DNA of 64,000 nt, taken from Rhodoferax sp. (GTDB lineage: Bacteria; Pseudomonadota; Gammaproteobacteria; Burkholderiales; Burkholderiaceae_C). The notes beneath the pieces were generated by a model. The model made no database searches, was not told the origin of the DNA, and saw nothing but the letters and a program-made list of their open reading frames with translations. The stretch is taken from NCBI GenBank assembly GCA_021738345.1, contig JAIPCE010000001.1:3596-67595 (forward strand). The letters are read 5' to 3'. Made by a program: the position numbers and the translations under genes. Positions within the stretch are counted from its first letter, which is position 1; each line of letters begins with the position of its first letter. This document shows, piece after piece, positions 1-64,000 of the stretch.

Positions 1-474
1 GAGGCCTACGGCGGTAGCCGTCTTGCGAGTTGGACGGTCTGGGTGGCACCAAGCACCATGCGTCCGGCAGACGTGGCCAAGCGCGTCGGGATGTCAGAGG
101 CGGAGTTGCGCAACATCAACGGCATACCCCAGCGCATGGTGATACGGGCGGGCTCCACGCTGCTGGTGCCACGCGGTGCCAGCATCATCGAAGATGTGGT
201 AAGCCGAGTGGCGGACCACGGCCAGATGTCTTTTGCACCCGAAGTGGTGCTGAAACGAACCGTGGTCAAGGCCGGCCGCAAAGACAACGTGACAAGCCTG
301 GCAGCAAGATACCGTGTCAACCCTGGTCAAGTTGCGCAATGGAACAATGTGTCTTCCACCGCAAGTTTCAGACAGGGGCAGCAGGTCGTGTTGTTTTTGC
401 CACCACAGGCCGCCGCCAAGAATCCTCCGCCAAAAACACCGATCCGACCGACGACCAAACTGGCTAAGCGCTAA
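1..474 (+). CDS. 3' part of a LysM-repeat protein, probably a membrane-bound lytic murein transglycosylase (MltD-like); 5'-truncated by the window edge
   Basis: Frame is open from base 1 (EAYGGSRLASWTVWVAPSTM...). Two LysM-like repeats (VAKRVGMSEAELRNINGI; LAARYRVNPGQVAQWNN) and a basic tail. Catalytic domain lies outside the window. Confidence 0.7.
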   Translation, partial: EAYGGSRLASWTVWVAPSTMRPADVAKRVGMSEAELRNINGIPQRMVIRAGSTLLVPRGASIIEDVVSRVADHGQMSFAPEVVLKRTVVKAGRKDNVTSLAARYRVNPGQVAQWNNVSSTASFRQGQQVVLFLPPQAAAKNPPPKTPIRPTTKLAKR

Positions 475-511
475 CAGATAATCTGATAGGTTGTTCAGTG
501 AGATAGTTCTG

Positions 512-1102
512 TTAGCGTCGATCGACCAGCGCATGGGCGATGGTGCCCAGGTCCACGTATTCGAGTTCACTCCCCGCAGGCACCCCGCGCGCCAGGCGGG
601 TGATTGTGAGACCGCGTGCACGTAAGCCTTCGCTGATGACATGCGCGGTGGCCTCGCCTTCGGCGGTGAAATTGGTTGCCAATATGACTTCGGTGACCGT
701 ACCGTCCAACGCCCGATCAAATAGTTTCTTGAGACCAATGTCATGCGGCCCTATGCCATCGAGTGGACTGAGTTTGCCCATCAATACAAAATAAAGGCCC
801 CGGTACGCCCCGGTGCGCTCCAGTGCAGCTTGGTCCGCCGGGGTCTCGACCACGCACAGCTTGCTCGGGTCGCGACGATGGTCAAGACAGGTGGCGCACA
901 TGCAGGCCTCGCTAAACGTGTGACAACGCTCACAATGCCGCACATTGCTGGCCGCCTCCTGCAAGGCTCTTGACAGCGCCACAGCACCCGCGCGGTCGTG
1001 CTGCAACAGATGAAACGCCATGCGCTGGGCCGACTTGATGCCGACGCCCGGCAAGCGGCGCAATGTCTGAATCAGGACCTCCAGCGCAGGGGTAGAAGAC
1101 AC
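512..1102 (-). CDS. recR: Recombination mediator RecR
   Basis: [11 protein letters not shown] helix-hairpin-helix, C4 zinc finger (CERC...CATC), Toprim VVET/EGEATA; follows dnaX-ybaB. Confidence 0.97.
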
Positions 1103-1184
1103 AGATTAAGGCGTCACTGCGACAGGAATGGTTGCGGTCGCACCAAGTGCCGGCGCACGCTGCTATCTACCGGAAGATACCCAC

Positions 1185-1517
1185 CTAAAACGGGAATTTC
1201 ATTCCTCCTGGCAAGCCTGGCATGCCGGCAGTGATCTTGCCCATCTTTTCAGTGGACATCTCTTCGGCCTTTCGTACCGCTGCATTGAACGCGGCGGCCA
1301 CCAGGTCTTCGAGCATGTCCTTGTCGTCCGCCAGGAGACTGGGGTCAATGGTGACGCGCTTGACATCATGCTTGCAGGTCATGGTGACCCTTACCAATCC
1401 CGCACCAGACTCGCCCGTGACCTCAATATTGCCGAGTTCATCCTGGGCTTTCTTCATGTTGTCCTGCATGGCCTGGGCCTGCTTCATCAGTCCGGCCAGT
1501 TGTCCTTTGTTGAACAT
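1185..1517 (-). CDS. ybaB: YbaB/EbfC nucleoid-associated protein
   Basis: LMKQAQAMQ...[12 protein letters not shown]...[12 protein letters not shown] signature; located between dnaX and recR. Confidence 0.95.
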
Positions 1518-1578
1518 GGGTTTCCTTCAAAATTTCAAAAACAAGTCACAGCCATTCGCAACAGACGGTCAGCCACCG

Positions 1579-3648
1579 TCAGAGTGGTCGAATGGATCCA
1601 GGCACGATTTTCGCGCCAAAGTCACGCACCATGGCCTGCACGAACGGATCACCGTAAATTATCTTTTCAGCGGCCAGTTGTTTTTCAGCGGAGGCTGCAC
1701 TGTTTCGGCGCGCCGGGCAATCGGTGACGCGGCCAACCTCCACCACCAGTTTCACCACATAGCCAGCGGCGTGGAGCGCATTCGTGAGTCGGTCTCGACT
1801 GCCACTTTGGTTCAGCGACTCACGCTCCACCCGCAAAATCCATTGGTCGGTGTCACGTGCCACCAGTTGCGACTGTAGCGCCAGCTCACGCACCATCGCG
1901 TTGATGGCTTCAGCCTGAATCAATTGTTGCACCAAGGCGTGCCAAAAATCGCCCTCTTCGCTCGGGATCAAACCCGGCGAAGTTGCTGACGAGGCGGGCT
2001 CGGATTGGGTTTGTGGCAACTGACGCACAGGAACCGACACCAAACGGGTGGCAACCCGCAGTGGCTCGACCTGCTCCAAAGCGTCCACCGTCTCCAAATT
2101 ATCAGCCTCTGGTTTGCGACCCAGATTGCGCACAGGCACGCTCACACCCATAGGAACTGCAGACCGTTGCATCGACTCCGCTTGGGCAAGCGCCGCTGCC
2201 GGTACGTGCTGAGGTAGTGGCGCAGGTGGCAACCCGGCGGGCGAAACCGTCAGGACACTCGGCGCATCTTCCCTGGGCACAACAGCACTGGGTTGGGCTG
2301 CGGCCACGATGTCAGGCAGTTGAGGGTGCACAGCCTCTGACTCGATTACAGCCAATTTCGCACGCACAGCTGGGGCCACAGGCGCCGCATCGGTCGGCCG
2401 TTCGCCCAACGGGGGCAGCCCTACCACTGCGGCAGTCGGGCTGCCCGTGGCACTCGCCGGCCGTGTCAATGGCCGCTCAGTCGCTGGAAAGCCTGGAGTT
2501 TTTTTTTCCGCCAGTGCCGTTTCGGCAGGGGGTTTGAAAGCCAGCAAGCGCAACAGCACCATGGTGAGCGCCGCATATTCGTCCGGTGCCAGCCCCAGGT
2601 CGCCGCGACCATGCAGGCAGATGCTGTACAGCAACTGTGTCTCGTCTGCAGGCATCAGGGTGGCCAAGCGCGCTGTGTCGGCGGCTTCGGGGTCGCTGTC
2701 GTCATCGGTCGCGCCGGCCATGCCGCCGGCGGATCGCGCGAGCGTCTGCAGCACCGCCATGCGTTGCAGCACCGTCGACATTTCTTCCAGGGTCGATGCC
2801 GCGCTCAGACCGTTCAGACGCAGCGCCTCAGAGGTCTCGACCACGGTTTTGCCATCACCCGTCGCCAAGGCCTCAATCAGACGAAATACATAGGATCGGT
2901 CGACGCTGCCCAGCATCTGGCGCACGCTCGCCTCCTGTAATAGGCCTGACCCGAAGGCAATGGCCTGGTCAGTCAGGCTCAGGGCATCGCGCATCGACCC
3001 CCGGGCTGCGCGCGCCAGCAACCGCAGGGCTTGCACCTCGGCGCTTACCTGCTCCACCGCCAGCACCTGGGTCAAGTGCTCACGAATGGTCTCGGGGGCC
3101 ATCGGGCGAAGGTTGAATTGCAGGCAGCGCGAAAGCACCGTAACCGGCACCTTCTGCGGATCGGTCGTGGCCAATACGAACTTGAGATACTCGGGCGGCT
3201 CTTCGAGCGTCTTCAACATGGCATTAAACGCCGTCGTCGTGAGCATGTGCACTTCGTCAATCATGAACACCTTGAAGCGTCCTTGCACCGGCTTGTAGAC
3301 CGCCTGCTCCAGCAGCGACTGGACTTCGTCGACCCCGCGATTCGAGGCGGCGTCAAGCTCGGTGTAGTCAACAAAGCGGCCGCTGTCAATATCCGTGCAA
3401 GCGGCACAGACGCCACACGGGTGGGCGGTGATTCCACCCTGCCCGTCCGTTCCCTGGCAATTCAGGGATTTGGCCAAAATGCGTGATACCGTCGTCTTGC
3501 CGACCCCGCGCGTGCCGGTAAACAAATACGCGTGGTGAAGGCGCTGTGTGGTCAGCGCATTGGTGAGCGCCTGCACCACATGGTCCTGCCCCACCATTTC
3601 GGTGAAGTTGCGCGGACGGTATTTGCGGGCGAGCACAAGGTATGACAT
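1579..3648 (-). CDS. dnaX: DNA polymerase III subunit gamma/tau
   Basis: LARKYRP, Walker A GTRGVGKTT, CGVCAAC zinc site, DEVH, SRC motif, Pro/Ala-rich linker, C-terminal tau domain. Confidence 0.98.
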   Translation of the reverse strand: MSYLVLARKYRPRNFTEMVGQDHVVQALTNALTTQRLHHAYLFTGTRGVGKTTVSRILAKSLNCQGTDGQGGITAHPCGVCAACTDIDSGRFVDYTELDAASNRGVDEVQSLLEQAVYKPVQGRFKVFMIDEVHMLTTTAFNAMLKTLEEPPEYLKFVLATTDPQKVPVTVLSRCLQFNLRPMAPETIREHLTQVLAVEQVSAEVQALRLLARAARGSMRDALSLTDQAIAFGSGLLQEASVRQMLGSVDRSYVFRLIEALATGDGKTVVETSEALRLNGLSAASTLEEMSTVLQRMAVLQTLARSAGGMAGATDDDSDPEAADTARLATLMPADETQLLYSICLHGRGDLGLAPDEYAALTMVLLRLLAFKPPAETALAEKKTPGFPATERPLTRPASATGSPTAAVVGLPPLGERPTDAAPVAPAVRAKLAVIESEAVHPQLPDIVAAAQPSAVVPREDAPSVLTVSPAGLPPAPLPQHVPAAALAQAESMQRSAVPMGVSVPVRNLGRKPEADNLETVDALEQVEPLRVATRLVSVPVRQLPQTQSEPASSATSPGLIPSEEGDFWHALVQQLIQAEAINAMVRELALQSQLVARDTDQWILRVERESLNQSGSRDRLTNALHAAGYVVKLVVEVGRVTDCPARRNSAASAEKQLAAEKIIYGDPFVQAMVRDFGAKIVPGSIRPL
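2499..2507 (-). other. A9 slippery run in dnaX (candidate recoding site)
   Basis: Minus strand reads GCG GAA AAA AAA ACT at codons 380-384; both shifted frames stop within 11 codons. Confidence 0.6.
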
Positions 3649-3654
3649 GAAGGG

Positions 3655-3660
3655 ATTCTA
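3655..3660 (-). promoter_or_regulatory. Candidate -10 box TAGAAT 6 nt before the dnaX ATG
   Basis: Minus strand TAGAAT-CCCTTC-ATG; no Shine-Dalgarno; no well-spaced -35. Confidence 0.5.
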
Positions 3661-3736
3661 AGGCGTGGCCTTGCGCAGCAAGCGGCCAACGCCATATAGT
3701 GCGGATTACACTACTTCGCGGCCCTCGGAGGACTTT

Positions 3737-5110
3737 ATGCACACCATCCGCCAGCCTGCCGTCGCAGGCACGTTTTATACCGGGCAGGCACACGCCCTGT
3801 CGCAACAGGTGAAGTCGATGCTGGCTTCAACCACCGTGGGCCAGACGGCCGCCGCCGTTCCCAAGGCACTGATTGTGCCGCATGCGGGCTATATCTATTC
3901 GGGCACCACGGCAGCCTTGGCCTATCGGCGGCTGTTGCCGGTACAAGCCACCATCCGACGGGTCGTCTTGCTCGGTCCGGCGCACCGGGTGGCCGTGCGG
4001 GGGCTGGCGCTTGCCGGGGCAGATTACTTTGCCACTCCGCTGGGCACGGTCGAGATTGACCGTGATGCAGTCGCCAAAATTGCCACGCTGCCCCAGGTCG
4101 TCGTCAGTCCTGCGGTCCACGCCCAGGAGCACTCGCTCGAAGTCCAGTTGCCCTTTTTGCAAACCGCGTTAAGAGACTTCAAGCTGGTGCCGCTGGTGGT
4201 CGGTGACGCCACACCGTCCGAGGTCGCACAGGTGCTTGAGACCTTATGGGGCGGCAATGAGACGCTGGTCGTCATCAGCTCAGACCTGTCGCACTATTTG
4301 CCCTACGCTGCTGCCCAGGCACAGGACCAGCAAACGGTTCAGACCATTGCCGAACTTAAACCCACGATTACGCACCACCAGGCCTGTGGTGGCACGCCCG
4401 TCAACGGGCTCTTGCTGGCCGCCAGGCAGCACGGCCTGCAAGCTGAGTTACTAGGCCTGTGCAACTCTGGCGACACAGCGGGCGACAAGCAGCGGGTTGT
4501 CGGATATGCCTCCTTTGCCTTTGTGACCTGCGCAGTGCGTCGAGCGGACACCCCATCAGACGCAGAAGACGGCCAGCTCCTGCTGCCGATTGCCCGCGCT
4601 GCCATCTCGACCGCCCTGGGTCGCCAGACGGCTGCGCCTGAAAGCGCGCCGTGGTTGCAGGACCGGGGTGCCTGTTTCGTCACCTTGACCCAACAAGGAC
4701 AACTGCGCGGTTGCATCGGCTCACTGGAGGCGCGCCGTACTTGGCTGCATGATGTGAAATCCAACGCCGTGGCAGCCGCCCTGCAAGACCCCCGCTTTAC
4801 GCCCTTGACGGCTGCCGAACTCGAGACCACCGACATTGAGGTGTCCTTGCTGTCCGCCACCCAAGCCATGCAGTTTGAGTCGGAAGCCCATGCGCTGGCG
4901 CAGCTTCGCCCCGGCATCGACGGCGTGATTTTTGAATATGGGCGCCATCGCAGTACCTTTTTGCCCCAGGTCTGGGAACAATTGCCTGCCGCCGTCCACT
5001 TCATGGCCCACCTCAAACGCAAGGCCGGCTTGTCGCCCGACTTTTGGCACGCCGATGTTCGACTCCACCGCTACACGGTGCGCAAATGGAAGGAACAGGA
5101 GGGACCATGA
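3737..5110 (+). CDS. amrB: Fused AmmeMemoRadiSam protein B (MEMO1-like) and protein A (AMMECR1-like)
   Basis: GGAGG RBS before ATG 3737. MEMO motifs PHAGYIYSG, EHSLEVQLPFLQ, SSDLSHY, ACGG; then AMMECR1 motifs ACFVTL, LRGCIG, TFLPQV in the same frame. Confidence 0.9.
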   Translation: MHTIRQPAVAGTFYTGQAHALSQQVKSMLASTTVGQTAAAVPKALIVPHAGYIYSGTTAALAYRRLLPVQATIRRVVLLGPAHRVAVRGLALAGADYFATPLGTVEIDRDAVAKIATLPQVVVSPAVHAQEHSLEVQLPFLQTALRDFKLVPLVVGDATPSEVAQVLETLWGGNETLVVISSDLSHYLPYAAAQAQDQQTVQTIAELKPTITHHQACGGTPVNGLLLAARQHGLQAELLGLCNSGDTAGDKQRVVGYASFAFVTCAVRRADTPSDAEDGQLLLPIARAAISTALGRQTAAPESAPWLQDRGACFVTLTQQGQLRGCIGSLEARRTWLHDVKSNAVAAALQDPRFTPLTAAELETTDIEVSLLSATQAMQFESEAHALAQLRPGIDGVIFEYGRHRSTFLPQVWEQLPAAVHFMAHLKRKAGLSPDFWHADVRLHRYTVRKWKEQEGP

Positions 5111-6183
5111 CGCAGGAATCAAGCTACCCCGCGCGCTACTGGCACGCCAACCCCGACGGTCGAATACAGTGCGACCTGTGCCCACGCGACTGCAAACTGC
5201 ACGACGGCCAGCGCGGCGCCTGCTTTGTGCGGGCGCGCCAGGGCAATCAGATGATTCTGACCACCTACGGACGGTCCTCGGGCTTTTGTATCGACCCGAT
5301 CGAAAAAAAGCCCCTGAACCATTTTTACCCGGGCAGCAGTGTGCTGTCATTTGGCACGGCCGGATGCAATCTGACCTGCAAGTTCTGCCAGAACTGGGAC
5401 ATCAGCAAGTCGCGTGACATGGACCGCCTGATGGAACGTGCAGCGCCCGAGACGATTGCGCTCGAAGCCCTTAAATATGGCTGCAAGAGCGTGGCCTTTA
5501 CCTACAACGACCCGGTCATTTTTGCCGAATACGCCATGGATGTCGCCGACGCCTGCCACGCCCAAGGGGTGCAGACGGTCGCCGTCACGGCGGGCTACAT
5601 GCACGCCGCCGCCCGGCGCGACTTCTACGCCAAAATCGACGCCGCCAACGTCGACCTGAAGGCGTTTACCGACGACTTTTACTTCAAGCTCACCGGCTCA
5701 CATCTGCAACCAGTGCTCGATACCCTGGTTTATCTCAAGCATGAAACCCAGGTGTGGCTGGAGATCACCACCCTGTTGATTCCTGGGCACAACGACTCTG
5801 ACACGGAGATCACTGCGCTGTGTCGTTGGGTTCGGCAGGCGCTCGGGCCGGACGTGCCGCTGCACTTTTCCGCCTTCCATCCCGACCACAAGATGCCTGA
5901 CATTCCCGCGACGCCCCAGGCTACGCTGGTGCGGGCGCGCACGATTGGGCTACAGGAAGGCCTGCATTTTGTCTACACCGGCAATGTGCACCACGCAGAG
6001 GGCGGCACCACGGTTTGCCCGCATTGCCAGGCCAGCCTCGTCGTGCGGGACTGGTACCAGATCCGGCAGTATCGGATATCCGAGACTGGCACTTGCCCGG
6101 ACTGTAGCAAGCCAATCGCAGGCCGGTTTGATGCCCAATGCGGTAACTTTGGCCGCAAACGTATTCCGATCCGAATGCATTGA
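5107..6183 (+). CDS. amrS: AmmeMemoRadiSam radical SAM enzyme
   Basis: CNLTCKFC (CxxxCxxC), N-terminal CDLCPRDC, PIEKKPLNHFYPG, C-terminal CPHC/CPDC; ATGA overlap with the upstream gene. Confidence 0.93.
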   Translation: MTQESSYPARYWHANPDGRIQCDLCPRDCKLHDGQRGACFVRARQGNQMILTTYGRSSGFCIDPIEKKPLNHFYPGSSVLSFGTAGCNLTCKFCQNWDISKSRDMDRLMERAAPETIALEALKYGCKSVAFTYNDPVIFAEYAMDVADACHAQGVQTVAVTAGYMHAAARRDFYAKIDAANVDLKAFTDDFYFKLTGSHLQPVLDTLVYLKHETQVWLEITTLLIPGHNDSDTEITALCRWVRQALGPDVPLHFSAFHPDHKMPDIPATPQATLVRARTIGLQEGLHFVYTGNVHHAEGGTTVCPHCQASLVVRDWYQIRQYRISETGTCPDCSKPIAGRFDAQCGNFGRKRIPIRMH

Positions 6184-6273
6184 ACGTAATAGCTACGGGC
6201 GGCCGTGCGTGCCCGCTGGCAAAATGGAATCCCTGTCTTCGGACTCTTACGCTTGCCCGACTGCACCAGCTCC

Positions 6274-7575
6274 ATGCCACAACCCAAACGAACGCGCAAA
6301 TTCCCTTTGCCGCCAGGCTGGTTCGCGCTAGGCCCCGATGATTTGCTACGCGACCCGATTTACCGACGACTGTGGCTGTCCATTCTGATCAGCTCCTTTG
6401 GGGCCCAGGTCACCATGCTCGCGCTGCCGCTGACCGCCGCCGTGCTGCTGCAGGCCACCCCGACACAGATGGGTCTGCTCACTTCGATGGAGTTGTTGCC
6501 ATTTGTTCTGTTGTCGCTGCCGGCCGGAGTGTGGCTCGACCGGGTGCGCAAGCTCCCGGTATATGTCGTTGGCGAAGGCATCGTGGCCTTGGTCTTGGCC
6601 AGTGTGCCGCTGTGCTGGGCGCTGGATTTGCTAACCATGCCATTCATGTACGGCGTCGCTTTCACGATCGGGTGTGTGTTTGTAACGGCAGGGACTGCAG
6701 CGCAAATTGTGCTGACCCAGGTGGTCCCGCGCGAGCGCCTGGTCGAGGCCCATGCCAAGAACGCGCTCGCCTCTTCGGGCGCGGAAGTGGCCGGGCCCGG
6801 CCTGGCGGGTGCCTTGATCAAGCTGGTGGGTGCGCCGTTGGCGCTGCTGGGTGATGCAGTCCTGCTGATGATCAGTGTGTCAATTTTGCGTGGCTTGCGC
6901 GTGGTGGAGCAGCTCAAGCCCCGGGAAGACACCCACTTTTGGCGCGATCTCAAAGAAGGCCTGTCATTTGTAGCGCAGCACCGCCTGCTGCTGTCACTGG
7001 CAAGCGTCGTGGGTCTGTGGCAAATGTGCCACCACAGCGCCATGGTGGTGCAGATTCTGTTTGCCACCCGGGAACTGGGGCTGAGCGAGCACCAGGTGGG
7101 TTTGTGCTATGTGGCGCTGGGTGTCGGAACGGTGATTGCCAGTACCCTTGGAAACCGCATCTCCAGCCACATCGGACCCGGCCCCTGTCTGGTGGTGGGA
7201 TTTGCGGTATGCGGTGTCGGCTGGCTGCAATTGGCATTCGCACCTGTCAATGCCTGGGGGGTCGCGTCCTTTGTTTTGATGTTGCTGTGCTTCAGTGCGG
7301 GAGCGGTGCTGATTTTCATCAACTTCCTGGCCTTGCGCCAGGCGGTGACTCCAACCCACCTGCTGGGCCGTATGACCAGCACGATGCGTTGGCTCATTTT
7401 GATTCCCGCAGGACCCGGCGCGCTCCTCGGCGGCTACATGGGAGAGCACCTGGGGCTGCGCTACTCCCTGGGCTTTGGTGGACTGTCTGCCTTGCTGCTG
7501 GCCGCCTGGGCCTGGCAGCATCCGGTCATCCGCGCAGTGCGCACACTTCCGACCCTGCACCCTACATCTGCTTGA
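6274..7575 (+). CDS. MFS transporter (about 12 TM)
   Basis: About 12 hydrophobic segments, motif-A-like GVWLDRVRK, LLGRMTSTMR. Start uncertain (GTG 6205 or ATG 6274). Confidence 0.9.
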   Translation: MPQPKRTRKFPLPPGWFALGPDDLLRDPIYRRLWLSILISSFGAQVTMLALPLTAAVLLQATPTQMGLLTSMELLPFVLLSLPAGVWLDRVRKLPVYVVGEGIVALVLASVPLCWALDLLTMPFMYGVAFTIGCVFVTAGTAAQIVLTQVVPRERLVEAHAKNALASSGAEVAGPGLAGALIKLVGAPLALLGDAVLLMISVSILRGLRVVEQLKPREDTHFWRDLKEGLSFVAQHRLLLSLASVVGLWQMCHHSAMVVQILFATRELGLSEHQVGLCYVALGVGTVIASTLGNRISSHIGPGPCLVVGFAVCGVGWLQLAFAPVNAWGVASFVLMLLCFSAGAVLIFINFLALRQAVTPTHLLGRMTSTMRWLILIPAGPGALLGGYMGEHLGLRYSLGFGGLSALLLAAWAWQHPVIRAVRTLPTLHPTSA

Positions 7576-8335
7576 ACAGGTGGGAAAACGGACGACTCAC
7601 GGCCAAGTTTTCCTTGCGTCCCTTGATTTTGACGGTCGCCTGACCCCGAAAGTCGCGTGACACCGACTCGATGGCAGCCGCATTGACAATCGTGGAGCGG
7701 TGAATTTGCCAGAATTTGTTGCCATCGATACCCTCCACAATTTCTTTGATGGGCGTACGAATCAGCGCGTCCAACTCGGCCGTGGCCACCAGGGTGTATT
7801 TTTCGTCCGACTGAAAGAACAAGACCTCGTCAATGGGAATCAAGCGCAGGTTTTGCCCCACGCTGGCCTTGATCCACTTGAGTTGCTCGGTCGGTGAGGA
7901 CAGTTTGGCTGACAGGCGGGCTACCAGCGCTTCAAGGTCTTGCGGTGGTGCGGCCGGCACCCTGCCAAGGCGCGCCTGCAGCCGGTCCACTGCAGACTTC
8001 AAACGCTCGTCGGTGTAGGGTTTGAGCACATAGTCCACTGCGTCGGTCTCGAATGCCTCAACCGCGTAGTGGTCAAAGGCGGTCACAAACACCACATGGC
8101 ATTTCAGTTGGGGATTGGCGGCCAGGCTGCGCGCCACCTCCACGCCGGTCATCTCCGGCATCTGGATGTCAAGAAATGCCAGGTCGGGGTGGTACTGATC
8201 GATGGCCTCGAGTGCGGCCTCACCGTCCCCGACATCGGCAGCGATTTGCAATTCGGGCCACAGTCGGGCCAATTTTGCCTTGAGTTGTGCCCGCAATATG
8301 GGTTCATCTTCAGCAATGATGGCGGTAAATGGCAT
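7562..8335 (-). CDS. LytTR-family response regulator
   Basis: Receiver AEDE...FLDIQMP...FVTA...YVLKP; LytTR domain FWQIHRSTIVN...VSR. ATG 8335 chosen. Confidence 0.93.
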   Translation of the reverse strand: MPFTAIIAEDEPILRAQLKAKLARLWPELQIAADVGDGEAALEAIDQYHPDLAFLDIQMPEMTGVEVARSLAANPQLKCHVVFVTAFDHYAVEAFETDAVDYVLKPYTDERLKSAVDRLQARLGRVPAAPPQDLEALVARLSAKLSSPTEQLKWIKASVGQNLRLIPIDEVLFFQSDEKYTLVATAELDALIRTPIKEIVEGIDGNKFWQIHRSTIVNAAAIESVSRDFRGQATVKIKGRKENLAVSRPFSHLFKQM

Positions 8336-8384
8336 AGAGGTTCCCTTTTTTTCGGCGACAGGGCTGTGGGGATTTTGAGATATT

Positions 8385-10340
8385 TTAATGGCGGGTCCTG
8401 TTGCGCCGCCTGGCAAACCAGTAAATTGCCAGGCCGACCACAATGCCTGGCGCCAGCACGGGAAACAAGGAGATCAGAACCACCAGAGGAATGAAGAGCA
8501 GCAACGCCGCGAAGAAAAACCCCAGCCCATACAACAGCGCTACTACAAACAAGATCACCAGCGCCACCACCCCAAACGCGGCCAGCAATCCGACCGAGCC
8601 CAGGGCCATGCCTTCCAGGCCGTCCAAGTGCAGGTGGCCCACCTGCACCGGCATCCAGCCGGCGTACAGGGCGACCAGGCCAAGCAAAAATGCCACGCAC
8701 AGTACGCTCATCAAGACAATGAAGGTGCGCGCGACCACCCGGCTCCAGGCACTATGCGACTGGCTACCAAACCTGCGGGCGCGCATCCAGCCCGACTGGA
8801 CCGGCTGCAAAAGGGGCTTGGCGAGGCGACTTGGGGTGGCGTTTGGCTCTGCCGTTGGCACTTCGGTCGGTACATCGATGGTCGCAAGCACGCCGCGCGG
8901 AGCATTCGACTCAATGCTAAAGCGCGCATTGCCCGCGTAAATGGCTGCCAAGCGCTCCCGCACATTGGACAAACCCACACCGCCACCGGCGCGCACCGGT
9001 GCATCGGACAAGCCCCGCCCGGTGTCACGCACCTGCATCCGGATACGGTCGCCCGCCGGTGTGGTTTCACGCTCTACGACCACATCAATACGCCCGCCTT
9101 CACGCAGGGGCTCCAAGCCATGTTTTATGGCGTTTTCCACCAGTGAGGGCAACATCATGGGTGGAAATGAATTGCGCAGCACATCCGGCGGCGCAGAGAT
9201 CGAGAACTGCAGACGCTGCCCCATGCGCATCTGCAAAATATTGAGGTAGGCGCGCACCAATTCGAGTTCTTGCCCGACCGTCGAGGTGTTTTCGCGCATC
9301 TTGGGCAAGGCCGCGCGCAGGTAAGCAATCAAATGTCCGACCATCCGGTTCGCGGCCGCTGCGTCCACCTCGGTCAGCGCCTGCACATTCGCCAAGGTGT
9401 TGTATAAAAAATGCGGTTCCACTTGTGCTTGCAAAGCCTGCAAACGCGCTTCAGTGACCTGGCGACTCATGTGACTCAGTTGCGCTTCCTGGGTCTTTTC
9501 TTCGGCCACTGCCAGTGCACGGCGCGAACGGCCAAGAAAGTATTTGGCAATCAGCAGCACCACAAAAAGCGGGATAAACGCAAGAATCAACGCGGATCCG
9601 ACCCCAATGCGCCAGATGCCACTGTCCACCTTGTCACGTATTTCGCCGCGCAATCCCTCTGGCAAGACGGGAAGTCCGGCTTGTGCCGGAATGTCAATGA
9701 CTACCGCCCTGGAGCGCTTCGATGTTCCTGGATCAAAGGGCGGATTCTTCAGGATGGCGGTGATGGATTCCAGCGCCTCACGGGCCGCCTTTTCATTGTC
9801 GCTGGCCGTCTTGAGCATGCCATCAAAGGAACGCTCGGTGGCACTCGGATCAAGACCCCGATCACGCAGCAGCGCAATCGCATCATCGCGCGCCTCTTCC
9901 ACTGCCTCGCGCGCCTCGACGGCCGCATCCAGCGCGGCCTGTGCCGCATCCTGGGCCGCCACCATGGCGGCATCGGCGGAGTCCTTGGCAGACTCGCGCA
10001 CCGCTTTGCTGGCATCCGATTGGGCCGCCAACAAATCCTGTTTGGCGCGGGCGATCTCGGCCAGCGCCCGGCTCAGATCCACCTGGCGGTCGGGGTCGGT
10101 GGCGCGTGCGCGCATGGCACGCACCACCTCTTCCGCAAAATTCAGTGCGGTACCGCCAAATGCCATACTAATCTCGCGCTCAATCGCGCGTTTTTCCTGC
10201 GGCGTGGCGCCGGTGTCGTGCAAACGAATGACCTGAATCGGCACTGCAAACAGCACGAGGCCCAGCACCACGCCCAAGCCGCCAGAGACCAGTGCCCACC
10301 AGGGTGTTTTGTGGATGAATGTGCCGAGTGTTTTGAACAT
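8385..10340 (-). CDS. LytS/YehU-type sensor histidine kinase with extra C-terminal transmembrane tail
   Basis: LQAQVEPHFLYNTL H-box, LVENAIKHG N-box, DTGRG and GGGVGLSNVRERL G-boxes; two N-terminal TMs around an Ala-rich coiled coil; about 100 hydrophobic residues after the ATPase domain. Confidence 0.9.
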   Translation of the reverse strand: MFKTLGTFIHKTPWWALVSGGLGVVLGLVLFAVPIQVIRLHDTGATPQEKRAIEREISMAFGGTALNFAEEVVRAMRARATDPDRQVDLSRALAEIARAKQDLLAAQSDASKAVRESAKDSADAAMVAAQDAAQAALDAAVEAREAVEEARDDAIALLRDRGLDPSATERSFDGMLKTASDNEKAAREALESITAILKNPPFDPGTSKRSRAVVIDIPAQAGLPVLPEGLRGEIRDKVDSGIWRIGVGSALILAFIPLFVVLLIAKYFLGRSRRALAVAEEKTQEAQLSHMSRQVTEARLQALQAQVEPHFLYNTLANVQALTEVDAAAANRMVGHLIAYLRAALPKMRENTSTVGQELELVRAYLNILQMRMGQRLQFSISAPPDVLRNSFPPMMLPSLVENAIKHGLEPLREGGRIDVVVERETTPAGDRIRMQVRDTGRGLSDAPVRAGGGVGLSNVRERLAAIYAGNARFSIESNAPRGVLATIDVPTEVPTAEPNATPSRLAKPLLQPVQSGWMRARRFGSQSHSAWSRVVARTFIVLMSVLCVAFLLGLVALYAGWMPVQVGHLHLDGLEGMALGSVGLLAAFGVVALVILFVVALLYGLGFFFAALLLFIPLVVLISLFPVLAPGIVVGLAIYWFARRRNRTRH

Positions 10341-10555
10341 GTTTGCCAAGTCTCTGTGTTGCTGCTATCCAAGCTTGCTGACGGTTGCGCTGCGCTTAAT
10401 CAACCTACGACTGCCAGCTTAATAGACCGCGGTCGCGTCCTGCCAGCGCAAAGCGACGGTCGACAGAATTCATGGGCTGAATCGACCAGAACAGTGCGAA
10501 ATGCGTGGTCCGTGGTCAATCGCACTGGTTTAATCGCAATTGCTTACTCAATCGC

Positions 10556-10613
10556 CCATTCGCCCTGAGCCCGTCGAAGGGCCAAAAGACTTCGACGAGC
10601 TCAGCCCGAACGG
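10556..10613. repeat. REP-like palindromic element
   Basis: CCATTCG-CC-CTGAGC-CC-GTCGAAG...CTTCGAC-GA-GCTCAG-CC-CGAACGG interrupted hairpin; resembles the CCTGAGCNNGTCGAAGG REP type as recalled from Proteobacteria. Confidence 0.75.
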
Positions 10614-10646
10614 AGATCAACAGTACCAATGGTGGTGCATTGCGCC

Positions 10647-12080
10647 TCAGAGCCGTACCAGACTGCGATAGACCAGCTTGGTGCTGCCTTCGGCGGGGAC
10701 GGTCAGTTTCCAGATCGCCGTGTTGCTCGAACCCTTGCGGTGGGGGTGGCTCTCGCTGACCACTTGCCAGTCACCGGGCATGGGCTCTTGTAGCGTCACC
10801 TGCACTGGCTCATTTTTGGCGTTCCTGAGCACAATTTCGTAGGCACTCTCAAACAGCGCGTTGTATTTTCCGCTGCCGGGCATGCGCTTGAAATCGGTCT
10901 GGGTTTTGTCGGCGGTCACATCGAACGCGTTGCCAAGTTTCAGCCGCAGCGTTGCATTCTTGGGCGTATGGTCAATGGCGTCTTCACCGATGAATTGGGC
11001 ATTGCCACGGGAGTCTTTTTTGTACACACGAACGATGCCCTTGGGCAGCGGCATGCCGAGCTGGGCTTTCTCGGCATTGTCAAACTCGAGAAACACTCCG
11101 ACTTTCAACTTTTGACCCAGGTCCCCAACGCTGCTCTGGTAGTAGTAATCTGCCCCACGCAGGAGCAGCTCCTTGCGCACCGGCACGCCAGACGCGGTCA
11201 GCAAGGCGACCTGCTTGGTCTGATTTTCGGCAATCGTCGTCGGCTGGCTTAGCGAGTACAGATGGTATTCAAATAGCGACTCCTGTCTCATCTCAGCTCT
11301 GGCCACTGGCGCAGCCGACATCACGACACCCTTGGCCTGGTTCTGAAAGCGCTGGGACACTTGGTTGACATCGCCCGCCACGAGTTGCAGACGCGCATTG
11401 GGATAGCTAGCACCGCTGGTGTTGGTGAGCGTGACCCAACCGGAGATGTCCAGCATATCTTCGGCCGCGCCAAGCTCCACCACGTAGTCCGCGCGCCAGG
11501 CCAGGCCAGCGGTCAGATAACTCAACTCTGCCGTCTGCTGCAGGGGGCCAGAGTTGTCGAGCGACATCACCAGCGTCGGGCGGTCGCGCAGATTGCGTGG
11601 TACGTCACCGTACACGATGCGCCCGGGTACGCCGGTTTCGATGCGATCGCCAATTCTGAGCACCACGCCACTGTTTGCAGACAGTACCTCAGCCGTTTCT
11701 ATGGTCTCGACGCCAGTAATCGGCTGGGTGCGAACCACCTGAACTGTCCTGCCCACATATTTCTCCAACAATTTTTGTGGTGTCAGCAAGTCAAAGTCGA
11801 AGTTCTGCTCCCGGACCAACAGGCTGCCAGGTGCAGAGATGCTGCGCAACAAAGCGGTTTCTGCGCGTATGCGGGCGCTGACATCCCTAAATGCCAAGGC
11901 CGAAGGTCCCCGCGGAAGCAGCAGGCTACGCTGGTCTTTCACCAATGCCAAATTCTCGTTGTAAATAGTGACCGCTACCTCCTTTTGGTCCGCCGCCGTG
12001 CTGCGCTGCTCATTGACCTGGGCCAACACGGCACCCGAAATAGCAGTACTCAGGGCATACAGAATAATCGTGCGTTTCAT
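10647..12080 (-). CDS. Exported DUF4139-type protein
   Basis: AGGAG RBS, signal peptide, VAVTIYNENLALVKDQR, FDFDLLTPQKLLEKYVG, LSYLTAGLAWRADY, LFEYHLY. Confidence 0.8.
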   Translation of the reverse strand: MKRTIILYALSTAISGAVLAQVNEQRSTAADQKEVAVTIYNENLALVKDQRSLLLPRGPSALAFRDVSARIRAETALLRSISAPGSLLVREQNFDFDLLTPQKLLEKYVGRTVQVVRTQPITGVETIETAEVLSANSGVVLRIGDRIETGVPGRIVYGDVPRNLRDRPTLVMSLDNSGPLQQTAELSYLTAGLAWRADYVVELGAAEDMLDISGWVTLTNTSGASYPNARLQLVAGDVNQVSQRFQNQAKGVVMSAAPVARAEMRQESLFEYHLYSLSQPTTIAENQTKQVALLTASGVPVRKELLLRGADYYYQSSVGDLGQKLKVGVFLEFDNAEKAQLGMPLPKGIVRVYKKDSRGNAQFIGEDAIDHTPKNATLRLKLGNAFDVTADKTQTDFKRMPGSGKYNALFESAYEIVLRNAKNEPVQVTLQEPMPGDWQVVSESHPHRKGSSNTAIWKLTVPAEGSTKLVYRSLVRL

Positions 12081-12172
12081 GGGTTCTCCTCTGGGCTAGT
12101 GCGCACACCATAAAATTGCAGCTTACCATCGCGCCGAGCCATTCCCACCGACCCGCCTCTTTAAGGACTTTC

Positions 12173-13981
12173 ATGGACACCCGCACCCACCCCATTGCAC
12201 AGCGCATTGCCCGTATTCGAGAAGTCCTGAAACACCATGGTGCCAGCGCCGTGCTGGTGCCATCGGCCGATCCGCACCTGTCCGAATACCTGCCCGAGCG
12301 CTGGCAATGCCGCGAGTGGGCCAGCGGATTTACCGGGTCCATGGGCACCTTGGTGGTGGGTCTGGAACATGCGGTCCTGTTCGCGGATAGCCGTTACTGG
12401 AGTCAGGCAGAAGCAGAGCTGCGCGGCACCGGAATTCAACTGGAAAAAATCCCTACTGGTGCCGCGACACACCACATCGATTGGCTCGCCCGGCATGCAG
12501 GCCAGGCTGGAGTCGTGCTGGTAGACGGCCAGGTCCTCGGCTTGGCGGCAGAAAAGGCCTTGCGCACCGCGCTCGATGCAGTGGACGCCAGTTTGCGCAC
12601 CGATGTCGATGTGTTTGATTCGGTCTGGGAAGATCGCCCTGCGGTACCCCTGGACCCGGTTTATGCGCATTTGCCGCCGCATGCCGAACAATCGCGCACC
12701 GACAAGTTGGCACGGGTGCGCGCAGCCATGGCCGAGAAGCAATGTGGTCTGCACTTTGTCTCTAGTGTGGACGACATCGCCTGGATCCTTAACCTGCGTG
12801 GCACCGATGTCAGTTTTAACCCGGTGTTCATTGCCCATCTGCTGGTCACTGCGCAACAATGCACACTGTTTATCACGCTAGGCAAAATCGACGCTGCCCT
12901 GCAGGCCCAACTTGCCGCCGACGGCATCACCTTGGCCAATTACAGCGATGCACCATCGGCGCTGGCGGCGCTGCCAGCGGGTGCGCGCGTGTTGCTCGAC
13001 CCGCGCCGGGTGACTTTTGGTTTGCGCCAGAACCTGCAAGCGGGCGCGGTGGTGGTCGAGGCCGTTAACCCCAGCACACTGTTCAAAAGCCGCAAAACCG
13101 ATGTTGAGGCCGACTTCATACGCCAGGCCATGCGCGAAGACGGTGCCGCCATGTGCGAGTTTTACGCCTGGTTTGAAAAGGCACTGTTTACGCAGCCGCT
13201 CACCGAGATCGACGTCGCCGAACACCTCAGTGCCGCCCGTGCCAGACGCTCCGGCTTCAAGGACCTGAGCTTTCCGGTGATTGCCGGCTTCAACGCCAAT
13301 GGCGCCCTACCCCACTACCGCGCCACACCCGAGTCGCATGCAACGATTCAGGGCAACGGCTTTCTGCTCATCGACTCGGGCAGTCAATATCTGGGTGGCA
13401 CCACCGACATCACGCGCACCTGGGCGCTCGGCGCAGTCACCGACAGCCAGCGACGTGGCTACACCGCCGTGTTGAAAGGCACGCTGGCACTCAGTCGAAC
13501 CGTCTTCCCGCTGGGAACGCTGTCACCATTTCTCGATGCGATTGCGCGCACGCCGCTCTGGGCTGAGGGCCTCGACTATTTCCACGGCACGGGCCACGGC
13601 GTAGGCTATTTTCTGAACGTACACGAGGGCCCGCAAAGTATCAGCCGAGCCACCCCCGAGCCGCAGCACGCAATGCTGCCTGGCATGCTTACGTCCATTG
13701 AACCCGGCCTTTACCGTGAGGGGCAATGGGGTGTGCGGATCGAAAATCTGGTGCTCAATGTGCCGTTCAGCACCCCTGAAAACGATAGCTTTGGCCAGAT
13801 GCTCGCTTTTGAGACGCTCACGCTGTGCCCGATTGACCTGTCGTGCATTGAACGTAGCATGCTGCGCCAGGACGAAATCGACTGGCTCAACCAGTACCAC
13901 GCCACGGTCCGTGAGCGCCTCAGACCTCTGCTCCAGGGCGACGCCCTGGCCTGGCTGGAACGGCGAACGTATGCGATTTAG
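12173..13981 (+). CDS. Aminopeptidase P family (M24B, about 600 aa type)
   Basis: DPHLSEY, SGFTGS, LIDSGSQYLGGTTDITRT, HGTGHGVG...VHEGP, SIEPGLY, GVRIEN metal ligands. Confidence 0.93.
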   Translation: MDTRTHPIAQRIARIREVLKHHGASAVLVPSADPHLSEYLPERWQCREWASGFTGSMGTLVVGLEHAVLFADSRYWSQAEAELRGTGIQLEKIPTGAATHHIDWLARHAGQAGVVLVDGQVLGLAAEKALRTALDAVDASLRTDVDVFDSVWEDRPAVPLDPVYAHLPPHAEQSRTDKLARVRAAMAEKQCGLHFVSSVDDIAWILNLRGTDVSFNPVFIAHLLVTAQQCTLFITLGKIDAALQAQLAADGITLANYSDAPSALAALPAGARVLLDPRRVTFGLRQNLQAGAVVVEAVNPSTLFKSRKTDVEADFIRQAMREDGAAMCEFYAWFEKALFTQPLTEIDVAEHLSAARARRSGFKDLSFPVIAGFNANGALPHYRATPESHATIQGNGFLLIDSGSQYLGGTTDITRTWALGAVTDSQRRGYTAVLKGTLALSRTVFPLGTLSPFLDAIARTPLWAEGLDYFHGTGHGVGYFLNVHEGPQSISRATPEPQHAMLPGMLTSIEPGLYREGQWGVRIENLVLNVPFSTPENDSFGQMLAFETLTLCPIDLSCIERSMLRQDEIDWLNQYHATVRERLRPLLQGDALAWLERRTYAI

Positions 13982-14015
13982 TAGCATTGTCGGAGATACG
14001 CTGCGGTGCATTGGC

Positions 14016-14021
14016 TACAAT
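14016..14021 (+). promoter_or_regulatory. -10 box of ffs
   Basis: TACAAT ends 4 nt before the SRP RNA terminal stem. Confidence 0.6.
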
Positions 14022-14025
14022 ACGC

Positions 14026-14125
14026 GTTGACGGGCCTTCCCGCATGGTGAAGCGGCCAACCGGGTCAGGTGGGGAACCAAGCAGCCCTAACTGTAGAGCC
14101 AGTGCCGGGGTCAAGGCTCGTCAAC
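14026..14125 (+). ncRNA. ffs: Signal recognition particle 4.5S RNA
   Basis: Terminal stem GTTGACGGGCCTT/AAGGCTCGTCAAC; conserved core GGTCAGG-TGG-GGAA-CCA-AGCAGCC with GGAA tetraloop. Confidence 0.93.
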
Positions 14126-14601
14126 CCCCATTCGTAAAGCCAGAAAGTCGGCGCTCCCGTCCCGAAGCACGGTCACAGATGGCACCCTCCTTTTAATACT
14201 CCGGGCCGACGGCATGGGCGCCGAGTGCCGTCCATGGCGAGTGGAGGCAACTCCTTGCTGGCGGGGTCGGTCTGGATCACTGCACGCTTGAAAAACTGCA
14301 GTGTGTTCAGTGGTAGCGTAGTGTCCATAAACCTGCGAATTCCTCGTGTAAGTCAAGACCAGCCTTTCATGATCATTCTGCGAGAAGCCAAAGCGGACGT
14401 TAAGGATATACTTTTCTGCCTAGGATTTATTGAACACAAATCTACTTGGGCGGTTACTAGAACAGCTTGGCGTGAGTCAGCCCTGTTTTGCCGGTCAAGA
14501 ATAGGTCGATGGGACCCGTTGCCTTTGCTTGAGGTGAAACACGTCGCGATGGGCCCCCGTAACATTTGTGTCGCAGACGTGCATTGATGAGGAAACCAGC
14601 G

Positions 14602-16344
14602 ATGACATCCGTACCCCAGCCTCCGAACAGGATAGATTTTGACCGAGAGTTCCGCGCCCAGATCGCGAAGTTAACAGGCGGGCTTTCGCCAACGGCGTTT
14701 TCGAGCGCGTGGGCCGACTGGGCTGCACATTTGGCGATCTCACCTTCACGACAGCTTGAACTCAGGAAGGAATTGCTTTCTCGAACCGAAGACACATGGA
14801 GCTTCGCGCTTAAAGCTATGACAGGCGCGCCCGTAGCACCTAGTGAAGGATTTGACGGTGCATCGGATGCACGCTTTGGCAAAGTGGATTGGACAAAATG
14901 GCCGTTCAACGTCTACGCGAGGGCGTATCAAAACAGTGTCGCGCTGGTCAACAAGGCAGTTGAAGGTGTGGATGGGGTTGACCCATACCAGGAAAAATTG
15001 GTTCAGTTTTCGGTGCGGATGTTGTTGGACACTAGCGCGCCATCGAACTACCTTGGCACCAACCCTGAACTGTTGGCTCTCACCCAATCGGAAAAAGGCC
15101 AGAATTTGGTTCGTGGAATGCGGAATTGGCTTAAGGACCTCAAGAGCACCCTGGATGGTGCTCCCCCGGAAGGAACCGATGAGTTTGAAGTTGGCCGAAC
15201 CGTTGCGGTCACACCCGGGAAGGTCATCTTCCGTAACGACCTGATTGAACTGATCCAGTATTCACCTACGACAAAAACGACTTACGCGGAGCCGCTACTC
15301 ATCGTTCCCGCGTGGATCATGAAATACTACATACTGGACCTGAGTCCGAAAAACTCACTCGTGAAGTTTCTCGTGGATCAGGGTCACACTGTGTTCATGA
15401 TCTCTTGGAAGAACCCAAGTCCGGTGGATCGCGATGTAAGCATGGATGACTACCTGAACAAGGGGTTTCGGGCAGCACTTGATGCAGTAACAACCGTTGT
15501 GCCCGATCGCAAAGTGCATTCAGTGGGCTACTGCATTGGCGGAACGTTGCTATCAATTGGCGCGGCGATGCTGGCTCACGAACGCGATGAGCGTCTCGCT
15601 TCGGTTACCTTGTTTGCCGCGCAGGCTGACTTCTCTGAACCGGGCGAGTTAGCCTACTTTATCAATGCAAGCCAGTTAGCCATGCTGGAGGCAACCATGT
15701 ACAAAAAGGGAGTACTTGAGAGTGCTCAAATGGGGGGTGCATTTGCACTTCTGCGGTCAAAAGATTTGATCTGGCAGCCCATCATCAATAACTACCTCAA
15801 GGGGCAACGCGATACGATGATTGACCTGATGGCGTGGAATGCGGATGGCACTCGCATGCCTTACCGGATGCACACGGAGTACCTCCATCGTCTCTATTTG
15901 AATAACGAACTTGCCTCCAACAAATTTTCTTTGAATGGACAAGTGATCACGCTGTCGGACATCAGCGTTCCCATGTTTGTAGTTGGCACCGAGGCGGATC
16001 ATGTTGCACCGTGGACTTCGGTTTACAAAATTGGCAATCTGGTCCGGTCTGACGATTACTCCTTCTTACTGACCTCGGGCGGCCACAACGCAGGCATTAT
16101 TGCCGGCCCCGTCCATCCAAAACGACACTTCCGACTGAAAACCAAGCGACTGAAAGCAGCGCACATCGAAAACCAGGAATGGTTGCAGACAACAGAAAAG
16201 CAACCGGGTTCATGGTGGCCAGCGTGGCAGCAATGGCTGCAGGCACATTCCAGTGGTCAAACCGAGCCCCCTCAACTTGGGGCGTCACGTAAAGGCTATC
16301 GATCTATCGAAGACGCGCCCGGCAGTTACGTGAAACAACGGTAG
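14602..16344 (+). CDS. phaC: Polyhydroxyalkanoate synthase (class I-like, with N-terminal LTGGLSP domain)
   Basis: GAGGA RBS; PSNYLGTNP, TPGKVIFRN, PAWIMKYYILDL, catalytic GYCIGG, DHVAPW, GGHNAG. Confidence 0.9.
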   Translation: MTSVPQPPNRIDFDREFRAQIAKLTGGLSPTAFSSAWADWAAHLAISPSRQLELRKELLSRTEDTWSFALKAMTGAPVAPSEGFDGASDARFGKVDWTKWPFNVYARAYQNSVALVNKAVEGVDGVDPYQEKLVQFSVRMLLDTSAPSNYLGTNPELLALTQSEKGQNLVRGMRNWLKDLKSTLDGAPPEGTDEFEVGRTVAVTPGKVIFRNDLIELIQYSPTTKTTYAEPLLIVPAWIMKYYILDLSPKNSLVKFLVDQGHTVFMISWKNPSPVDRDVSMDDYLNKGFRAALDAVTTVVPDRKVHSVGYCIGGTLLSIGAAMLAHERDERLASVTLFAAQADFSEPGELAYFINASQLAMLEATMYKKGVLESAQMGGAFALLRSKDLIWQPIINNYLKGQRDTMIDLMAWNADGTRMPYRMHTEYLHRLYLNNELASNKFSLNGQVITLSDISVPMFVVGTEADHVAPWTSVYKIGNLVRSDDYSFLLTSGGHNAGIIAGPVHPKRHFRLKTKRLKAAHIENQEWLQTTEKQPGSWWPAWQQWLQAHSSGQTEPPQLGASRKGYRSIEDAPGSYVKQR

Positions 16345-16606
16345 GTTGCCAATAGTCGACCTGGGACTAACGCAATCTGATTGCCAGTCTCAGAGAAACA
16401 AATCGATTCAAGCCATCAGTGCCGTTGCTGGATGGAAGGGTCAGTTCGAGGGTGGAACAACGTACCCGCCTCCCAGCGATGCTTTCTGCTTTAGTCTCGT
16501 ATGAAAACTTGCCTGAGTGACCGGCACGGCTGTCAAGACGTGCTGCAGTGTTTACTGCATCCCATGCACGGTGTTAGGCCTCAGCGTGCGGTGTGTGGCA
16601 ACAGGG

Positions 16607-17020
16607 CTACTGCTTAAGCATTTCGTAAATGCCACTTTTTCCGGTTTTGAGGTTATTCCAGGTCACCTTGGCTGTCCTGCCGCTGGAATCGACTTGCATG
16701 CGCATCGTGAGCCACTCCTTGCCACTCTTCTTGTTGGTTTCGACCAGCGTGCCATTGTCAAGCATCACGACCGAGACCGTATCAACATCCTTGTCCCCTT
16801 TGACCGGCGCGTCGCTGCCATCAAGTTTCGCGGTGTATCCGACACCGGAGCTAGCCGCCATAGTGACGCTGCCGCTCTCGGTCCTGAAGCTTACGATTTC
16901 GTCCGAATCTTTTGACCTCCATCGCCCGTCAATGGCTGATTGCGCAGTAGCCAGCAGCGGCAACAGCACGATGCATGCAACTAATGCGTTTAGTGACCAT
17001 TTAATACTGATTCTCATCAT
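16607..17020 (-). CDS. Secreted hypothetical protein, beta-strand rich (lipocalin-like guess)
   Basis: AAAGGA/AGGA RBS, signal peptide ending ATA-Q, YTAKLDGSDAPVKGDKDVDTVSV core. Confidence 0.75.
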   Translation of the reverse strand: MMRISIKWSLNALVACIVLLPLLATAQSAIDGRWRSKDSDEIVSFRTESGSVTMAASSGVGYTAKLDGSDAPVKGDKDVDTVSVVMLDNGTLVETNKKSGKEWLTMRMQVDSSGRTAKVTWNNLKTGKSGIYEMLKQ

Positions 17021-17040
17021 GTCCTATTTCCTTTCGTCAT

Positions 17041-17241
17041 GACGATGGGCATGATGAGCGTGCCCGCGTGACGCTACCCAGGCTAAGTGATGAGGCGGTC
17101 ATTGAGCTGCATGATTTCATTCACTAGTTGCTTGATCGCTTTGAGGCGAGTTACGGCGCGCAGATTGATCGCTTTTACGAGGCGCTATGGGAAGACTCAA
17201 GGGACGACACTCTCGATGTAGGAATGCATTGGCCGTCTTAG
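17041..17241 (+). pseudogene. Remnant of a small acidic ORF with an internal TAG
   Basis: TLPRLSDEAVIELHDFIH*LLDRFEASYGAQIDRFYE, stop at 17125-17127; no start codon; followed by a terminator. Resemblance to small transposon-associated proteins is from memory only. Confidence 0.45.
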
Positions 17242-17262
17242 TACAGCGCCTGTCCAACTCAG

Positions 17263-17301
17263 CAACGCCGCCAGCGTCATGCATGGCGGCGTTGTCTTTT
17301 T
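17263..17301 (+). terminator. Intrinsic terminator
   Basis: 11 bp perfect stem CAACGCCGCCA/TGGCGGCGTTG followed by TCTTTTT. Confidence 0.7.
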
Positions 17302-17551
17302 GTGCTTGGCGATTAAATCGTTGCCACACACTGTCCCACTTACTGTGCTGTGTTTGCACTTCCCAATGGGCAGTGGGTCAATCAAAAAACTTAACCAGCC
17401 AGAGCGCAGGTTCGGGAATCTAAAGCATTTACCTGGGGTCAGGGTCGTTTTGAAGAACATGGTTGTATCCTTCTACGCACCATCGTACAACCGCAATCCA
17501 TCGCTTGCGATTTGGATAGCAAAGATTGTTTTCATCCAGACTCACGCCATA

Positions 17552-18694
17552 ATGCACACCACCCGATTCGCTCGACTTGCCGTGCCCTTGCTCACCTCTC
17601 GCTTTCTACTGGCTCGTCGTCATCTTTTAAGCCTTTGGGTCGCGTCGGCATTGGGAAACCAGTCCGCATTTGCATTAGCCAAAAAACGATTGGAGTTTCC
17701 GAGAGACCATGGCGCCCATCCCGAATTCAGCACCGAATGGTGGTACCTCACAGGTTTTATCAATACCGCAGTGCAGGAGGCTGCATTTGGCTTTCAGGTG
17801 ACCTTTTTCCGTAGCCGAGTTCCCCAAGCACAGGCACTGAAATCCGATCTGGCAGCCAGGCAACTGGTCTTTGCCCACGCCGCCGTAACCGATGTCGCAA
17901 GTGAAAAGCTATGGCATGACCAACGCATCGCCCGTTCCTCGGGCGCGGAACCGGGCCACAACCCGGCAGACCTGGCATCTTGCAGCACCAAGGATATGTC
18001 GGTGGTGCTCAAAAACTGGACTTTGAAACGCAACGACCACACGCTAAGCACCCGCGTGGTCAATGATGTGTTTTCGCTGGACCTGACTGCAACCATGGGG
18101 CAATCGCTCCTTGCGCACGGAGACCAGGGTCTCTCACGCAAGGGGCCAGATCCTGCACAGGCAAGTTACTACTACAGTTTGCCGCAACTTCAGGTTCATG
18201 GCGACCTGAGTTTAAAGGGACGAAAAATCAAAGTCGAGACCGGCAGCGCGGCCTGGTTGGACCACGAGTGGAGCCAGGAGATGCTGCATCCGCAGGCCGT
18301 AGGTTGGGATTGGATTGGTTTAAACTTGGACGACGGCAACGCTTTGATGGCATTTCGACTACGCGACGAAAGCGGTGCGGCCCTCTGGGGTGGAGCAACT
18401 TTCCGCGATGGTGCCAGTCTGCGCACCTTCGAGCAAGACGAGGTCGATTTCAAGCCGCTGCGTACCTGGAGAAGCCCTGCGAGCCGGGCAATTTATCCAG
18501 TGGAGTGGGCCGTGACAACCCCAGCAGGCTCTTATACCGTTCGGTCGCTAGTCGACAACCAAGAACTGGATAGTCGCTCCTCTACCGGCGCAATTTACTG
18601 GGAGGGATTGTGCGATGTATTGAACCCCCTGCATGTCAGGGTTGGCCGCGGTTATCTGGAAATGACCGGCTATTCGGCTCCTATTCGGATGTAA
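17552..18694 (+). CDS. AttH/CrtC-like (carotenoid 1,2-hydratase family) lipocalin-fold protein, probable Tat substrate
   Basis: FPRDHGAHPEFSTEWWYLTG, SYYYSLPQL, AWLDHEWS, GWDWIGLNL, YWEG, GYLEMTGY; ARRHLL twin-arginine-like motif. Start uncertain. Confidence 0.85.
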   Translation: MHTTRFARLAVPLLTSRFLLARRHLLSLWVASALGNQSAFALAKKRLEFPRDHGAHPEFSTEWWYLTGFINTAVQEAAFGFQVTFFRSRVPQAQALKSDLAARQLVFAHAAVTDVASEKLWHDQRIARSSGAEPGHNPADLASCSTKDMSVVLKNWTLKRNDHTLSTRVVNDVFSLDLTATMGQSLLAHGDQGLSRKGPDPAQASYYYSLPQLQVHGDLSLKGRKIKVETGSAAWLDHEWSQEMLHPQAVGWDWIGLNLDDGNALMAFRLRDESGAALWGGATFRDGASLRTFEQDEVDFKPLRTWRSPASRAIYPVEWAVTTPAGSYTVRSLVDNQELDSRSSTGAIYWEGLCDVLNPLHVRVGRGYLEMTGYSAPIRM

Positions 18695-18703
18695 ATCATA
18701 AGA

Positions 18704-20479
18704 ATGACCCCTGAACGTACTGTATCCCCTAGCCCCAAATCGCTGTCCGGGCTGCTGCCTTTTTTGCGTCCTTACCTCGGGCATATCGCACTGGCATTGG
18801 TCTTTCTGGTCATGGCCGCAGTCTCGACTCTGGCATTTCCGATCGCGTTACGCAGCTTGATCGACACCGGCTTGGTGAACCCTGACAAAGATGCGCAAGC
18901 GATGGCGATGCGCGAGCATTTTGCCGCGCTTTTTGGCGTGGCGGTGGCGCTTGGAGTGTTCTCGGCAGCGCGTTTTTACATGGTCAGTTGGCTCGGCGAA
19001 CGGGTCACGGCGGACCTGCGCAATGCGGTCTATAGCCATGTGCTGGAGCAAAGTCCTGAATTCTTCGAAACCACTCAGACCGGTGAAGTGCTGTCACGGC
19101 TTAGCGCCGACACAACACTGGTTCAAACAGTGGTGGGCTCATCGCTCAGTATGGGCCTGCGAAATGCGGTGATGGGACTGGGCGCGCTTGGCATACTCGT
19201 TTGGACCAATCCCTATGTCATGCTGCAGGTCTTGGTCGTGTTGGTGTTGGTAGTTGTCCCCAGCCTTTGGTTTGGACGGCGGGTCCGCAAGCTGTCGCGT
19301 GCCAGTCAGGACCGCATCGCCGATTCCAGTTCGATCGCGGCAGAGGTGCTCAATGCAATCCCCGTCGTCCAAAGTTACACGGCAGAGACCCGCGAGGCCC
19401 AGAGGTACATTGCATCGACCAATGCAGCCTTCGAAACGGCGGTGCGCAGAACCAAGGCGCGCTCGCTGTTGGTTGCGTTCATCATCATTGCGACTTCAGC
19501 AGCCCTTGTGTGGGGCTTGTACCAGGGTACGCAAGCGGTGGCAGCTGGTCGAATCAGCGCCGGGCACTTGGGTCAAACCGTGGTTTACGTGATTATTCTT
19601 GCGAGCGCTTTTGCCATTTTGGGCGAGGTATATGGCGACTTGCTGCGTGCCGCCGGCGCTACCGAACGTCTGATAGAGCTGCTCAATACGCAGTCACCAA
19701 TTGTTTCGCCAACGCTGCCCACGCTGGCTCCATTGCCAAAGGCTGGTAGCACCGTAACATTTTCCAACATCGGCTTTCGCTACCCTTCCCGTCCGTTACA
19801 ACCCGCCTTGTCCGACTTTTCTTTGCATATTGATTCGGGCCAGACGGTGGCGATCGTTGGACCAAGTGGTGCGGGGAAGAGTACCATCTTTCAGCTTTTG
19901 CTTCGCTTTTACGATCCACAAGAGGGCACCATCGAGCTTGATGGCGTGCAAACACGTGCTCTGTCACTAGACGCACTGCGGCAACGTATTGGTATCGTGC
20001 CGCAGGATGCGGTCATTTTCTCCACCAGTGCCATCGAAAATATACGCTATGGTAGACCCGATGCATCTAACGCAGAAGTCTTCCTTGCTGCAAAGGCCGC
20101 GTTTGCACACGCCTTTGTCACTGCCCTTCCAGAGGGCTACAACACTTTTCTGGGCGAGCGCGGACTGCGCCTGTCAGGTGGGCAACGCCAGCGAATCGCC
20201 ATCGCCCGTGCGATGCTAAAAAACCCTCCACTGCTGCTGCTTGATGAGGCGACCAGTGCATTGGACGCGGAAAGCGAGCGAATGGTACAAGCGGCACTAG
20301 AGTCCGCGATGCGAGGCCGAACCACTTTGGTGATTGCGCACCGTCTGGCGACCGTACAAAAGGCCGATCAGATTGTGGTTCTGGACCACGGTCACCTAGT
20401 GGAAAGCGGCACCCACGCCGAACTGGTTGCCCGTGGCGGTGTTTATGCCGGCCTCGCTGCCCTGCAATTTAATGCCTAA
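18704..20479 (+). CDS. ABC exporter, fused TMD-NBD (MsbA/AbcB-like)
   Basis: Six TMs, GPSGAGKST, LSGGQRQR, LLLLDEATSALD, IAHRL. Confidence 0.93.
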   Translation: MTPERTVSPSPKSLSGLLPFLRPYLGHIALALVFLVMAAVSTLAFPIALRSLIDTGLVNPDKDAQAMAMREHFAALFGVAVALGVFSAARFYMVSWLGERVTADLRNAVYSHVLEQSPEFFETTQTGEVLSRLSADTTLVQTVVGSSLSMGLRNAVMGLGALGILVWTNPYVMLQVLVVLVLVVVPSLWFGRRVRKLSRASQDRIADSSSIAAEVLNAIPVVQSYTAETREAQRYIASTNAAFETAVRRTKARSLLVAFIIIATSAALVWGLYQGTQAVAAGRISAGHLGQTVVYVIILASAFAILGEVYGDLLRAAGATERLIELLNTQSPIVSPTLPTLAPLPKAGSTVTFSNIGFRYPSRPLQPALSDFSLHIDSGQTVAIVGPSGAGKSTIFQLLLRFYDPQEGTIELDGVQTRALSLDALRQRIGIVPQDAVIFSTSAIENIRYGRPDASNAEVFLAAKAAFAHAFVTALPEGYNTFLGERGLRLSGGQRQRIAIARAMLKNPPLLLLDEATSALDAESERMVQAALESAMRGRTTLVIAHRLATVQKADQIVVLDHGHLVESGTHAELVARGGVYAGLAALQFNA

Positions 20480-20539
20480 GGGATTGCGAAAATAGCTGAT
20501 GACCAAAGACACTACACGACGATGTCCGACGAATGGCTA

Positions 20540-20568
20540 TTGAAAACGATGTTCCCAGCTCCTAAAAT
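20540..20568 (+). promoter_or_regulatory. Sigma70-type promoter for the small-protein pair
   Basis: TTGAAA (20540-20545), 17 bp spacer, TAAAAT (20563-20568); AGGAG RBS at 20585-20589. Confidence 0.7.
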
Positions 20569-20595
20569 GCAAATAATACAATTCAGGAGTTCAGT

Positions 20596-20787
20596 ATGGA
20601 CGTTTCCCGCAGTAACCAGTATGCTGTGCAATCCACAGCAGCCCCAAAACGGGTGAATCAAACCCAGCAACGTGAACCAACACCGGTTCCCCAGGATCAG
20701 CCAAAGAAGCTGGCTGAGTTCAACGCGCGCCCTACAGTGAATTCCCAAGGCCAGACGACAGGAAGACTCCTCAATGTGAAGGCTTGA
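20596..20787 (+). CDS. Small hypothetical protein (63 aa) ending in PTVNSQGQTTGRLLNVKA
   Basis: Promoter, RBS, and a C-terminal motif shared with the next ORF. Confidence 0.75.
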   Translation: MDVSRSNQYAVQSTAAPKRVNQTQQREPTPVPQDQPKKLAEFNARPTVNSQGQTTGRLLNVKA

Positions 20788-20815
20788 TACATTCTTTGCG
20801 CTTGGACGATCTGCC

Positions 20816-21220
20816 ATGGTAGCGATCACTGCAACCAATAGCGCCACCGTCTCGCTGCAGCTTACCCTGAACAAGGCGCGGCTGCAGCAAGCGCAGCGTG
20901 AGGCAGATCGGGCGGAAAACACCGCCCAGCAATTGCGCGAGCAGGCCGACCAAGCCGAGCAGGAAGCGGTTCAAAGTCGAGACACTGTTCGAAAAGTCGC
21001 TGCCAACAACCGCCTGCAGAACCCGATCTACACCTCTCCGGCGAGTTCAAACAGCGCCGAAACCCCGGTAAAAGTTCAGAACTTCATTGAAAATCTGTAC
21101 CGTTCTACGCGTCAACAGCGCGAACAAAGTGGCAACACCCTGAAAGACGATGAAACCGCATCGCCCATCGTCAATCCACAGGGTCAGTCAACAGGTCGGG
21201 TACTCAATATACGGGTTTAG
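20816..21220 (+). CDS. Hypothetical coiled-coil protein (134 aa) ending in PIVNPQGQSTGRVLNIRV
   Basis: Q/E/A-rich helical segment; C-terminal motif shared with the upstream ORF. Confidence 0.8.
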   Translation: MVAITATNSATVSLQLTLNKARLQQAQREADRAENTAQQLREQADQAEQEAVQSRDTVRKVAANNRLQNPIYTSPASSNSAETPVKVQNFIENLYRSTRQQREQSGNTLKDDETASPIVNPQGQSTGRVLNIRV

Positions 21221-21300
21221 GACTGGCCAAGCAATAACATGCACATTTAACGCGCCGCCGTTTGGCGCATTTTTTCGTCGCAGACCATTCCTCCACCCGT

Positions 21301-21750
21301 TTATTGCAACGTTCCTTTGAGCGCCTCTGGCAACAGAAGCGGCAAGACTTCAATACCCTCGTCCAACAGCGTCATGGTCTCTTCGCGCGTTGCAGTGCCG
21401 CGAATACTCCGTGTCTGCGTCTCTTGATAGTGCATCTTCCTTGCCTCTTGCGCAAACCGGGTTCCCACATCGGTAGTACTTGCCAATACCTGCCGGGTAA
21501 GATCCAACCAGTCCAACAGCAGTTGCTTTCCCTCACCCGCATTGCTCGCCAAGGGCTGGACAGGTTCATGATTTGAATCAGATTTTGAGAACTTCAGACG
21601 AGGAACACTCAATCGCTTGCTGATCGACGGATCAGCGCAGGCAGGACACTGAATCAGACCGCCACGTTGTTGCGCCAAATAGTCGTCTTCGCCGCCAAAC
21701 CAGCCTTCGAAGACATGTCCATTACCACATTGAAGATCCAGAACTTTCAT
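21301..21750 (-). CDS. DUF1178 family zinc-ribbon protein
   Basis: MKVLDLQCGNGHVFEGWF, CPACAD, DVGTRFAQEARKMHY, IRGTAT, LLDEGIEV; ATGA-coupled to the NUDIX gene. Confidence 0.85.
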   Translation of the reverse strand: MKVLDLQCGNGHVFEGWFGGEDDYLAQQRGGLIQCPACADPSISKRLSVPRLKFSKSDSNHEPVQPLASNAGEGKQLLLDWLDLTRQVLASTTDVGTRFAQEARKMHYQETQTRSIRGTATREETMTLLDEGIEVLPLLLPEALKGTLQ

Positions 21751-22358
21751 GAAGAGACTGCACCTCGCATCACTTCGGTAGACTTCCAGTCGAGCTGCCA
21801 GGTCCCACAAAGGACATTGTGAAGCCATAGCGCACCGCTCAATGTCTTGCCGTCAGTGACCGCCCCCGAATAACACCATTCAAGCAACTCAACAGGACTT
21901 GCCACAAAAACGTCCAAAAACTCGCCGCCATCAAGTTGTCGCGGGCCAAGCGTCAGATGACGTGCAAACCAAATGTCAATTACTTCGGTTGAATAGGCAA
22001 TGAGGGGATGAATGATTCCGGCGTGCGCCCATTCATCTGCAACAAACCCGGTTTCTTCACGCAGTTCACGTTGCGCACACTCCCAACGTGACTCACCTGG
22101 ATCCAGTTTTCCGGCAGGAAACTCGATCATGACACGACCCACGGGATAACGAAATTGCCGTTCCATGACGATGCTACATGGTCCGTCGTCATTTTGCAGC
22201 AGCGCAATCACCATGACTGCACCTGGGTGCACAACATACTCACGCACCGCGGAGTTGCCATCGGGCAAGGCAACCGTATCGCTAAAGGCGTGCAATAATT
22301 GTCCCCTGAACAGCTCCCGATGTGACTTCTGAACCTCGACCAGATGCCGGTCACTCAT
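21747..22358 (-). CDS. NUDIX hydrolase (ADP-ribose pyrophosphatase-like)
   Basis: Nudix box GKLDPGESRWECAQRELREETGF; REYVVHPGAV, RQFRYP. Confidence 0.9.
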   Translation of the reverse strand: MSDRHLVEVQKSHRELFRGQLLHAFSDTVALPDGNSAVREYVVHPGAVMVIALLQNDDGPCSIVMERQFRYPVGRVMIEFPAGKLDPGESRWECAQRELREETGFVADEWAHAGIIHPLIAYSTEVIDIWFARHLTLGPRQLDGGEFLDVFVASPVELLEWCYSGAVTDGKTLSGALWLHNVLCGTWQLDWKSTEVMRGAVSS

Positions 22359-22364
22359 AAAACC

Positions 22365-23855
22365 TCAGGTACCCAACATCTGACGAATTGCATTGCCACA
22401 CAGCGCCATCAAGCTGCTGGGAAGTAAGCCGAGAATCAGCACCAAGGCGCCATTGGCACACAAGACAACACGAACATCCAGTGGTGCAACTACGCTGCTA
22501 ACAGTAATGGGTGCATCAAAATACATGACCTTGATAAGACGCAAATAATAGAAGGCGCCAATCAAAGACATGAGTACCGCAAAAATTGCCAAACCCAGAT
22601 AGATACTCTGACCAGAAGCAATCAAAGCCTGCAAAACTGCTAATTTGGCATAGAAACCAACCATCGGTGGAATACCCGCCAATGACAGCAGGCACACCGC
22701 CATCACACCTGCATACAGCGGGCTTCTAGTATTGAGACCAGCGAAATCTGAAATCTCCTCACTTTCAAAACCCTCTCGCGCCAACAGCATGATCACGCCA
22801 AAGCTCGCCAGTGTAGTAAGAACGTAACTGATCACATAAAACATGGCAGAACTGTAGGCATTCGCAGCAAAAGGCAAGGCGTTTCCGTTCACCACCCCCG
22901 ACATGACACCCAACAATACAAAACCAATCTGAGAGATCGTCGAGAACGCCAACATGCGTTTCACGTTGGTCTGCGCGATTGCCGCCAAGTTACCCACAAA
23001 TAAGGACGCAATCGCCAGCACCATCACCATCTGCTGCCAATCAAACGCCAAGGGCAACATGCCCTCCACCAACAGCCGCATCACGACCGCAAAGGCAGCA
23101 AGCTTTGGCGCGCCACCCACCATCAGAGTGACCGCCGTTGGTGCACCCTGGTACACATCAGGAATCCACATGTGGAAAGGAACAGCACCTAGCTTGAATG
23201 CAAGCCCAGCCACAATGAAAACCAGACCAAACACCAGAACCTGATGCCTGAGTTGGCCCGATGCAATAGCCTTAAAGACAGCATTTATATCCAGTGAGCC
23301 AGTCGCTCCATACATCATCGACATTCCATACAGAAGGAAACCTGATGCCATGGCACCCAAAACAAAATACTTCATCGCTGCTTCGGTTGCGGCGGCATGG
23401 TCGCGTCGAAGCGCTACCAATGCATAACTTGACAAGGTCAACAACTCAAGACCCAGATAAATCACCAAAAAGTTATTGCCCGAAATCATGACGAACATGC
23501 CAAGCAAGGAGAATATGCCAAGGGTGAAAAATTCACCCCCGCGCAACATATCCCGAGAGGCTGCGTAGGGACGACCGTATACCATCGTTACCATAACCGC
23601 AATGGTCGCGAAAAATTTCAGCCAGTTTCCCATTGCATCACTGACTACCATATTTCCAAAACCGTAGTATGTCTCGCCACTCAGCGCCAAATCGCACTGC
23701 ATCCAGGCAACGACCGCCAGGGTCAGCATCGTCAGTGCATAAGTCAGCCCACGCAATGGGGTTTTCACGCCAAGATCAATCAGGGCGATCGCGCACGCCA
23801 TTACCATCAGCACGATTTCAGGATATGCCGTGATCCAACTGAGTTTGTCAATCAT
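22365..23855 (-). CDS. nuoN: NADH-quinone oxidoreductase subunit N
   Basis: EAAMKYFVLG, FKLGAVPFHMWIPDVYQGAP; position in operon. Confidence 0.97.
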   Translation of the reverse strand: MIDKLSWITAYPEIVLMVMACAIALIDLGVKTPLRGLTYALTMLTLAVVAWMQCDLALSGETYYGFGNMVVSDAMGNWLKFFATIAVMVTMVYGRPYAASRDMLRGGEFFTLGIFSLLGMFVMISGNNFLVIYLGLELLTLSSYALVALRRDHAAATEAAMKYFVLGAMASGFLLYGMSMMYGATGSLDINAVFKAIASGQLRHQVLVFGLVFIVAGLAFKLGAVPFHMWIPDVYQGAPTAVTLMVGGAPKLAAFAVVMRLLVEGMLPLAFDWQQMVMVLAIASLFVGNLAAIAQTNVKRMLAFSTISQIGFVLLGVMSGVVNGNALPFAANAYSSAMFYVISYVLTTLASFGVIMLLAREGFESEEISDFAGLNTRSPLYAGVMAVCLLSLAGIPPMVGFYAKLAVLQALIASGQSIYLGLAIFAVLMSLIGAFYYLRLIKVMYFDAPITVSSVVAPLDVRVVLCANGALVLILGLLPSSLMALCGNAIRQMLGT

Positions 23856-23877
23856 CTATTACCCCAATTCAGTTTGA

Positions 23878-25353
23878 TCAATTCAACTTTGAAATTGCTA
23901 CATGCTTCAGTAACTCTGTCACTGAAACGTCCATGACATCGGTAAATGGCTTGGGATACACCCCCATATAAAGTACCGCGGCCGCGAGCAATGCCATCAC
24001 CAAAAATTCTCTGCCGTTGATATCCACCAACTCCTTTACATGGTCGTTGGTGACGGGCCCCAAGTAAACGCGTTTGAACATCCATAAGGTATAGGCAGCA
24101 CCAAAAATCAGCGCGCTCGCAGCGGCAAATCCAATCCAGAAATTGAACTTTACCGCGCCGAGAATAACCATCCACTCACCCACAAATCCAGCCGTCCCCG
24201 GAAGACCACAGTTGGCCATCGCGAAAAAAAGCGCGAAGGCAGAGAACTTTGGCATGGTATTTACGACACCACCGTAGCTTGCAATCTCACGGGAATGCAC
24301 GCGGTCGTACAACACGCCGATCGACAGAAACATGGCCGCCGACACAAATCCATGCGAAATCATCTGGACGATGCCGCCAGACATGCCAAGTGAACTGAAA
24401 ATGAAGAAGCCGAGGGTCACAAAACCCATATGCGCTACGGACGAATATGCTACGAGTTTCTTCATGTCCTGCTGAACCAATGCGACGAGCCCAACATACA
24501 CCACAGCGACCAGTGACAAGGCAATCATCAACCATGCCCATTGATGGGTAGCGTCAGGGGCAATCGGCATCGAGAACCGCAAAAAACCATAAGCACCAAG
24601 CTTCAACATGATCGCTGCAAGGACGGCAGAGCCACCAGTAGGTGCCTCTACGTGCACGTCCGGAAGCCAAGTGTGCACGGGCCACATGGGCACTTTGACC
24701 GCAAAGGCCGCAAAGAATGCGAAGAACAAAAGGGTTTGCGCAGTCTGCCCCAATGGCAGCGCATGCCACACCGCCAGATCAAAGCTTCCACCAGAACTTG
24801 AATACAGATAAATCAAGGCCACCAGCATCAGCAAAGAACCTAACAAGGTGTACAAAAAGAACTTGAACGCCGCATAAATCTTGTTCGGACCGCCCCATAT
24901 ACCAATAATGAGATACATGGGAATCAAGGTAGCCTCAAAGAAGACATAAAAAAGTAAACCGTCCAAGGCACAGAACACACCGATCATCAAACCGCTCAAG
25001 ATGAGGAAAGCGGCCATGTACTGGCTCACGTTGCGCTTGATCACTTCCCAACCGGCAATAATCACCACCACATTGATGAAAGCAGTCAATAAGACAAACC
25101 ACAAGGATATGCCATCCACACCGAGGTGGTAATTGACATTGAAGCGCTCTATCCAGGAGGTTTTCTCAACAAATTGCATCGTCGCTGTCGACACATCAAA
25201 TTGCCCATACAACGGCAAAGTGACGAGGAAACTAACGACTGCACCAATCAAGGCCACCCATCGGACTGCAGGTGCCTGATCGTCACGGCCCAATGCCAAC
25301 AACACAATTCCGAACGCGATAGGTGTCCAGATTGCAAGGCTCAACATTCCCAT
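23878..25353 (-). CDS. nuoM: NADH-quinone oxidoreductase subunit M
   Basis: GVDGIS, KVPMWPVHTWLPDVHVEAPT, LKLGAYG. Confidence 0.97.
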   Translation of the reverse strand: MGMLSLAIWTPIAFGIVLLALGRDDQAPAVRWVALIGAVVSFLVTLPLYGQFDVSTATMQFVEKTSWIERFNVNYHLGVDGISLWFVLLTAFINVVVIIAGWEVIKRNVSQYMAAFLILSGLMIGVFCALDGLLFYVFFEATLIPMYLIIGIWGGPNKIYAAFKFFLYTLLGSLLMLVALIYLYSSSGGSFDLAVWHALPLGQTAQTLLFFAFFAAFAVKVPMWPVHTWLPDVHVEAPTGGSAVLAAIMLKLGAYGFLRFSMPIAPDATHQWAWLMIALSLVAVVYVGLVALVQQDMKKLVAYSSVAHMGFVTLGFFIFSSLGMSGGIVQMISHGFVSAAMFLSIGVLYDRVHSREIASYGGVVNTMPKFSAFALFFAMANCGLPGTAGFVGEWMVILGAVKFNFWIGFAAASALIFGAAYTLWMFKRVYLGPVTNDHVKELVDINGREFLVMALLAAAVLYMGVYPKPFTDVMDVSVTELLKHVAISKLN

Positions 25354-25365
25354 TTTTTTATTCTC

Positions 25366-27369
25366 CTACTTGAGCCAAACAAAATAAGTCATCAGCACCA
25401 AAATGCCCAACAGCATGGCGAGCGCATAGTGATACAGGTATCCAGACTGCAACTTGCGCACCGTGCCAGACAACCAGGCCACCACCTTCCAGGACCCATT
25501 GACAAGCAGGCCGTCAATGAGCGCCTGATCACCGCCCTTCCATAGCCCTGAACCCAAAACTCGCGCTCCACGAGCCAACACATTTTCGTTGATCCAGTCG
25601 AGGTAGTACTTGTTTTCAAGCAAGGTGAAGACAGGCATGGCCGCGCGCTTGATCGTGGCTGGCAACGCGGGATTCACCATATACATGTAATAGGCAGTAG
25701 CAACACCCGCCAAGGCCAACCAGAAAGGCATCGTCCCCAGTGCATGGGTCGCCATGGCCAGGGGGCCATGAAATGCTTGCGCCAACTCATGCATGACCGG
25801 ATGTCGCTGGCTATTGACAAAGATCGCATCCTTGAAAAAATCACCGTAAAGCATCGGTTGAATGGTCATAAAACCAATCACCACGGATGGAATCGCCAAC
25901 AGAATCAGAGGAACCGTCACGACCCAGGGCGATTCATGGGGGTTATGGTGACCACCGTGGTGACCATGGTGTGCGTCAGGGTTTTGGTCATATCTCTCCG
26001 CGCCATGAAACACCAGGAAATACAGCCTGAAAGAGTAGAACGCGGTCACGAATACCCCTGCCAACACGGCAAAAGTCGCAAACCCGGCACCTGCCAGGTG
26101 ACTGGCATGCACCGCCTCAATGATGCTGTCCTTGGAGTAAAAACCTGCAAACAGCGGTGTTCCAATCAGTGCCAGAGAACCCAGCAGCGAAGTCATCCAG
26201 GTGATAGGCATGTACTTACGCACACCGCCCATCCATCGGATATCCTGGTTGTGGTGCAGCCCCATAATCACCGATCCGGCAGCGAGGAACAACAAAGCCT
26301 TGAAGAAGGCGTGGGTCATCAAGTGAAACACGGCCACTGAATACGCGGAGGCACCCAGAGCCACCGTCATATAGCCCAGCTGAGACAGCGTCGAATACGC
26401 CACAATCCGCTTGATGTCGTTTTGAATAATACCCAAAAAGCCCATAAACAACGCTGTAATGGCCCCAATCACCATCACGAAACTTAGTGCAGTGTCACTT
26501 AGCTCAAACAGCGGCGACATCCTTGCCACCATAAAGATACCCGCAGTGACCATCGTGGCAGCGTGAATCAGCGCTGAAATGGGTGTGGGGCCTTCCATCG
26601 AATCCGGCAACCACACATGCAAGGGGAACTGAGCGGATTTACCCATCGCTCCAACAAACAGACAAATGCAGGCCACGGTCAAGAGCATCCAGTCGGTACC
26701 AGGGAAAGTCAAAGCAGCAAGTTGACCCGACTTGGCAAAAGTCTCGGTGTAATTCAAGGTGCCCGCATACGCCGCGATCAGGCCGATTCCTAGAATAAAA
26801 CCGAAATCCCCTACCCGATTGACCAAAAAGGCCTTCATATTCGCGAATATCGCCGTCGGTTTGTTATACCAAAAACCGATCAAAAGATAAGAAACCAAGC
26901 CAACAGCTTCCCAACCAAAAAACAGTTGAAGCATGTTGTTGCTCATCACAAGCATCAGCATGGAAAAGGTAAACAGCGAAATGTAGGAAAAGAAACGGTT
27001 GTAGCCCTCATCCTCTTCCATGTACCCAACCGTATACAAGTGAACCATGAGAGAAACAAATGTTACTACGCACATCATCATGGCTGTCAGACCATCGACC
27101 AAAAACCCGATCTCCATCTTCAGGCCACCCACGACCATCCAGGTGTAAATGGTTTCATTAAAACGCGCACCGTCCAGCGCTACTGACTTGAGGGTGAGCG
27201 CTGACAACACAAAAGCGATGAAAACACCAAGTATGGTGAGCGTATGGCTCCCGGTCCTACCTATGCGATTGCCACCAAATTTGGTACCCAATACACCCGC
27301 AAGTACGGAACCCACCAACGGTGCAAGCGGCACCATCAGCAATGTAGAAGTTGACAGGGTTTGACTCAT
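25366..27369 (-). CDS. nuoL: NADH-quinone oxidoreductase subunit L
   Basis: GKSAQFPLHVWLPDSMEGPTPISALIHAATMV, THAFFKALLFL. Confidence 0.97.
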   Translation of the reverse strand: MSQTLSTSTLLMVPLAPLVGSVLAGVLGTKFGGNRIGRTGSHTLTILGVFIAFVLSALTLKSVALDGARFNETIYTWMVVGGLKMEIGFLVDGLTAMMMCVVTFVSLMVHLYTVGYMEEDEGYNRFFSYISLFTFSMLMLVMSNNMLQLFFGWEAVGLVSYLLIGFWYNKPTAIFANMKAFLVNRVGDFGFILGIGLIAAYAGTLNYTETFAKSGQLAALTFPGTDWMLLTVACICLFVGAMGKSAQFPLHVWLPDSMEGPTPISALIHAATMVTAGIFMVARMSPLFELSDTALSFVMVIGAITALFMGFLGIIQNDIKRIVAYSTLSQLGYMTVALGASAYSVAVFHLMTHAFFKALLFLAAGSVIMGLHHNQDIRWMGGVRKYMPITWMTSLLGSLALIGTPLFAGFYSKDSIIEAVHASHLAGAGFATFAVLAGVFVTAFYSFRLYFLVFHGAERYDQNPDAHHGHHGGHHNPHESPWVVTVPLILLAIPSVVIGFMTIQPMLYGDFFKDAIFVNSQRHPVMHELAQAFHGPLAMATHALGTMPFWLALAGVATAYYMYMVNPALPATIKRAAMPVFTLLENKYYLDWINENVLARGARVLGSGLWKGGDQALIDGLLVNGSWKVVAWLSGTVRKLQSGYLYHYALAMLLGILVLMTYFVWLK

Positions 27370-27376
27370 ATCTTTG

Positions 27377-27685
27377 TTAACCCTTTAGGGTATTGATTTC
27401 GTCCACACTGATGCCGGACTTGTTGCGAAACAGCAGTACCAGAATTGCCAAACCTATGGCGGACTCGGCAGCCGCAACCGTCAAGATGAAAAACACAAAC
27501 ACTTGACCATGCATGTCGTGAAGGTAATGTGAGAATGCTACAAAGTTGGTATTGACTGCCAATAGCATCAATTCGATGGCCATCAACAAAACAATCAGGT
27601 TGCGGCGGTTAAGGAATATCCCGACCACAGACAACGCAAACAACATTGCACCCAATGAAAGGAAATGGCCAAGTGTCAATGTCAT
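27377..27685 (-). CDS. nuoK: NADH-quinone oxidoreductase subunit K
   Basis: [23 protein letters not shown]. Confidence 0.97.
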
Positions 27686-28338
27686 GCTTGCGTCTCCGGA
27701 GTCGAGTCGGTCGGTGCAGGGTCGCTGGTCTTGGTTGGCGCCATTTTGAGGACGGTCAAACGATCGCTCGCCTTGACGCGAACCTGGTCGCCCGGGTTTA
27801 AATACTTGGTGTCCTTGCGTACACGCAAAGTCAGGGCAATCGCGGCAAACATTGCCACAAGCAAAATTGCCGCCGCAACTTCCAGAGGATAAATATACTG
27901 GGTGTACATAAGCAATCCCAATTCCTTGGTATTGGACTGTTGCACGGCCCCCACCATGGCAGCGCCGGAGTTTCCATCTGCGGTGTCAGAGATTCGAAAA
28001 CCGCCCATCAGCACAGCGGCCATCTCCAGGGCTATCACCACACCGACCACTGCAGCAAGTGGAAAGTGGTTCCAGAAACCCACACGCATTCCCTCGATAT
28101 TGATATCCAGCATCATCACAACAAACAGGAACAGAACCATGACTGCGCCCACGTAGACCAAGATCAGGGCAATCGAAAGGAACTCAGCCTTGAGCAGCAT
28201 CCAGATCATCGCTGCCTGGAAAAAAGTTAACACCAAAAATAACACGGCATGGACGGGATTGCGCGCAGTAATTACACGGAAGGCGGCAATCAACAGCACC
28301 GTCGAAAAAATATAGAAAAGACCGGTCGTCACATTCAT
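27682..28338 (-). CDS. nuoJ: NADH-quinone oxidoreductase subunit J
   Basis: [27 protein letters not shown]; ATG 28338 chosen. Confidence 0.96.
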
Positions 28339-28363
28339 GGTTCGATTTCCTTTTCGCGCCAGT

Positions 28364-28897
28364 TCAACGGTACTTGGCGTCTGCCTGCTTATTTGCAGCG
28401 ATCTCAGATTCGTAACGATCACCAACCGCAAGCAACATCTCTTTAGTGAAGTACAAATCGCCCCTTTTTTCACCGTGGTATTCCAAAATATGCGTTTCGA
28501 CGATGGAATCCACCGGGCAGCTTTCTTCACAAAAGCCACAAAAAATGCATTTGCTCAAATCGATGTCATAGCGGGTGGTTCGGCGAGATCCGTCGTCACG
28601 CACCTCTGATTCAATGCTGATAGCCATCGCGGGACAGACCGCCTCGCACAACTTGCACGCAATGCAACGTTCTTCGCCATTTTCGTAACGTCTCAGGGCG
28701 TGCAATCCTCTAAACCGAGGGGACAGCGGCGTTTTCTCTTCGGGGTACTCCAGGGTGATCTTGCCGCGAAAAGCGTACTTCCCGGTAAGGGCCATGCCCT
28801 TGAAAAGCTCAGTCAAAAGAAAACTTGACAGAAAATCCTTGAGCGAAAAGGCGCTTCCCGGCGAACTACTGACAGATTTTGAAGTTGGGGTAGACAT
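28364..28897 (-). CDS. nuoI: NADH-quinone oxidoreductase subunit I
   Basis: [12 protein letters not shown] and [12 protein letters not shown] ferredoxin motifs. Confidence 0.97.
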
Positions 28898-28909
28898 AGA
28901 CAACTCGAA

Positions 28910-29992
28910 TTACTTCCAAATGTTCAACGGGGTCTGCATCCACACCCCCACCAACACCAGCCAGACGAGTGTGACGGGAATAAAAATCTTCCATCCGAGG
29001 CGCATGATCTGGTCGTACCTGAACCGCGGAAATGTCACCCGCACCCAGATGAACATAGTCATCACGCAAAACGTCTTGAGTCCCAACCAGATCCAGCCCG
29101 GTATCCAGTTGAAAAGCGAGCTGTCTATCGGCGACAACCAGCCACCAAGAAACATGACGGTCGCAAGAACGGACACCAACCAAATATTGGCGTACTCCGC
29201 CATCTGAAACATGGCCCATGACATGCCCGAGTATTCCACCATGTGGCCGGCCACAATTTCGGATTCGCCTTCAATCACATCAAATGGGGTCCGATTGGTT
29301 TCTGCCAGACCCGAGACAAAGTAAATAACGAATATTGGCAACAAAGGCAGCCAGTTCCAGGATAGGAACGACAGTCCCATCTGTGCGAAATGACCTTTAC
29401 CCTGACCCGCCACGATATCGGAAAGATTCAGGCTTGCCGATACCATCAGCACGATCAAGAAACAAAACCCCATCGCGATTTCGTAACTGACCATTTGCGC
29501 CGAGGCCCGCAAGGCACCAAGGAAGGCGTACTTAGAGTTGGACGACCAACCCGAAATGATCACGCCGTACACCTCCATGGAAGTAATGGCCATCAGGAAA
29601 AGCAATCCTGCATTGAGATTGGCGACCGCGACCTCCGGGCCAAAAGGTATTACTGCCCAAGCTGCCAATGCAGGTGCAACGGTCAGGACCGGACCAATAT
29701 AAAACAGGGATTTATCAGCCGCTGTCGGTCGAAGCACTTCTTTGGTCATCAGCTTCAGGGCATCTGCAATCGGCTGGAGCAGACCCCATGGACCAACACG
29801 GTTCGGGCCGGGCCGGATTTGTGCCCAGCCCAACAATTTCCGCTCCCAAAGTGTGGCATATGTCACAGCCAACATGACCAGCATCAGAACCAGACTCACT
29901 TTGACCATCGCCCAAATCATGGGCCATGCATACTCACCCCACCAGGGAGCCGCCAGAAGCCCCTGACCAAAGGCAAAGACCACGTCGCTCAT
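28910..29992 (-). CDS. nuoH: NADH-quinone oxidoreductase subunit H
   Basis: ERK...[36 protein letters not shown]. Confidence 0.97.
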
Positions 29993-32127
29993 GCTGCCAC
30001 CTCCTGCATTTGAGTGGTTCGTGCGTCTGCGGTCAACTGCAGTGATGGCGCCCGGCGCACGATAGAGTCGATCTGATAAATAGCCGCTACGCAGGGCTCA
30101 ATATCCAGGCCTGACACAGGCACGGTCCTCGACGGCGCATTGCTCAACAGATTCGCAGGCACCCATTGCGGTGCATCAGAAACATGACCGGTCTGGATCT
30201 GCTGCAATACTTCCTGCGCCGAATCGAAACCAAGACCCGGCAGACCCAAAACATCGGCTAGTGCTCGCAGCACCTTCCAAGCCGGTCGCGCCTCACCAAG
30301 GGGCCGCACAACAGCGTGGAAACTTTGCACTCGACCCTCGGCATTCACAAAGGTTCCGGGCGTTTCGGTAAACGGTGCGATCGGCAAAACCACATCACTG
30401 ACATCCAGATTCGCCTTGAATGGACTCAAGGTCAACACCATTTCGCACTTCTTCAAGGCTGCAACGGCATCTGTTCCGCCGGCAGCATCAAACTCAGGCT
30501 CAGCATTGAGCAAAATAGCGGCTTTAAGAGCTCCTGATAGCATTTGCCCTGCATTCAGCCCCCCTGGTCCGGGCATTGCACCCACCCACTGGGCACCTAC
30601 TGTGTTGCCCGATTCGGTCAGGTATCCCACATGCGCGCCCGTTTGGTCGGCAATCCAGTTCGCGAGCGCCAGCAAAGAATGGGCTTGAGGATGGTGTGCA
30701 GCAGCATTGCCTAACAGCACGGCCTTACGTTCACCTTTGATCAGCGAACGGGCAATGGCATTGGTAAGCTCGCTCGGTTTCCCAGCCTGAGGCGCATCAA
30801 TTTTCTTCTCCACGGCGATTGACGCCGCGATATCGGCCAAGGTCTGCACCCAGGTACCAGAAGGTGAAACACTAACGTGGCGTACTGGCAACGCCCAGTC
30901 AAAGGCAGTGGCATTCACCACGCTCACGGTACAGCCAGCCCGGGCAGCCTGCCGTATTCGTTGCGCAAACAAAGGATGGTCCTTACGCAAGTTAGAGCCA
31001 ACCACCAGCGCACTTTGCAGAGTCGATAGCGCTGCAATTGGCATGCCAAGATACCGCCCGCCAGGAGCGTCCGCCTCAAATTGGGCATTACGCAAGCGAT
31101 AGTCAATGTTTTGGCTACCCAAGCCCCGTACAAGGGCACCCGCGAGGTATAGCTCTTCTAGCGTACTGTGGGGACTTACCAGTGCGCCGATAGAATTTGC
31201 ACCGTGGTTGCTCTTGATGCTCTGCAAACCGTGCGCCACATACTCCATGGCAGTTTTCCAGTCAACTTGCTTCCATTCGCCGCCTTGCTTGATCATCGGC
31301 GCCGTCAGGCGCTGCTCCCCATTCAAGGCTTCATAGGAATAACGGTCGCGGTCCGCGATCCAGCATTCGTTGACGGCTTCGTTTTCAAAGGGTACCACGC
31401 GCATCACACGGTGGTTTTTGACCTGCACGACCAGATTGGCACCGGTTGAGTCATGCGGACTGATGGATTTGCGACGCGACAGTTCCCAGGTTCGAGCACT
31501 GTACCTGAAGGGCTTGCTCGTCAACGCACCCACGGGGCAAATGTCAATCATGTTGCCTGAGAGCTCTGAATCCACTGATTGTCCGACAAAGGTTTCTATT
31601 TCGGCATGCTCGCCTCGGTGCGACATCCCAAGTTCCATCACACCTGCCACTTCCTGACCGAAACGAACACAGCGCGTGCAATGAATACAGCGGCTCATCT
31701 CCTCCATGGAAATCAATGGTCCGATATCCTTGTGAAAGACAACTCGCTTCTCCTCTTCATATCGCGAAGAAGTACCACCGTACCCGACCGCCAAATCTTG
31801 CAATTGACACTCTCCGCCCTGATCACAGATCGGGCAATCTAGCGGATGGTTAATGAGCAAAAACTCCATGACGGATTTCTGCGCCTTGACTGCCTTCTCA
31901 CTTTTTGTCCTCACAACCATACCTTTTGTCACCGGTGTGGCACAGGCAGGCATGGGTTTCGGCATTTTTTCCACATCCACCAGGCACATGCGGCAACTTG
32001 CCGCAATGCTTAGCTTCTTGTGGTAGCAGAAATGGGGAATATAGGACCCCGCCTTTTCGGCCGCATGCATGATCATGCTGCCTTCAACTATGTCAATCTT
32101 CTTGCCGTCGAGTTCGATTTCAATCAT
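29989..32127 (-). CDS. nuoG: NADH-quinone oxidoreductase subunit G
   Basis: [42 protein letters not shown]. Confidence 0.97.
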
Positions 32128-32220
32128 CTTTAGCCTCTCGTCGAACTGCCCAAGGGTGATTCGGGCCAGCCTGGGGTAACAGCGAACGAATAGTGATCAG
32201 GGTGGTTCATGGGAGCAGAA

Positions 32221-33573
32221 TCAAACGTAAGCCGGGACCATGCAGGTCTTGTGCTCGACGTGGTAGTCAAATTCGGGGCGAAAGTGCTTGAGCATGGCCC
32301 GCACCGGCATGGCTGCAGCGTCGCCGAGCGCGCAGATCGTACGACCCTGAATATCTTCAGCCACACTGTCGAGCAAATCCATATCTGCCTTTCGACCTTG
32401 TCCGTTTTCGATACGGTCAACAATCCGCGATAACCAACCGGTACCCTCGCGACACGGTGTGCACTGACCACACGACTCGTGCATGTAAAAATAGCTAAGT
32501 CGTTGAAGACTCTTGACCATGCAACGGCTGTCATCCATCACAATCACCGCACCCGAGCCCAACATCGAACCCGCCTTGGAAATGGAGTCGTAATCCATGG
32601 TGCAATCCATCATGATGGACGCAGGAAGTATGGGAGAGGACGACCCACCTGGAATGACCGCCTTCAACTTACGCCCGGCCCGCACTCCACCCGAAAGTTC
32701 CAGCAACTTGGCAAAGGAAGTACCCATGGGCACCTCGAAGTTCCCGGGCAACTCAACATCTCCGCTGACCGAGTAGATTTTGGTTCCACCGTTATTTGGC
32801 TTGCCGCACGCAACATAGGCTTGCCCGCCATTGCGAATAATCCACGGAACTGCAGCAAAGGTCTCGGTGTTATTGATTGTGGTTGGCTTGCCATACAGTC
32901 CAAAACTGGCCGGGAAAGGAGGCTTAAAACGAGGCTGTCCCTTTTTTCCCTCCAAGGACTCGAGCAGCGCGGTTTCTTCACCGCAAATATAGGCGCCAAA
33001 ACCGTGGGCCGCGTGTAATTGAAAGCTGAAGTCACTACCCAAAATGTTGTCGCCCAGATAGCCCGCCTTACGTGCCTCTTCCAACGCTTCTTCAAAACGC
33101 TGGTAGGTTGAAAAAATCTCTCCGTGAATATAGTTATAACCGACCGTGGTGCCCATCGCGAACGCAGCGATCGCCATACCTTCAATCACAATATGGGGAT
33201 TAAAGTCTAAAATCTCACGGTCTTTGCAGGTACCCGGCTCACCCTCATCTGAATTGCACACCAGATACTTTTGTCCAGGGAACTGACGTGGCATGAAGCT
33301 CCATTTCAAGCCGGTAGGAAAGCCGGCACCACCCCTCCCCCGCAAAGCCGACTCCTTGACCACCGCTATCACCTGGTCCTGAGTCATGGGGGGGCTACCA
33401 TCTTTACCCAATATCTTGCGCAGTGCCTGGTATCCACCGCGTGCTTCGTAGTCTTTCAAGTGCCAGTTGGAGCCATTCAAATCGGCAAGAATTTGAGGTT
33501 CAATGTGGCGACCATGAAAGCAGGTCTGCACACCCGTCGCACGAAATTGTGAAATAACAGACTCTGCAGACAT
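32221..33573 (-). CDS. nuoF: NADH-quinone oxidoreductase subunit F
   Basis: [39 protein letters not shown]. Confidence 0.97.
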
Positions 33574-34061
33574 TATTTGCCTCCGGCCGAACGTAAACCA
33601 TCAATCAATTGATCCAGTTTGTCCGGACTCATGAAGCTGCACATCGACCTGTCATTTACCAACATGACGGGAGAATCCGCACACGCACCAAGACACTCGC
33701 TTTGCTGCAAGGTAAACATCCCATCTGAGGTGGTTTGGCCCATCGCGATTCCAAGCTTTTGTTCAAGGTACTTTAACGTGCTCACGCCTTCACGAAGTTG
33801 ACAAGGTAAATTGGTGCATACATTGAGCTTGTACCTACCAACGGGTTGCTGGTTGTACATGTTGTAGAAAGTGGTGACTTCATGCACTGCCATGACCGGC
33901 ATACCCAGGAAAAGCGCAATTTCACGCTCCGCATTTTCACTTACATATCCAGATTCGTTTTGTGCAATAGCCAGACACGCCATTACAGCCGACTGCTTCT
34001 GGTCAGGTGGATACTTGGCCACTTCACGCGCAAAAAGCGCTTTGGATTCTTCAGAAATCAT
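33573..34061 (-). CDS. nuoE: NADH-quinone oxidoreductase subunit E
   Basis: [20 protein letters not shown] 2Fe-2S ligands. Confidence 0.97.
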
Positions 34062-35311
34062 CGGTCCACTTCCCCAAACACTATATCCATGGTGCCAATG
34101 ATGGACACCGCGTCCGCAATCATGTGACCTTTACCCATTTCATCCAACGCGGCCAAATGCACAAAAGCGGGTGGCCGAATCTTCATGCGATAAGGCTTAT
34201 TGGCGCCATCGCTGACAAAATAAATTCCAAATTCACCTTTTGGGTGCTCAATCGCGGCATACGCTTCACCCGCTGGAACACAGAAGCCTTCGGTAAACAA
34301 CTTGAAATGGTGAATCAAATCTTCCATATTTGACTTCATCGATTCGCGGTCTGGCGGCGCTATCTTACGATTATCAGTAATCACCGGGCCTGGATTCACC
34401 CTCAACCAATCGACACACTGCTTGATAATGCGATTGGATTGCTTCATTTCCTCCATGCGCACTAGGTAGCGGTCGTAAGTATCACCTGTTTTGCCAACTG
34501 GAATGTCAAAATCCAGGCGGTCATAGACGTCATAAGGCTGCTTTTTGCGCAAATCCCATGCGATGCCGGATCCACGCAACATCGGACCGGTAAAACCAAG
34601 ATTCAGGGCACGCTCAGGCGTCACCACACCGATGCCAACCGTCCGTTGCTTCCATATCCGATTGTCGGTCAACAGCGTGTGGTACTCACCTAAAAATGTA
34701 GGAAACCGACTCGTAAAGTCGTCGATGAAATCCAGCAGACTGCCACCGCGATTTCGATTGAGGTCTGCGGTAGATTTCTGACTACGTATCTTGTTGGGCT
34801 GGTACCTTGGCATAGCATCTGGCAAGTCACGGTACACGCCACCGGGGCGGAAATAGGCAGCATGCATTCTGGCGCCACTGGCCGCCTCGTACATGTCAAA
34901 TAAATCCTCGCGCTCGCGAAATGCGTACAACATCACGGTCATGGCACCGCAATCGATTGCGTGCGCCCCGACCCATAGCAAATGATTCAAAAGTCGAGTG
35001 ATTTCTGAATACATGACGCGGATGTATTGCGCGCGTAAAGGAACCTCCAGCTTGAGCATTTTTTCCAAGGCCAAGCAATAGGCATGCTCATTGCACATCA
35101 TTGACATGTAGTCAAGACGGTCCATGTAGGGCAAGGCCTGCAAATAGGTCTTGCTCTCAGCAAGCTTTTCGGTGGCACGGTGCAGCAGCCCAATATGCGG
35201 ATCTGCGCGCTGAATGACTTCGCCGTCAAGCTCCAGAACCAGGCGCAAAACACCGTGCGCAGCGGGGTGCTGCGGACCAAAGTTCAGGGTGTAGTTGTGT
35301 ATTTCAGCCAT
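34058..35311 (-). CDS. nuoD: NADH-quinone oxidoreductase subunit D
   Basis: [35 protein letters not shown]. Confidence 0.98.
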
Positions 35312-35322
35312 GCATTCGCTGC

Positions 35323-35931
35323 TTATTGCAGGCCTCCATAATTGGATTCGCGAATGACGCGTGGCGTGGTCTCGCGTTCTTCAATCGTGATGGGTTGGTA
35401 AATAATGCGACCCAGCTCGGAATCGTAGCGCATCTCCACATGACCAGTTCTAGGGAAATCCTTGCGAAACGGATGACCGATGAAACCATAGTCAGTCAAA
35501 ATCCTACGCAAATCCGTGTGCCCGTCAAACACAATACCAAACAGGTCGAAAGCCTCACGTTCAAACCAATTGGCCGCGCTCCAGATGTCAATCACTGTTG
35601 GCAGCATGGGCGCCAAATCATCAGTCGCAAATACTTTTAGCCTCACGCGCTGATTCAGATTCACCGATAACAGGTGAAGCACCACACAAAACCGCAGGCC
35701 TTGCGGAGATCCATCAAGATATTCGGAATAGTCGACACCGCAGAGATCGATCAGTTGCTCGAAACTGCAGCCCGGCGCGTCCCGAAGTGCGAGCGCAGCC
35801 GAATGGTAGTCAGTCGCAGCGACCCACACTGTGACCTCACCAAAAACCACTTTGAAACTTTTTATTTTGTCACCCAGAGCAGCCTGAACAGCCTTCAAGG
35901 TATCTTCTGGCACAACGGAAAGAGTTGTCAT
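35323..35931 (-). CDS. nuoC: NADH-quinone oxidoreductase subunit C
   Basis: [39 protein letters not shown]. Confidence 0.97.
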
Positions 35932-35940
35932 GTTTGTCTC

Positions 35941-36420
35941 TCAGACCCGGGCGATCGTTTGTGTTCTGCGAATTTTTTGCTGCAACTGCAATATCCCGTA
36001 AATCAGCGCCTCTGCGGTGGGCGGACAACCCGGCACGTAAACATCGACCGGAACGATGCGATCACAGCCCCTTACCACAGAGTAGCTGTAATGGTAGTAG
36101 CCACCACCGTTGGCACATGAACCCATGCTGATGACCCACCGTGGCTCTGCCATTTGGTCGTATACCTTGCGGAAAGCCGGTGCCATTTTGTTGGTCAGCG
36201 TTCCCGCCACGATCATCAGGTCGGACTGGCGTGGACTGGGGCGAAACACCTCTGCTCCAAAACGACTGATGTCATAGCGTGCAGCCGCCGCATGCATCAT
36301 TTCGACAGCACAGCATGCCAGACCGAAGGTCATGGGCCAGACTGAACCCGTTTTTGCCCAATTCACGACCGAGTCGAAACTGGTGGTGATAAAGCCTTCT
36401 TTGAGAACACCTTCAATCAT
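35941..36420 (-). CDS. nuoB: NADH-quinone oxidoreductase subunit B
   Basis: [29 protein letters not shown]; ATG 36420. Confidence 0.97.
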
Positions 36421-36424
36421 TGCA

Positions 36425-36787
36425 TCACTCCCAATCCAAGGCGCCCTTGATCCACATGTAAACAAAGCCGATGGTGAGAATGGTGACTATCTCCAATCCA
36501 ACCAAAAACCCGACCATGCCCAAATCTTTGAGCGACGCCGCCCAAGGAAACAGCAGTGCAGTTTCCAGATCAAACAAAATAAACAGAATTGCAATGAGGT
36601 AATAACGCACGTCGAATTTCATGCGTGCATCACCGAATGCTTCAAACCCGCATTCGTAGGCAGAATTTTTGGCTTGGTAGGGTCGATTCGGGCCTAGTAT
36701 GTAGCCGATGATCTGGGGCGCTACCCCAGTCACGATACCAATCAATATAAAGAGAAGAACTGGCAGATATTGATCGATGCTCATCAT
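36425..36787 (-). CDS. nuoA: NADH-quinone oxidoreductase subunit A
   Basis: YECGF, FILFDLE, KGALDWE. Confidence 0.97.
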
Positions 36788-36842
36788 GTGATTCTTGTCA
36801 CTGTTACAAGCTTACTCGCAGAAGGAATAAGCAAAAACCACT

Positions 36843-36927
36843 TGGTGCCGTCGGCGAGACTCGAACTCGCACAGCTCTCGCCACTACCCCCTCAAGATAG
36901 CGTGTCTACCAATTTCACCACGACGGC
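36843..36927 (-). tRNA. tRNA-Leu(GAG)
   Basis: GCCGTCG/CGACGGC acceptor stem plus ACCA, anticodon arm CTATC-TTGAGGG-GGTAG, long variable arm, GTTCGAG T-loop; 85 nt. Confidence 0.97.
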
Positions 36928-37056
36928 GGCTTTTTTCACCTGAATCGCATGAGGAACCCTAAGGTGTTTCGCTTTTCAAGCAAGCTTAGAGTTTACCCTG
37001 AAATTGCCCCAGTTTCCTCCTGAACGAAGCAATTAAAGTAGCCTACTGCAGGTCCC

Positions 37057-37410
37057 TCACTTGAGGGGAATTTGTCCCGCACCAGAGGCCGGCAAGGCCG
37101 GAGCCACCGGTACCTCGGCTGAAGGCACTACGGCCGCCGCGCCCTCCAGAACGCTCCCTGTGCTGGCAGGCCGAAGGTTGCCAAAGTAGGCGAGCGCCAA
37201 CGTACACACGAAGAAGACCGTCGCCAGAACCGCAGTGGTACGTGAAAGGAAGTTGGCGCTGCCACTGGCACCAAACAGGCTTCCAGAGCCACCACTACCA
37301 AAAGCGGCCCCCATATCTGCACCTTTTCCATGCTGGACCAAAATCAACCCAATCATTGCCAACGCTGCGAGCATCTGTACCGTCAAAATGATCGTTAAAA
37401 CCACATTCAT
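37057..37410 (-). CDS. secG: Preprotein translocase subunit SecG
   Basis: LVQHGKGADMGAAFGSG, FLSRTTA. Confidence 0.96.
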   Translation of the reverse strand: MNVVLTIILTVQMLAALAMIGLILVQHGKGADMGAAFGSGGSGSLFGASGSANFLSRTTAVLATVFFVCTLALAYFGNLRPASTGSVLEGAAAVVPSAEVPVAPALPASGAGQIPLK

Positions 37411-37443
37411 CTCAGACTCCTATTCTTTCCACGGACGTGCGCA

Positions 37444-38187
37444 TTACTGCGCGGCCGCAATGATTGCCAAAAAATCTGCGGGTTTCAGTGCCGCCCCACC
37501 TACTAGGCCCCCGTCAATGTCTGGCTGTGCCAATAGTTGTGCCGCATTGCCCGCATTCATACTCCCACCGTAGAGAATGTGCACCCGATCGGCCTGCGCA
37601 GTCGCCGCCCGCAACTGACCACGCAGTACGGCATGGACTTGCTGCGCTTGTTCGACGCTGGCCGTTTTACCGGTACCTATTGCCCATACTGGCTCATAGG
37701 CGACAACGATCTCACTGATGCAATGTCCATTGGCATGAATCACCGCAGCCAATTGCCGTTTGACGACTTCTTCCGTGTGACCCGCCTCCCGCTCCGCCAG
37801 GGTTTCTCCGACACATACCACTGGCGTGATTCCGGCAGCCAGGGCACGTTGCGCCTTGGCTGCCACCACCTGATCGGTCTCGCCGTGGTACTGGCGCCGC
37901 TCAGAATGGCCCACCAAACAGTAGCGCACGCCGAAGTCCTTGAGCATGGCCGCCGAGAACTCACCGGTGAATGCGCCCAGGTCATGCTGGGAAACATCCT
38001 GCCCCCCAAGCGCAATCACACTCCCATCCACCAACTGCTGCACCTGCGCCAGATAAGGTGCCGGCACACACACTGCTACCAGGCATTGCGCGTTGCGAGA
38101 ACCCGCCAGCAGTGCGTCCACCAAAGTCTTGTTGGCGGACAGTGATCCATTCATTTTCCAGTTTCCTGCAATCAGTTTTTTCTTCAT
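37444..38187 (-). CDS. tpiA: Triosephosphate isomerase
   Basis: [33 protein letters not shown]. Confidence 0.98.
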
Positions 38188-39203
38188 GCTGCACTCCAGT
38201 TCAAAACAATTTTCCCGACATGCGTATTGGACTCCATCAGAGCATGCGCCCTAGACGCACCGCTGCCACTTTCATGGGAGGCGTCCACTGCCGGGATCAC
38301 GCTGTGCACGATGGGTTTGATTGTTCCAGAGGCTATTTTCGGCCAAACCTGTTCACGGCAAGCCTTGGCGATAGCCTCCTTGAAGGCGACTGATCGGGGC
38401 CGCAAGGTCGATCCGGTGATCGTCAGTCGCTTGCGCATGACGACACCGGAGTTGAACTCGCTCTTGACACCCCCCTGCACCCCAATCATGACCAGGCGAC
38501 CATCTTCAGCCATGCAAGCGATCTCCCGTGCGACATAATCCCCAGCCACCATATCCAACACGACATCCGCACCTTTGCCTTGCGTCAAAGCCAAGACTTC
38601 GGTTTGGAAATCAGCGGTTTTATAATTGATAGCATGGTCAGCACCAATTTCCAGGCACGCAGCAGCCTTGGAGTCGCTGCCCACCGTCACGATGACGTTA
38701 GCCCCAAACGCCTTGGCCAACTGGATCGCAGTGACTCCGATACCACTGGAGCCCCCTTGAATCAGGAGGGTCTCCTGACTTTGCAGCCGGCCCCGGTCAA
38801 ACAGGTTGCTCCAAACGGTAAAAAAAGTCTCTGGCAACGATGCCGCCTCGCAGTCGCTGAGCCCGTTCGGCACCGGCAGACACAAGCCCACCGAAGCAAC
38901 GCAATACTCTGCATAACCGCCGCCCGCGACTAGGGCGCACACCTTGTCTCCGACTTTGATATGGGCGGCCTGCATGACAGCCAGATCACCGGCAACGACT
39001 TCACCTGCAACCTCCAGACCCGGTAGATCCGAAGCACCAACGGGTGGCGGGTACAGGCCCGCACGCTGGAGCACATCCGGTCGGTTAATCCCGCTTGCAC
39101 TGACACGCACTAACAATTCCGCAGTGCCAGCCTGCGGAACAGGGCGCTGCGCGAGGCGCAGCACCTCAGGACCGCCGAAGGAGGCGATCTCAATAACGTT
39201 CAT
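38184..39203 (-). CDS. NAD(P)H-quinone oxidoreductase (MDR/PIG3-like)
   Basis: [37 protein letters not shown]. Start 39203 or 39218. Confidence 0.92.
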
Positions 39204-39266
39204 GACTTTAGGAAGCATCGTCGAGCACCTGGCGCTTAAGATTTGCTGTACTACGCAATAGAGGCA

Positions 39267-41384
39267 TCAGCTCTGATCAGGGTTTTGCGAAGGACGGTCC
39301 AACAAGGCTTTCATTGATAGTTTGATGCGTCCTTTTTCGTCTGTTTCAAGTACCTTGACCTTCACAATCTGTCCTTCGGACAGGTAGTCAGTGACCTTTT
39401 CCACCCGTTCGTGTGCAATTTGACTAATATGCAGCAAACCATCTTTGCCTGGCAGCAGGTTGACCAAGGCGCCAAAATCCAGCAGCTTGGTGATCGCGCC
39501 CTCGTAGACTTTGCCAATTTCAACCTCAGCGGTAATTTGCTCGATGCGGCGTTTGGCTTCTTCCGCTTTGGCGGGATCGGCTGAAGCAATCGTGATGGTT
39601 CCGTCTTCCTCGATGTTGATCTGGGTGCCTGTTTCTTCGGTCAATGCACGGATCACGGCGCCACCCTTGCCGATCACATCGCGGATTTTTTCCGGATTGA
39701 TTTTCATGGTGAACAAGCGAGGCGCGAAGTTCGACACATCGGTCTTGGCCTCTGCCATCGCTTCCTGCATTTTCCCAAGAATGTGCATCCGCGCCTCCTT
39801 GGCTTGCGCCAGGGCGACCTGCATGATTTCCTTGGTAATTCCTTGAATCTTGATGTCCATCTGAAGTGCGGTAATACCGTTGGTAGTACCTGCCACCTTG
39901 AAGTCCATGTCGCCTAGGTGGTCTTCGTCGCCCAAGATGTCAGTCAATACGGCGAAGCGGTTGTCTTCCTTGATCAGGCCCATCGCAATGCCAGCAACGT
40001 GCGCTTTCATGGGTACACCAGCGTCCATCAGCGAAAGACAGCCACCGCACACCGAAGCCATCGACGATGAACCATTGGACTCGGTAATTTCCGAGACCAC
40101 ACGCATGGTGTAGGGGAAATCTTCCTTATTAGGCAAGCAGGCGACCAGGGCACGCTTGGCCAGGCGGCCGTGGCCGATTTCCCGGCGCTTGGGTGTGCCA
40201 ACTCGACCTGTTTCACCAGTTGCAAAAGGTGGCATGTTGTAGTGCAGCATGAAGCGGTCTTCATAGTCACCACTAAGCGAGTCAATACGTTGCGCATCAC
40301 GTTCGGTACCCAGGGTGGTCACGACCAAAGCCTGGGTTTCGCCACGTGTAAACAATGCAGAACCATGGGTACGCGGCAACACACCATTTCGGATTTCAAT
40401 GGCACGTACGGTGCGGGTGTCTCGGCCATCAATGCGTGGCTCGCCAGCCAATATTTGCCCGCGTACGATCTTGGCCTCAATTTCAAACAACAGGCCTTCA
40501 ATTGCCACACTGTCAAACGCGACTCCTTCCGCCTTTAAAGCGCTCATGACGTCCGAGTAGGCGGTGCGGCATGCCTGAGTGCGTGCCTGTTTGTTACGAA
40601 TTTGATAGGCAGCCACCAGCTTGTCTTTGGCCAGACTATCGATTTTTGCAATCAAAGCCTCGTCTTTTGCGGGGGCTTTCCAGTCCCACATCGGTTTTCC
40701 GGCGTCCTTGACGAGTTCATGAATCGCATTGACTGCGATGTTGCCATGTTCATGGCCAAACACGACGGCACCCAACATGATCTCTTCGGACAACTGTTGG
40801 GCTTCGGACTCAACCATCAGGACAGCAGACTGTGTGCCGGCAACCACCAGGTCCATGATTGAATCTTTTCTTTGCGTCTGACCGGGGTTCAAAACGTATT
40901 CACCGTTGACATAGCCGACGCGCGCTGCACCGATCGGACCATTGAACGGAATACCACTGATCGACAAGGCAGCACTCACGGCGATCAGCGAGGCAATGTC
41001 GGCGTCCACTTCAGGGTTCAATGACACGGTGTGTACCACAACGTGCACTTCGTTGAAAAACCCCTCTGGAAACAAGGGGCGAATCGGGCGGTCAATCAAA
41101 CGGCTGGTCAAGGTTTCAAACTCGCTGGGACGCCCCTCGCGCTTGAAAAAGCTACCGGGAATCCGCCCCGCAGCGTAGCTCTTTTCCAGGTAATCCACAG
41201 TGAGGGGAAAGAAATCCTGCCCCGCCTTGCCTTCGGTCTTGCCAACCACGGTAGCTAGCACCACCGTGCCCTCCATGTCCAACATAACGGCACCCGTGGA
41301 TTGACGAGCGATCTCGCCCGTTTCCATCGTGACCTTGTGTTGCCCCCACTGGAAGGTCTTGCTTACTTTCTTGAACATCGTCAT
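39267..41384 (-). CDS. pnp: Polyribonucleotide nucleotidyltransferase
   Basis: [39 protein letters not shown] and S1 domains. Confidence 0.98.
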
Positions 41385-41467
41385 TGTCTATCTCCTGAGA
41401 ATTTGTGAAACCATAAGGGAGGTGACGGCCACCTTACCCGAACTCGGAGTCAGCCTGACAGAACACG

Positions 41468-41522
41468 ATGCCATTCCACAACGACTCATACCCTTGTAGG
41501 GTGAATCCTTATGGAATGACAC
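41468..41522 (-). promoter_or_regulatory. Long hairpin in the pnp leader (candidate RNase III site)
   Basis: Minus strand TGTCATTCCA...ATTCACCCT-ACA-AGGGTATGAGT...TGGAATGGCA. Confidence 0.55.
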
Positions 41523-41553
41523 AGCTTCGCTCCGCTCATGCCTTATCCGAAGT

Positions 41554-41588
41554 AAAAAACGCCTGAGCTAGTGACCTAACTCAGGCGT
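41554..41588 (-). terminator. rpsO terminator
   Basis: ACGCCTGAG/CTCAGGCGT stem followed by a T run on the minus strand. Confidence 0.8.
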
Positions 41589-41607
41589 CTGCCATTCAAT
41601 GCAACGC

Positions 41608-41874
41608 TTACTTGCGCAGACCCAATTTGGCAATCAACGCGGTGTAGCGGTCAGCGTCTTTGCTCTTCAGGTAGTCCAGCAACTTGCGTCGACGGCTGAC
41701 CATGCGCAACAAACCACGGCGTCCGTGGTGATCTTTTGCGTGTGTTTTGAAGTGGGGAGTGAGCTCGTTGATGCGAGCGGTAAGCAATGCCACTTGCACT
41801 TCGGGGCTACCGGTGTCGCCGGCCTGGCGCGCATTGTCTTTTACGACCGCAGCTTTGATGCTGGTTGCAATCAT
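41608..41874 (-). CDS. rpsO: 30S ribosomal protein S15
   Basis: [28 protein letters not shown]; ATG 41874; TACAAT -10 near 41986-41991. Confidence 0.98.
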
Positions 41875-42111
41875 TTCATTTCCTGTAGTGTGGGGGCCTT
41901 GCCTTGAAGGCTCCCCGATTTTTGAACTTGCGCCCCAAACTGGAACTGTCTGGAACGTGCGCCTTGCCGTGTGCAAAGCCGGGCGATTGTAACCCTAAGC
42001 CTGATCACCCCGGTTCTGGACGCAGTACTGAAGATTCACCAAGGGGTGATATCCCAAAAATCCAGACAAAATTGAACTAGATACCTTAAGGATCGCGCAA
42101 AAACCCAAGAT

Positions 42112-43257
42112 TCAAGTGTTGCGCAGAATGCTATCCAGTATCTTAGATTGCGACAGAGCCGACAATGGCCAACGGGGTTTTACGTCAAAAGCATAGTTCG
42201 TACTTGGCTGTTGCAGGCCCGATTGGAGCCGCATTGCACCAGCCATTGCAATCATTGCTCCGTTGTCGGTGCACAAATGGATTTCGGGAAAGTGCACACG
42301 CACCTGACGCTTCTCGCACTCCGCATTGAGACGGTTTCTCAGCACTCGATTGGCCCCGACTCCGCCCGCTACCACGAGCCGCCTGAGTCCCGTTTGCTCC
42401 AACGCAGCGAGCGACTTCTTTAGCAGAATGTCCACAATAGCCGCCTCGGTTGACGCTGCAAGATTGGCGCGAACTAGCCGTGGAAGCGCGGCGAAGGCGA
42501 CCGACATCCCAGAGGCCAACGACCGAGCATCCCCGGCATCACCACCGTTTGCCAACACCAGCTTTTGCGCTTGCACTAAAACCGCCGTTTTCAGACCCGC
42601 AAACGAAAAATCCAATGTTCCGCTGTGCAACAACGGCCGCGGTAGCGCAAAAGCTGCCGAATTGCCGTCCACGGCCAAAGCAGACAGCGCTGGCCCCCCG
42701 GGATAGCCCAGCCCCATCAACTTGGCTGATTTGTCAAAGGCCTCTCCGGCAGCATCATCAATCGTTTCGCCCAGCAAGCCATACTGACCCACGGCATCCA
42801 CGCGCATAAGTTGGGTGTGCCCTCCCGAAACAAGCAAGGCAACAAAAGGGAACTCAGGTGGGTCACGGCTCAAAAACGGAGAAAGCAAGTGCCCCTCGAG
42901 ATGGTGCACCCCGAGCACCGGCTTACCCAGCGCGGCGCCTAGGGAGCACGCAACACCTGCACCCACTAGCAGTGCTCCGGCCAAGCCCGGGCCGCGCGTG
43001 TAGGCAATCACGTCAATTTGCTCAATTTGCCGTTGTACTTGCTGTAAAACGTTCCGAATCAAGGGAAGTACCCGGCGAACATGATCCCGACTGGCCAATT
43101 CAGGCACCACGCCACCATAGGCCTGGTGCATTTCGACCTGGCTATGCAAGGCGTGCGCCAGCAGTGCCGGCACTTGCAACCCCGTCGACAACACAAGTGC
43201 GACTCCGGTCTCGTCACACGAGGACTCAATTCCCAGAACCAATTGACTGGTTTTCAC
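42112..43257 (-). CDS. tsaD: tRNA t6A biosynthesis protein TsaD
   Basis: [51 protein letters not shown]; AGGAGG RBS with GTG start. Confidence 0.97.
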
Positions 43258-43518
43258 CTAGCCTCCTAAAAGTAAGGACCCTGCACGCAATCCCTCGCTG
43301 CCACCGACGCCATGGAACCCGCTGCACTTGGGCGTTGCGGGATTGGGCCGGCAAGGCAAGTGTAGGCCAGGCAGTTGAGTCACAATAAGTGAAGCGTCTG
43401 TACCTCTAGGCGGACGCACCACACTTCAGTAGCACAAGTCTTCCGCACCGCTACCCCAAGGAATCCCGGACCATGTATTCTGCCTTTTACAAGCGCTCAC
43501 TCGAATTCGCCTTGGCCT

Positions 43519-43948
43519 TACGCCCAGATTGTGAACGGCGCACCTTTTCAGGTGCCGTTGTCTGGCGACGCACACCCCCCGGCGCAGCTGCTCAAAGATC
43601 AACTTGCAGTGCGCGGATCTGACTTCACGTATGCAAACGTTCGGCTGGTGCTGTGGAGTCCGCTGATCAATTTGGTAGATCCGGCCCGTAACGTGCTGCA
43701 AAAGGGCAATTTTTCCCATTTGGCCATGGCATATCGCAAAGTCGCGCCCTATGGACGGGCAGCCCAGGAGGTATTGCTCCACAAGGGCTTGTCACCCCAA
43801 CTGCGGACCCGCATTTTGCTGGAGCAAGATATTGCCCAGACGCATCAGTTTATAGCCTCAGGTACGGTGCCGATGGAATTCGTGGCACTGTCTCAAGGCT
43901 TTGAGAATGGGCGACTGGTGACCTGTTCCGCCTGGGTGGTACCAAGTT
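43519..43948 (+). pseudogene. modA: modA remnant (molybdate-binding protein, middle part)
   Basis: YAQIVNGAPFQV, FTYANVRLVLWS, VAPYGRAA, DIAQTHQFIASG, VALSQ, SAWVVP; signal peptide and C-terminus missing. Confidence 0.8.
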
Positions 43949-44329
43949 CTGGGTTGGCGAAACCTGCCTTTTACCTTTGGCAATCGTTTGATTGGAGCGA
44001 TCATCTACTCGCTACCGTTTGCCGTACAAACCATACAAAATACGTTCGTGGCCAAGGAAAGACGTCCCATGGAAGTGGCCGTCACCTTGCGCGTAAGTCC
44101 GATAGATGCGTTTTTTTCAGGCACACTGCCGCACGAACGACCCGGATTGGCCACGACCGCGATCATGAGCTCTACCCCTACTATGGGCGAGTTTGGAGTG
44201 GTGCCGATGATCGATCACAATATCCCTAGGCAAACACAGATGGTTTCGACACAAATCTATGGGCATGTGGACGCACAGAACTATCCGCAGGCCCATTGGC
44301 TCGTAGGGTGCATGTTGGCATTCTCTTTG
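43949..44329 (+). pseudogene. modB: modB remnant (C-terminal half of the permease)
   Basis: LPFTF...IIYSLPFAVQTIQNTF, GEFGVVPMIDHNIP, STQIYGHV...YPQAHWL; N-terminal half missing. Confidence 0.8.
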
Positions 44330-44534
44330 TTGCCAAGAGTATCGGGCAGACTGGAAGTCGACCTCACTGCGCCGGCACAGGGTATCGCAGTGGTTTTTGG
44401 GTCATCCGGATCGGGCAAGACCAGTTTGTTACTCGATGATGAACCACTCGCGGCCCTGGACCCCGCGCGCCGCCAGGAGATTCTGCCCTGGCTGGAGCGT
44501 CTGCGAGGCGCGCAGCAAATTCCCATGCTCTATG
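44330..44534 (+). pseudogene. modC: modC remnant (Walker A joined directly to Walker B)
   Basis: VVFGSSGSGKTSLL|LDDEPLAALDPARRQEILPWLERL...IPMLY, then cut by the repeat element. Confidence 0.75.
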
Positions 44535-44719
44535 GGGTGCGATTCAAAGTAATGTGGCAAGTCGGTTTTGTCCCCTCTCCCCAGCGGGGAGAGGGCTGGG
44601 GTGAGGGGCTGCCACAGGTTCCAGATTTCTTTCAATCATGCAAAACATGCACCCCTCACCCTAACCCTCTCTCCGCTGGGGCGAGGGAACAAGAATCCAC
44701 ATCACTTTGAATCGCACCC
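44535..44719. mobile_element. 185 bp MITE-like element with 23 bp terminal inverted repeats and internal paired REP-like repeats
   Basis: GGGTGCGATTCAAAGTAATGTGG versus CCACATCACTTTGAATCGCACCC (1 mismatch in 23). Inner inverted pair CCCTCTCCCCAGCGGGGAGAGGGCTGGGGTGAGGGG and CCCCTCACCCTAACCCTCTCTCCGCTGGGGCGAGGG. Confidence 0.75.
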
Positions 44720-44725
44720 TGTTCT

Positions 44726-45958
44726 ATGGAATGTTTTGATGCAGTCATTATCGGGGCCGGCGCAGCTGGACTATTTTGCGCCGGAGTGGCAGGCCAAAGG
44801 GGTTTGAAGGTTCTGGTGATCGACCACAGCCACAAAGTGGCAGAAAAAATTCGCATCTCGGGTGGCGGTCGCTGCAACTTCACCAATCTTGGCACCTCGC
44901 CTCGAAATTTTCTCAGCAGTAACCCGAATTTCTGCAGGTCTGCACTTTCACGCTTCAGTCCGACGGATTTCGTTGCGCTCTTGCAAAAGCACCATATTGC
45001 GTTTCACGAAAAGCACAGGGGTCAGCTTTTTTGCAATGATTCCGCACAAGACATCATTTCCTTGCTGCTCGACGAATGCACTGTCGGCAAGGTGGCGTGC
45101 TGGAACCCCTGCAAAGTGAACGTAATCCAGTACCAAGCTGATCACCGAACCCAGGCACCTGCCACCAGATACCGAATCACCACGGACCGTGGCCAGGTGG
45201 AGTGCGGTGCCATCGTCGTCGCCACAGGAGGCTTGTCGATTCCCAAAGCGGGAGCCAGCGATTTGGGTTATCGAATAGCCCAGCAATTTGAATTGCCCAT
45301 TGTCCCAACCCAGCCGGCACTCGTTCCCTTCATCTGCGATCCGACATGGTGCGGACAATATTCCGCATTGTCCGGCGTATCGCTCCCGGTGCAAATTTCC
45401 ACGGGTGAAAAAAAACACCGTACGCACTTTACCGAGGATTTGCTCTTCACCCACCGCGGACTCAGTGGTCCGGCTGCGTTACAAATCTCCAGCTATTGGC
45501 AGCCCGGCACCCAACTACAGATAAGGTTTGCACCAGATCATGACCTCGGCACACTGCTCCTGCAAGCCAAGGCGACCTCTCAAAAACGTATTGCCAACGC
45601 GCTTTCCGCTGTGCTGCCGTCTCGCCTAGCGGAGGCCTGGGTAGCAACCGATACGCAATTGGCAAACTACCTGCAGCGACCGATTCGCGAGATTCCCGAC
45701 AAGCTGTTGTCGACCTTGGCAAGGCATTTAAGCCAATGGGAACTGGTCCCAGTGGGTACAGAAGGATACGGCAAAGCCGAAGTTACCGCCGGCGGGATCG
45801 ATACCCTCTGCCTTTCGAGCCAAACCATGGAATCCAGGCAGCCGGGACTGTATTTCATTGGTGAAGTGGTCGATGTGACGGGATGGCTAGGCGGATACAA
45901 CTTTCAGTGGGCCTGGGCCAGTGCATTTGCATGCGCAACCCACCTAAAAACGCTATAA
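44726..45958 (+). CDS. HI0933/BaiN/YhiN-family flavoprotein
   Basis: [71 protein letters not shown]. Confidence 0.93.
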
Positions 45959-45959
45959 T
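45954..45959 (+). promoter_or_regulatory. Perfect -10 box TATAAT for rpsU
   Basis: TATAAT overlaps the stop of the upstream gene, followed by a GC-rich discriminator (CGCGGGC); no canonical -35. Confidence 0.55.
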
Positions 45960-46086
45960 CGCGGGCTTTATGGCAGTCTCCCGTCGGCCAATACTAGTTA
46001 AGACGGGAAATACCGCTGAACGTGGGGCACGGGGCCCGATCTTCCCCCTGCGACTGGCGACAGCACATTTTGGAATCCATTACCTA

Positions 46087-46299
46087 ATGACAACGATCCG
46101 TGTAAAAGAAAATGAGCCCTTTGATGTCGCCTTGCGTCGCTTCAAACGCACCATAGAAAAATTAGGCCTTTTGACCGACCTGCGGGCGCGCGAATTTTAC
46201 GAAAAACCCACCGCCGAGCGCAAGCGCAAAAAAGCGGCAGCGGTCAAGCGCAATTACAAACGCATCCGCAGCATGCAGTTGCCCAAGAAGATGTTCTAA
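46087..46299 (+). CDS. rpsU: 30S ribosomal protein S21
   Basis: [24 protein letters not shown]. Confidence 0.97.
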
Positions 46300-46432
46300 A
46301 GCCTCAGCTTGGTTTACCGCCTCGATAGGTTTCAAGTCAGATTTTGAAACTTCCGGGTTTGGATTGGGCCGCATCATGCGATGGTCAGGCCCGTGTAACA
46401 GCGGTGCGAAGCAACGACCATCGCCCAGATTC

Positions 46433-46467
46433 AAAGCTCGCCAGGGGACGCTCCGGCGGGCTTTTTT
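46433..46467 (+). terminator. Intrinsic terminator between rpsU and yqeY
   Basis: AAAGCTCGCC-A-GG/CC-GGCGGGCTTT followed by a T run. Confidence 0.7.
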
Positions 46468-46494
46468 GTTCATTCTCACCACAGGAGTTTTGCC

Positions 46495-46941
46495 GTGTCG
46501 CTCAAAGATCAGATCACTGAGGATATGAAAGCAGCCATGCGCGCCAAGGATACCGAGCGCCTGGGCACCATACGTCTGCTGCTGGCTGCATGTAAACAAC
46601 GCGAAGTCGATGAACGTATCGTACTTGACGATGCCGCAGTCGTCGCACTGGTGGATAAATTGATCAAGCAGCGCAAAGACAGTATCGAAGCGTTCACCAA
46701 GGCCAATCGGATGGACCTTGCGGACAAGGAGTCGGCTGAACTCAAAATACTGCAAACCTACCTGCCACAACGCCTCTCACCTGAGGAAGTGCTGATTGAA
46801 GTGCGGGCGATGGTGGCTGAACTTGGGGCTAGCGGACCCGGTGACATGGGCCGGGTCATGGCAAGCGCCAAAACACGATTGTCTGGAAAGGCCGACATGT
46901 CAGCGGTTTCCGCAGCGGTAAAAATGGCCTTGACAGCTTGA
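46495..46941 (+). CDS. yqeY: GatB/YqeY domain protein
   Basis: LKDQITEDMKAAMRAKD, KQRKDSI, YLPQRLS, DMGRVM; AGGAG RBS with GTG start. Confidence 0.93.
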   Translation: MSLKDQITEDMKAAMRAKDTERLGTIRLLLAACKQREVDERIVLDDAAVVALVDKLIKQRKDSIEAFTKANRMDLADKESAELKILQTYLPQRLSPEEVLIEVRAMVAELGASGPGDMGRVMASAKTRLSGKADMSAVSAAVKMALTA

Positions 46942-47076
46942 GCTGACCTCAAAGGCGCTGACTTGAACCTAGATTCCTCAGTTGACCGCTTACAAATGAC
47001 AGGTTATCAGGGAAGTCATCGACGACGAGTAGGGGCGGTTTTGCGGTCAAATCCAGAGGATCCATGGATGCAGCGC

Positions 47077-48750
47077 TCAGGCAATCAGGCTGCATTTTTG
47101 GTTTTTTTTGGGCAACACCACCTTGAAGCAGGTTCCCTTACCCAATTCGCTCTGAACTTCAATTTTTCCATCGTGCTTCTGCACGATTCCATAGGCAAGA
47201 GAGAGTCCCAAACCAGTGCCTTTGCCAACCGGCTTGGTAGTAAAAAAGGGTTCAAAGATTCGTCCGAGATGCTCGGGCTTGATGCCCTTTCCGGTATCTT
47301 CCACCTCCACCCAAACTTGCGTGTCGTCCTGTCCTGTGCGCACGGTGATCGTCCCGCTGCCTTCAATGGCATGTGCCGCGTTGACCAACAGATTCATGAA
47401 CACCTGATTCATCTGGAAAGGAAAACACTCAATTTGTGCAATGCCAGCAAACTCCTTGACGACGCTCGCCTTGTATTTGAGCTCGTTCCACACCACGCGC
47501 AGGGTGCTCTCTAGGCCAAGTTCCAGATCGGCCCACTGCCTTTCGGACTCGTCTACATGCGAAAAATCCTTCAGATCACGAACGATGCGCGTCACACGCT
47601 GCAAACCCTCCAGTGTCTCGCTCAATAAGGAGGCGATATCTTCTCGGAGGAATTCGAGATCAATCTCATCCTTGACCAGGCTAATGGTTTGCATTGACTC
47701 GGCAGGCAACTGGCCCTCGGCCGCCTCATAGCATGCCAATAACTTGAGCACGTTGGTCACATAGCGCTGCAAAGACCCTAAATTGGAAGTGACAAACCCG
47801 ATGGGATTGTTGATTTCATGGGCGACGCCAGCCGCAAGCTGTCCAATGGAAGCCATACGCTCTGACTGCAATAAATGGTTTTGGGCCTCCTCGAGCTTGC
47901 GAATCAGGGTGACCTGGCGCTCTTTTTCTTGCAGCAGAGTCTCGTTAGCGGCGTTGAGGTCTGCGGTACGGGTTAAAACCCGCTCTTCCAGCAGGTTACG
48001 CGACTCCAGCAATGCCCGCTCTGCCAGGGTACGCTCGGTGATGTCATGAAATCCAAACACCCGGCCAATGATCTGTTCACCCAGAAACTGAGGTCGTGAC
48101 GTAGCCTCAAAGACTTTACCGTCAGACAGGTGCAGCAAGTCCTGGGTCTCGCCACTGTCCACAATGGCACTCAGTCGCATCCGGAAAACATCAGACTCAA
48201 TCACCTGGTTGGCAAGAAAATCCAGGATGCCCTCATCGTCGTTTCCCGCCAAAAGCTGCTGCGGTATACCCCACATTTTGCTAAAAACCCGATTCATGCT
48301 CTCGATCCTTCCGCGCCAATCGATCACAAGAATGCCGTTGCCGGTCGATTCAAGGGTGGCACGCAATTGCGACAGCGTCTGCGCCAGGGCGTCTTGCACT
48401 TCGCGCACACTTTGCGTCTGCACCGCATGCACCAGCATCAGTCGCTGACCGTCCTGCTGCAGTACCCGTATCGATTTGCTCACCGTCAACAGTTCACCAT
48501 TGGCCTGACAATATTGGCCTTCCTGCTGATGAATCTCGGTGTATTGCCCGTTGCGAACATCCTCCCAATAAAAAACGTCTGGCAAGGCACTTTCAATTTC
48601 AGTAATTGCAAGCCCCAGCAAGCGCTCCAAGGGGTAATCGAGTGTCTTGCAAACGGCCTGATTCGCCATCGTGATTTGTAACGAAATCGGGTCCACCAGC
48701 ATCAGCATCTCTGGCGTGTTGTCAAGCATCAGCCGCGCGAGGTCAATCAT
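47077..48750 (-). CDS. PAS-PAS sensor histidine kinase (NtrB-like core)
   Basis: GVAHEINNP, NQVFMNLLVNA, DTGKGI, FEPFFTTK, GTGLG; two PAS-like segments. ATG 48750 chosen. Confidence 0.92.
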   Translation of the reverse strand: MIDLARLMLDNTPEMLMLVDPISLQITMANQAVCKTLDYPLERLLGLAITEIESALPDVFYWEDVRNGQYTEIHQQEGQYCQANGELLTVSKSIRVLQQDGQRLMLVHAVQTQSVREVQDALAQTLSQLRATLESTGNGILVIDWRGRIESMNRVFSKMWGIPQQLLAGNDDEGILDFLANQVIESDVFRMRLSAIVDSGETQDLLHLSDGKVFEATSRPQFLGEQIIGRVFGFHDITERTLAERALLESRNLLEERVLTRTADLNAANETLLQEKERQVTLIRKLEEAQNHLLQSERMASIGQLAAGVAHEINNPIGFVTSNLGSLQRYVTNVLKLLACYEAAEGQLPAESMQTISLVKDEIDLEFLREDIASLLSETLEGLQRVTRIVRDLKDFSHVDESERQWADLELGLESTLRVVWNELKYKASVVKEFAGIAQIECFPFQMNQVFMNLLVNAAHAIEGSGTITVRTGQDDTQVWVEVEDTGKGIKPEHLGRIFEPFFTTKPVGKGTGLGLSLAYGIVQKHDGKIEVQSELGKGTCFKVVLPKKNQKCSLIA

Positions 48751-48808
48751 GAGGCACTCCGCACGGGTGCAGGCAGAGGCACTGCGCAAGCGAGCAAACC
48801 ATGCAGGG

Positions 48809-50104
48809 TCACGGTTTTGGTACCTCTTTGCGTGTAGCGCCTGCGTCGAAGTAATAGCTGACCCGCTTGCGCGGACTGAGGTAGTTATAAACCTCCCGAG
48901 GAACTTGCATCGGACGGATCGCCTTGGCGATGTTGACATCTACCTCACGGTCCATGTCCAGCAACAAGGCTTCGTCTTTCGGAACTTCAGCGTCATAGAC
49001 CATGACCATGGGTTTCATCGGGCGTGCCGTGTTCACATTGGTCACCATCCCGATGAAACCGTTGGATAACTGCACAATCGTGCCAGGTGGATACACGCCA
49101 AGACAACGGATAAAAATTTGCAGCATTTTGGGATCAAACTTGGGCCGCAACTTGGAAAACATAAGCGACAGTGCCTCATGGGGCGTCAGCGCATCCGCAA
49201 TTGACGGTGGATTGCAGAGTTCATCGTAGTAGTTGGCAATCACCACGATGCGCGGCAATACCCCGATATGCTCCGCTTTCAGTTTGGCAGGAAAACCGCT
49301 TCCATCAAAAAATTCATGGTGCTCCCCAATGATTGACAGCACCGCAGCGGCCAGTTTCAAACGCTTGCCAATATCGATGCCAAACTGACAATGCAATTCG
49401 TAGAAATTGCGCTCGGCCTGCGTCAGCGGCGTAGTTTTACGCAAAATCTTGTCAGGCACCTCTTTGTGACCCACATCGTGCAACAAAGCGCCAATACCCA
49501 AAATTCCAACTGCATCCACTGGCAGTGCAATCGCGCGCGCGATCATCAGTGACAGCATCGTGACGTTGAGGGAATGAAAATACAACTCCTCACCACCCAT
49601 CTTGTCGCCCATGACCTGTATCGCCAACTCTGGTGCATTCAAAATCGAGTCGACCATTTTTGTGACCAGCTGCGTCGCCTGCGCCACGGTTTCAGCGGGG
49701 CGGCTGTAAAGATTTTTCTCGATGTCACGAATTGTCTGTGCCGTGTCAACAAATGCTTTTTCCACGCGCTCGGCATCTTCCCTGCGCAGACGCATTTGTT
49801 CCATCATGGCGCGCTTGGCCACCATGATGGGTGACGCGGCGGCGCTTGCCTCGCGCTGTTGGACCGTCAGCCCAGACGGTGGTGTTGCCACCGTGGTCTG
49901 CGACGACTGCACCGGCACAGCATCGCAAAGCTCTGGGTCGATACGCACTGTTTTCAGACCCAGACTGTGAATAATGTCAATTTGCTCCTGGGACTTGATT
50001 TTGAAATGGCTGAACGCAAAAGGATGCTCAAACCATTTCATGTCGAGATGGACGTACAGTCCAGCGCGCAAGTCATCGACCGAAACATAGTGCTTGTCAG
50101 GCAT
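48809..50104 (-). CDS. DUF3391 + HD-GYP-type cyclic dinucleotide phosphodiesterase
   Basis: DLRAGLYVHLDMKWFEHPF, HSLNV, LLHDVGH, HHEFFDGSGFP, IANYYDEL. Confidence 0.9.
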   Translation of the reverse strand: MPDKHYVSVDDLRAGLYVHLDMKWFEHPFAFSHFKIKSQEQIDIIHSLGLKTVRIDPELCDAVPVQSSQTTVATPPSGLTVQQREASAAASPIMVAKRAMMEQMRLRREDAERVEKAFVDTAQTIRDIEKNLYSRPAETVAQATQLVTKMVDSILNAPELAIQVMGDKMGGEELYFHSLNVTMLSLMIARAIALPVDAVGILGIGALLHDVGHKEVPDKILRKTTPLTQAERNFYELHCQFGIDIGKRLKLAAAVLSIIGEHHEFFDGSGFPAKLKAEHIGVLPRIVVIANYYDELCNPPSIADALTPHEALSLMFSKLRPKFDPKMLQIFIRCLGVYPPGTIVQLSNGFIGMVTNVNTARPMKPMVMVYDAEVPKDEALLLDMDREVDVNIAKAIRPMQVPREVYNYLSPRKRVSYYFDAGATRKEVPKP

Positions 50105-51455
50105 CGTTTTCGTCCTGGCATGCGCGCATGGTTGAACATCCATCTTCATGGGCCTGCACGTGGTTTCGCGCATCGATCGGCAACACGATGGTGAACTCTG
50201 ATCCCCGGCCAGACTCACTTTTGACCTTGATCGTGCCGTGGTGTCGCTGCACAATCCCTCTGGACAGTGACAACCCAAGGCCGGTTCCCTTACCTGCCGG
50301 TTTGGTGGTGAAAAAAGGCTCAAAAACATGGTCCAGATGGTCTTTCGAAATCCCTGAACCGTTGTCTTCGACCCGGATGCACACCGCGTCGCCCACGCAG
50401 GCGGTGCTGATGTGAATCTCACCTTGCTTATCGATGGCCTGCGCCGCATTCACGAGTAAATTCATGAAAACCTGGTTGAGCTGGGACGCAAGGCAATAGA
50501 TATTGGGCAAATCACCATAGCTCTTTGTTACCTTGCAGTGGTATTTGATTTCGTTCCACACTATATTGAGGGTTGAGTCAATGCCAGCATGCAGATCTGC
50601 CCACTGCCAGTTCTGGTCGTCAAGGCGAGAAAAGTCCTTCAGGTCACGCACAATTTTCCGGACACGTGCCAAACCGTCGCTGGATTCGTTCAACAGCGAC
50701 AGGGCATCACGTCGAATGAATGTGTAGTCCTTGTCTCGCAGCAATGCACGCGCTGCATCCAAGGCTGTTGCCGTACCAGCTGCCCGCTCAAAGGCGTCCA
50801 CCAGCTCCAACAGGTCCTGCAGATAAGCAGTCAAGCTCTGAATGTTGGACGCCACAAAGCTGACTGGATTATTGATCTCATGCACGATGCCAGCAGCCAA
50901 TTGGCCCATCGCCGCCATTTTTTCCGAATGCAGCAGTTGCCTTTGCGCCTGTTCGAGCGCGTCGGCCCCTTGTGCCACCTGAGACTTCAGACGCAAGTTG
51001 TTTTGGCGCAGCATGTCGCGTGCCGACTTGGCGTCTAGTTGGGCGCGAATTCTGGACAGCACCACCAGCGGATTCTTGAGGGGCTTGTGCACATAATCCA
51101 CGGCACCTGATTCCAGACCACGTTCTTCGCTGCCTTCGTCCCTCAGTGCAGTGATGAATATTACCGGAATCTCTCGCATTGCCGCATCGTTTTTCATGCG
51201 CCGCAACACCTCAAAACCATCCATGTCGGGCATCAGGACATCCAACAGCACCAGATCAGGTCGGGGCTCAATTGCCAAAATACCCAGCGCCTGGGCACCC
51301 GAACAAGCAACTCGCACAAGGTAGTGGGACTGCAAAAGATCTTTGAGAACCATCAAGAACAAGGGCTCGTCATCCACGACCAAAAGGGTGGACTTGACGG
51401 CCTCAGAGACTCCGGCAGGCGTCGTAGCCTCGCCGCCGACGTCAATCGGGTTCAT
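50097..51455 (-). CDS. Hybrid kinase: N-terminal receiver plus HisKA and HATPase
   Basis: VVDDE...LLDVLMP...FITA...YVHKP; GIVHEINNP, NQVFMNLLVNA, DNGSG, GTGLG. Confidence 0.92.
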   Translation of the reverse strand: MNPIDVGGEATTPAGVSEAVKSTLLVVDDEPLFLMVLKDLLQSHYLVRVACSGAQALGILAIEPRPDLVLLDVLMPDMDGFEVLRRMKNDAAMREIPVIFITALRDEGSEERGLESGAVDYVHKPLKNPLVVLSRIRAQLDAKSARDMLRQNNLRLKSQVAQGADALEQAQRQLLHSEKMAAMGQLAAGIVHEINNPVSFVASNIQSLTAYLQDLLELVDAFERAAGTATALDAARALLRDKDYTFIRRDALSLLNESSDGLARVRKIVRDLKDFSRLDDQNWQWADLHAGIDSTLNIVWNEIKYHCKVTKSYGDLPNIYCLASQLNQVFMNLLVNAAQAIDKQGEIHISTACVGDAVCIRVEDNGSGISKDHLDHVFEPFFTTKPAGKGTGLGLSLSRGIVQRHHGTIKVKSESGRGSEFTIVLPIDARNHVQAHEDGCSTMRACQDENDA

Positions 51456-51606
51456 GCAGAATGCACCCTGGCCCATGGCGCACGCCAGTCGCACTGCCAA
51501 ACCCGATGCACACCGCCGCGCCACAGGCGATGGCCTGGCCCGCGCACCTCAAATAGCGCGATGGGCACGTGGGACGCGGTGTGTTGCAGGTAGTAGGGGA
51601 CAACAT

Positions 51607-52614
51607 TCATGGTGCAAGCCACACCTGTTGGGCAATGTCAAGCGACCGCAAGCGCAGATCAGGATCAAACACATCGCAGACCAGAATGAATTCATCGGCC
51701 CGTGTGACCTGGTTGAGCGTCTCAAATCCGGCCCGAACCGCATCAGGCCCGCCAATGACGGCAATCTCCAGGAATTCTGCAATGGCGGCGTTTTCTCCGT
51801 CTCGTAACGAAGAAAGAAAGTCCGGATCAGGTGCCTGCAACTTCTTTCGGTCCCCCTTCAAAATTCCGAGTACCCGCTGATAAATGCTAGTGGCCAGGAA
51901 TTGCGCCTCGTTGTCAGTCGGTGCCGCCACCAACGGTACGCCAATCGCAACATAGGGTTGCCGCAACGCCTCGGATGGTTGAAACAGATCACGGTACAGA
52001 GCGATCGCCTGCATCATCATTTGCGGCGCAAAGTGCGAGGCAAACGCATAGGGCAAGCCTTTTTGCGCCGCCAATTGCGCAGAAAAAAGACTGGAACCTA
52101 GCAGCCAGATCGGTACCTGCGTACCCGCCCCCGGGTTAGCCACCAGGCGCTGTCCCGGAAGGACCGGGCCAAGCAGCGCCTGCAATTCGCTGACGTCTCT
52201 GGGAAAGTCGGCCTCGGTCTCCAGACGATTGCGTCGCAATGCACGCATGGTGTGGGCATCGGTACCTGGTGCGCGCCCTAAACCCAGGTCAATCCGGCCG
52301 GGGTATAACTCGGCCAGGGTTCCGAAGGCCTCAGCCACCACCAGCGGCGCATGGTTTGGCAACATCACGCCGCCAGACCCGACCCGGATCCGGCGTGTGC
52401 CGCCAGCGATATAAGCGACCAGCACGGCCGTCGCAGAGCTGGCAATGCTTTCCATATTGTGATGTTCGGCCAGCCAATAGCGTGTAAAGCCCAGCTTTTC
52501 AGCATGTTGCGCCGTGCGCAGGCTCAACGCCAGTGCGTCCGCGACCGATGATCCCTCGCGCACTGCCACCAGATCGAGCATGGAAAGTTTGGAATGATTT
52601 TTTTGAGGTGTCAT
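51607..52614 (-). CDS. LLM-class flavin-dependent oxidoreductase (YhbW-like)
   Basis: [52 protein letters not shown]. Confidence 0.93.
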
Positions 52615-52747
52615 GATTGAATTGTCAGCGCAATTGGCCGCGACCGCGCGCGTCGCGGCGCGTCACCCCTTGATTGAAGCAGTGAGTGCCAAAAAGTTCG
52701 TATTTTTGCCCTCCCAGGAAAACAAAACGCCCACCCAATCTGAAGAA

Positions 52748-54148
52748 TCAGCTTCCGGCAAGCTTCATGGTATTCACCAAAATTGAACCCACCGTCTTGG
52801 CTCCATGGTTGTAGGTGTCTGCCCCGACCGCTTCGATACCCTTGAACATGGCCTTCATGTTGCCGGCGATCGTGATTTCATGCACCGGGTAAGCAATTTT
52901 TCCGTTTTCCACCCAAAATCCACTGGCACCACGCGAATAATCACCCGTCACATAGTTCACGCCCTGCCCCATCAGCTCAGTCACAAACAAACCCGTCCCC
53001 AATTTCTCCAACATGGCGTCCAGGTCATCCTCCGGACGGGTTAGGCGGGAAGAAAAGATCAGGTTATGGGATCCACCCGAGTTGCCCGTGGTCTGCATCC
53101 CCAACTTGCGCGCCGAGTAGCTGCTCAGGAAATAACCTTGCACGCGCCCAGCATCGACCACCTTACGCGCCTTGACACTGACCCCTTCGCTATCAAAAGG
53201 AGAGCTTCCCTTGCCTCTCAGGACGAACGGGTCTTCTAGCAAGTCAATGTGTTTCGGGAACACCTGCTTATTGAGTGAGTCGAGCAAGAAAGTGCTTTTC
53301 CGGTACAAGGCACCGCCACTGATGGCCTGCACAAACGCACCCACCAGACCCGCCGCCAGCGGTGACTCGAAAAGCACCGGGCACTCGGTCGTGGCAATTT
53401 TTCGCGCATGAAGTCGACTCAAGGCCCGCTCCGCTGCATACCGTCCAATTGCCTGCGGCGACGCGAGTGCCTGCGGATGGCGCATGGAGCTGTACCATGA
53501 ATCACGCTGCATGTCGTCACCCTTACCAGCAATTGGCGACACCGACAAGGAATGCCTCGATGTCGCGTAGCCGCCACGAAATCCACGGGTTTGCGCGCTA
53601 AAAAAATGGGACTGCTGGGCTGAAACGCCCGCGCCTTCGCTGTTGCGAATGCGTTTGCTGGTCGCCAGCGCTGCATCCTCACATTCGAGTGCCAGATGCG
53701 CTGCCTGCTCACTGGTGATGGTCCAGGGAAAAAACAGATCGAGATTACGTGCACGCTCAATCTCAGGCGCAATGTCGCGGGTGTCCGGCAGGCTGGCAAA
53801 TGGGTCTTCAGCGGTGAACCGCGCAATGTCGTACGCCGCCTGGACCGTTTGCCTGATTGCCGGCGTGGAAAAATCCGAGGTGCTGGCATTGCCACGTCGG
53901 TTACCCACATAGACGGTCACGCCCAGGGACTTGTCGCGGTTACGCTCCACATTTTCAAGCGCACCGTTGCGCACCGAAACACTCAGACCGCAGCCCTCCG
54001 AAACTTCGGCACCTGCATCGGTCGCTCCGAGTTTCGTTGCATGCGACAGCGCGGTATCGACCAGTTCTTCAAAAAAAACTCGGGTGAAGGCAAAACCACT
54101 GTCAGATGGCATGGATTCGGTTTGGGAAAGGGTCTGGGGTTTAAGCAT
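52748..54148 (-). CDS. pmbA: Metalloprotease PmbA (TldE)
   Basis: LENVERNRDK, NSEGA, LYRKSTFL, PFDSEG, GQGVNYVTGDYSRGASGFW, EITIAGN. Start 54148 or 54112. Confidence 0.95.
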   Translation of the reverse strand: MLKPQTLSQTESMPSDSGFAFTRVFFEELVDTALSHATKLGATDAGAEVSEGCGLSVSVRNGALENVERNRDKSLGVTVYVGNRRGNASTSDFSTPAIRQTVQAAYDIARFTAEDPFASLPDTRDIAPEIERARNLDLFFPWTITSEQAAHLALECEDAALATSKRIRNSEGAGVSAQQSHFFSAQTRGFRGGYATSRHSLSVSPIAGKGDDMQRDSWYSSMRHPQALASPQAIGRYAAERALSRLHARKIATTECPVLFESPLAAGLVGAFVQAISGGALYRKSTFLLDSLNKQVFPKHIDLLEDPFVLRGKGSSPFDSEGVSVKARKVVDAGRVQGYFLSSYSARKLGMQTTGNSGGSHNLIFSSRLTRPEDDLDAMLEKLGTGLFVTELMGQGVNYVTGDYSRGASGFWVENGKIAYPVHEITIAGNMKAMFKGIEAVGADTYNHGAKTVGSILVNTMKLAGS

Positions 54149-54170
54149 GGCGGGAGCTATGATACTTGCC

Positions 54171-54842
54171 ATGGCACGCAAACTTAAAAAAGGCTACTTC
54201 GTCAAGGGCAAATTTGTTGCCGAGGGCAGCGAGCTCGACCTTGAATTCAAACGCGAACTAAAGGGCACCGATGAGCAAAGCCGCACCGATCTCAAACGCG
54301 AAAGCACCGAACTACAAAAGCTCGGCGAAGACCTGCTGACTCTGCGCACCGACTTGCTGGCCCGGCTCACTTTGCCGGAGAAACTGGTCGACGCGGTCGC
54401 AGACGCCCGGCGCATCACCCATTTCGAGGGCCGCCGCCGGCAAATGCAATATATTGGCAAGCTGATGCGACAGCTTGAGCCCGACCGGCTCACGCATATT
54501 CGGGTGGCACTGCAAGAGCAGCACACACCAACGGCGCAGGAAACCTTGCGTTTGCACCAGGCGGAACACTGGCGTGACTGCCTCATTGCGGACGATGACG
54601 CAATCGGACATTGGATTGCACTCGACCCATCGACTGATGCACAGCAGCTACGCGCCTTGGTACGACAGGCACGCAAGGACCACAAGCCCGAGAAACCCGG
54701 CCTGGCGCAGCGCCATGGGCGCGCCTACCGCGACATTTTTACCCTCGTGCATGAGCAGTTGGCGCAGCCGCAGACCACACGAACCGCCGAATTGACCCCG
54801 ATTGCCACCGATACCCCCCACGACCTTATCCAAGGACCTTGA
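54171..54842 (+). CDS. yjgA: Ribosome biogenesis factor YjgA/DarP (DUF615)
   Basis: SRTDLKRESTELQKLGE, EGRRRQMQYIGKLMR, LHQAEHWRD, LRALVRQARK; divergent from pmbA. Confidence 0.92.
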   Translation: MARKLKKGYFVKGKFVAEGSELDLEFKRELKGTDEQSRTDLKRESTELQKLGEDLLTLRTDLLARLTLPEKLVDAVADARRITHFEGRRRQMQYIGKLMRQLEPDRLTHIRVALQEQHTPTAQETLRLHQAEHWRDCLIADDDAIGHWIALDPSTDAQQLRALVRQARKDHKPEKPGLAQRHGRAYRDIFTLVHEQLAQPQTTRTAELTPIATDTPHDLIQGP

Positions 54843-54844
54843 CG

Positions 54845-55471
54845 ATGCATTCGCCCTCCCCCCCCTTGCCTCACCTTGATACGGTAAAGATCGGCCTGGT
54901 GTCGATCAGCGACCGGGCATCGCGTGGAGTTTACGAGGACAAGGGCTTGCCTGCCCTGCAAGACTGGCTGCGCCGCGCACTGCAGAACCCTTTGGACTTC
55001 GAGCAGCGCCTGATACCCGACGAACTTCAGACCATCAGTGAAACTTTGATTGCCTTGGTGGATGCGGGATGCAGCCTGGTACTCACTACGGGTGGCACCG
55101 GGCCAGCGCTGCGCGATGTCACACCCGAGGCCACATTGGCCGTTGCGCACAAGCAAATGCCAGGGTTTGGCGAGCAAATGCGCCAGATCAGCCTCAAGTT
55201 TGTACCCACGGCCATCTTGTCGCGCCAGGTGGCCGTCATTCGCAAGCAAAGTCTCATCATTAACCTGCCTGGACAGCCCAAGTCGATTGCCGAGACCCTA
55301 GAGGGCCTCAAAGATAGCGACGGCAAGTCCCTGGTCCCCGGCATATTTTCGGCGGTGCCTTACTGCATTGACCTGATCGGTGGGCCGTACCTGGAATCTC
55401 GGGACGAAGTGTGCAAGGCATTCCGCCCAAAGAGTGCGCTACGCCCGCAACCGCTTGACAAATCAGCCTGA
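54845..55471 (+). CDS. mog: Molybdopterin adenylyltransferase
   Basis: SISDRAS, TTGGTGPALRDVTPEAT, IINLPGQPKSI. Confidence 0.95.
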   Translation: MHSPSPPLPHLDTVKIGLVSISDRASRGVYEDKGLPALQDWLRRALQNPLDFEQRLIPDELQTISETLIALVDAGCSLVLTTGGTGPALRDVTPEATLAVAHKQMPGFGEQMRQISLKFVPTAILSRQVAVIRKQSLIINLPGQPKSIAETLEGLKDSDGKSLVPGIFSAVPYCIDLIGGPYLESRDEVCKAFRPKSALRPQPLDKSA

Positions 55472-55475
55472 GGGT

Positions 55476-56249
55476 TTACTCGCCCACCAACGCGTTGAGC
55501 TTTTGTGTCTCAAAGCATTCGTTCAACGCCGCATCACCCGGCACACAGTCCGTCGCAGCCGGATTGTGGGAGAGCTTTTCGACTGCCTGCCAGAGCATTG
55601 CAATTTGGTGCTCCTGCGCGCCCGCCGAATTGATCAGGCCATGCAAGGCCTGGCTGACAGGATCGTCCTCCTGCGTGATGCCATAGGCGGTAAATTTTCG
55701 TTGGGTTGACGTGACATCGGCACTCTCACCCGACTTGCTCGGGATGATCCGCGCCGGAATGCCAACCGCAGTGGCTCCCGCCGGCACCGGTTTGATGACC
55801 ACGGCATTGCTGCCGATCTTTGCGCCATCACCCACTGTAAAGCCGCCCAATACTTTGGCACCCGCGCTGACCACAACGTCTTTACCCAATGTCGGGTGGC
55901 GCTTGGCCCCCTTGTACAAGGACGTGCCGCCCAGCGTCACGCCCTGGTAAATGGTACAGCCGTCACCAATTTCGGCGGTTTCGCCCACCACCACCCCCAT
56001 CGCGTGGTCAAAAAAAACGCGCTCGCCAAGGACCGCACCGGGATGGATCTCGATACCCGTCAACCAACGTGCGCAATGCGAAATGAAGCGACCCAACCAT
56101 TTGAACCCATGGGTCCAGCACCAGTGTGCGGGCCGGTGCAACACAACCGCGTGCAGACCGGGGTAACAGGTGATGACCTCCCAGGTGCTGCGGGCAGCAG
56201 GGTCGCGGTCAAGAATGCATTGAATGTCGGTGCGAATACGGGAAAACAT
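55476..56249 (-). CDS. cysE: Serine O-acetyltransferase
   Basis: [38 protein letters not shown] hexapeptide repeats. Confidence 0.96.
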
Positions 56250-56267
56250 GCTTTAGAGTCTATCCGT

Positions 56268-57080
56268 TCATTGGCGTCGTGCGCTTAGCTGGAGTATTGC
56301 CTTGGCAATGCCACGCAAAATATGTATTTCTTCCCGTGTCACCTGGGCGCGATTAAACATTCCATTGAGCCGCGGCATCAGCTTCTTGGGCGACTCCGGG
56401 TCGAGAAACTCCAGTGCCACGAGCGACTGTTCCAGGTGCGTCAGCATGCCGGACACTTCCCGGGCATCGGCGCATGATGGCGTGCACCCGGATTGCGACC
56501 CATCAACAAAACCACCAAGGGCAAGGCGCCACTCGTAGGCAATCACCTGCACCGCCGCCCCCATATTGAGCGATCCAAACTTGGGGTTGCTGGGAATACT
56601 TAAACAGACGTGGCAGCGGTAAACATCTTCGTTGCGCATGCCAAAGCGCTCGGACCCAAAGAGAAAGCCCACGCCATCCGGGCAGCTTACCTCAGCCTGT
56701 GCAGGTACACGTATGCCAAACCTTGAGTCCGTCTCAACTGCGAACCGATCTGGCGCCCTCAAATTTGCGCAGCGGGTCAGACTTTCAAAATGCTGACGTG
56801 GCGTGCGTGTTGGCGGGCCAAAGTCGCGCGGCGTCATGGCCGTTGCGCACAAATGGGTCAAGCCATCTAACGCCTCGTCGAGCGTGTCGACAATGCGGCA
56901 TTTTTCGAGCACATCGCGCGCACCGCTCGCGCGCTGTATGGTTTCCTCGCGGCGCAATACATTGCTCCAGCGCGGTGCAACCAGCACCAGATCGTCAAAA
57001 CCCATAGTCTTCATGGCGCGCGCTGCAGCACCAACATTGCCAGCGTGGCTGGCCTGGATAAGTATGAATCGGGTCAACAT
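56268..57080 (-). CDS. trmJ: TrmJ-like SPOUT RNA methyltransferase
   Basis: HAGNVGAAARAMKTMG, LFGSERFGM, SLNMGAAVQV; in the suhB/cysE context. Confidence 0.9.
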   Translation of the reverse strand: MLTRFILIQASHAGNVGAAARAMKTMGFDDLVLVAPRWSNVLRREETIQRASGARDVLEKCRIVDTLDEALDGLTHLCATAMTPRDFGPPTRTPRQHFESLTRCANLRAPDRFAVETDSRFGIRVPAQAEVSCPDGVGFLFGSERFGMRNEDVYRCHVCLSIPSNPKFGSLNMGAAVQVIAYEWRLALGGFVDGSQSGCTPSCADAREVSGMLTHLEQSLVALEFLDPESPKKLMPRLNGMFNRAQVTREEIHILRGIAKAILQLSARRQ

Positions 57081-57269
57081 GATCTGTGTGGCAATCCTTC
57101 GGGCAGGTAAACCCATAGGGCCGGGCATCAGCCGTTAAAATAGAGCGATTGTCGCCTCGCACCTGGTGCGGGCCCAGCCGCCCGTCGCAAACGGTAGCCC
57201 GATGTCTCCCACAAAGACACCCAAACTTCGCGTGCAGCGCCAGCAATCTTTCCAAAAATTCAATTACCC

Positions 57270-58166
57270 ATGTCACCCAATCTGCACCCCATGATCAACG
57301 TGGCCGTCAAAGCCGCCCGCGCTGCCGGCTCCATCATCAACCGCGCTGCGCTCGACATTGAATCAGTCCGGGTTTCGCAAAAGAAGGCCAACGATTTTGT
57401 GACCGAGGTCGATCACGCAGCGGAGCAAGCAATCATTGAGACATTGCTCGCCGCCTATCCGGGCCATGGCATCTGGGCCGAGGAAACCGGACGTGAACAT
57501 GGCGCCCGGGATTCCGAATTTGTCTGGGTGATTGACCCACTGGACGGCACCACCAACTTCATCCATGGCATGCCTATTTATTGCGTGAGCATTGCGCTGG
57601 CGGTCCGAGGCAGGGTTGAGCAAGCAGTGGTCTATGACCCGACTCGCAACGACCTGTTTACCGCCACCAAAGGCCGAGGCGCTTACCTCAATGACCGGCG
57701 GGTGCGTGTCTCCAAGCGCACTGAGTTACGCCAGGCCTTGGTGTCTACCGGGTTTCCTTCACGGCCAGATCAAAACTTCCCACAATATCTGGCCCTGCTG
57801 GGCGACATGATGCAGCGCACCACCGGTGTGCGCCGCCCTGGTGCCGCGGCACTCGACCTGGCCTACGTAGCCGCTGGCTTCACGGATGGTTTTTTTGAAC
57901 TGGGTTTGCAGCCCTGGGACGTGGCAGCCGGCTCTCTTTTGGTGACCGAGGCCGGTGGCCTGGTTGGAAATTTCACTGGCGAGGCCGAATTCCTCGAGCA
58001 AGGTGAATGCCTGGCCGGCAACCCCAAGGTCTATGGACAAATGGTAAGTGTGCTTTCGAAGTACAGCAAATTTGCCACCGCCGGTGAAAAGGCGGCAGCG
58101 CGACAAAATTTGCAGGTAGCGCCACCCGCCCCCTCTGGTAATCCAGCCGACGAGGCACCGCTCTAG
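57270..58166 (+). CDS. suhB: Inositol monophosphatase family, SuhB
   Basis: [35 protein letters not shown]. Confidence 0.95.
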
Positions 58167-58170
58167 ATTC

Positions 58171-61026
58171 CTATAAAGGGAGTTGTTCGACCGGGACCGG
58201 GCGACCAAAAAGATAGCCCTGAAACGCCTTGCAGCCATTGCGCAACAAAAAATCATGCTGACCTGCGGTTTCGACACCTTCTGCGACCACGCCCAAATCT
58301 AGGCTTGCGGCCAGATTCAAAATCGTTCGGACAATCGCCGCGTCGTTAGGGTCCTTGAGCACATCACGCACAAACGACTGGTCAATCTTGAGCTGATCCA
58401 AGGGCAACAGCTTCAGATAAGACAGCGAGGAATACCCGGTACCAAAGTCGTCCAGCGCAAAGTTGACCCCGATGGAGCGCAGCTCGCTCATCTTCGCAAT
58501 GGCATCGCCCATATCGCTGACCAGCATGCTCTCGGTAATTTCCAGTTTCAGTCGATAGGGGTTTGCACCACTGCTGCGCAGCAGCGCCAGCAATTGGTTG
58601 GAGAACTCCGGGTGCCGAAACTGGCGCGCGCTGACATTGACCGCAACCATCAAACCGCGTGTCGACGGCTGCGCGCTCCAAGCCACCAATTGGGAACACG
58701 CCACCTCCAGCACCCACTGCCCCAAGGGCAAAATCAGGCCGGTTTGCTCCGCCACAGGGATGAACTCAGCCGGCGACACCATGCCCCGTTCCGGATGCTG
58801 CCAACGCAAAAGCCCCTCCACGCCCATGATTTTCCTCTGCTCGTCCACCACCGGCTGGTAAAACAGCCGGAATTCCTGGCGCATCAACCCGAGCCGCATG
58901 TCAGCCTCAAGCGTGGCACGCGCGGTCGCCGCTGCCTGCATCACCGGATCAAAAAAGCGCAGCGTATTGCGCCCCGCTGCCTTGGCCTGGTACATCGCCA
59001 GGTCCGCGCGCTTGAGCAGCTCGTCGACCCCGTGCAGGTGTTCATAAAAAAGTGTGACACCGATGCTGGGCGAGCTATGGTGCAGTTGACCCTCCAGATG
59101 AAAATGCTGGTTCAAGGCGAGCAGCACTTTCTTGCCAACCGCCTCGACTTGCGCTGCGGCCTCGATGTCACTCTTGCTGAGCTCCTCGAGCATGACCACA
59201 AATTCGTCACCGCCCAACCGCGCCACGGTATCGATGCCGCGCACACACTCGGACAAGCGCACTGCGACTTGCTTCAACAATTCGTCGCCCGTGTGGTGCC
59301 CCAGGGTGTCGTTCAGAATCTTGAAGTTGTCGAGGTCAATGAACAATAGCGCCCCATGGGTACCACGCCGTGCACTGGTAGCCACCGCCTTTTGCAAGCG
59401 ATCGAGCAGCAATCGCCGATTCGGCAGGCCGGTCAGCGCATCAAAAAATGCCAGCCGCTCAATATCGGCTTCGGCCTTTTTGCGCAGGGTAATGTCACTG
59501 CCAGTGCCCCGGTAACCCGTAAATTGTCCAGTGGCGTCAAAGATCGGTGTACCACTCACCGATGCCCAGCGCAGCGTCCCGTCAGAGCCCAGACGCTGCA
59601 TTTCAAAATCACGGAAAGTTTGGTGTGCCTGCAAGGCGGCACGGTGCGCCGCCCACTGTGCGTCGCTCACGCCCAGGACATTGAGCTCCCAGCGCTTACG
59701 CCCAATATAGTCCTCACGCAAAGCGTTGCTACTTCCTACGAGGCTGCCGTCAACCCGCACAAAACGAAACTGTGCATCCTGCTCCCAGTACCAGTCCGAT
59801 GACAATTCGGTGAGGCTTCGAAAGCGCGTCTCACTTTCTTGCAGCCGCGCCAATGTGTCTTTGTGGCTGGTCATATCGATCACCGACCCGCACCACAGTA
59901 CGGAACCGTCGTCACAGCGCTGTGGAACTGCGCTGCCCAACAGCCAGCGCAAACTTCCGTCAGGTGCGAGCGCCCGAAATTCGCATTGCCAAAGCGAAAG
60001 ATCGCGTGCCGAGATTCTGGTTGCTTCTTCCATTGCCGGCCAGTCTTGCGACAAAACCCGCTTGAAAAACTCCGACGCGTGCTCCTGCACCGCCTTCGGA
60101 GACACCCCTATCAAAGGTTCGATCGCAGCACTGATAAACGGAAATTTGCGCCGACCATCGGGCCATATCTGGAGTTCATAGAGCACGCCGGGTGCGCGGC
60201 TGGTGATCTTCTGAATGAAGTCAAGCTGCGCGCGAACGGCCTGCAAAGCTTCCTGCTCGGCGGTAATTTCCTGAACAATGCCAAACTCCGCCTTGAGCAC
60301 GCCGTGGTCCATATGGCGTTGCATCTTGGATCGTATCCAGATGGCTTGGCCATCTGGAGTGCGCCAGCGGTATTCCACAACCTGTCCATCCATTTCCTGC
60401 AACGCCGCCCGCACCCGATCGCGATCCTCTTCCAGCACCTGATCCAGATGTCTGCCGATCGGGGCCGTACGCAGCGGCCCCAGCCGTGCTATTTCGGCGT
60501 AACCGTGTGACAAATGGACCGCCGCATCACCTGGATACGTCACCCAGTGCCCTACTTTCGCGACCGACTCGGTCATCTCGTAGACCTTTACCTGCCGGTT
60601 GAGCTTCTCGTTGACATGCTCCAGCGCCAATTCACCCGCTTTCAAGGCCTCCTGGGCCAGGCGCTCGGCCGTAATGTCTCTGAGGTGCGCAAGGATGTAA
60701 ACCACCGCATCGGCTTCGATCAGCACCGCATTAAGGCGAACAACCCGGGGACTGCCATCGCGCATCAAAAGGGTCAACTCGGCATCGTGCAGACGTCCGT
60801 GGCTCTTGAGACCGTACAGGCCTAGCTCACGCGACTGTTCGTCGGGCCAATGTCCGATCTCCAAAGCCGTCTTGCCCAATACCGCTTCTCGTGTGTAGCC
60901 CGTCAACGCCAACCACTCCTGATTCACCTGAACAATCAAACCGTCGTGGGCGCGTGACAGCACAATGGCTTCGGGACTTTCGAAAAACATCGTCCTGAAA
61001 AGGTCCCCGGACATTGCCGGAATCAT
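58171..61026 (-). CDS. Multi-PAS GGDEF-EAL protein
   Basis: About four PAS/PAC segments, RGID I-site, RLGGDEF, EGLLRW, LEITES, DDFGTGYSS, EGVE, QGY. Start 61026 or 61014. Confidence 0.94.
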   Translation of the reverse strand: MIPAMSGDLFRTMFFESPEAIVLSRAHDGLIVQVNQEWLALTGYTREAVLGKTALEIGHWPDEQSRELGLYGLKSHGRLHDAELTLLMRDGSPRVVRLNAVLIEADAVVYILAHLRDITAERLAQEALKAGELALEHVNEKLNRQVKVYEMTESVAKVGHWVTYPGDAAVHLSHGYAEIARLGPLRTAPIGRHLDQVLEEDRDRVRAALQEMDGQVVEYRWRTPDGQAIWIRSKMQRHMDHGVLKAEFGIVQEITAEQEALQAVRAQLDFIQKITSRAPGVLYELQIWPDGRRKFPFISAAIEPLIGVSPKAVQEHASEFFKRVLSQDWPAMEEATRISARDLSLWQCEFRALAPDGSLRWLLGSAVPQRCDDGSVLWCGSVIDMTSHKDTLARLQESETRFRSLTELSSDWYWEQDAQFRFVRVDGSLVGSSNALREDYIGRKRWELNVLGVSDAQWAAHRAALQAHQTFRDFEMQRLGSDGTLRWASVSGTPIFDATGQFTGYRGTGSDITLRKKAEADIERLAFFDALTGLPNRRLLLDRLQKAVATSARRGTHGALLFIDLDNFKILNDTLGHHTGDELLKQVAVRLSECVRGIDTVARLGGDEFVVMLEELSKSDIEAAAQVEAVGKKVLLALNQHFHLEGQLHHSSPSIGVTLFYEHLHGVDELLKRADLAMYQAKAAGRNTLRFFDPVMQAAATARATLEADMRLGLMRQEFRLFYQPVVDEQRKIMGVEGLLRWQHPERGMVSPAEFIPVAEQTGLILPLGQWVLEVACSQLVAWSAQPSTRGLMVAVNVSARQFRHPEFSNQLLALLRSSGANPYRLKLEITESMLVSDMGDAIAKMSELRSIGVNFALDDFGTGYSSLSYLKLLPLDQLKIDQSFVRDVLKDPNDAAIVRTILNLAASLDLGVVAEGVETAGQHDFLLRNGCKAFQGYLFGRPVPVEQLPL

Positions 61027-61284
61027 GGGGTGAGGGGCTAGACTATCCACAGGGTCAAGTTTAGGCGGATTTTGAGTGCGCGCGCACCTCCCGCTTTGGC
61101 TTTTCTGCCACCTGGCGACTTCAGGTGCACCAGGCGGCATTACAGCTGATCAATTCGACCCGTTCGGGATCCGGAAAAAGCTGATGGTCCGTTTTATGGG
61201 TGCCGGGCGCGACGCAGTGCAAGGCGTAAAGCACCCAAATTTGCCACGCCAAAGAAGCAGACGGACTAAGAACAGGGTGCGGCG

Positions 61285-61293
61285 TGCTATTCT
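61285..61293 (+). promoter_or_regulatory. Extended -10 (TGcTATTCT) upstream of mutS
   Basis: TGn plus TATTCT about 38 nt before ATG 61331. Confidence 0.45.
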
Positions 61294-61330
61294 CGCTTGC
61301 ACCAACTCCTTTGATTATTCATAAAAATCA

Positions 61331-63940
61331 ATGACTTATAGCGACATGCAGCCAGTTTCCGAGGGAGTCGAGAAGCACACTCCCATGATGCAGCAGTACC
61401 TCGGGCTCAAAAAGGATTTTCCGGATACCCTGCTGTTTTACCGCATGGGGGATTTCTATGAAATGTTCTATGCGGATGCCGAAAAAGCGGCCCGTCTGCT
61501 CGACATTACCCTGACCCAGCGCGGGCAATCTGCAGGTCGACCGGTTCTGATGGCAGGGGTACCGTTCCATTCCATGGAAGGCTATTTGGCCAAGTTGATC
61601 CGTCAGGGCGAATCAGTGGCCATTTGCGAACAGGTTGGAGAAGTCGGCAATAAGGGGCCGGTCGAGCGCAAGGTGGTTCGGGTGGTGACTCCCGGTACAT
61701 TGACCGAATCGGAGCTGTTGAGCGAGAAAACTGAATCGTTTCTTATGGCCGTTCACCAGGGACCACGCAACCGCTGCGGCCTGGCCTGGTTGAGCATGAC
61801 CCAGGGGCTGGTGCATCTGGCTGAGTGCACCCCGGACGAGCTGGCAAGCTGGGTGACCCGGGTGTCGCCGAGTGAGCTGGCCTATAGCGCGGGGGTGACC
61901 CAAAGCTTTGAAGAACGTATCAGGCGTCTGCGTCAGGGCTCGAGCGTGTTCTTGACCAGTCGACCTGAGTGGCAGTTTGACAGCGCCTTGGGCGCGCGCC
62001 GCTTGCTGGAGGCGCTGCAGGCTGCCAGCCTGAGCACCTGGAATGCCCAGGACCTGACGTTGGCCCATGCCGCAGTTTCAGCGCTGCTGGGCTACGCCGA
62101 GCACACCCAGGGACGTAAGCTGACCCATATCAGCCAGGTTCTCATTCAACGCGACGACGAACTGATCGACCTGCCCGCCAGCACCCGGCGCAACCTTGAG
62201 CTGGTGCAAACCCTGCGCGGCGAAGACGCGCCCACGCTATTTTCGTTGCTCGACACCTGCATGACCGGCATGGGAAGCCGACAGCTCAAGGATTGGCTAC
62301 TGAGCCCTCGCCGTGACCGCGCACAAGCTCAGCAGCGACTCGATGCAATCGGCAGTTTGTGCCTGGGCCTATGGCAGCCTCTGCGCGCCGGACTGAAGGG
62401 TTGCGCCGATGTGGAACGAATTACCGCGCGGACCTCGCTGCGCCAGGTACGCCCGCGCGAGCTGGTCGCATTGGTTCAGACCTTGTTTAAAACCGGCCAG
62501 TTGGCACAGCAACTGCAAACGGCAGACGGCTTATTAGGGCGGATTTTTCAGAATTTGCAGCCCCCAGGCGAATGCACCAGCTTGCTGCAACAGGCCATCT
62601 CTCCAGAACCCGCAGCACTGGTACGCGACGGGGGCGTCATCGCCGCCGGGTTCGATGCAGAACTCGACGAGTTGCGGTCCATCCAGACCGATTGCGACGC
62701 GTTTCTGATTGACATGGAAGTGCGGGAAAAAGCCCGCACCGGCATTGCCAACTTGCGCGTGCAATTCAACCGGGTTCACGGCTTTTACATTGAAGTCACA
62801 CAAGGTCAGATCGACAAGGTGCCGAGCGACTACCGGCGTCGCCAGACCCTCAAGAACGTAGAACGTTTTATTACACCCGAGCTCAAGGCATTTGAAGACA
62901 AGGCATTGAGTGCACAGGAACGTGGGTTAGCCAGGGAGAAATACCTTTTTGAGCAAATACTGGACCGCCTGCAGGTCTTTGTTCCAGAACTCACCCGCCT
63001 TGCGCGCGGCTTGGCGGCGCTAGATGCCTTGTGCGCACTAACCGAGCGCGCGCTGACGCTGGACTGGTGTGCTCCCGGCTTTGTGCCCGAACCCTGCATC
63101 GACATCACGCAGGGTCGTCACCCGGTGGTGCAGGCCCGACTGGCGGAATTGTCGAGTGGAAATTTCATTGCCAACGATGCGCGACTGGGACCAAAAGCCC
63201 GCATGCAAATCATCACCGGCCCCAATATGGGCGGCAAGTCCACCTATATGCGACAGGTCGCCTTGATCGTGTTGCTGGCCAGCATCGGCAGCTACGTGCC
63301 GGCAGCCGCCTGCAGACTGGGACCGATCGACGCAATTCACACCCGAATTGGTGCAGCCGACGACCTGGCCAATGCCCAATCCACTTTCATGCTTGAAATG
63401 ACCGAGGCCGCGCAAATTTTGCACGCGGCCACACCCCAATCCCTGGTGCTGATGGACGAGATCGGTCGCGGCACGTCCACCTTCGATGGCCTGGCCCTAG
63501 CCAGTGCAATCGCAACCCAGTTGCACGACAAGACCCTGGCTTTCACGCTGTTTGCGACGCATTACTTTGAACTGACCGAATTTCCGGCCACCCACCACCG
63601 GGCACTCAACGTGCATGTCAGCGCCACCGAGTCCGGACGTGACATTGTCTTTCTGCACGAAATCCAAAGTGGGCCTGCCAGCAAAAGCTACGGCGTGCAA
63701 GTGGCGCGCCTTGCTGGCATGCCTGTTTCCGTGCTGGCACAGGCACGCCATGTGCTGGAGGCCTTGGAGGCGCAAGCCACCCAATCCCGCGCACAAATTG
63801 ACTTGTTCGCCGTGCCGCCCGTGCCAGAAGCCCCAGACTCCTCGGCGCTCGAACGCGCCGTAGCCGCTCTCAACCCGGACGCCATGAGCCCCCGGGAGGC
63901 ACTAGATGCCTTGTACCAACTCAAAGCCGGTCTGGTCTGA
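61331..63940 (+). CDS. mutS: DNA mismatch repair protein MutS
   Basis: [56 protein letters not shown]. Confidence 0.98.
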
Positions 63941-64000
63941 TCGCGTCATGTGACCCGATACACTAGGAGATTGCCGGACGCCAGTCCGATCGTCTCCTTG

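What the first reader, a model, noticed from the sequence alone, without database searches (positions are those of the whole stretch)
2466..2511. A9 slippery run in dnaX positioned to make a gamma-like short product
Seen: the minus strand reads GCG GAA AAA AAA ACT, with 9 consecutive A at 2507-2499 (codons E381-K383), just past the clamp-loader domains and at the start of the Pro/Ala linker. One extra A (or a -1 shift) gives EKKNSRLSSD-stop (TGA 2479-2477, 390 aa). One fewer A gives EKKLQAFQRLSGH-stop (TGA 2468-2466, 393 aa). Known: E. coli makes gamma by -1 ribosomal frameshifting at A AAA AAG, and Thermus thermophilus by transcriptional slippage on an A9 run. Inference: this organism makes gamma by one of these routes. 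No upstream SD-like stimulator is visible, which would fit transcriptional slippage better.
Basis: partly seen in the sequence, partly recalled or inferred. Interest (0 to 1): 0.62.

Follow-up and report, generated by a model that had tools for sequence, protein, structure and literature searches.

The report
Conserved A9 slippage site in dnaX
The run of nine A's in this Rhodoferax clamp-loader gene dnaX is kept base for base across most Comamonadaceae, and it most likely lets RNA polymerase slip so that one gene yields both the long (tau) and a short (gamma-like) protein, as already shown in Thermus.

Summary
dnaX (window 1579-3648, minus strand, 689 aa) carries exactly nine A's at 2507-2499, nine codons after clamp-loader domain III. 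The shifted frames stop at 2479-2477 and 2468-2466.

The run is under strong selection.
- 171 distinct Comamonadaceae dnaX genes have exactly A9 in the same codon phase.
- Their Glu and Lys third positions are frozen, while 21 other invariant Lys/Glu columns mix both codons.
- The Ser after the run is always AGY.
- The next Leu is only CTG, CTA or TTA, the codons that create a +1-frame stop.
- Both shifted frames close within 3 codons in 46% of genes, against 1.1% of other positions.
- There is no Shine-Dalgarno-like (SD-like) element and no flanking RNA structure.

In a one-genome-per-genus sample, every signal lies in one well-supported clade: 75 A9-like, 3 A_AAA_AAG and 5 none.

The Polaromonas lineage replaced A9 with the E. 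coli-type A_AAA_AAG heptamer. It has an upstream GGGAG and a stop only in the -1 frame. This contrast favours transcriptional slippage at A9.

I read this as a new lineage for a known mechanism, of moderate interest.

The parts
1579..3648 (-). dnaX, a single open frame of 689 aa encoding full-length tau
   Evidence: Pfam DNA_pol3_delta2, DNAX_ATPase_lid, DNA_pol3_gamma3, DNA_pol3_tau_5; E. coli gamma/tau structures at E about 1e-108
2533..3648 (-). Codons 1-372: clamp-loader domains I-III, shared by tau and the predicted gamma-like product
   Evidence: Pfam domain III ends at residue 372; residues 1-374 align to E. coli gamma 1-362
2499..2507 (-). A9 run (G AAA AAA AAA in codons GAA AAA AAA ACT), the proposed slippage site
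   Evidence: Exactly A9 in the same phase in 30/30 same-genus genes, 76/78 named Comamonadaceae and 171 distinct genes in all. Synonymous sites are frozen
2477..2479 (-). TGA in the -1 frame, reached by A10 transcripts or a -1 ribosomal shift; product 390 aa ending EKKNSRLSSD
   Evidence: in the family the -1 frame stop comes a median of 4 codons after the run
2466..2468 (-). TGA in the +1 frame, reached by A8 or A11 transcripts; products of 393 or 394 aa ending LQAFQRLSGH
   Evidence: In 89/103 relatives the +1 frame stop comes one codon after the run. It is maintained by Leu codon choice: only CTG, CTA or TTA
1582..2498 (-). Tau-only part: Pro/Ala-rich linker plus C-terminal domain V (codons 563-685 = 1594-1962), absent from the short product
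   Evidence: Pfam DNA_pol3_tau_5 at residues 563-685; the linker does not align between relatives
1185..1517 (-). ybaB, downstream operon partner (context)
   Evidence: Pfam YbaB_DNA_bd, E 5.8e-35
512..1102 (-). recR, downstream operon partner (context)
   Evidence: Pfam RecR_HhH, Toprim_4, RecR_C

Best explanation
The A9 run is a programmed recoding signal of the Thermus thermophilus dnaX type. RNA polymerase transcribing the T9 template slips in a fraction of rounds and makes mRNAs with A10, A11 or A8. Ordinary translation of these mRNAs ends 7-10 codons after the run in this organism, and 1-4 codons after it in most relatives. The result is a gamma-like DnaX of about 390-394 aa. It keeps clamp-loader domains I-III but lacks the helicase- and polymerase-binding part of tau. 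A9 and A12 transcripts give tau (689 or 690 aa). Shown here: the anatomy, and strong selection on the run and on both out-of-frame stops across Comamonadaceae. Inferred: that slippage happens, that it happens at the RNA level, and that the short protein is made and used.
For: (1) The run is exactly A9 and in the same phase in 103/105 distinct Comamonadaceae genes, and in 171 distinct genes once the genus sample is added. The flanks decay to random within about 6 nt upstream and 15 nt downstream.
(2) Synonymous sites are frozen: GAA 100/100, AAA 104/104 and AAA 103/104. At 21 other invariant Lys/Glu columns of the same genes both codons are mixed.
(3) The two A's outside the ribosomal heptamer are also fixed. 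The first codon is GAA or CAA. The last is ACN or AGY, and never TCN for Ser, although TCN makes up 64% of Ser codons elsewhere in these genes.
(4) Both shifted frames close fast. Both are closed within 3 codons in 46% of genes against 1.1% of other positions, and within 10 codons in 95% against 8.5%.
(5) The +1-frame stop is itself selected. The Leu codon after the run is CTG 76%, CTA 23% (1.5% elsewhere) and TTA 1 case. CTC, CTT and TTG occur 0/146 times against 42% elsewhere. A purely -1 ribosomal shift would not need this stop.
(6) An SD-like element is present in only 4/103 A9 genes, and there is no flanking structure (mean z about -0.5).
(7) Natural contrast: Polaromonas (30/30) has an in-phase A_AAA_AAG at the same two Lys codons. 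It has GGGAG 15 nt upstream (28/30) and a -1 stop after 2-5 codons (30/30). Its +1 frame is unconstrained, with a median of 42.5 codons.
(8) The site lies 9 codons after domain III.
(9) Published: A9/T9 runs give efficient RNA polymerase slippage in vivo. Thermus dnaX uses an A9 with nearby stops in both non-zero frames to make about 50% gamma (PMC1088944; PMC5009743).
Against: The run also contains an in-phase A_AAA_AAA heptamer, so some -1 ribosomal frameshifting cannot be excluded. In this organism the out-of-frame stops are 7 and 10 codons away, looser than in most relatives and only about the 8th percentile of in-gene positions. Slippage efficiency of Comamonadaceae RNA polymerase on A9 is unknown. 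Sequences in the family are phylogenetically related, so the counts are not independent events.
Confidence: 0.72

Rival explanations
1. Gamma is made mainly by -1 ribosomal frameshifting on the in-phase heptamer A_AAA_AAA, as in E. coli dnaX, from an unedited mRNA.
For: The heptamer is in the correct phase and a -1 frame stop follows after 7 codons. The -1 frame stop is near in all relatives. A related clade uses the classical A_AAA_AAG at the same codons.
Against: There is no SD-like element (4/103) and no downstream structure. The A's outside the heptamer are fixed. The +1-frame stop is selected through Leu codon choice, which a -1 shift does not need. A_AAA_AAA is reported to be much less shift-prone than A_AAA_AAG in E. 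coli (PMC5009743). Rhodoferax relatives carry both tRNA-Lys(UUU) and tRNA-Lys(CUU).
Confidence: 0.15
2. The run only encodes a conserved Glu-Lys-Lys-Thr/Ser-Leu peptide motif at the start of the linker, and no recoding occurs.
For: The peptide (E/Q)KK(T/S)L is conserved in an otherwise variable linker.
Against: Selection is on nucleotides, not residues. Third positions are frozen while control columns vary. E/Q and T/S exchanges keep the A's. The rare CTA Leu codon is enriched 15-fold and common Leu codons are absent. Runs of 9 or more are otherwise nearly absent from genes of this genome.
Confidence: 0.05
3. The run is a DNA-level mutational switch (replication slippage or phase variation), or an assembly artefact.
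For: Two single-contig assemblies of related genera show A7 with a broken frame (L224, L228).
Against: The run is exactly A9 in 171 independent assemblies. Tau is essential, so heritable frame loss would be lethal (established knowledge). The two A7 cases are more simply homopolymer under-calls.
Confidence: 0.03

Closest known systems
Thermus thermophilus dnaX: programmed transcriptional slippage at an A9 run (Larsen et al. 2000 PNAS 97:1683, as described in PMC1088944 and PMC5009743)
   Same: Single tau ORF. Exactly nine A's in the sense strand. Stops close by in both non-zero frames. The short product lacks the tau C-terminal functions. No ribosomal stimulators are needed.
   Different: The lineage is unrelated (Betaproteobacteria, family Comamonadaceae). 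The position differs: about 55% of the way through the gene, 9 codons after domain III, against about seven-eighths of the way in Thermus. The origin is therefore probably independent. Slippage is not yet shown experimentally here.
E. coli / enterobacterial dnaX: -1 ribosomal frameshift at A_AAA_AAG with an upstream SD and a downstream hairpin
   Same: The same gene and the same outcome, a gamma lacking the tau C-terminus. The A run contains an in-phase -1 heptamer.
   Different: The window gene has no SD-like element, no hairpin and no AAG. It needs nine A's and has both frames closed. The E. coli site is at codons 428-430, inside domain IV (my own knowledge). The Polaromonas lineage within the same family does resemble the E. 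coli cassette, apart from the hairpin.
Two-ORF dnaX genes with A7-A10 runs in which tau needs recoding (Antonov et al. 2013, PMC3711429)
   Same: A poly-A run at the gamma/tau boundary of dnaX, with transcriptional realignment proposed.
   Different: There the zero frame gives gamma and slippage is needed for tau. Here the zero frame gives tau.
Caulobacter crescentus DnaX: gamma made by ClpXP partial proteolysis (Vass and Chien 2013, cited in PMC5009743 and bioRxiv 10.1101/2022.11.10.516041)
   Same: Two DnaX forms from one gene.
   Different: That mechanism is post-translational and uses no slippery sequence.

Membership tests
Thermus-type dnaX programmed transcriptional slippage | Homopolymeric run of about 9 A in the sense strand inside a single tau ORF | tested here: met
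   A9 at 2507-2499 in a 689-aa ORF
Thermus-type dnaX programmed transcriptional slippage | Stop codons shortly after the run in both non-zero frames | tested here: met
   Stops 7 and 10 codons after the run in the window gene. Family medians are 4 and 1 codons. Both frames are closed within 10 codons in 95% of genes against 8.5% of background positions. The +1 stop is maintained by codon choice
Thermus-type dnaX programmed transcriptional slippage | The run is maintained by purifying selection at nucleotide level | tested here: met
   171 distinct genes with exactly A9. Synonymous positions are frozen against 21 control columns
Thermus-type dnaX programmed transcriptional slippage | The short product keeps clamp-loader domains I-III and lacks the tau-specific C-terminus | tested here: met
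   Pfam domain III ends at residue 372 and the run starts at codon 381. tau_5 is at residues 563-685. Alignment to crystallised E. coli gamma
Thermus-type dnaX programmed transcriptional slippage | mRNA population heterogeneous in A-run length while the DNA is homogeneous | not testable with these tools
Thermus-type dnaX programmed transcriptional slippage | Two DnaX proteins (tau and gamma) detectable in cells | not testable with these tools
   No proteomic data are accessible, and no paper on Comamonadaceae DnaX forms was found
E. coli-type dnaX -1 programmed ribosomal frameshift | In-phase X_XXY_YYZ heptamer (A_AAA_AAG) | tested here: inconclusive
   A_AAA_AAA is in phase, but the AAG form is absent in 103/104 genes. 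A_AAA_AAA is reported as much less shifty in E. coli
E. coli-type dnaX -1 programmed ribosomal frameshift | Upstream Shine-Dalgarno-like stimulator | tested here: not met
   None in the window gene. Present in 4/103 A9 genes against 28/30 Polaromonas heptamer genes
E. coli-type dnaX -1 programmed ribosomal frameshift | Downstream stem-loop stimulator | tested here: not met
   Downstream folds are no more stable than shuffles: window z -0.57, family mean z about -0.4
Two-ORF dnaX (tau requires recoding; Antonov 2013) | The zero frame terminates at the run and tau continues in another frame | tested here: not met
   The zero frame is open for 689 aa through domain V

The most novel reading that the evidence does not exclude
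Within one bacterial family, the same two lysine codons of dnaX carry either a transcriptional-slippage signal or a ribosomal-frameshift cassette. Most Comamonadaceae have A9 with both shifted frames closed. Polaromonas and two related genera have GGGAG-N15-A_AAA_AAG with only the -1 frame closed. This would be a natural, recent switch between two levels of recoding. It would imply that the gamma form is under continuous strong selection in this family. It would also give pairs of culturable relatives in which the role of gamma, open since 1990, and the equivalence of the two mechanisms could be tested directly.
Probability: 0.55. Interest if true: 0.6.

Novelty: new member of a known kind. 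Interest (0 to 1): 0.42.

Why it matters
Reviews state that most bacteria lack recoding signals in dnaX and may not make gamma (PMC3290774). Here a large, ecologically important family that includes culturable genera (Acidovorax, Comamonas, Variovorax, Rhodoferax, Hydrogenophaga, Limnohabitans) keeps a Thermus-like signal in about 90% of the genera of one clade. One sub-lineage exchanged it for an E. coli-like signal. This argues that a short DnaX form is selected for well beyond the three model organisms. It also provides cultured organisms in which to ask what gamma is for. In practice, genome annotation of these dnaX genes misses a second product, and A7/A8/A10 calls at this site in long-read assemblies should be treated with care.

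Tried and rejected
- **Larsen et al. 2000:** the paper (PMC26496) is not held, so its content is cited through PMC1088944 and PMC5009743.
- **Rfam scan of window 1-6000:** no family reached threshold, and there is no ffs upstream of dnaX.
- **tRNA-Lys repertoire as a discriminator:** four Rhodoferax and four of six Polaromonas genomes have a tandem tRNA-Lys(TTT) and tRNA-Lys(CTT). It therefore does not separate the A9 lineages from the heptamer lineages. In the 91%-complete window genome only tRNA-Lys(TTT) was found.
- **Flanking RNA structure:** neither upstream nor downstream folds differ from shuffles.
- **Independent origins of the heptamer cassette:** the FastTree topology suggested three separate places. 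A tree holding them together is not rejected and has the higher likelihood (AU p 0.75). The shared spacer also points to one origin.
- **Literature:** no report of Comamonadaceae dnaX recoding was found.
- **Metagenome pattern scan for A8/A10/A11 variants:** considered but not run, because record names would not tell RNA-derived from DNA-derived contigs.
- **First null for stop distances:** one search used the wrong frame offsets, and its background figures were discarded and recomputed.

Full report
**Observation**

The ORF at window 1579..3648 on the minus strand encodes a 689-aa DnaX.
- Pfam finds the AAA+ module, the lid, DnaX domain III (residues 238-372) and tau domain V (residues 563-685).
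- Residues 1-374 align to residues 1-362 of the 373-residue crystallised E. coli gamma, at E about 1e-108.
- ybaB (1185-1517) and recR (512-1102) follow on the same strand.
- The minus strand reads GCG GAA AAA AAA ACT, with nine A's at 2507-2499. These are codons E381, K382, K383 and the first base of T384.
- One extra A gives EKK-NSRLSSD-stop (TGA 2479-2477, 390 aa).
- One fewer A gives EKK-LQAFQRLSGH-stop (TGA 2468-2466, 393 aa). Two extra A's give 394 aa.

**Rarity in the genome**

The window lies in a 4.87-Mb, 346-contig, 91%-complete genome of 58% GC.
- It holds only 15 A or T runs of 9 or more.
- Four of these fall in stop-to-stop frames of at least 300 codons.
- On inspection two of the four lie outside real coding sequence.
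- That leaves dnaX and a Transposase_29 gene with an in-frame A10.

**Conservation in relatives**

- All 30 dnaX genes fetched from the same GTDB genus have exactly A9 in the same codon phase.
- Named records show that the genus is Rhodoferax.
- 76 of 78 named Comamonadaceae genes have the same A9. These include Rhodoferax, Acidovorax, Paracidovorax, Comamonas testosteroni, Curvibacter, Ramlibacter, Variovorax, Hydrogenophaga, Limnohabitans, Ottowia, Xenophilus and Hylemonella.
- Anchored on the run, the consensus is GGC(T/G)G-A9-CTCTGAAT. Conservation is lost within about 6 nt upstream and 15 nt downstream, because the linker is otherwise unalignable.

**Selection acts on nucleotides, not residues**

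- At 21 other columns of the same alignment where Lys or Glu is invariant, both synonymous codons are mixed (AAA 10-50%, GAA 13-80%).
- At the site the counts are GAA 100/100, AAA 104/104 and AAA 103/104.
- The first codon can be CAA (Gln) instead of GAA.
- The last codon is ACN (Thr) or AGY (Ser), and never TCN, although TCN makes up 64% of Ser codons in these genes.
- These first and last A's lie outside the X_XXY_YYZ heptamer that a ribosomal -1 shift would use. Nine A's are therefore being kept, not seven.

**Both shifted frames are kept closed**

- After the run, the -1 frame stops after a median of 4 codons.
- The +1 frame stops after 1 codon in 89 of 103 genes.
- Both frames are closed within 3 codons in 46% of genes, against 1.1% of other codon positions in the same genes. 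Within 10 codons the figures are 95% against 8.5%.
- The Leu codon following the run is CTG (76%), CTA (23%, against 1.5% elsewhere) or TTA (one case). CTC, CTT and TTG are never used (0 of 146, against 42% elsewhere). The next codon starts with A or G in 144 of 146 genes.
- CTG, CTA and TTA are the Leu codons that can create TGA, TAA or TAG in the +1 frame.
- A purely -1 ribosomal shift has no need for that stop. RNA polymerase slippage does need it, because it yields A10, A11 and A8 transcripts.
- In the window gene the residue is Pro, not Leu, and the stops are 7 and 10 codons away. This is looser than usual but still near.

**No ribosomal stimulators**

- A GGAG, GAGG or AGGA motif lies 6-24 nt upstream in only 4 of 103 A9 genes, and not in the window gene.
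- Upstream and downstream 45-60-nt folds are no more stable than shuffles, with mean z about -0.4 to -0.6.

**Phylogenetic extent**

I sampled one genome per genus of the GTDB family (146 genera parsed).
- The counts were A9 72, A8 1, A10 1, in-phase A_AAA_AAG 3 and none 69.
- On a tree of the N-terminal 362 residues, every signal falls in one clade. It has 83 tips including the window, and support 99.
- Inside that clade there are 75 A9-like, 3 heptamer and 5 without a signal.
- The other 63 genera of the family lack it. So do 18 of the 20 genomes taken from other Burkholderiales families; the two exceptions carry an A10 and an A8.
- The signal therefore looks like an old, single acquisition that is retained in about 90% of genera of that clade.

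**A natural contrast**

The two named exceptions are Polaromonas.
- All 30 Polaromonas species examined carry NNA AAA AAG, the E. coli dnaX heptamer, in phase at the same two Lys codons.
- They have a -1 frame stop after 2-5 codons in 30 of 30, while the +1 frame is unconstrained (median 42.5 codons).
- They have GGGAG-like sequence 15 nt upstream in 28 of 30.
- Two further genera share the same cassette and spacer.
- A tree holding all heptamer genera together is not rejected, and it has the higher likelihood (AU p 0.75). One switch is the simplest reading.
- Where the sequence looks ribosomal, it has an upstream GGGAG and a stop only in the -1 frame. Where it is A9, it has neither an SD-like element nor an open +1 frame. 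This is the main argument for assigning A9 to transcriptional slippage.

**Evidence that did not discriminate**

- Four Rhodoferax genomes and four of six Polaromonas genomes carry a tandem tRNA-Lys(TTT) and tRNA-Lys(CTT).
- The idea that two Lys tRNAs disfavour A_AAA_AAG frameshifting (PMC5009743) therefore does not separate the two groups.

**Comparison with what is known**

- Thermus thermophilus dnaX has an A9 run and nearby stops in both non-zero frames. It makes about 50% gamma by RNA polymerase slippage, and A9/T9 runs slip efficiently in vivo (PMC1088944; PMC5009743).
- E. coli and its relatives, Neisseria and Vibrio use A_AAA_AAG with an SD and a hairpin. Some Chlorobi and others have two-ORF genes in which tau needs slippage (PMC3711429).
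- Caulobacter uses proteolysis.
- A review states that most other bacteria keep no such signatures and may not make gamma (PMC3290774).
- I found no paper on Comamonadaceae dnaX recoding.
- Earlier notes of this scan report conserved A9 runs in dnaX of several other phyla, but none for this family.
- This case is therefore a new lineage for a known mechanism. It differs in position: about 55% of the way through the gene, directly after domain III, which gives a near-minimal gamma. It also differs in having the intra-family switch.

**Limits**

- That slippage occurs, its level and its direction are inferences.
- A contribution from -1 ribosomal frameshifting on A_AAA_AAA cannot be excluded.
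- Counts across relatives are not independent events. The control columns and codon-choice contrasts come from the same alignments and share the same phylogeny, which limits this problem.

**Verdict**

- I put about 0.9 on the run being a selected recoding signal that gives a gamma-like product.
- I put about 0.72 on the full statement, including the transcriptional mechanism.

Noticed in passing
L112, L119, L132-L161 (Polaromonas dnaX); L220, L283, L308: At the same two Lys codons, Polaromonas (30/30 species) and two related genera carry an in-phase A_AAA_AAG instead of A9. They have GGGAG about 15 nt upstream and a -1-frame TGA 2-5 codons later, while the +1 frame is open for a median of 42.5 codons. 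No downstream hairpin was detected. This looks like a switch from a transcriptional to a ribosomal recoding signal within one family.
   Followed up: yes
L224 (G191) and L228 (G254), dnaX about nt 1111-1155: Two single-contig assemblies of genera inside the A9 clade show A7. The zero frame then ends at 387 or 377 aa, and an intact tau part (650 or 622 aa in total) continues in the +1 frame. This is either a homopolymer under-call or a true layout in which tau needs slippage.
   Followed up: partly
own genome contig C88, A10 at nt 481 of a 784-codon frame (outside the window): A Transposase_29 family gene has an in-frame A10 between its N-terminal HTH-like part and the catalytic domain. Stops follow 20 and 8 codons later in the shifted frames. 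It is a candidate slippage site giving a truncated DNA-binding form, as known for some IS elements.
   Followed up: partly
L042 (G051, another Burkholderiales family) dnaX nt 1279; L045 (G055) nt 1157: Outside the family, one genome has an in-frame A10 (EKKKL) with both shifted frames closing within 1-8 codons. Another has an A8. These suggest independent origins of poly-A signals in dnaX within the order.
   Followed up: no
window 3649-3800 and 3665-5110 (+): No SRP RNA (ffs) or other Rfam family lies upstream of dnaX, unlike the common ffs-dnaX-ybaB-recR layout. The divergent upstream gene encodes a Memo-AMMECR1 fusion protein of 481 aa.
   Followed up: partly
own genome contig C268:39702-39777; L162-L178: Relatives have tRNA-Lys(TTT) immediately followed by tRNA-Lys(CTT). 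In the window's genome tRNA-Lys(TTT) is followed by a terminator-like hairpin, and no tRNA-Lys(CTT) was found. Only 33 tRNAs were detected in this 91%-complete assembly.
   Followed up: partly

Follow-up and report, generated by a model that had tools for sequence, protein, structure and literature searches.

The window, a 64-kb stretch of DNA from a Rhodoferax sp., carries two small adjacent genes, ORF1 and ORF2, whose products end in the same type of 18-residue peptide (hereafter, the tag). The likeness of the two tags is far above chance, and both ORFs are real, co-transcribed genes, as shown by transcript contigs from two related loci. The pair is a module of two proteins that has not been described before, is well expressed and is under strong constraint; as for its role, we tentatively favour, at rather less than an even chance, a self-contained module in which the shared terminal hairpin and strand would act as a putative docking peptide joining both proteins.

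The operon and the shared C-terminal peptide

The pair lies in a compact operon on the + strand (20540-21280), made of promoter, ORF1, ORF2 and terminator:

20540-20568, + strand: sigma-70-type promoter, TTGAAA (-35), 17-nt spacer, TAAAAT (-10); 10/12 match
20585-20589, + strand: ribosome-binding site AGGAG, 6 nt 5' of the ORF1 ATG
20596-20787, + strand: ORF1, small class, 63 aa, with family members 62-85 aa long (E down to 1.6e-23)
20731-20784, + strand: C-terminal tag of ORF1, PTVNSQGQTTGRLLNVKA, based on profile comparison, tag search, pairwise alignment and AlphaFold2
20816-21220, + strand: ORF2, coiled-coil class, 134 aa, with 70 homologues
20816-20848, + strand: N-terminal peptide of ORF2, MVAITATNSAT, columns 1-11 invariant or nearly so
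20837-21019, + strand: predicted long helix of ORF2, residues 8-68 (AlphaFold2, pLDDT about 90)
21164-21217, + strand: C-terminal tag of ORF2, PIVNPQGQSTGRVLNIRV, based on profile comparison, tag search, pairwise alignment and AlphaFold2
21252-21278, + strand: intrinsic terminator, GC-rich hairpin GCGCCGCCGTTTGGCGC then T-run ATTTTTTCGT, 32 nt past the ORF2 stop

ORF1 is built of an N-terminal MDVS.. peptide, a disordered Q/K/E/P-rich linker and the C-terminal tag. ORF2 follows after a spacer of 28 nt; its helix is an Ala/Gln/Arg/Glu-rich coiled coil with the conserved core QQAxREAdxAE, and the N-terminal peptide is the most strongly conserved part of its family. Both proteins are devoid of Cys and Trp. 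Their N-termini (MDVSRSNQYAVQST... and MVAITATNSATVSLQ...) were inspected by eye for a basic n-region with a hydrophobic core, a twin-Arg motif and a lipobox Cys, and no Sec, Tat or lipoprotein signal was recognised, as the original prediction had held for Sec; the lack of a visible signal peptide suggests that both proteins are cytoplasmic. An Rfam scan of positions 20000-21800 returned no RNA element.

Regarding the tags, 11 of the 18 residues are identical, six of these being encoded by different codons, and the identity at the nucleotide level is 35/57; the original prediction was exact on the shared ends, their coordinates and both residue counts. As a control for chance, the stop-anchored 18-mers of all 911 six-frame ORFs of at least 40 aa in the window were compared (414,505 pairs), and the ORF1/ORF2 pair had 11 identities, the next-best pair 8. 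Profile-profile comparison of the two families aligned only the last 22 columns, with a probability of 96% and an E value of 3.6e-9. In this respect the two proteins are otherwise dissimilar, as had been claimed; the description needs amending at the other end because a conserved Ser/Thr/Ala-rich N-terminal peptide is common to both families. A matrix derived from the small-class N-termini scores those of the coiled-coil class far over background, a result for which composition may account in large part.

The consensus of the tag is P-V-V-N-x-Q-G-Q-x-T-G-R-hydrophobic-hydrophobic-N-hydrophobic-x-A. The penultimate residues are small or polar, and the last one is Ala in 84% of the small class and Ala, Val, Ser or Thr in the coiled-coil class. 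From Burkholderiales to Rhodocyclales, the N, Q-G-Q, T-G and N positions are nearly invariant, while the linkers and the coiled coils diverge. The most divergent coiled-coil partners have lost the hairpin and kept the terminal G-x-hydrophobic-hydrophobic-[ND]-x-x-A, so that the minimal G-x-x-(L/I)-(N/D)-x-x-A pattern, already singled out from the window, is the part that survives. Same-genome partners have tags that agree at 9.81/16 positions versus 9.40/16 for permuted partners (p=0.0014), a modest difference that is confounded by shared ancestry; the agreement lies mainly at positions -7, -6 and -3.

Comparison of codons among relatives gave 41% synonymous and 29% non-synonymous differences for the ORF1 tag, 41-42% and 30% for the ORF2 tag, and 40% and 10% for the first 12 codons of ORF2; these values indicate purifying selection at the protein level, as the codon usage of the two tags had first suggested. 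Upstream of the genes, TTGAAx-17-TA(A/G)AAT recurs at an unchanged position in 28 related loci, in which the GGAG of the ribosome-binding site also keeps its position and the other intergenic DNA is unconserved; the promoter and the AGGAG site first recognised in the window are accordingly conserved signals. No sigma-28-like element is conserved upstream in these 28 loci.

Expression of the pair, which the original prediction took as a point to be verified, is documented in two related loci, where single metatranscriptome contigs cover both genes. In the first (L084), two contigs of 447 and 687 nt match with at least 99% identity, and in three small libraries the pair is covered at a depth of 10-15, its flanks at 0-4; in the second (L106), which is of the same type as the window, a 593-nt contig begins past the gene of an ABC transporter. 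The runs that contain the window itself are DNA runs from lake-water metagenomes, with no RNA run among them.

Family extent, pairing and neighbourhood

A 30-column profile of the tag, searched against 1.84 billion representative proteins with a cut-off of E <= 0.001, retrieved at least 235 protein clusters at 50% identity; among the best 150 of the 235, the match ends at most 3 residues from the C-terminus in 148. The motif therefore recurs in other genomes, by the hundreds and in the C-terminal position that the original prediction expected. Two giant repeat adhesins, P0194 and P0195, were rejected as tag carriers, their scores being the sum of weak stretches with the motif absent.

The tag carriers among the clusters have just two architectures. 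Proteins of the small class (56-98 aa) begin with M-[DEA]-[VI]-S-S-V..., continue with a disordered K/E/P/Q/A linker and end with K-P-V-V-N-T-Q-G-Q-T-T-G-R-x-x-N-x-T-A; those of the coiled-coil class (110-196 aa) have the conserved stretch ...L-x-Q-A-R-R-E-A-D-Q-A-E.... The named members come from Comamonadaceae and Rhodocyclales, and every one is annotated as 'hypothetical'. ORF2 has 70 homologues of about 134 aa each. As for ORF1, a single-sequence search found almost no relatives, and a profile made from 29 genomic copies found hundreds, of 62-85 aa.

A genome scan located 32 loci, all in Rhodoferax, Curvibacter, Comamonadaceae or unclassified Burkholderiales, and in 28 of them the ORF1-like gene ends 21-55 nt 5' of the ORF2-like gene. 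A metagenome scan seeded with divergent small-class proteins added 80 loci; two tagged ORFs adjoin on the same strand in 34 of these, and 33 of the 34 adjacent pairs consist of one small and one coiled-coil protein, with variable gene order. One locus (L071) has a coiled-coil gene followed by two small-class genes in tandem, and in at least 10 loci whose flanks each exceed 1 kb, a small-class gene has no detectable adjoining partner. Overall, Burkholderiales, Rhodocyclales and unnamed metagenomic lineages all have small and coiled-coil genes that adjoin, whichever of the two comes first, and the pair is common in Betaproteobacteria of freshwater, sediment and wastewater (Rhodoferax, Curvibacter, Rhodocyclales). 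A search of viral contigs and of plasmids found the module in neither, and a phage or plasmid origin was rejected on this ground.

In the window, the gene order is dnaX, phaC, a CrtC-like lipocalin gene, the ABC gene, the pair, DUF1178, NUDIX, nuo, pnp and mutS, and the region is core chromosome. The gene directly upstream of the pair is:

18704-20479, same strand as the pair: ABC transporter gene, TIGR02204 MsbA_rel, 746 bits

This gene precedes the pair in most Comamonadaceae-type loci, and the adjacency is lost in L024, L114-L116 and the other lineages examined; the ABC gene is merely syntenic with the pair. In another Rhodoferax, the pair is flanked by argA and gdh, and the neighbours in other lineages are GGDEF-EAL, FolB, 2-hydroxyglutaryl-CoA-dehydratase-like (HGD-D), PhoD and SpoU genes. 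The neighbouring ORFs of about 110 loci were clustered and their representatives scanned with Pfam: across lineages, no third conserved gene stands beside the pair, nor is the pair linked to any gene for flagella, secretion, maturation or a shell. The 64-kb window contains no flagellar genes.

Some further roles were discarded. The pair does not encode cargo of an encapsulin or microcompartment, given that neither a shell gene nor a conserved large neighbour was found and that Pfam shows unrelated neighbour functions; a phage or defence gene was dismissed for want of characteristic neighbours or HMM matches. The phaC gene 4 kb upstream raised the case of a PHA-granule protein, which was rejected because there is no phasin HMM match and phaC is unlinked elsewhere.

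Predicted structures and candidate roles

Monomer models of ORF1 and ORF2 were obtained with AlphaFold2, each on its family alignment, and they agree with the original prediction of a disordered first body and a coiled-coil second one. ORF1 is modelled as disordered except for the tag (mean pLDDT 59); residues 41-60 reach a pLDDT of 71-79 and contain the hairpin T47-V48 / T54-T55. The ORF2 model has the helix 8-68 (pLDDT about 90), a second helix and a weak terminal hairpin, whose strands, I118-V119 / S125-G127, keep the register of the ORF1 hairpin. The strands of both models flank N-x-Q-G-Q on equivalent residues and the last 7-8 residues are unpaired, so that the terminal beta-hairpin originally proposed is predicted by two independent models at the same residues. 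With moderate confidence, the tag is thus predicted to be a small beta-hairpin, with N-x-Q-G-Q as the loop, followed by an unpaired terminal strand. The pTM of the monomers is low (0.32 and 0.23), and pairing between the N-terminus and the tag is absent from both monomer models.

The best reading of the tag is that of an interaction tag for one pair. The original prediction leaned towards a general targeting system, which does not fit with a tag found in two architectures only, these being mutual neighbours, nor with the tag HMM, which detected no third tagged ORF in the window. The two terminal peptides, the flexible or rod-like middle and the presence of the tag on both multivalent and monovalent chains point to docking by beta-strand addition. 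In the proposed mechanism, the terminal strand of the tag would dock by beta-sheet augmentation; ORF2 would oligomerise via its long alanine-rich helix, and hence display several tags; ORF1 would be a disordered, monovalent carrier of the tag, probably more abundant than ORF2 because its ribosome-binding site is stronger. ORF1 would assemble with ORF2 by contact between tags or between the tag and an N-terminal strand, and, on the scaffold formed by ORF2, it would serve as cap, as spacer or as competitor. Both the oligomerisation of ORF2 and its binding to ORF1 are what we infer from these traits. Mutual assembly is favoured because the two genes stay together through changes in order and neighbourhood, because no third gene travels with them, and because the tags of same-genome partners agree beyond shuffled ones.

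A more specific version, which we regard as unlikely, is that one small beta-sheet, formed only between molecules, has two complementary halves, one being the S/T-rich N-terminal strand and the other the C-terminal hairpin with its strand; ORF2 would then form a head-to-tail cytoplasmic filament or network, with ORF1 capping or spacing it. If this were true, donor-strand-type assembly would be new for cytoplasmic bacterial proteins.

Several observations count against mutual assembly: the polar residues of the tag are near-invariant while the rest drifts, which a receptor would explain at least as well; small-class genes occur without an adjoining partner in at least 10 loci; the monomer models are of low pTM and do not pair the N-terminus with the tag; and the covariation of the tags is modest. 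Docking on a common receptor is accordingly almost as likely as mutual assembly, and can be given somewhat better than one chance in four. The receptor would be encoded elsewhere, and the tag would dock both proteins on this one conserved cellular component, in the manner of the NWETF peptide; ORF2 would then be a multivalent ligand, and ORF1 a monovalent ligand or a competitor. The strong conservation of N, Q-G-Q, T-G and N across orders, as opposed to the divergence of linkers and coiled coils, is in line with such a receptor, as are the solitary small-class genes and the placement of the tag at the end of a disordered linker; the covariation of partner tags at the same positions is also what would be expected if both tracked one receptor. 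However, no candidate receptor gene is linked to the pair in about 110 loci, and the near-constant adjacency of the tagged genes would be more usual for proteins that bind each other directly. Under mutual assembly as under the receptor reading, the tag would be an interaction peptide.

It is less probable, to a degree that we would call unlikely, that the two proteins are flagellar type III export substrates or distant relatives of YjfB and FlxA, with the S/T-rich N-terminal peptide as the export signal and the tag as a chaperone-binding or assembly site. Small proteins free of Cys and Trp, with disordered polar N-termini and no Sec signal, would suit this role, and the layout of E. coli FlxA is alike (MSVTIQGNTSTV..., coiled coil, charged linker, ...TIDIYV); the minimal motif may also resemble the C-terminus of YjfB. 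Still, the window proteins have no match to PF14070 or PF14282, neither model figures among the top families listed for 192 family members, and hhalign against FlxA and against a FlxA alignment gave a probability below 1%. The co-occurrence with flagellar or secretion genes that the original prediction suggested looking for does not hold, with none linked in about 110 loci and none of the flagellar ones in the window or in the examined flanks; moreover, the conserved promoter is of the sigma-70 type and not sigma-28.

The hydrophobic-x-Ala-COOH end might instead be a C-terminal degron, marking both proteins for a cytoplasmic AAA+ protease or chaperone, which seems improbable. The terminal Ala of most of the small class agrees with it, as does a tag that is terminal and exposed in the models; likewise, the segment R-L-L-N-V resembles NRLLLTG, the model peptide of DnaK. 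Yet an 18-residue motif with invariant Asn, Gly and Gln far exceeds the needs of known degrons, and the pairing of the genes would be left unexplained.

Type I secretion through the upstream ABC transporter, with the tag as C-terminal secretion signal, is very improbable and was rejected. Its appeal lies in the position of the ABC gene, which in the window, as in most Comamonadaceae-type loci, directly precedes the pair and shares its strand, but this adjacency is lineage-specific and lost elsewhere; the transporter is MsbA-related, scoring 352 bits with the HlyB model (cutoff 726) and 219 with the PrtD model (cutoff 510); it is accompanied by neither a membrane-fusion gene nor a TolC gene; and the pair has its own conserved promoter, with a transcript contig that begins past the ABC gene. 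Finally, small genes that combine a conserved C-terminal peptide with variability in the N-terminal or middle part recall RiPP precursors with the C-terminus as core, the least probable of all these roles, as no lineage has a modifying enzyme, a protease or a dedicated exporter conserved beside the pair, the 134-aa partner with its conserved helix is not precursor-like, and the core would have no Cys or aromatic residues.

Comparison with known systems

By sequence comparison, the pair belongs to no described family in the libraries searched: none of Pfam, NCBIfam, PDB, PHROGs and PADLOC claims it, which agrees with the novelty proposed at the outset. Scans of the pair and of up to 139 relatives against Pfam, NCBIfam, PHROGs and PADLOC returned only sub-threshold coiled-coil or low-complexity noise, and the ORF1 hmmscan at E up to 10 returned 0 families; the tag profile, run against the sequences in the PDB, matched LILRB1 alone, at chance level (E > 0.5). 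The weak sub-threshold matches of the ORF2 helix include the alanine zippers of Lpp/OprI (PF11839, NF040598; E 0.005-0.015), which suggests that this helix is an Ala-rich, possibly trimeric coiled coil; unlike these lipoproteins, ORF2 has no lipoprotein signal, no Cys, and no C-terminal Lys for attachment to murein.

As for FlxA, its family is PF14282, and the E. coli protein, itself uncharacterised, is encoded in the Qin prophage and regulated by FliA. It resembles ORF2 in its S/T-rich N-terminal peptide (MSVTIQGNTSTV in FlxA, MVAITATNSATV here), in having one long coiled-coil helix followed by a charged linker, and in the conserved hydrophobic-[DN]-hydrophobic-x-V placed right at the stop, FlxA ending with ...TIDIYV. 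However, the end of FlxA is without the N-x-Q-G-Q-x-T-G hairpin, and FlxA is under FliA/sigma-28 control whereas the pair has a sigma-70-type promoter; in addition, FlxA is not known to have a tagged small partner gene. Sequence homology to the ORF2 family is undetectable with both hmmscan and hhalign: PF14282 is absent from all 13 weak matches of ORF2 and is not among the top families for 24 and 139 relatives, and hhalign of the ORF2 family gave a probability of 0.3% with E. coli FlxA and of 0.2% with a 3-sequence FlxA alignment (plasmid homologues).

The C-terminus of YjfB (PF14070) may be G-x-x-I-D-x-x-A-like, which would resemble the G-x-hydrophobic-hydrophobic-[ND]-x-x-A of the tag. YjfB is also a small protein with a polar N-terminus; it is uncharacterised and tied to the sigma-28 submodule (PMC11607428). 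The likeness advanced by the original prediction finds no HMM support for ORF1 or its relatives, with no match for ORF1 or 168 small-class relatives among the families listed and PF14070 missing from those listed for 29 and 139 relatives. The pair also differs from YjfB in its context, neither flagellar nor sigma-28, and in the middle part of ORF1, which is a disordered K/E/P/Q linker and not a helix. Should the ending of the tag and those of YjfB and FlxA prove to be one device, these orphan proteins of the flagellar regulon would gain a first mechanistic handle, and solving the pair might explain their similar build.

The pair alone opens no long-standing question; solving it would yield one more protein family and, probably, a short docking motif that is new, and the 18-residue tag is a testable handle, open to deletion, exchange or use as bait. 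The principle with which it best compares is that of tethered C-terminal docking peptides, such as the NWETF pentapeptide of chemoreceptors and the cargo-loading peptides of encapsulins. In these, too, a short conserved C-terminal peptide is preceded by a flexible linker and is common to different proteins; the tag differs from them in its unrelated sequence, in having neither CheR/CheB nor an encapsulin shell encoded near the pair, and in being carried by two protein types only, encoded together. In conclusion, the family is new to the libraries searched, while the principle of tethered terminal docking is already known.

Conserved N-terminus of ORF2 and the longer coiled-coil variants

The conservation maximum in the family of ORF2, the 134-aa coiled-coil-class protein of the pair, is the N-terminal peptide formed by residues 1-11/12 (MVAITATNSATP; window 20816-20851), which exceeds even the C-terminal tag (alignment A1/A5); columns 1-11 are invariant or almost so, also among relatives with 38% identity, and the codon differences within these 11-12 residues amount to 40% synonymous vs 10% non-synonymous.

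As for the coiled-coil variants of 160-200 aa, they have an additional conserved segment (...PTY..L..VF..AKP.L...S..QKN.V.S.L...) and have lost the N-x-Q-G-Q hairpin, retaining of the tag only the terminal G-x-hydrophobic-hydrophobic-[ND]-x-x-A. Such variants occur at L027:3331-3816, L029:4001-4513, L031:4001-4504 and L055:6144-6662, and in the loci L061, L070, L089, L098, L105 and L108.

Organization and expression of the pair

The order of the two genes flips between lineages, with the coiled-coil gene first in one set and the small-class gene first in the other, and the pair retains the same strand and close spacing; the comparison covered L039, L050, L051, L063, L067, L074, L078, L092, L094, L096 and L113 as set one, and L048, L062, L073, L075, L079-L081 and L101 as set two. 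At a single locus (L071:1645-2614), two tandem small-class genes follow a coiled-coil gene, and in one MAG of the Rhodocyclales (HZC24) two small-class genes lie on separate contigs; thus, copies per genome can exceed two.

Regarding expression, the assembled depth of the pair at L084:5989-6700 was above that of its neighbours in the metatranscriptome runs X8, X10 and X11, all very small (8-27 million letters), which suggests that this operon ranks with that organism's better expressed genes.

Other reading frames in the window

14566-16344 (+), PHA synthase gene (PhaC), ∼4 kb upstream of the pair
17279-18694 (+), CrtC-like lipocalin ORF (PF07143 and PF17186)
20512-20922 (-), antisense ORF of 136 aa, overlapping ORF1 (the 63-aa small-class protein) and the start of ORF2
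21301-21828 (-), DUF1178 ORF, 175 aa counted from the first ATG
21747-22358 (-), NUDIX ORF, upstream of the DUF1178 ORF

Linkage of PhaC to the pair was absent in the other loci examined. The antisense ORF looks like a by-product of composition, and no conservation or family evidence was seen for it. In its 175-aa version, the DUF1178 ORF overlaps the NUDIX ORF by 82 nt; its true start is probably an internal Met (MKVLDLQC...), because the homologue called in L114 has 152 aa. The N-terminal ∼150 residues of the CrtC-like ORF have no domain match, and its real start probably lies more downstream.

Database names of family members

The JGI names of P0009, P0016, P0035, P0053, P0054 and P0169 disagree with one another (among them dTDP-4-amino-4,6-dideoxygalactose transaminase, VirJ component, chromosome segregation ATPase and sorbitol PTS IIBC) and are evidently spurious. 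The last of these names agrees with sub-threshold hits to the N-terminus of SrlE that recur among small-class proteins (13 members with PF03612 and 8 with NF049924).
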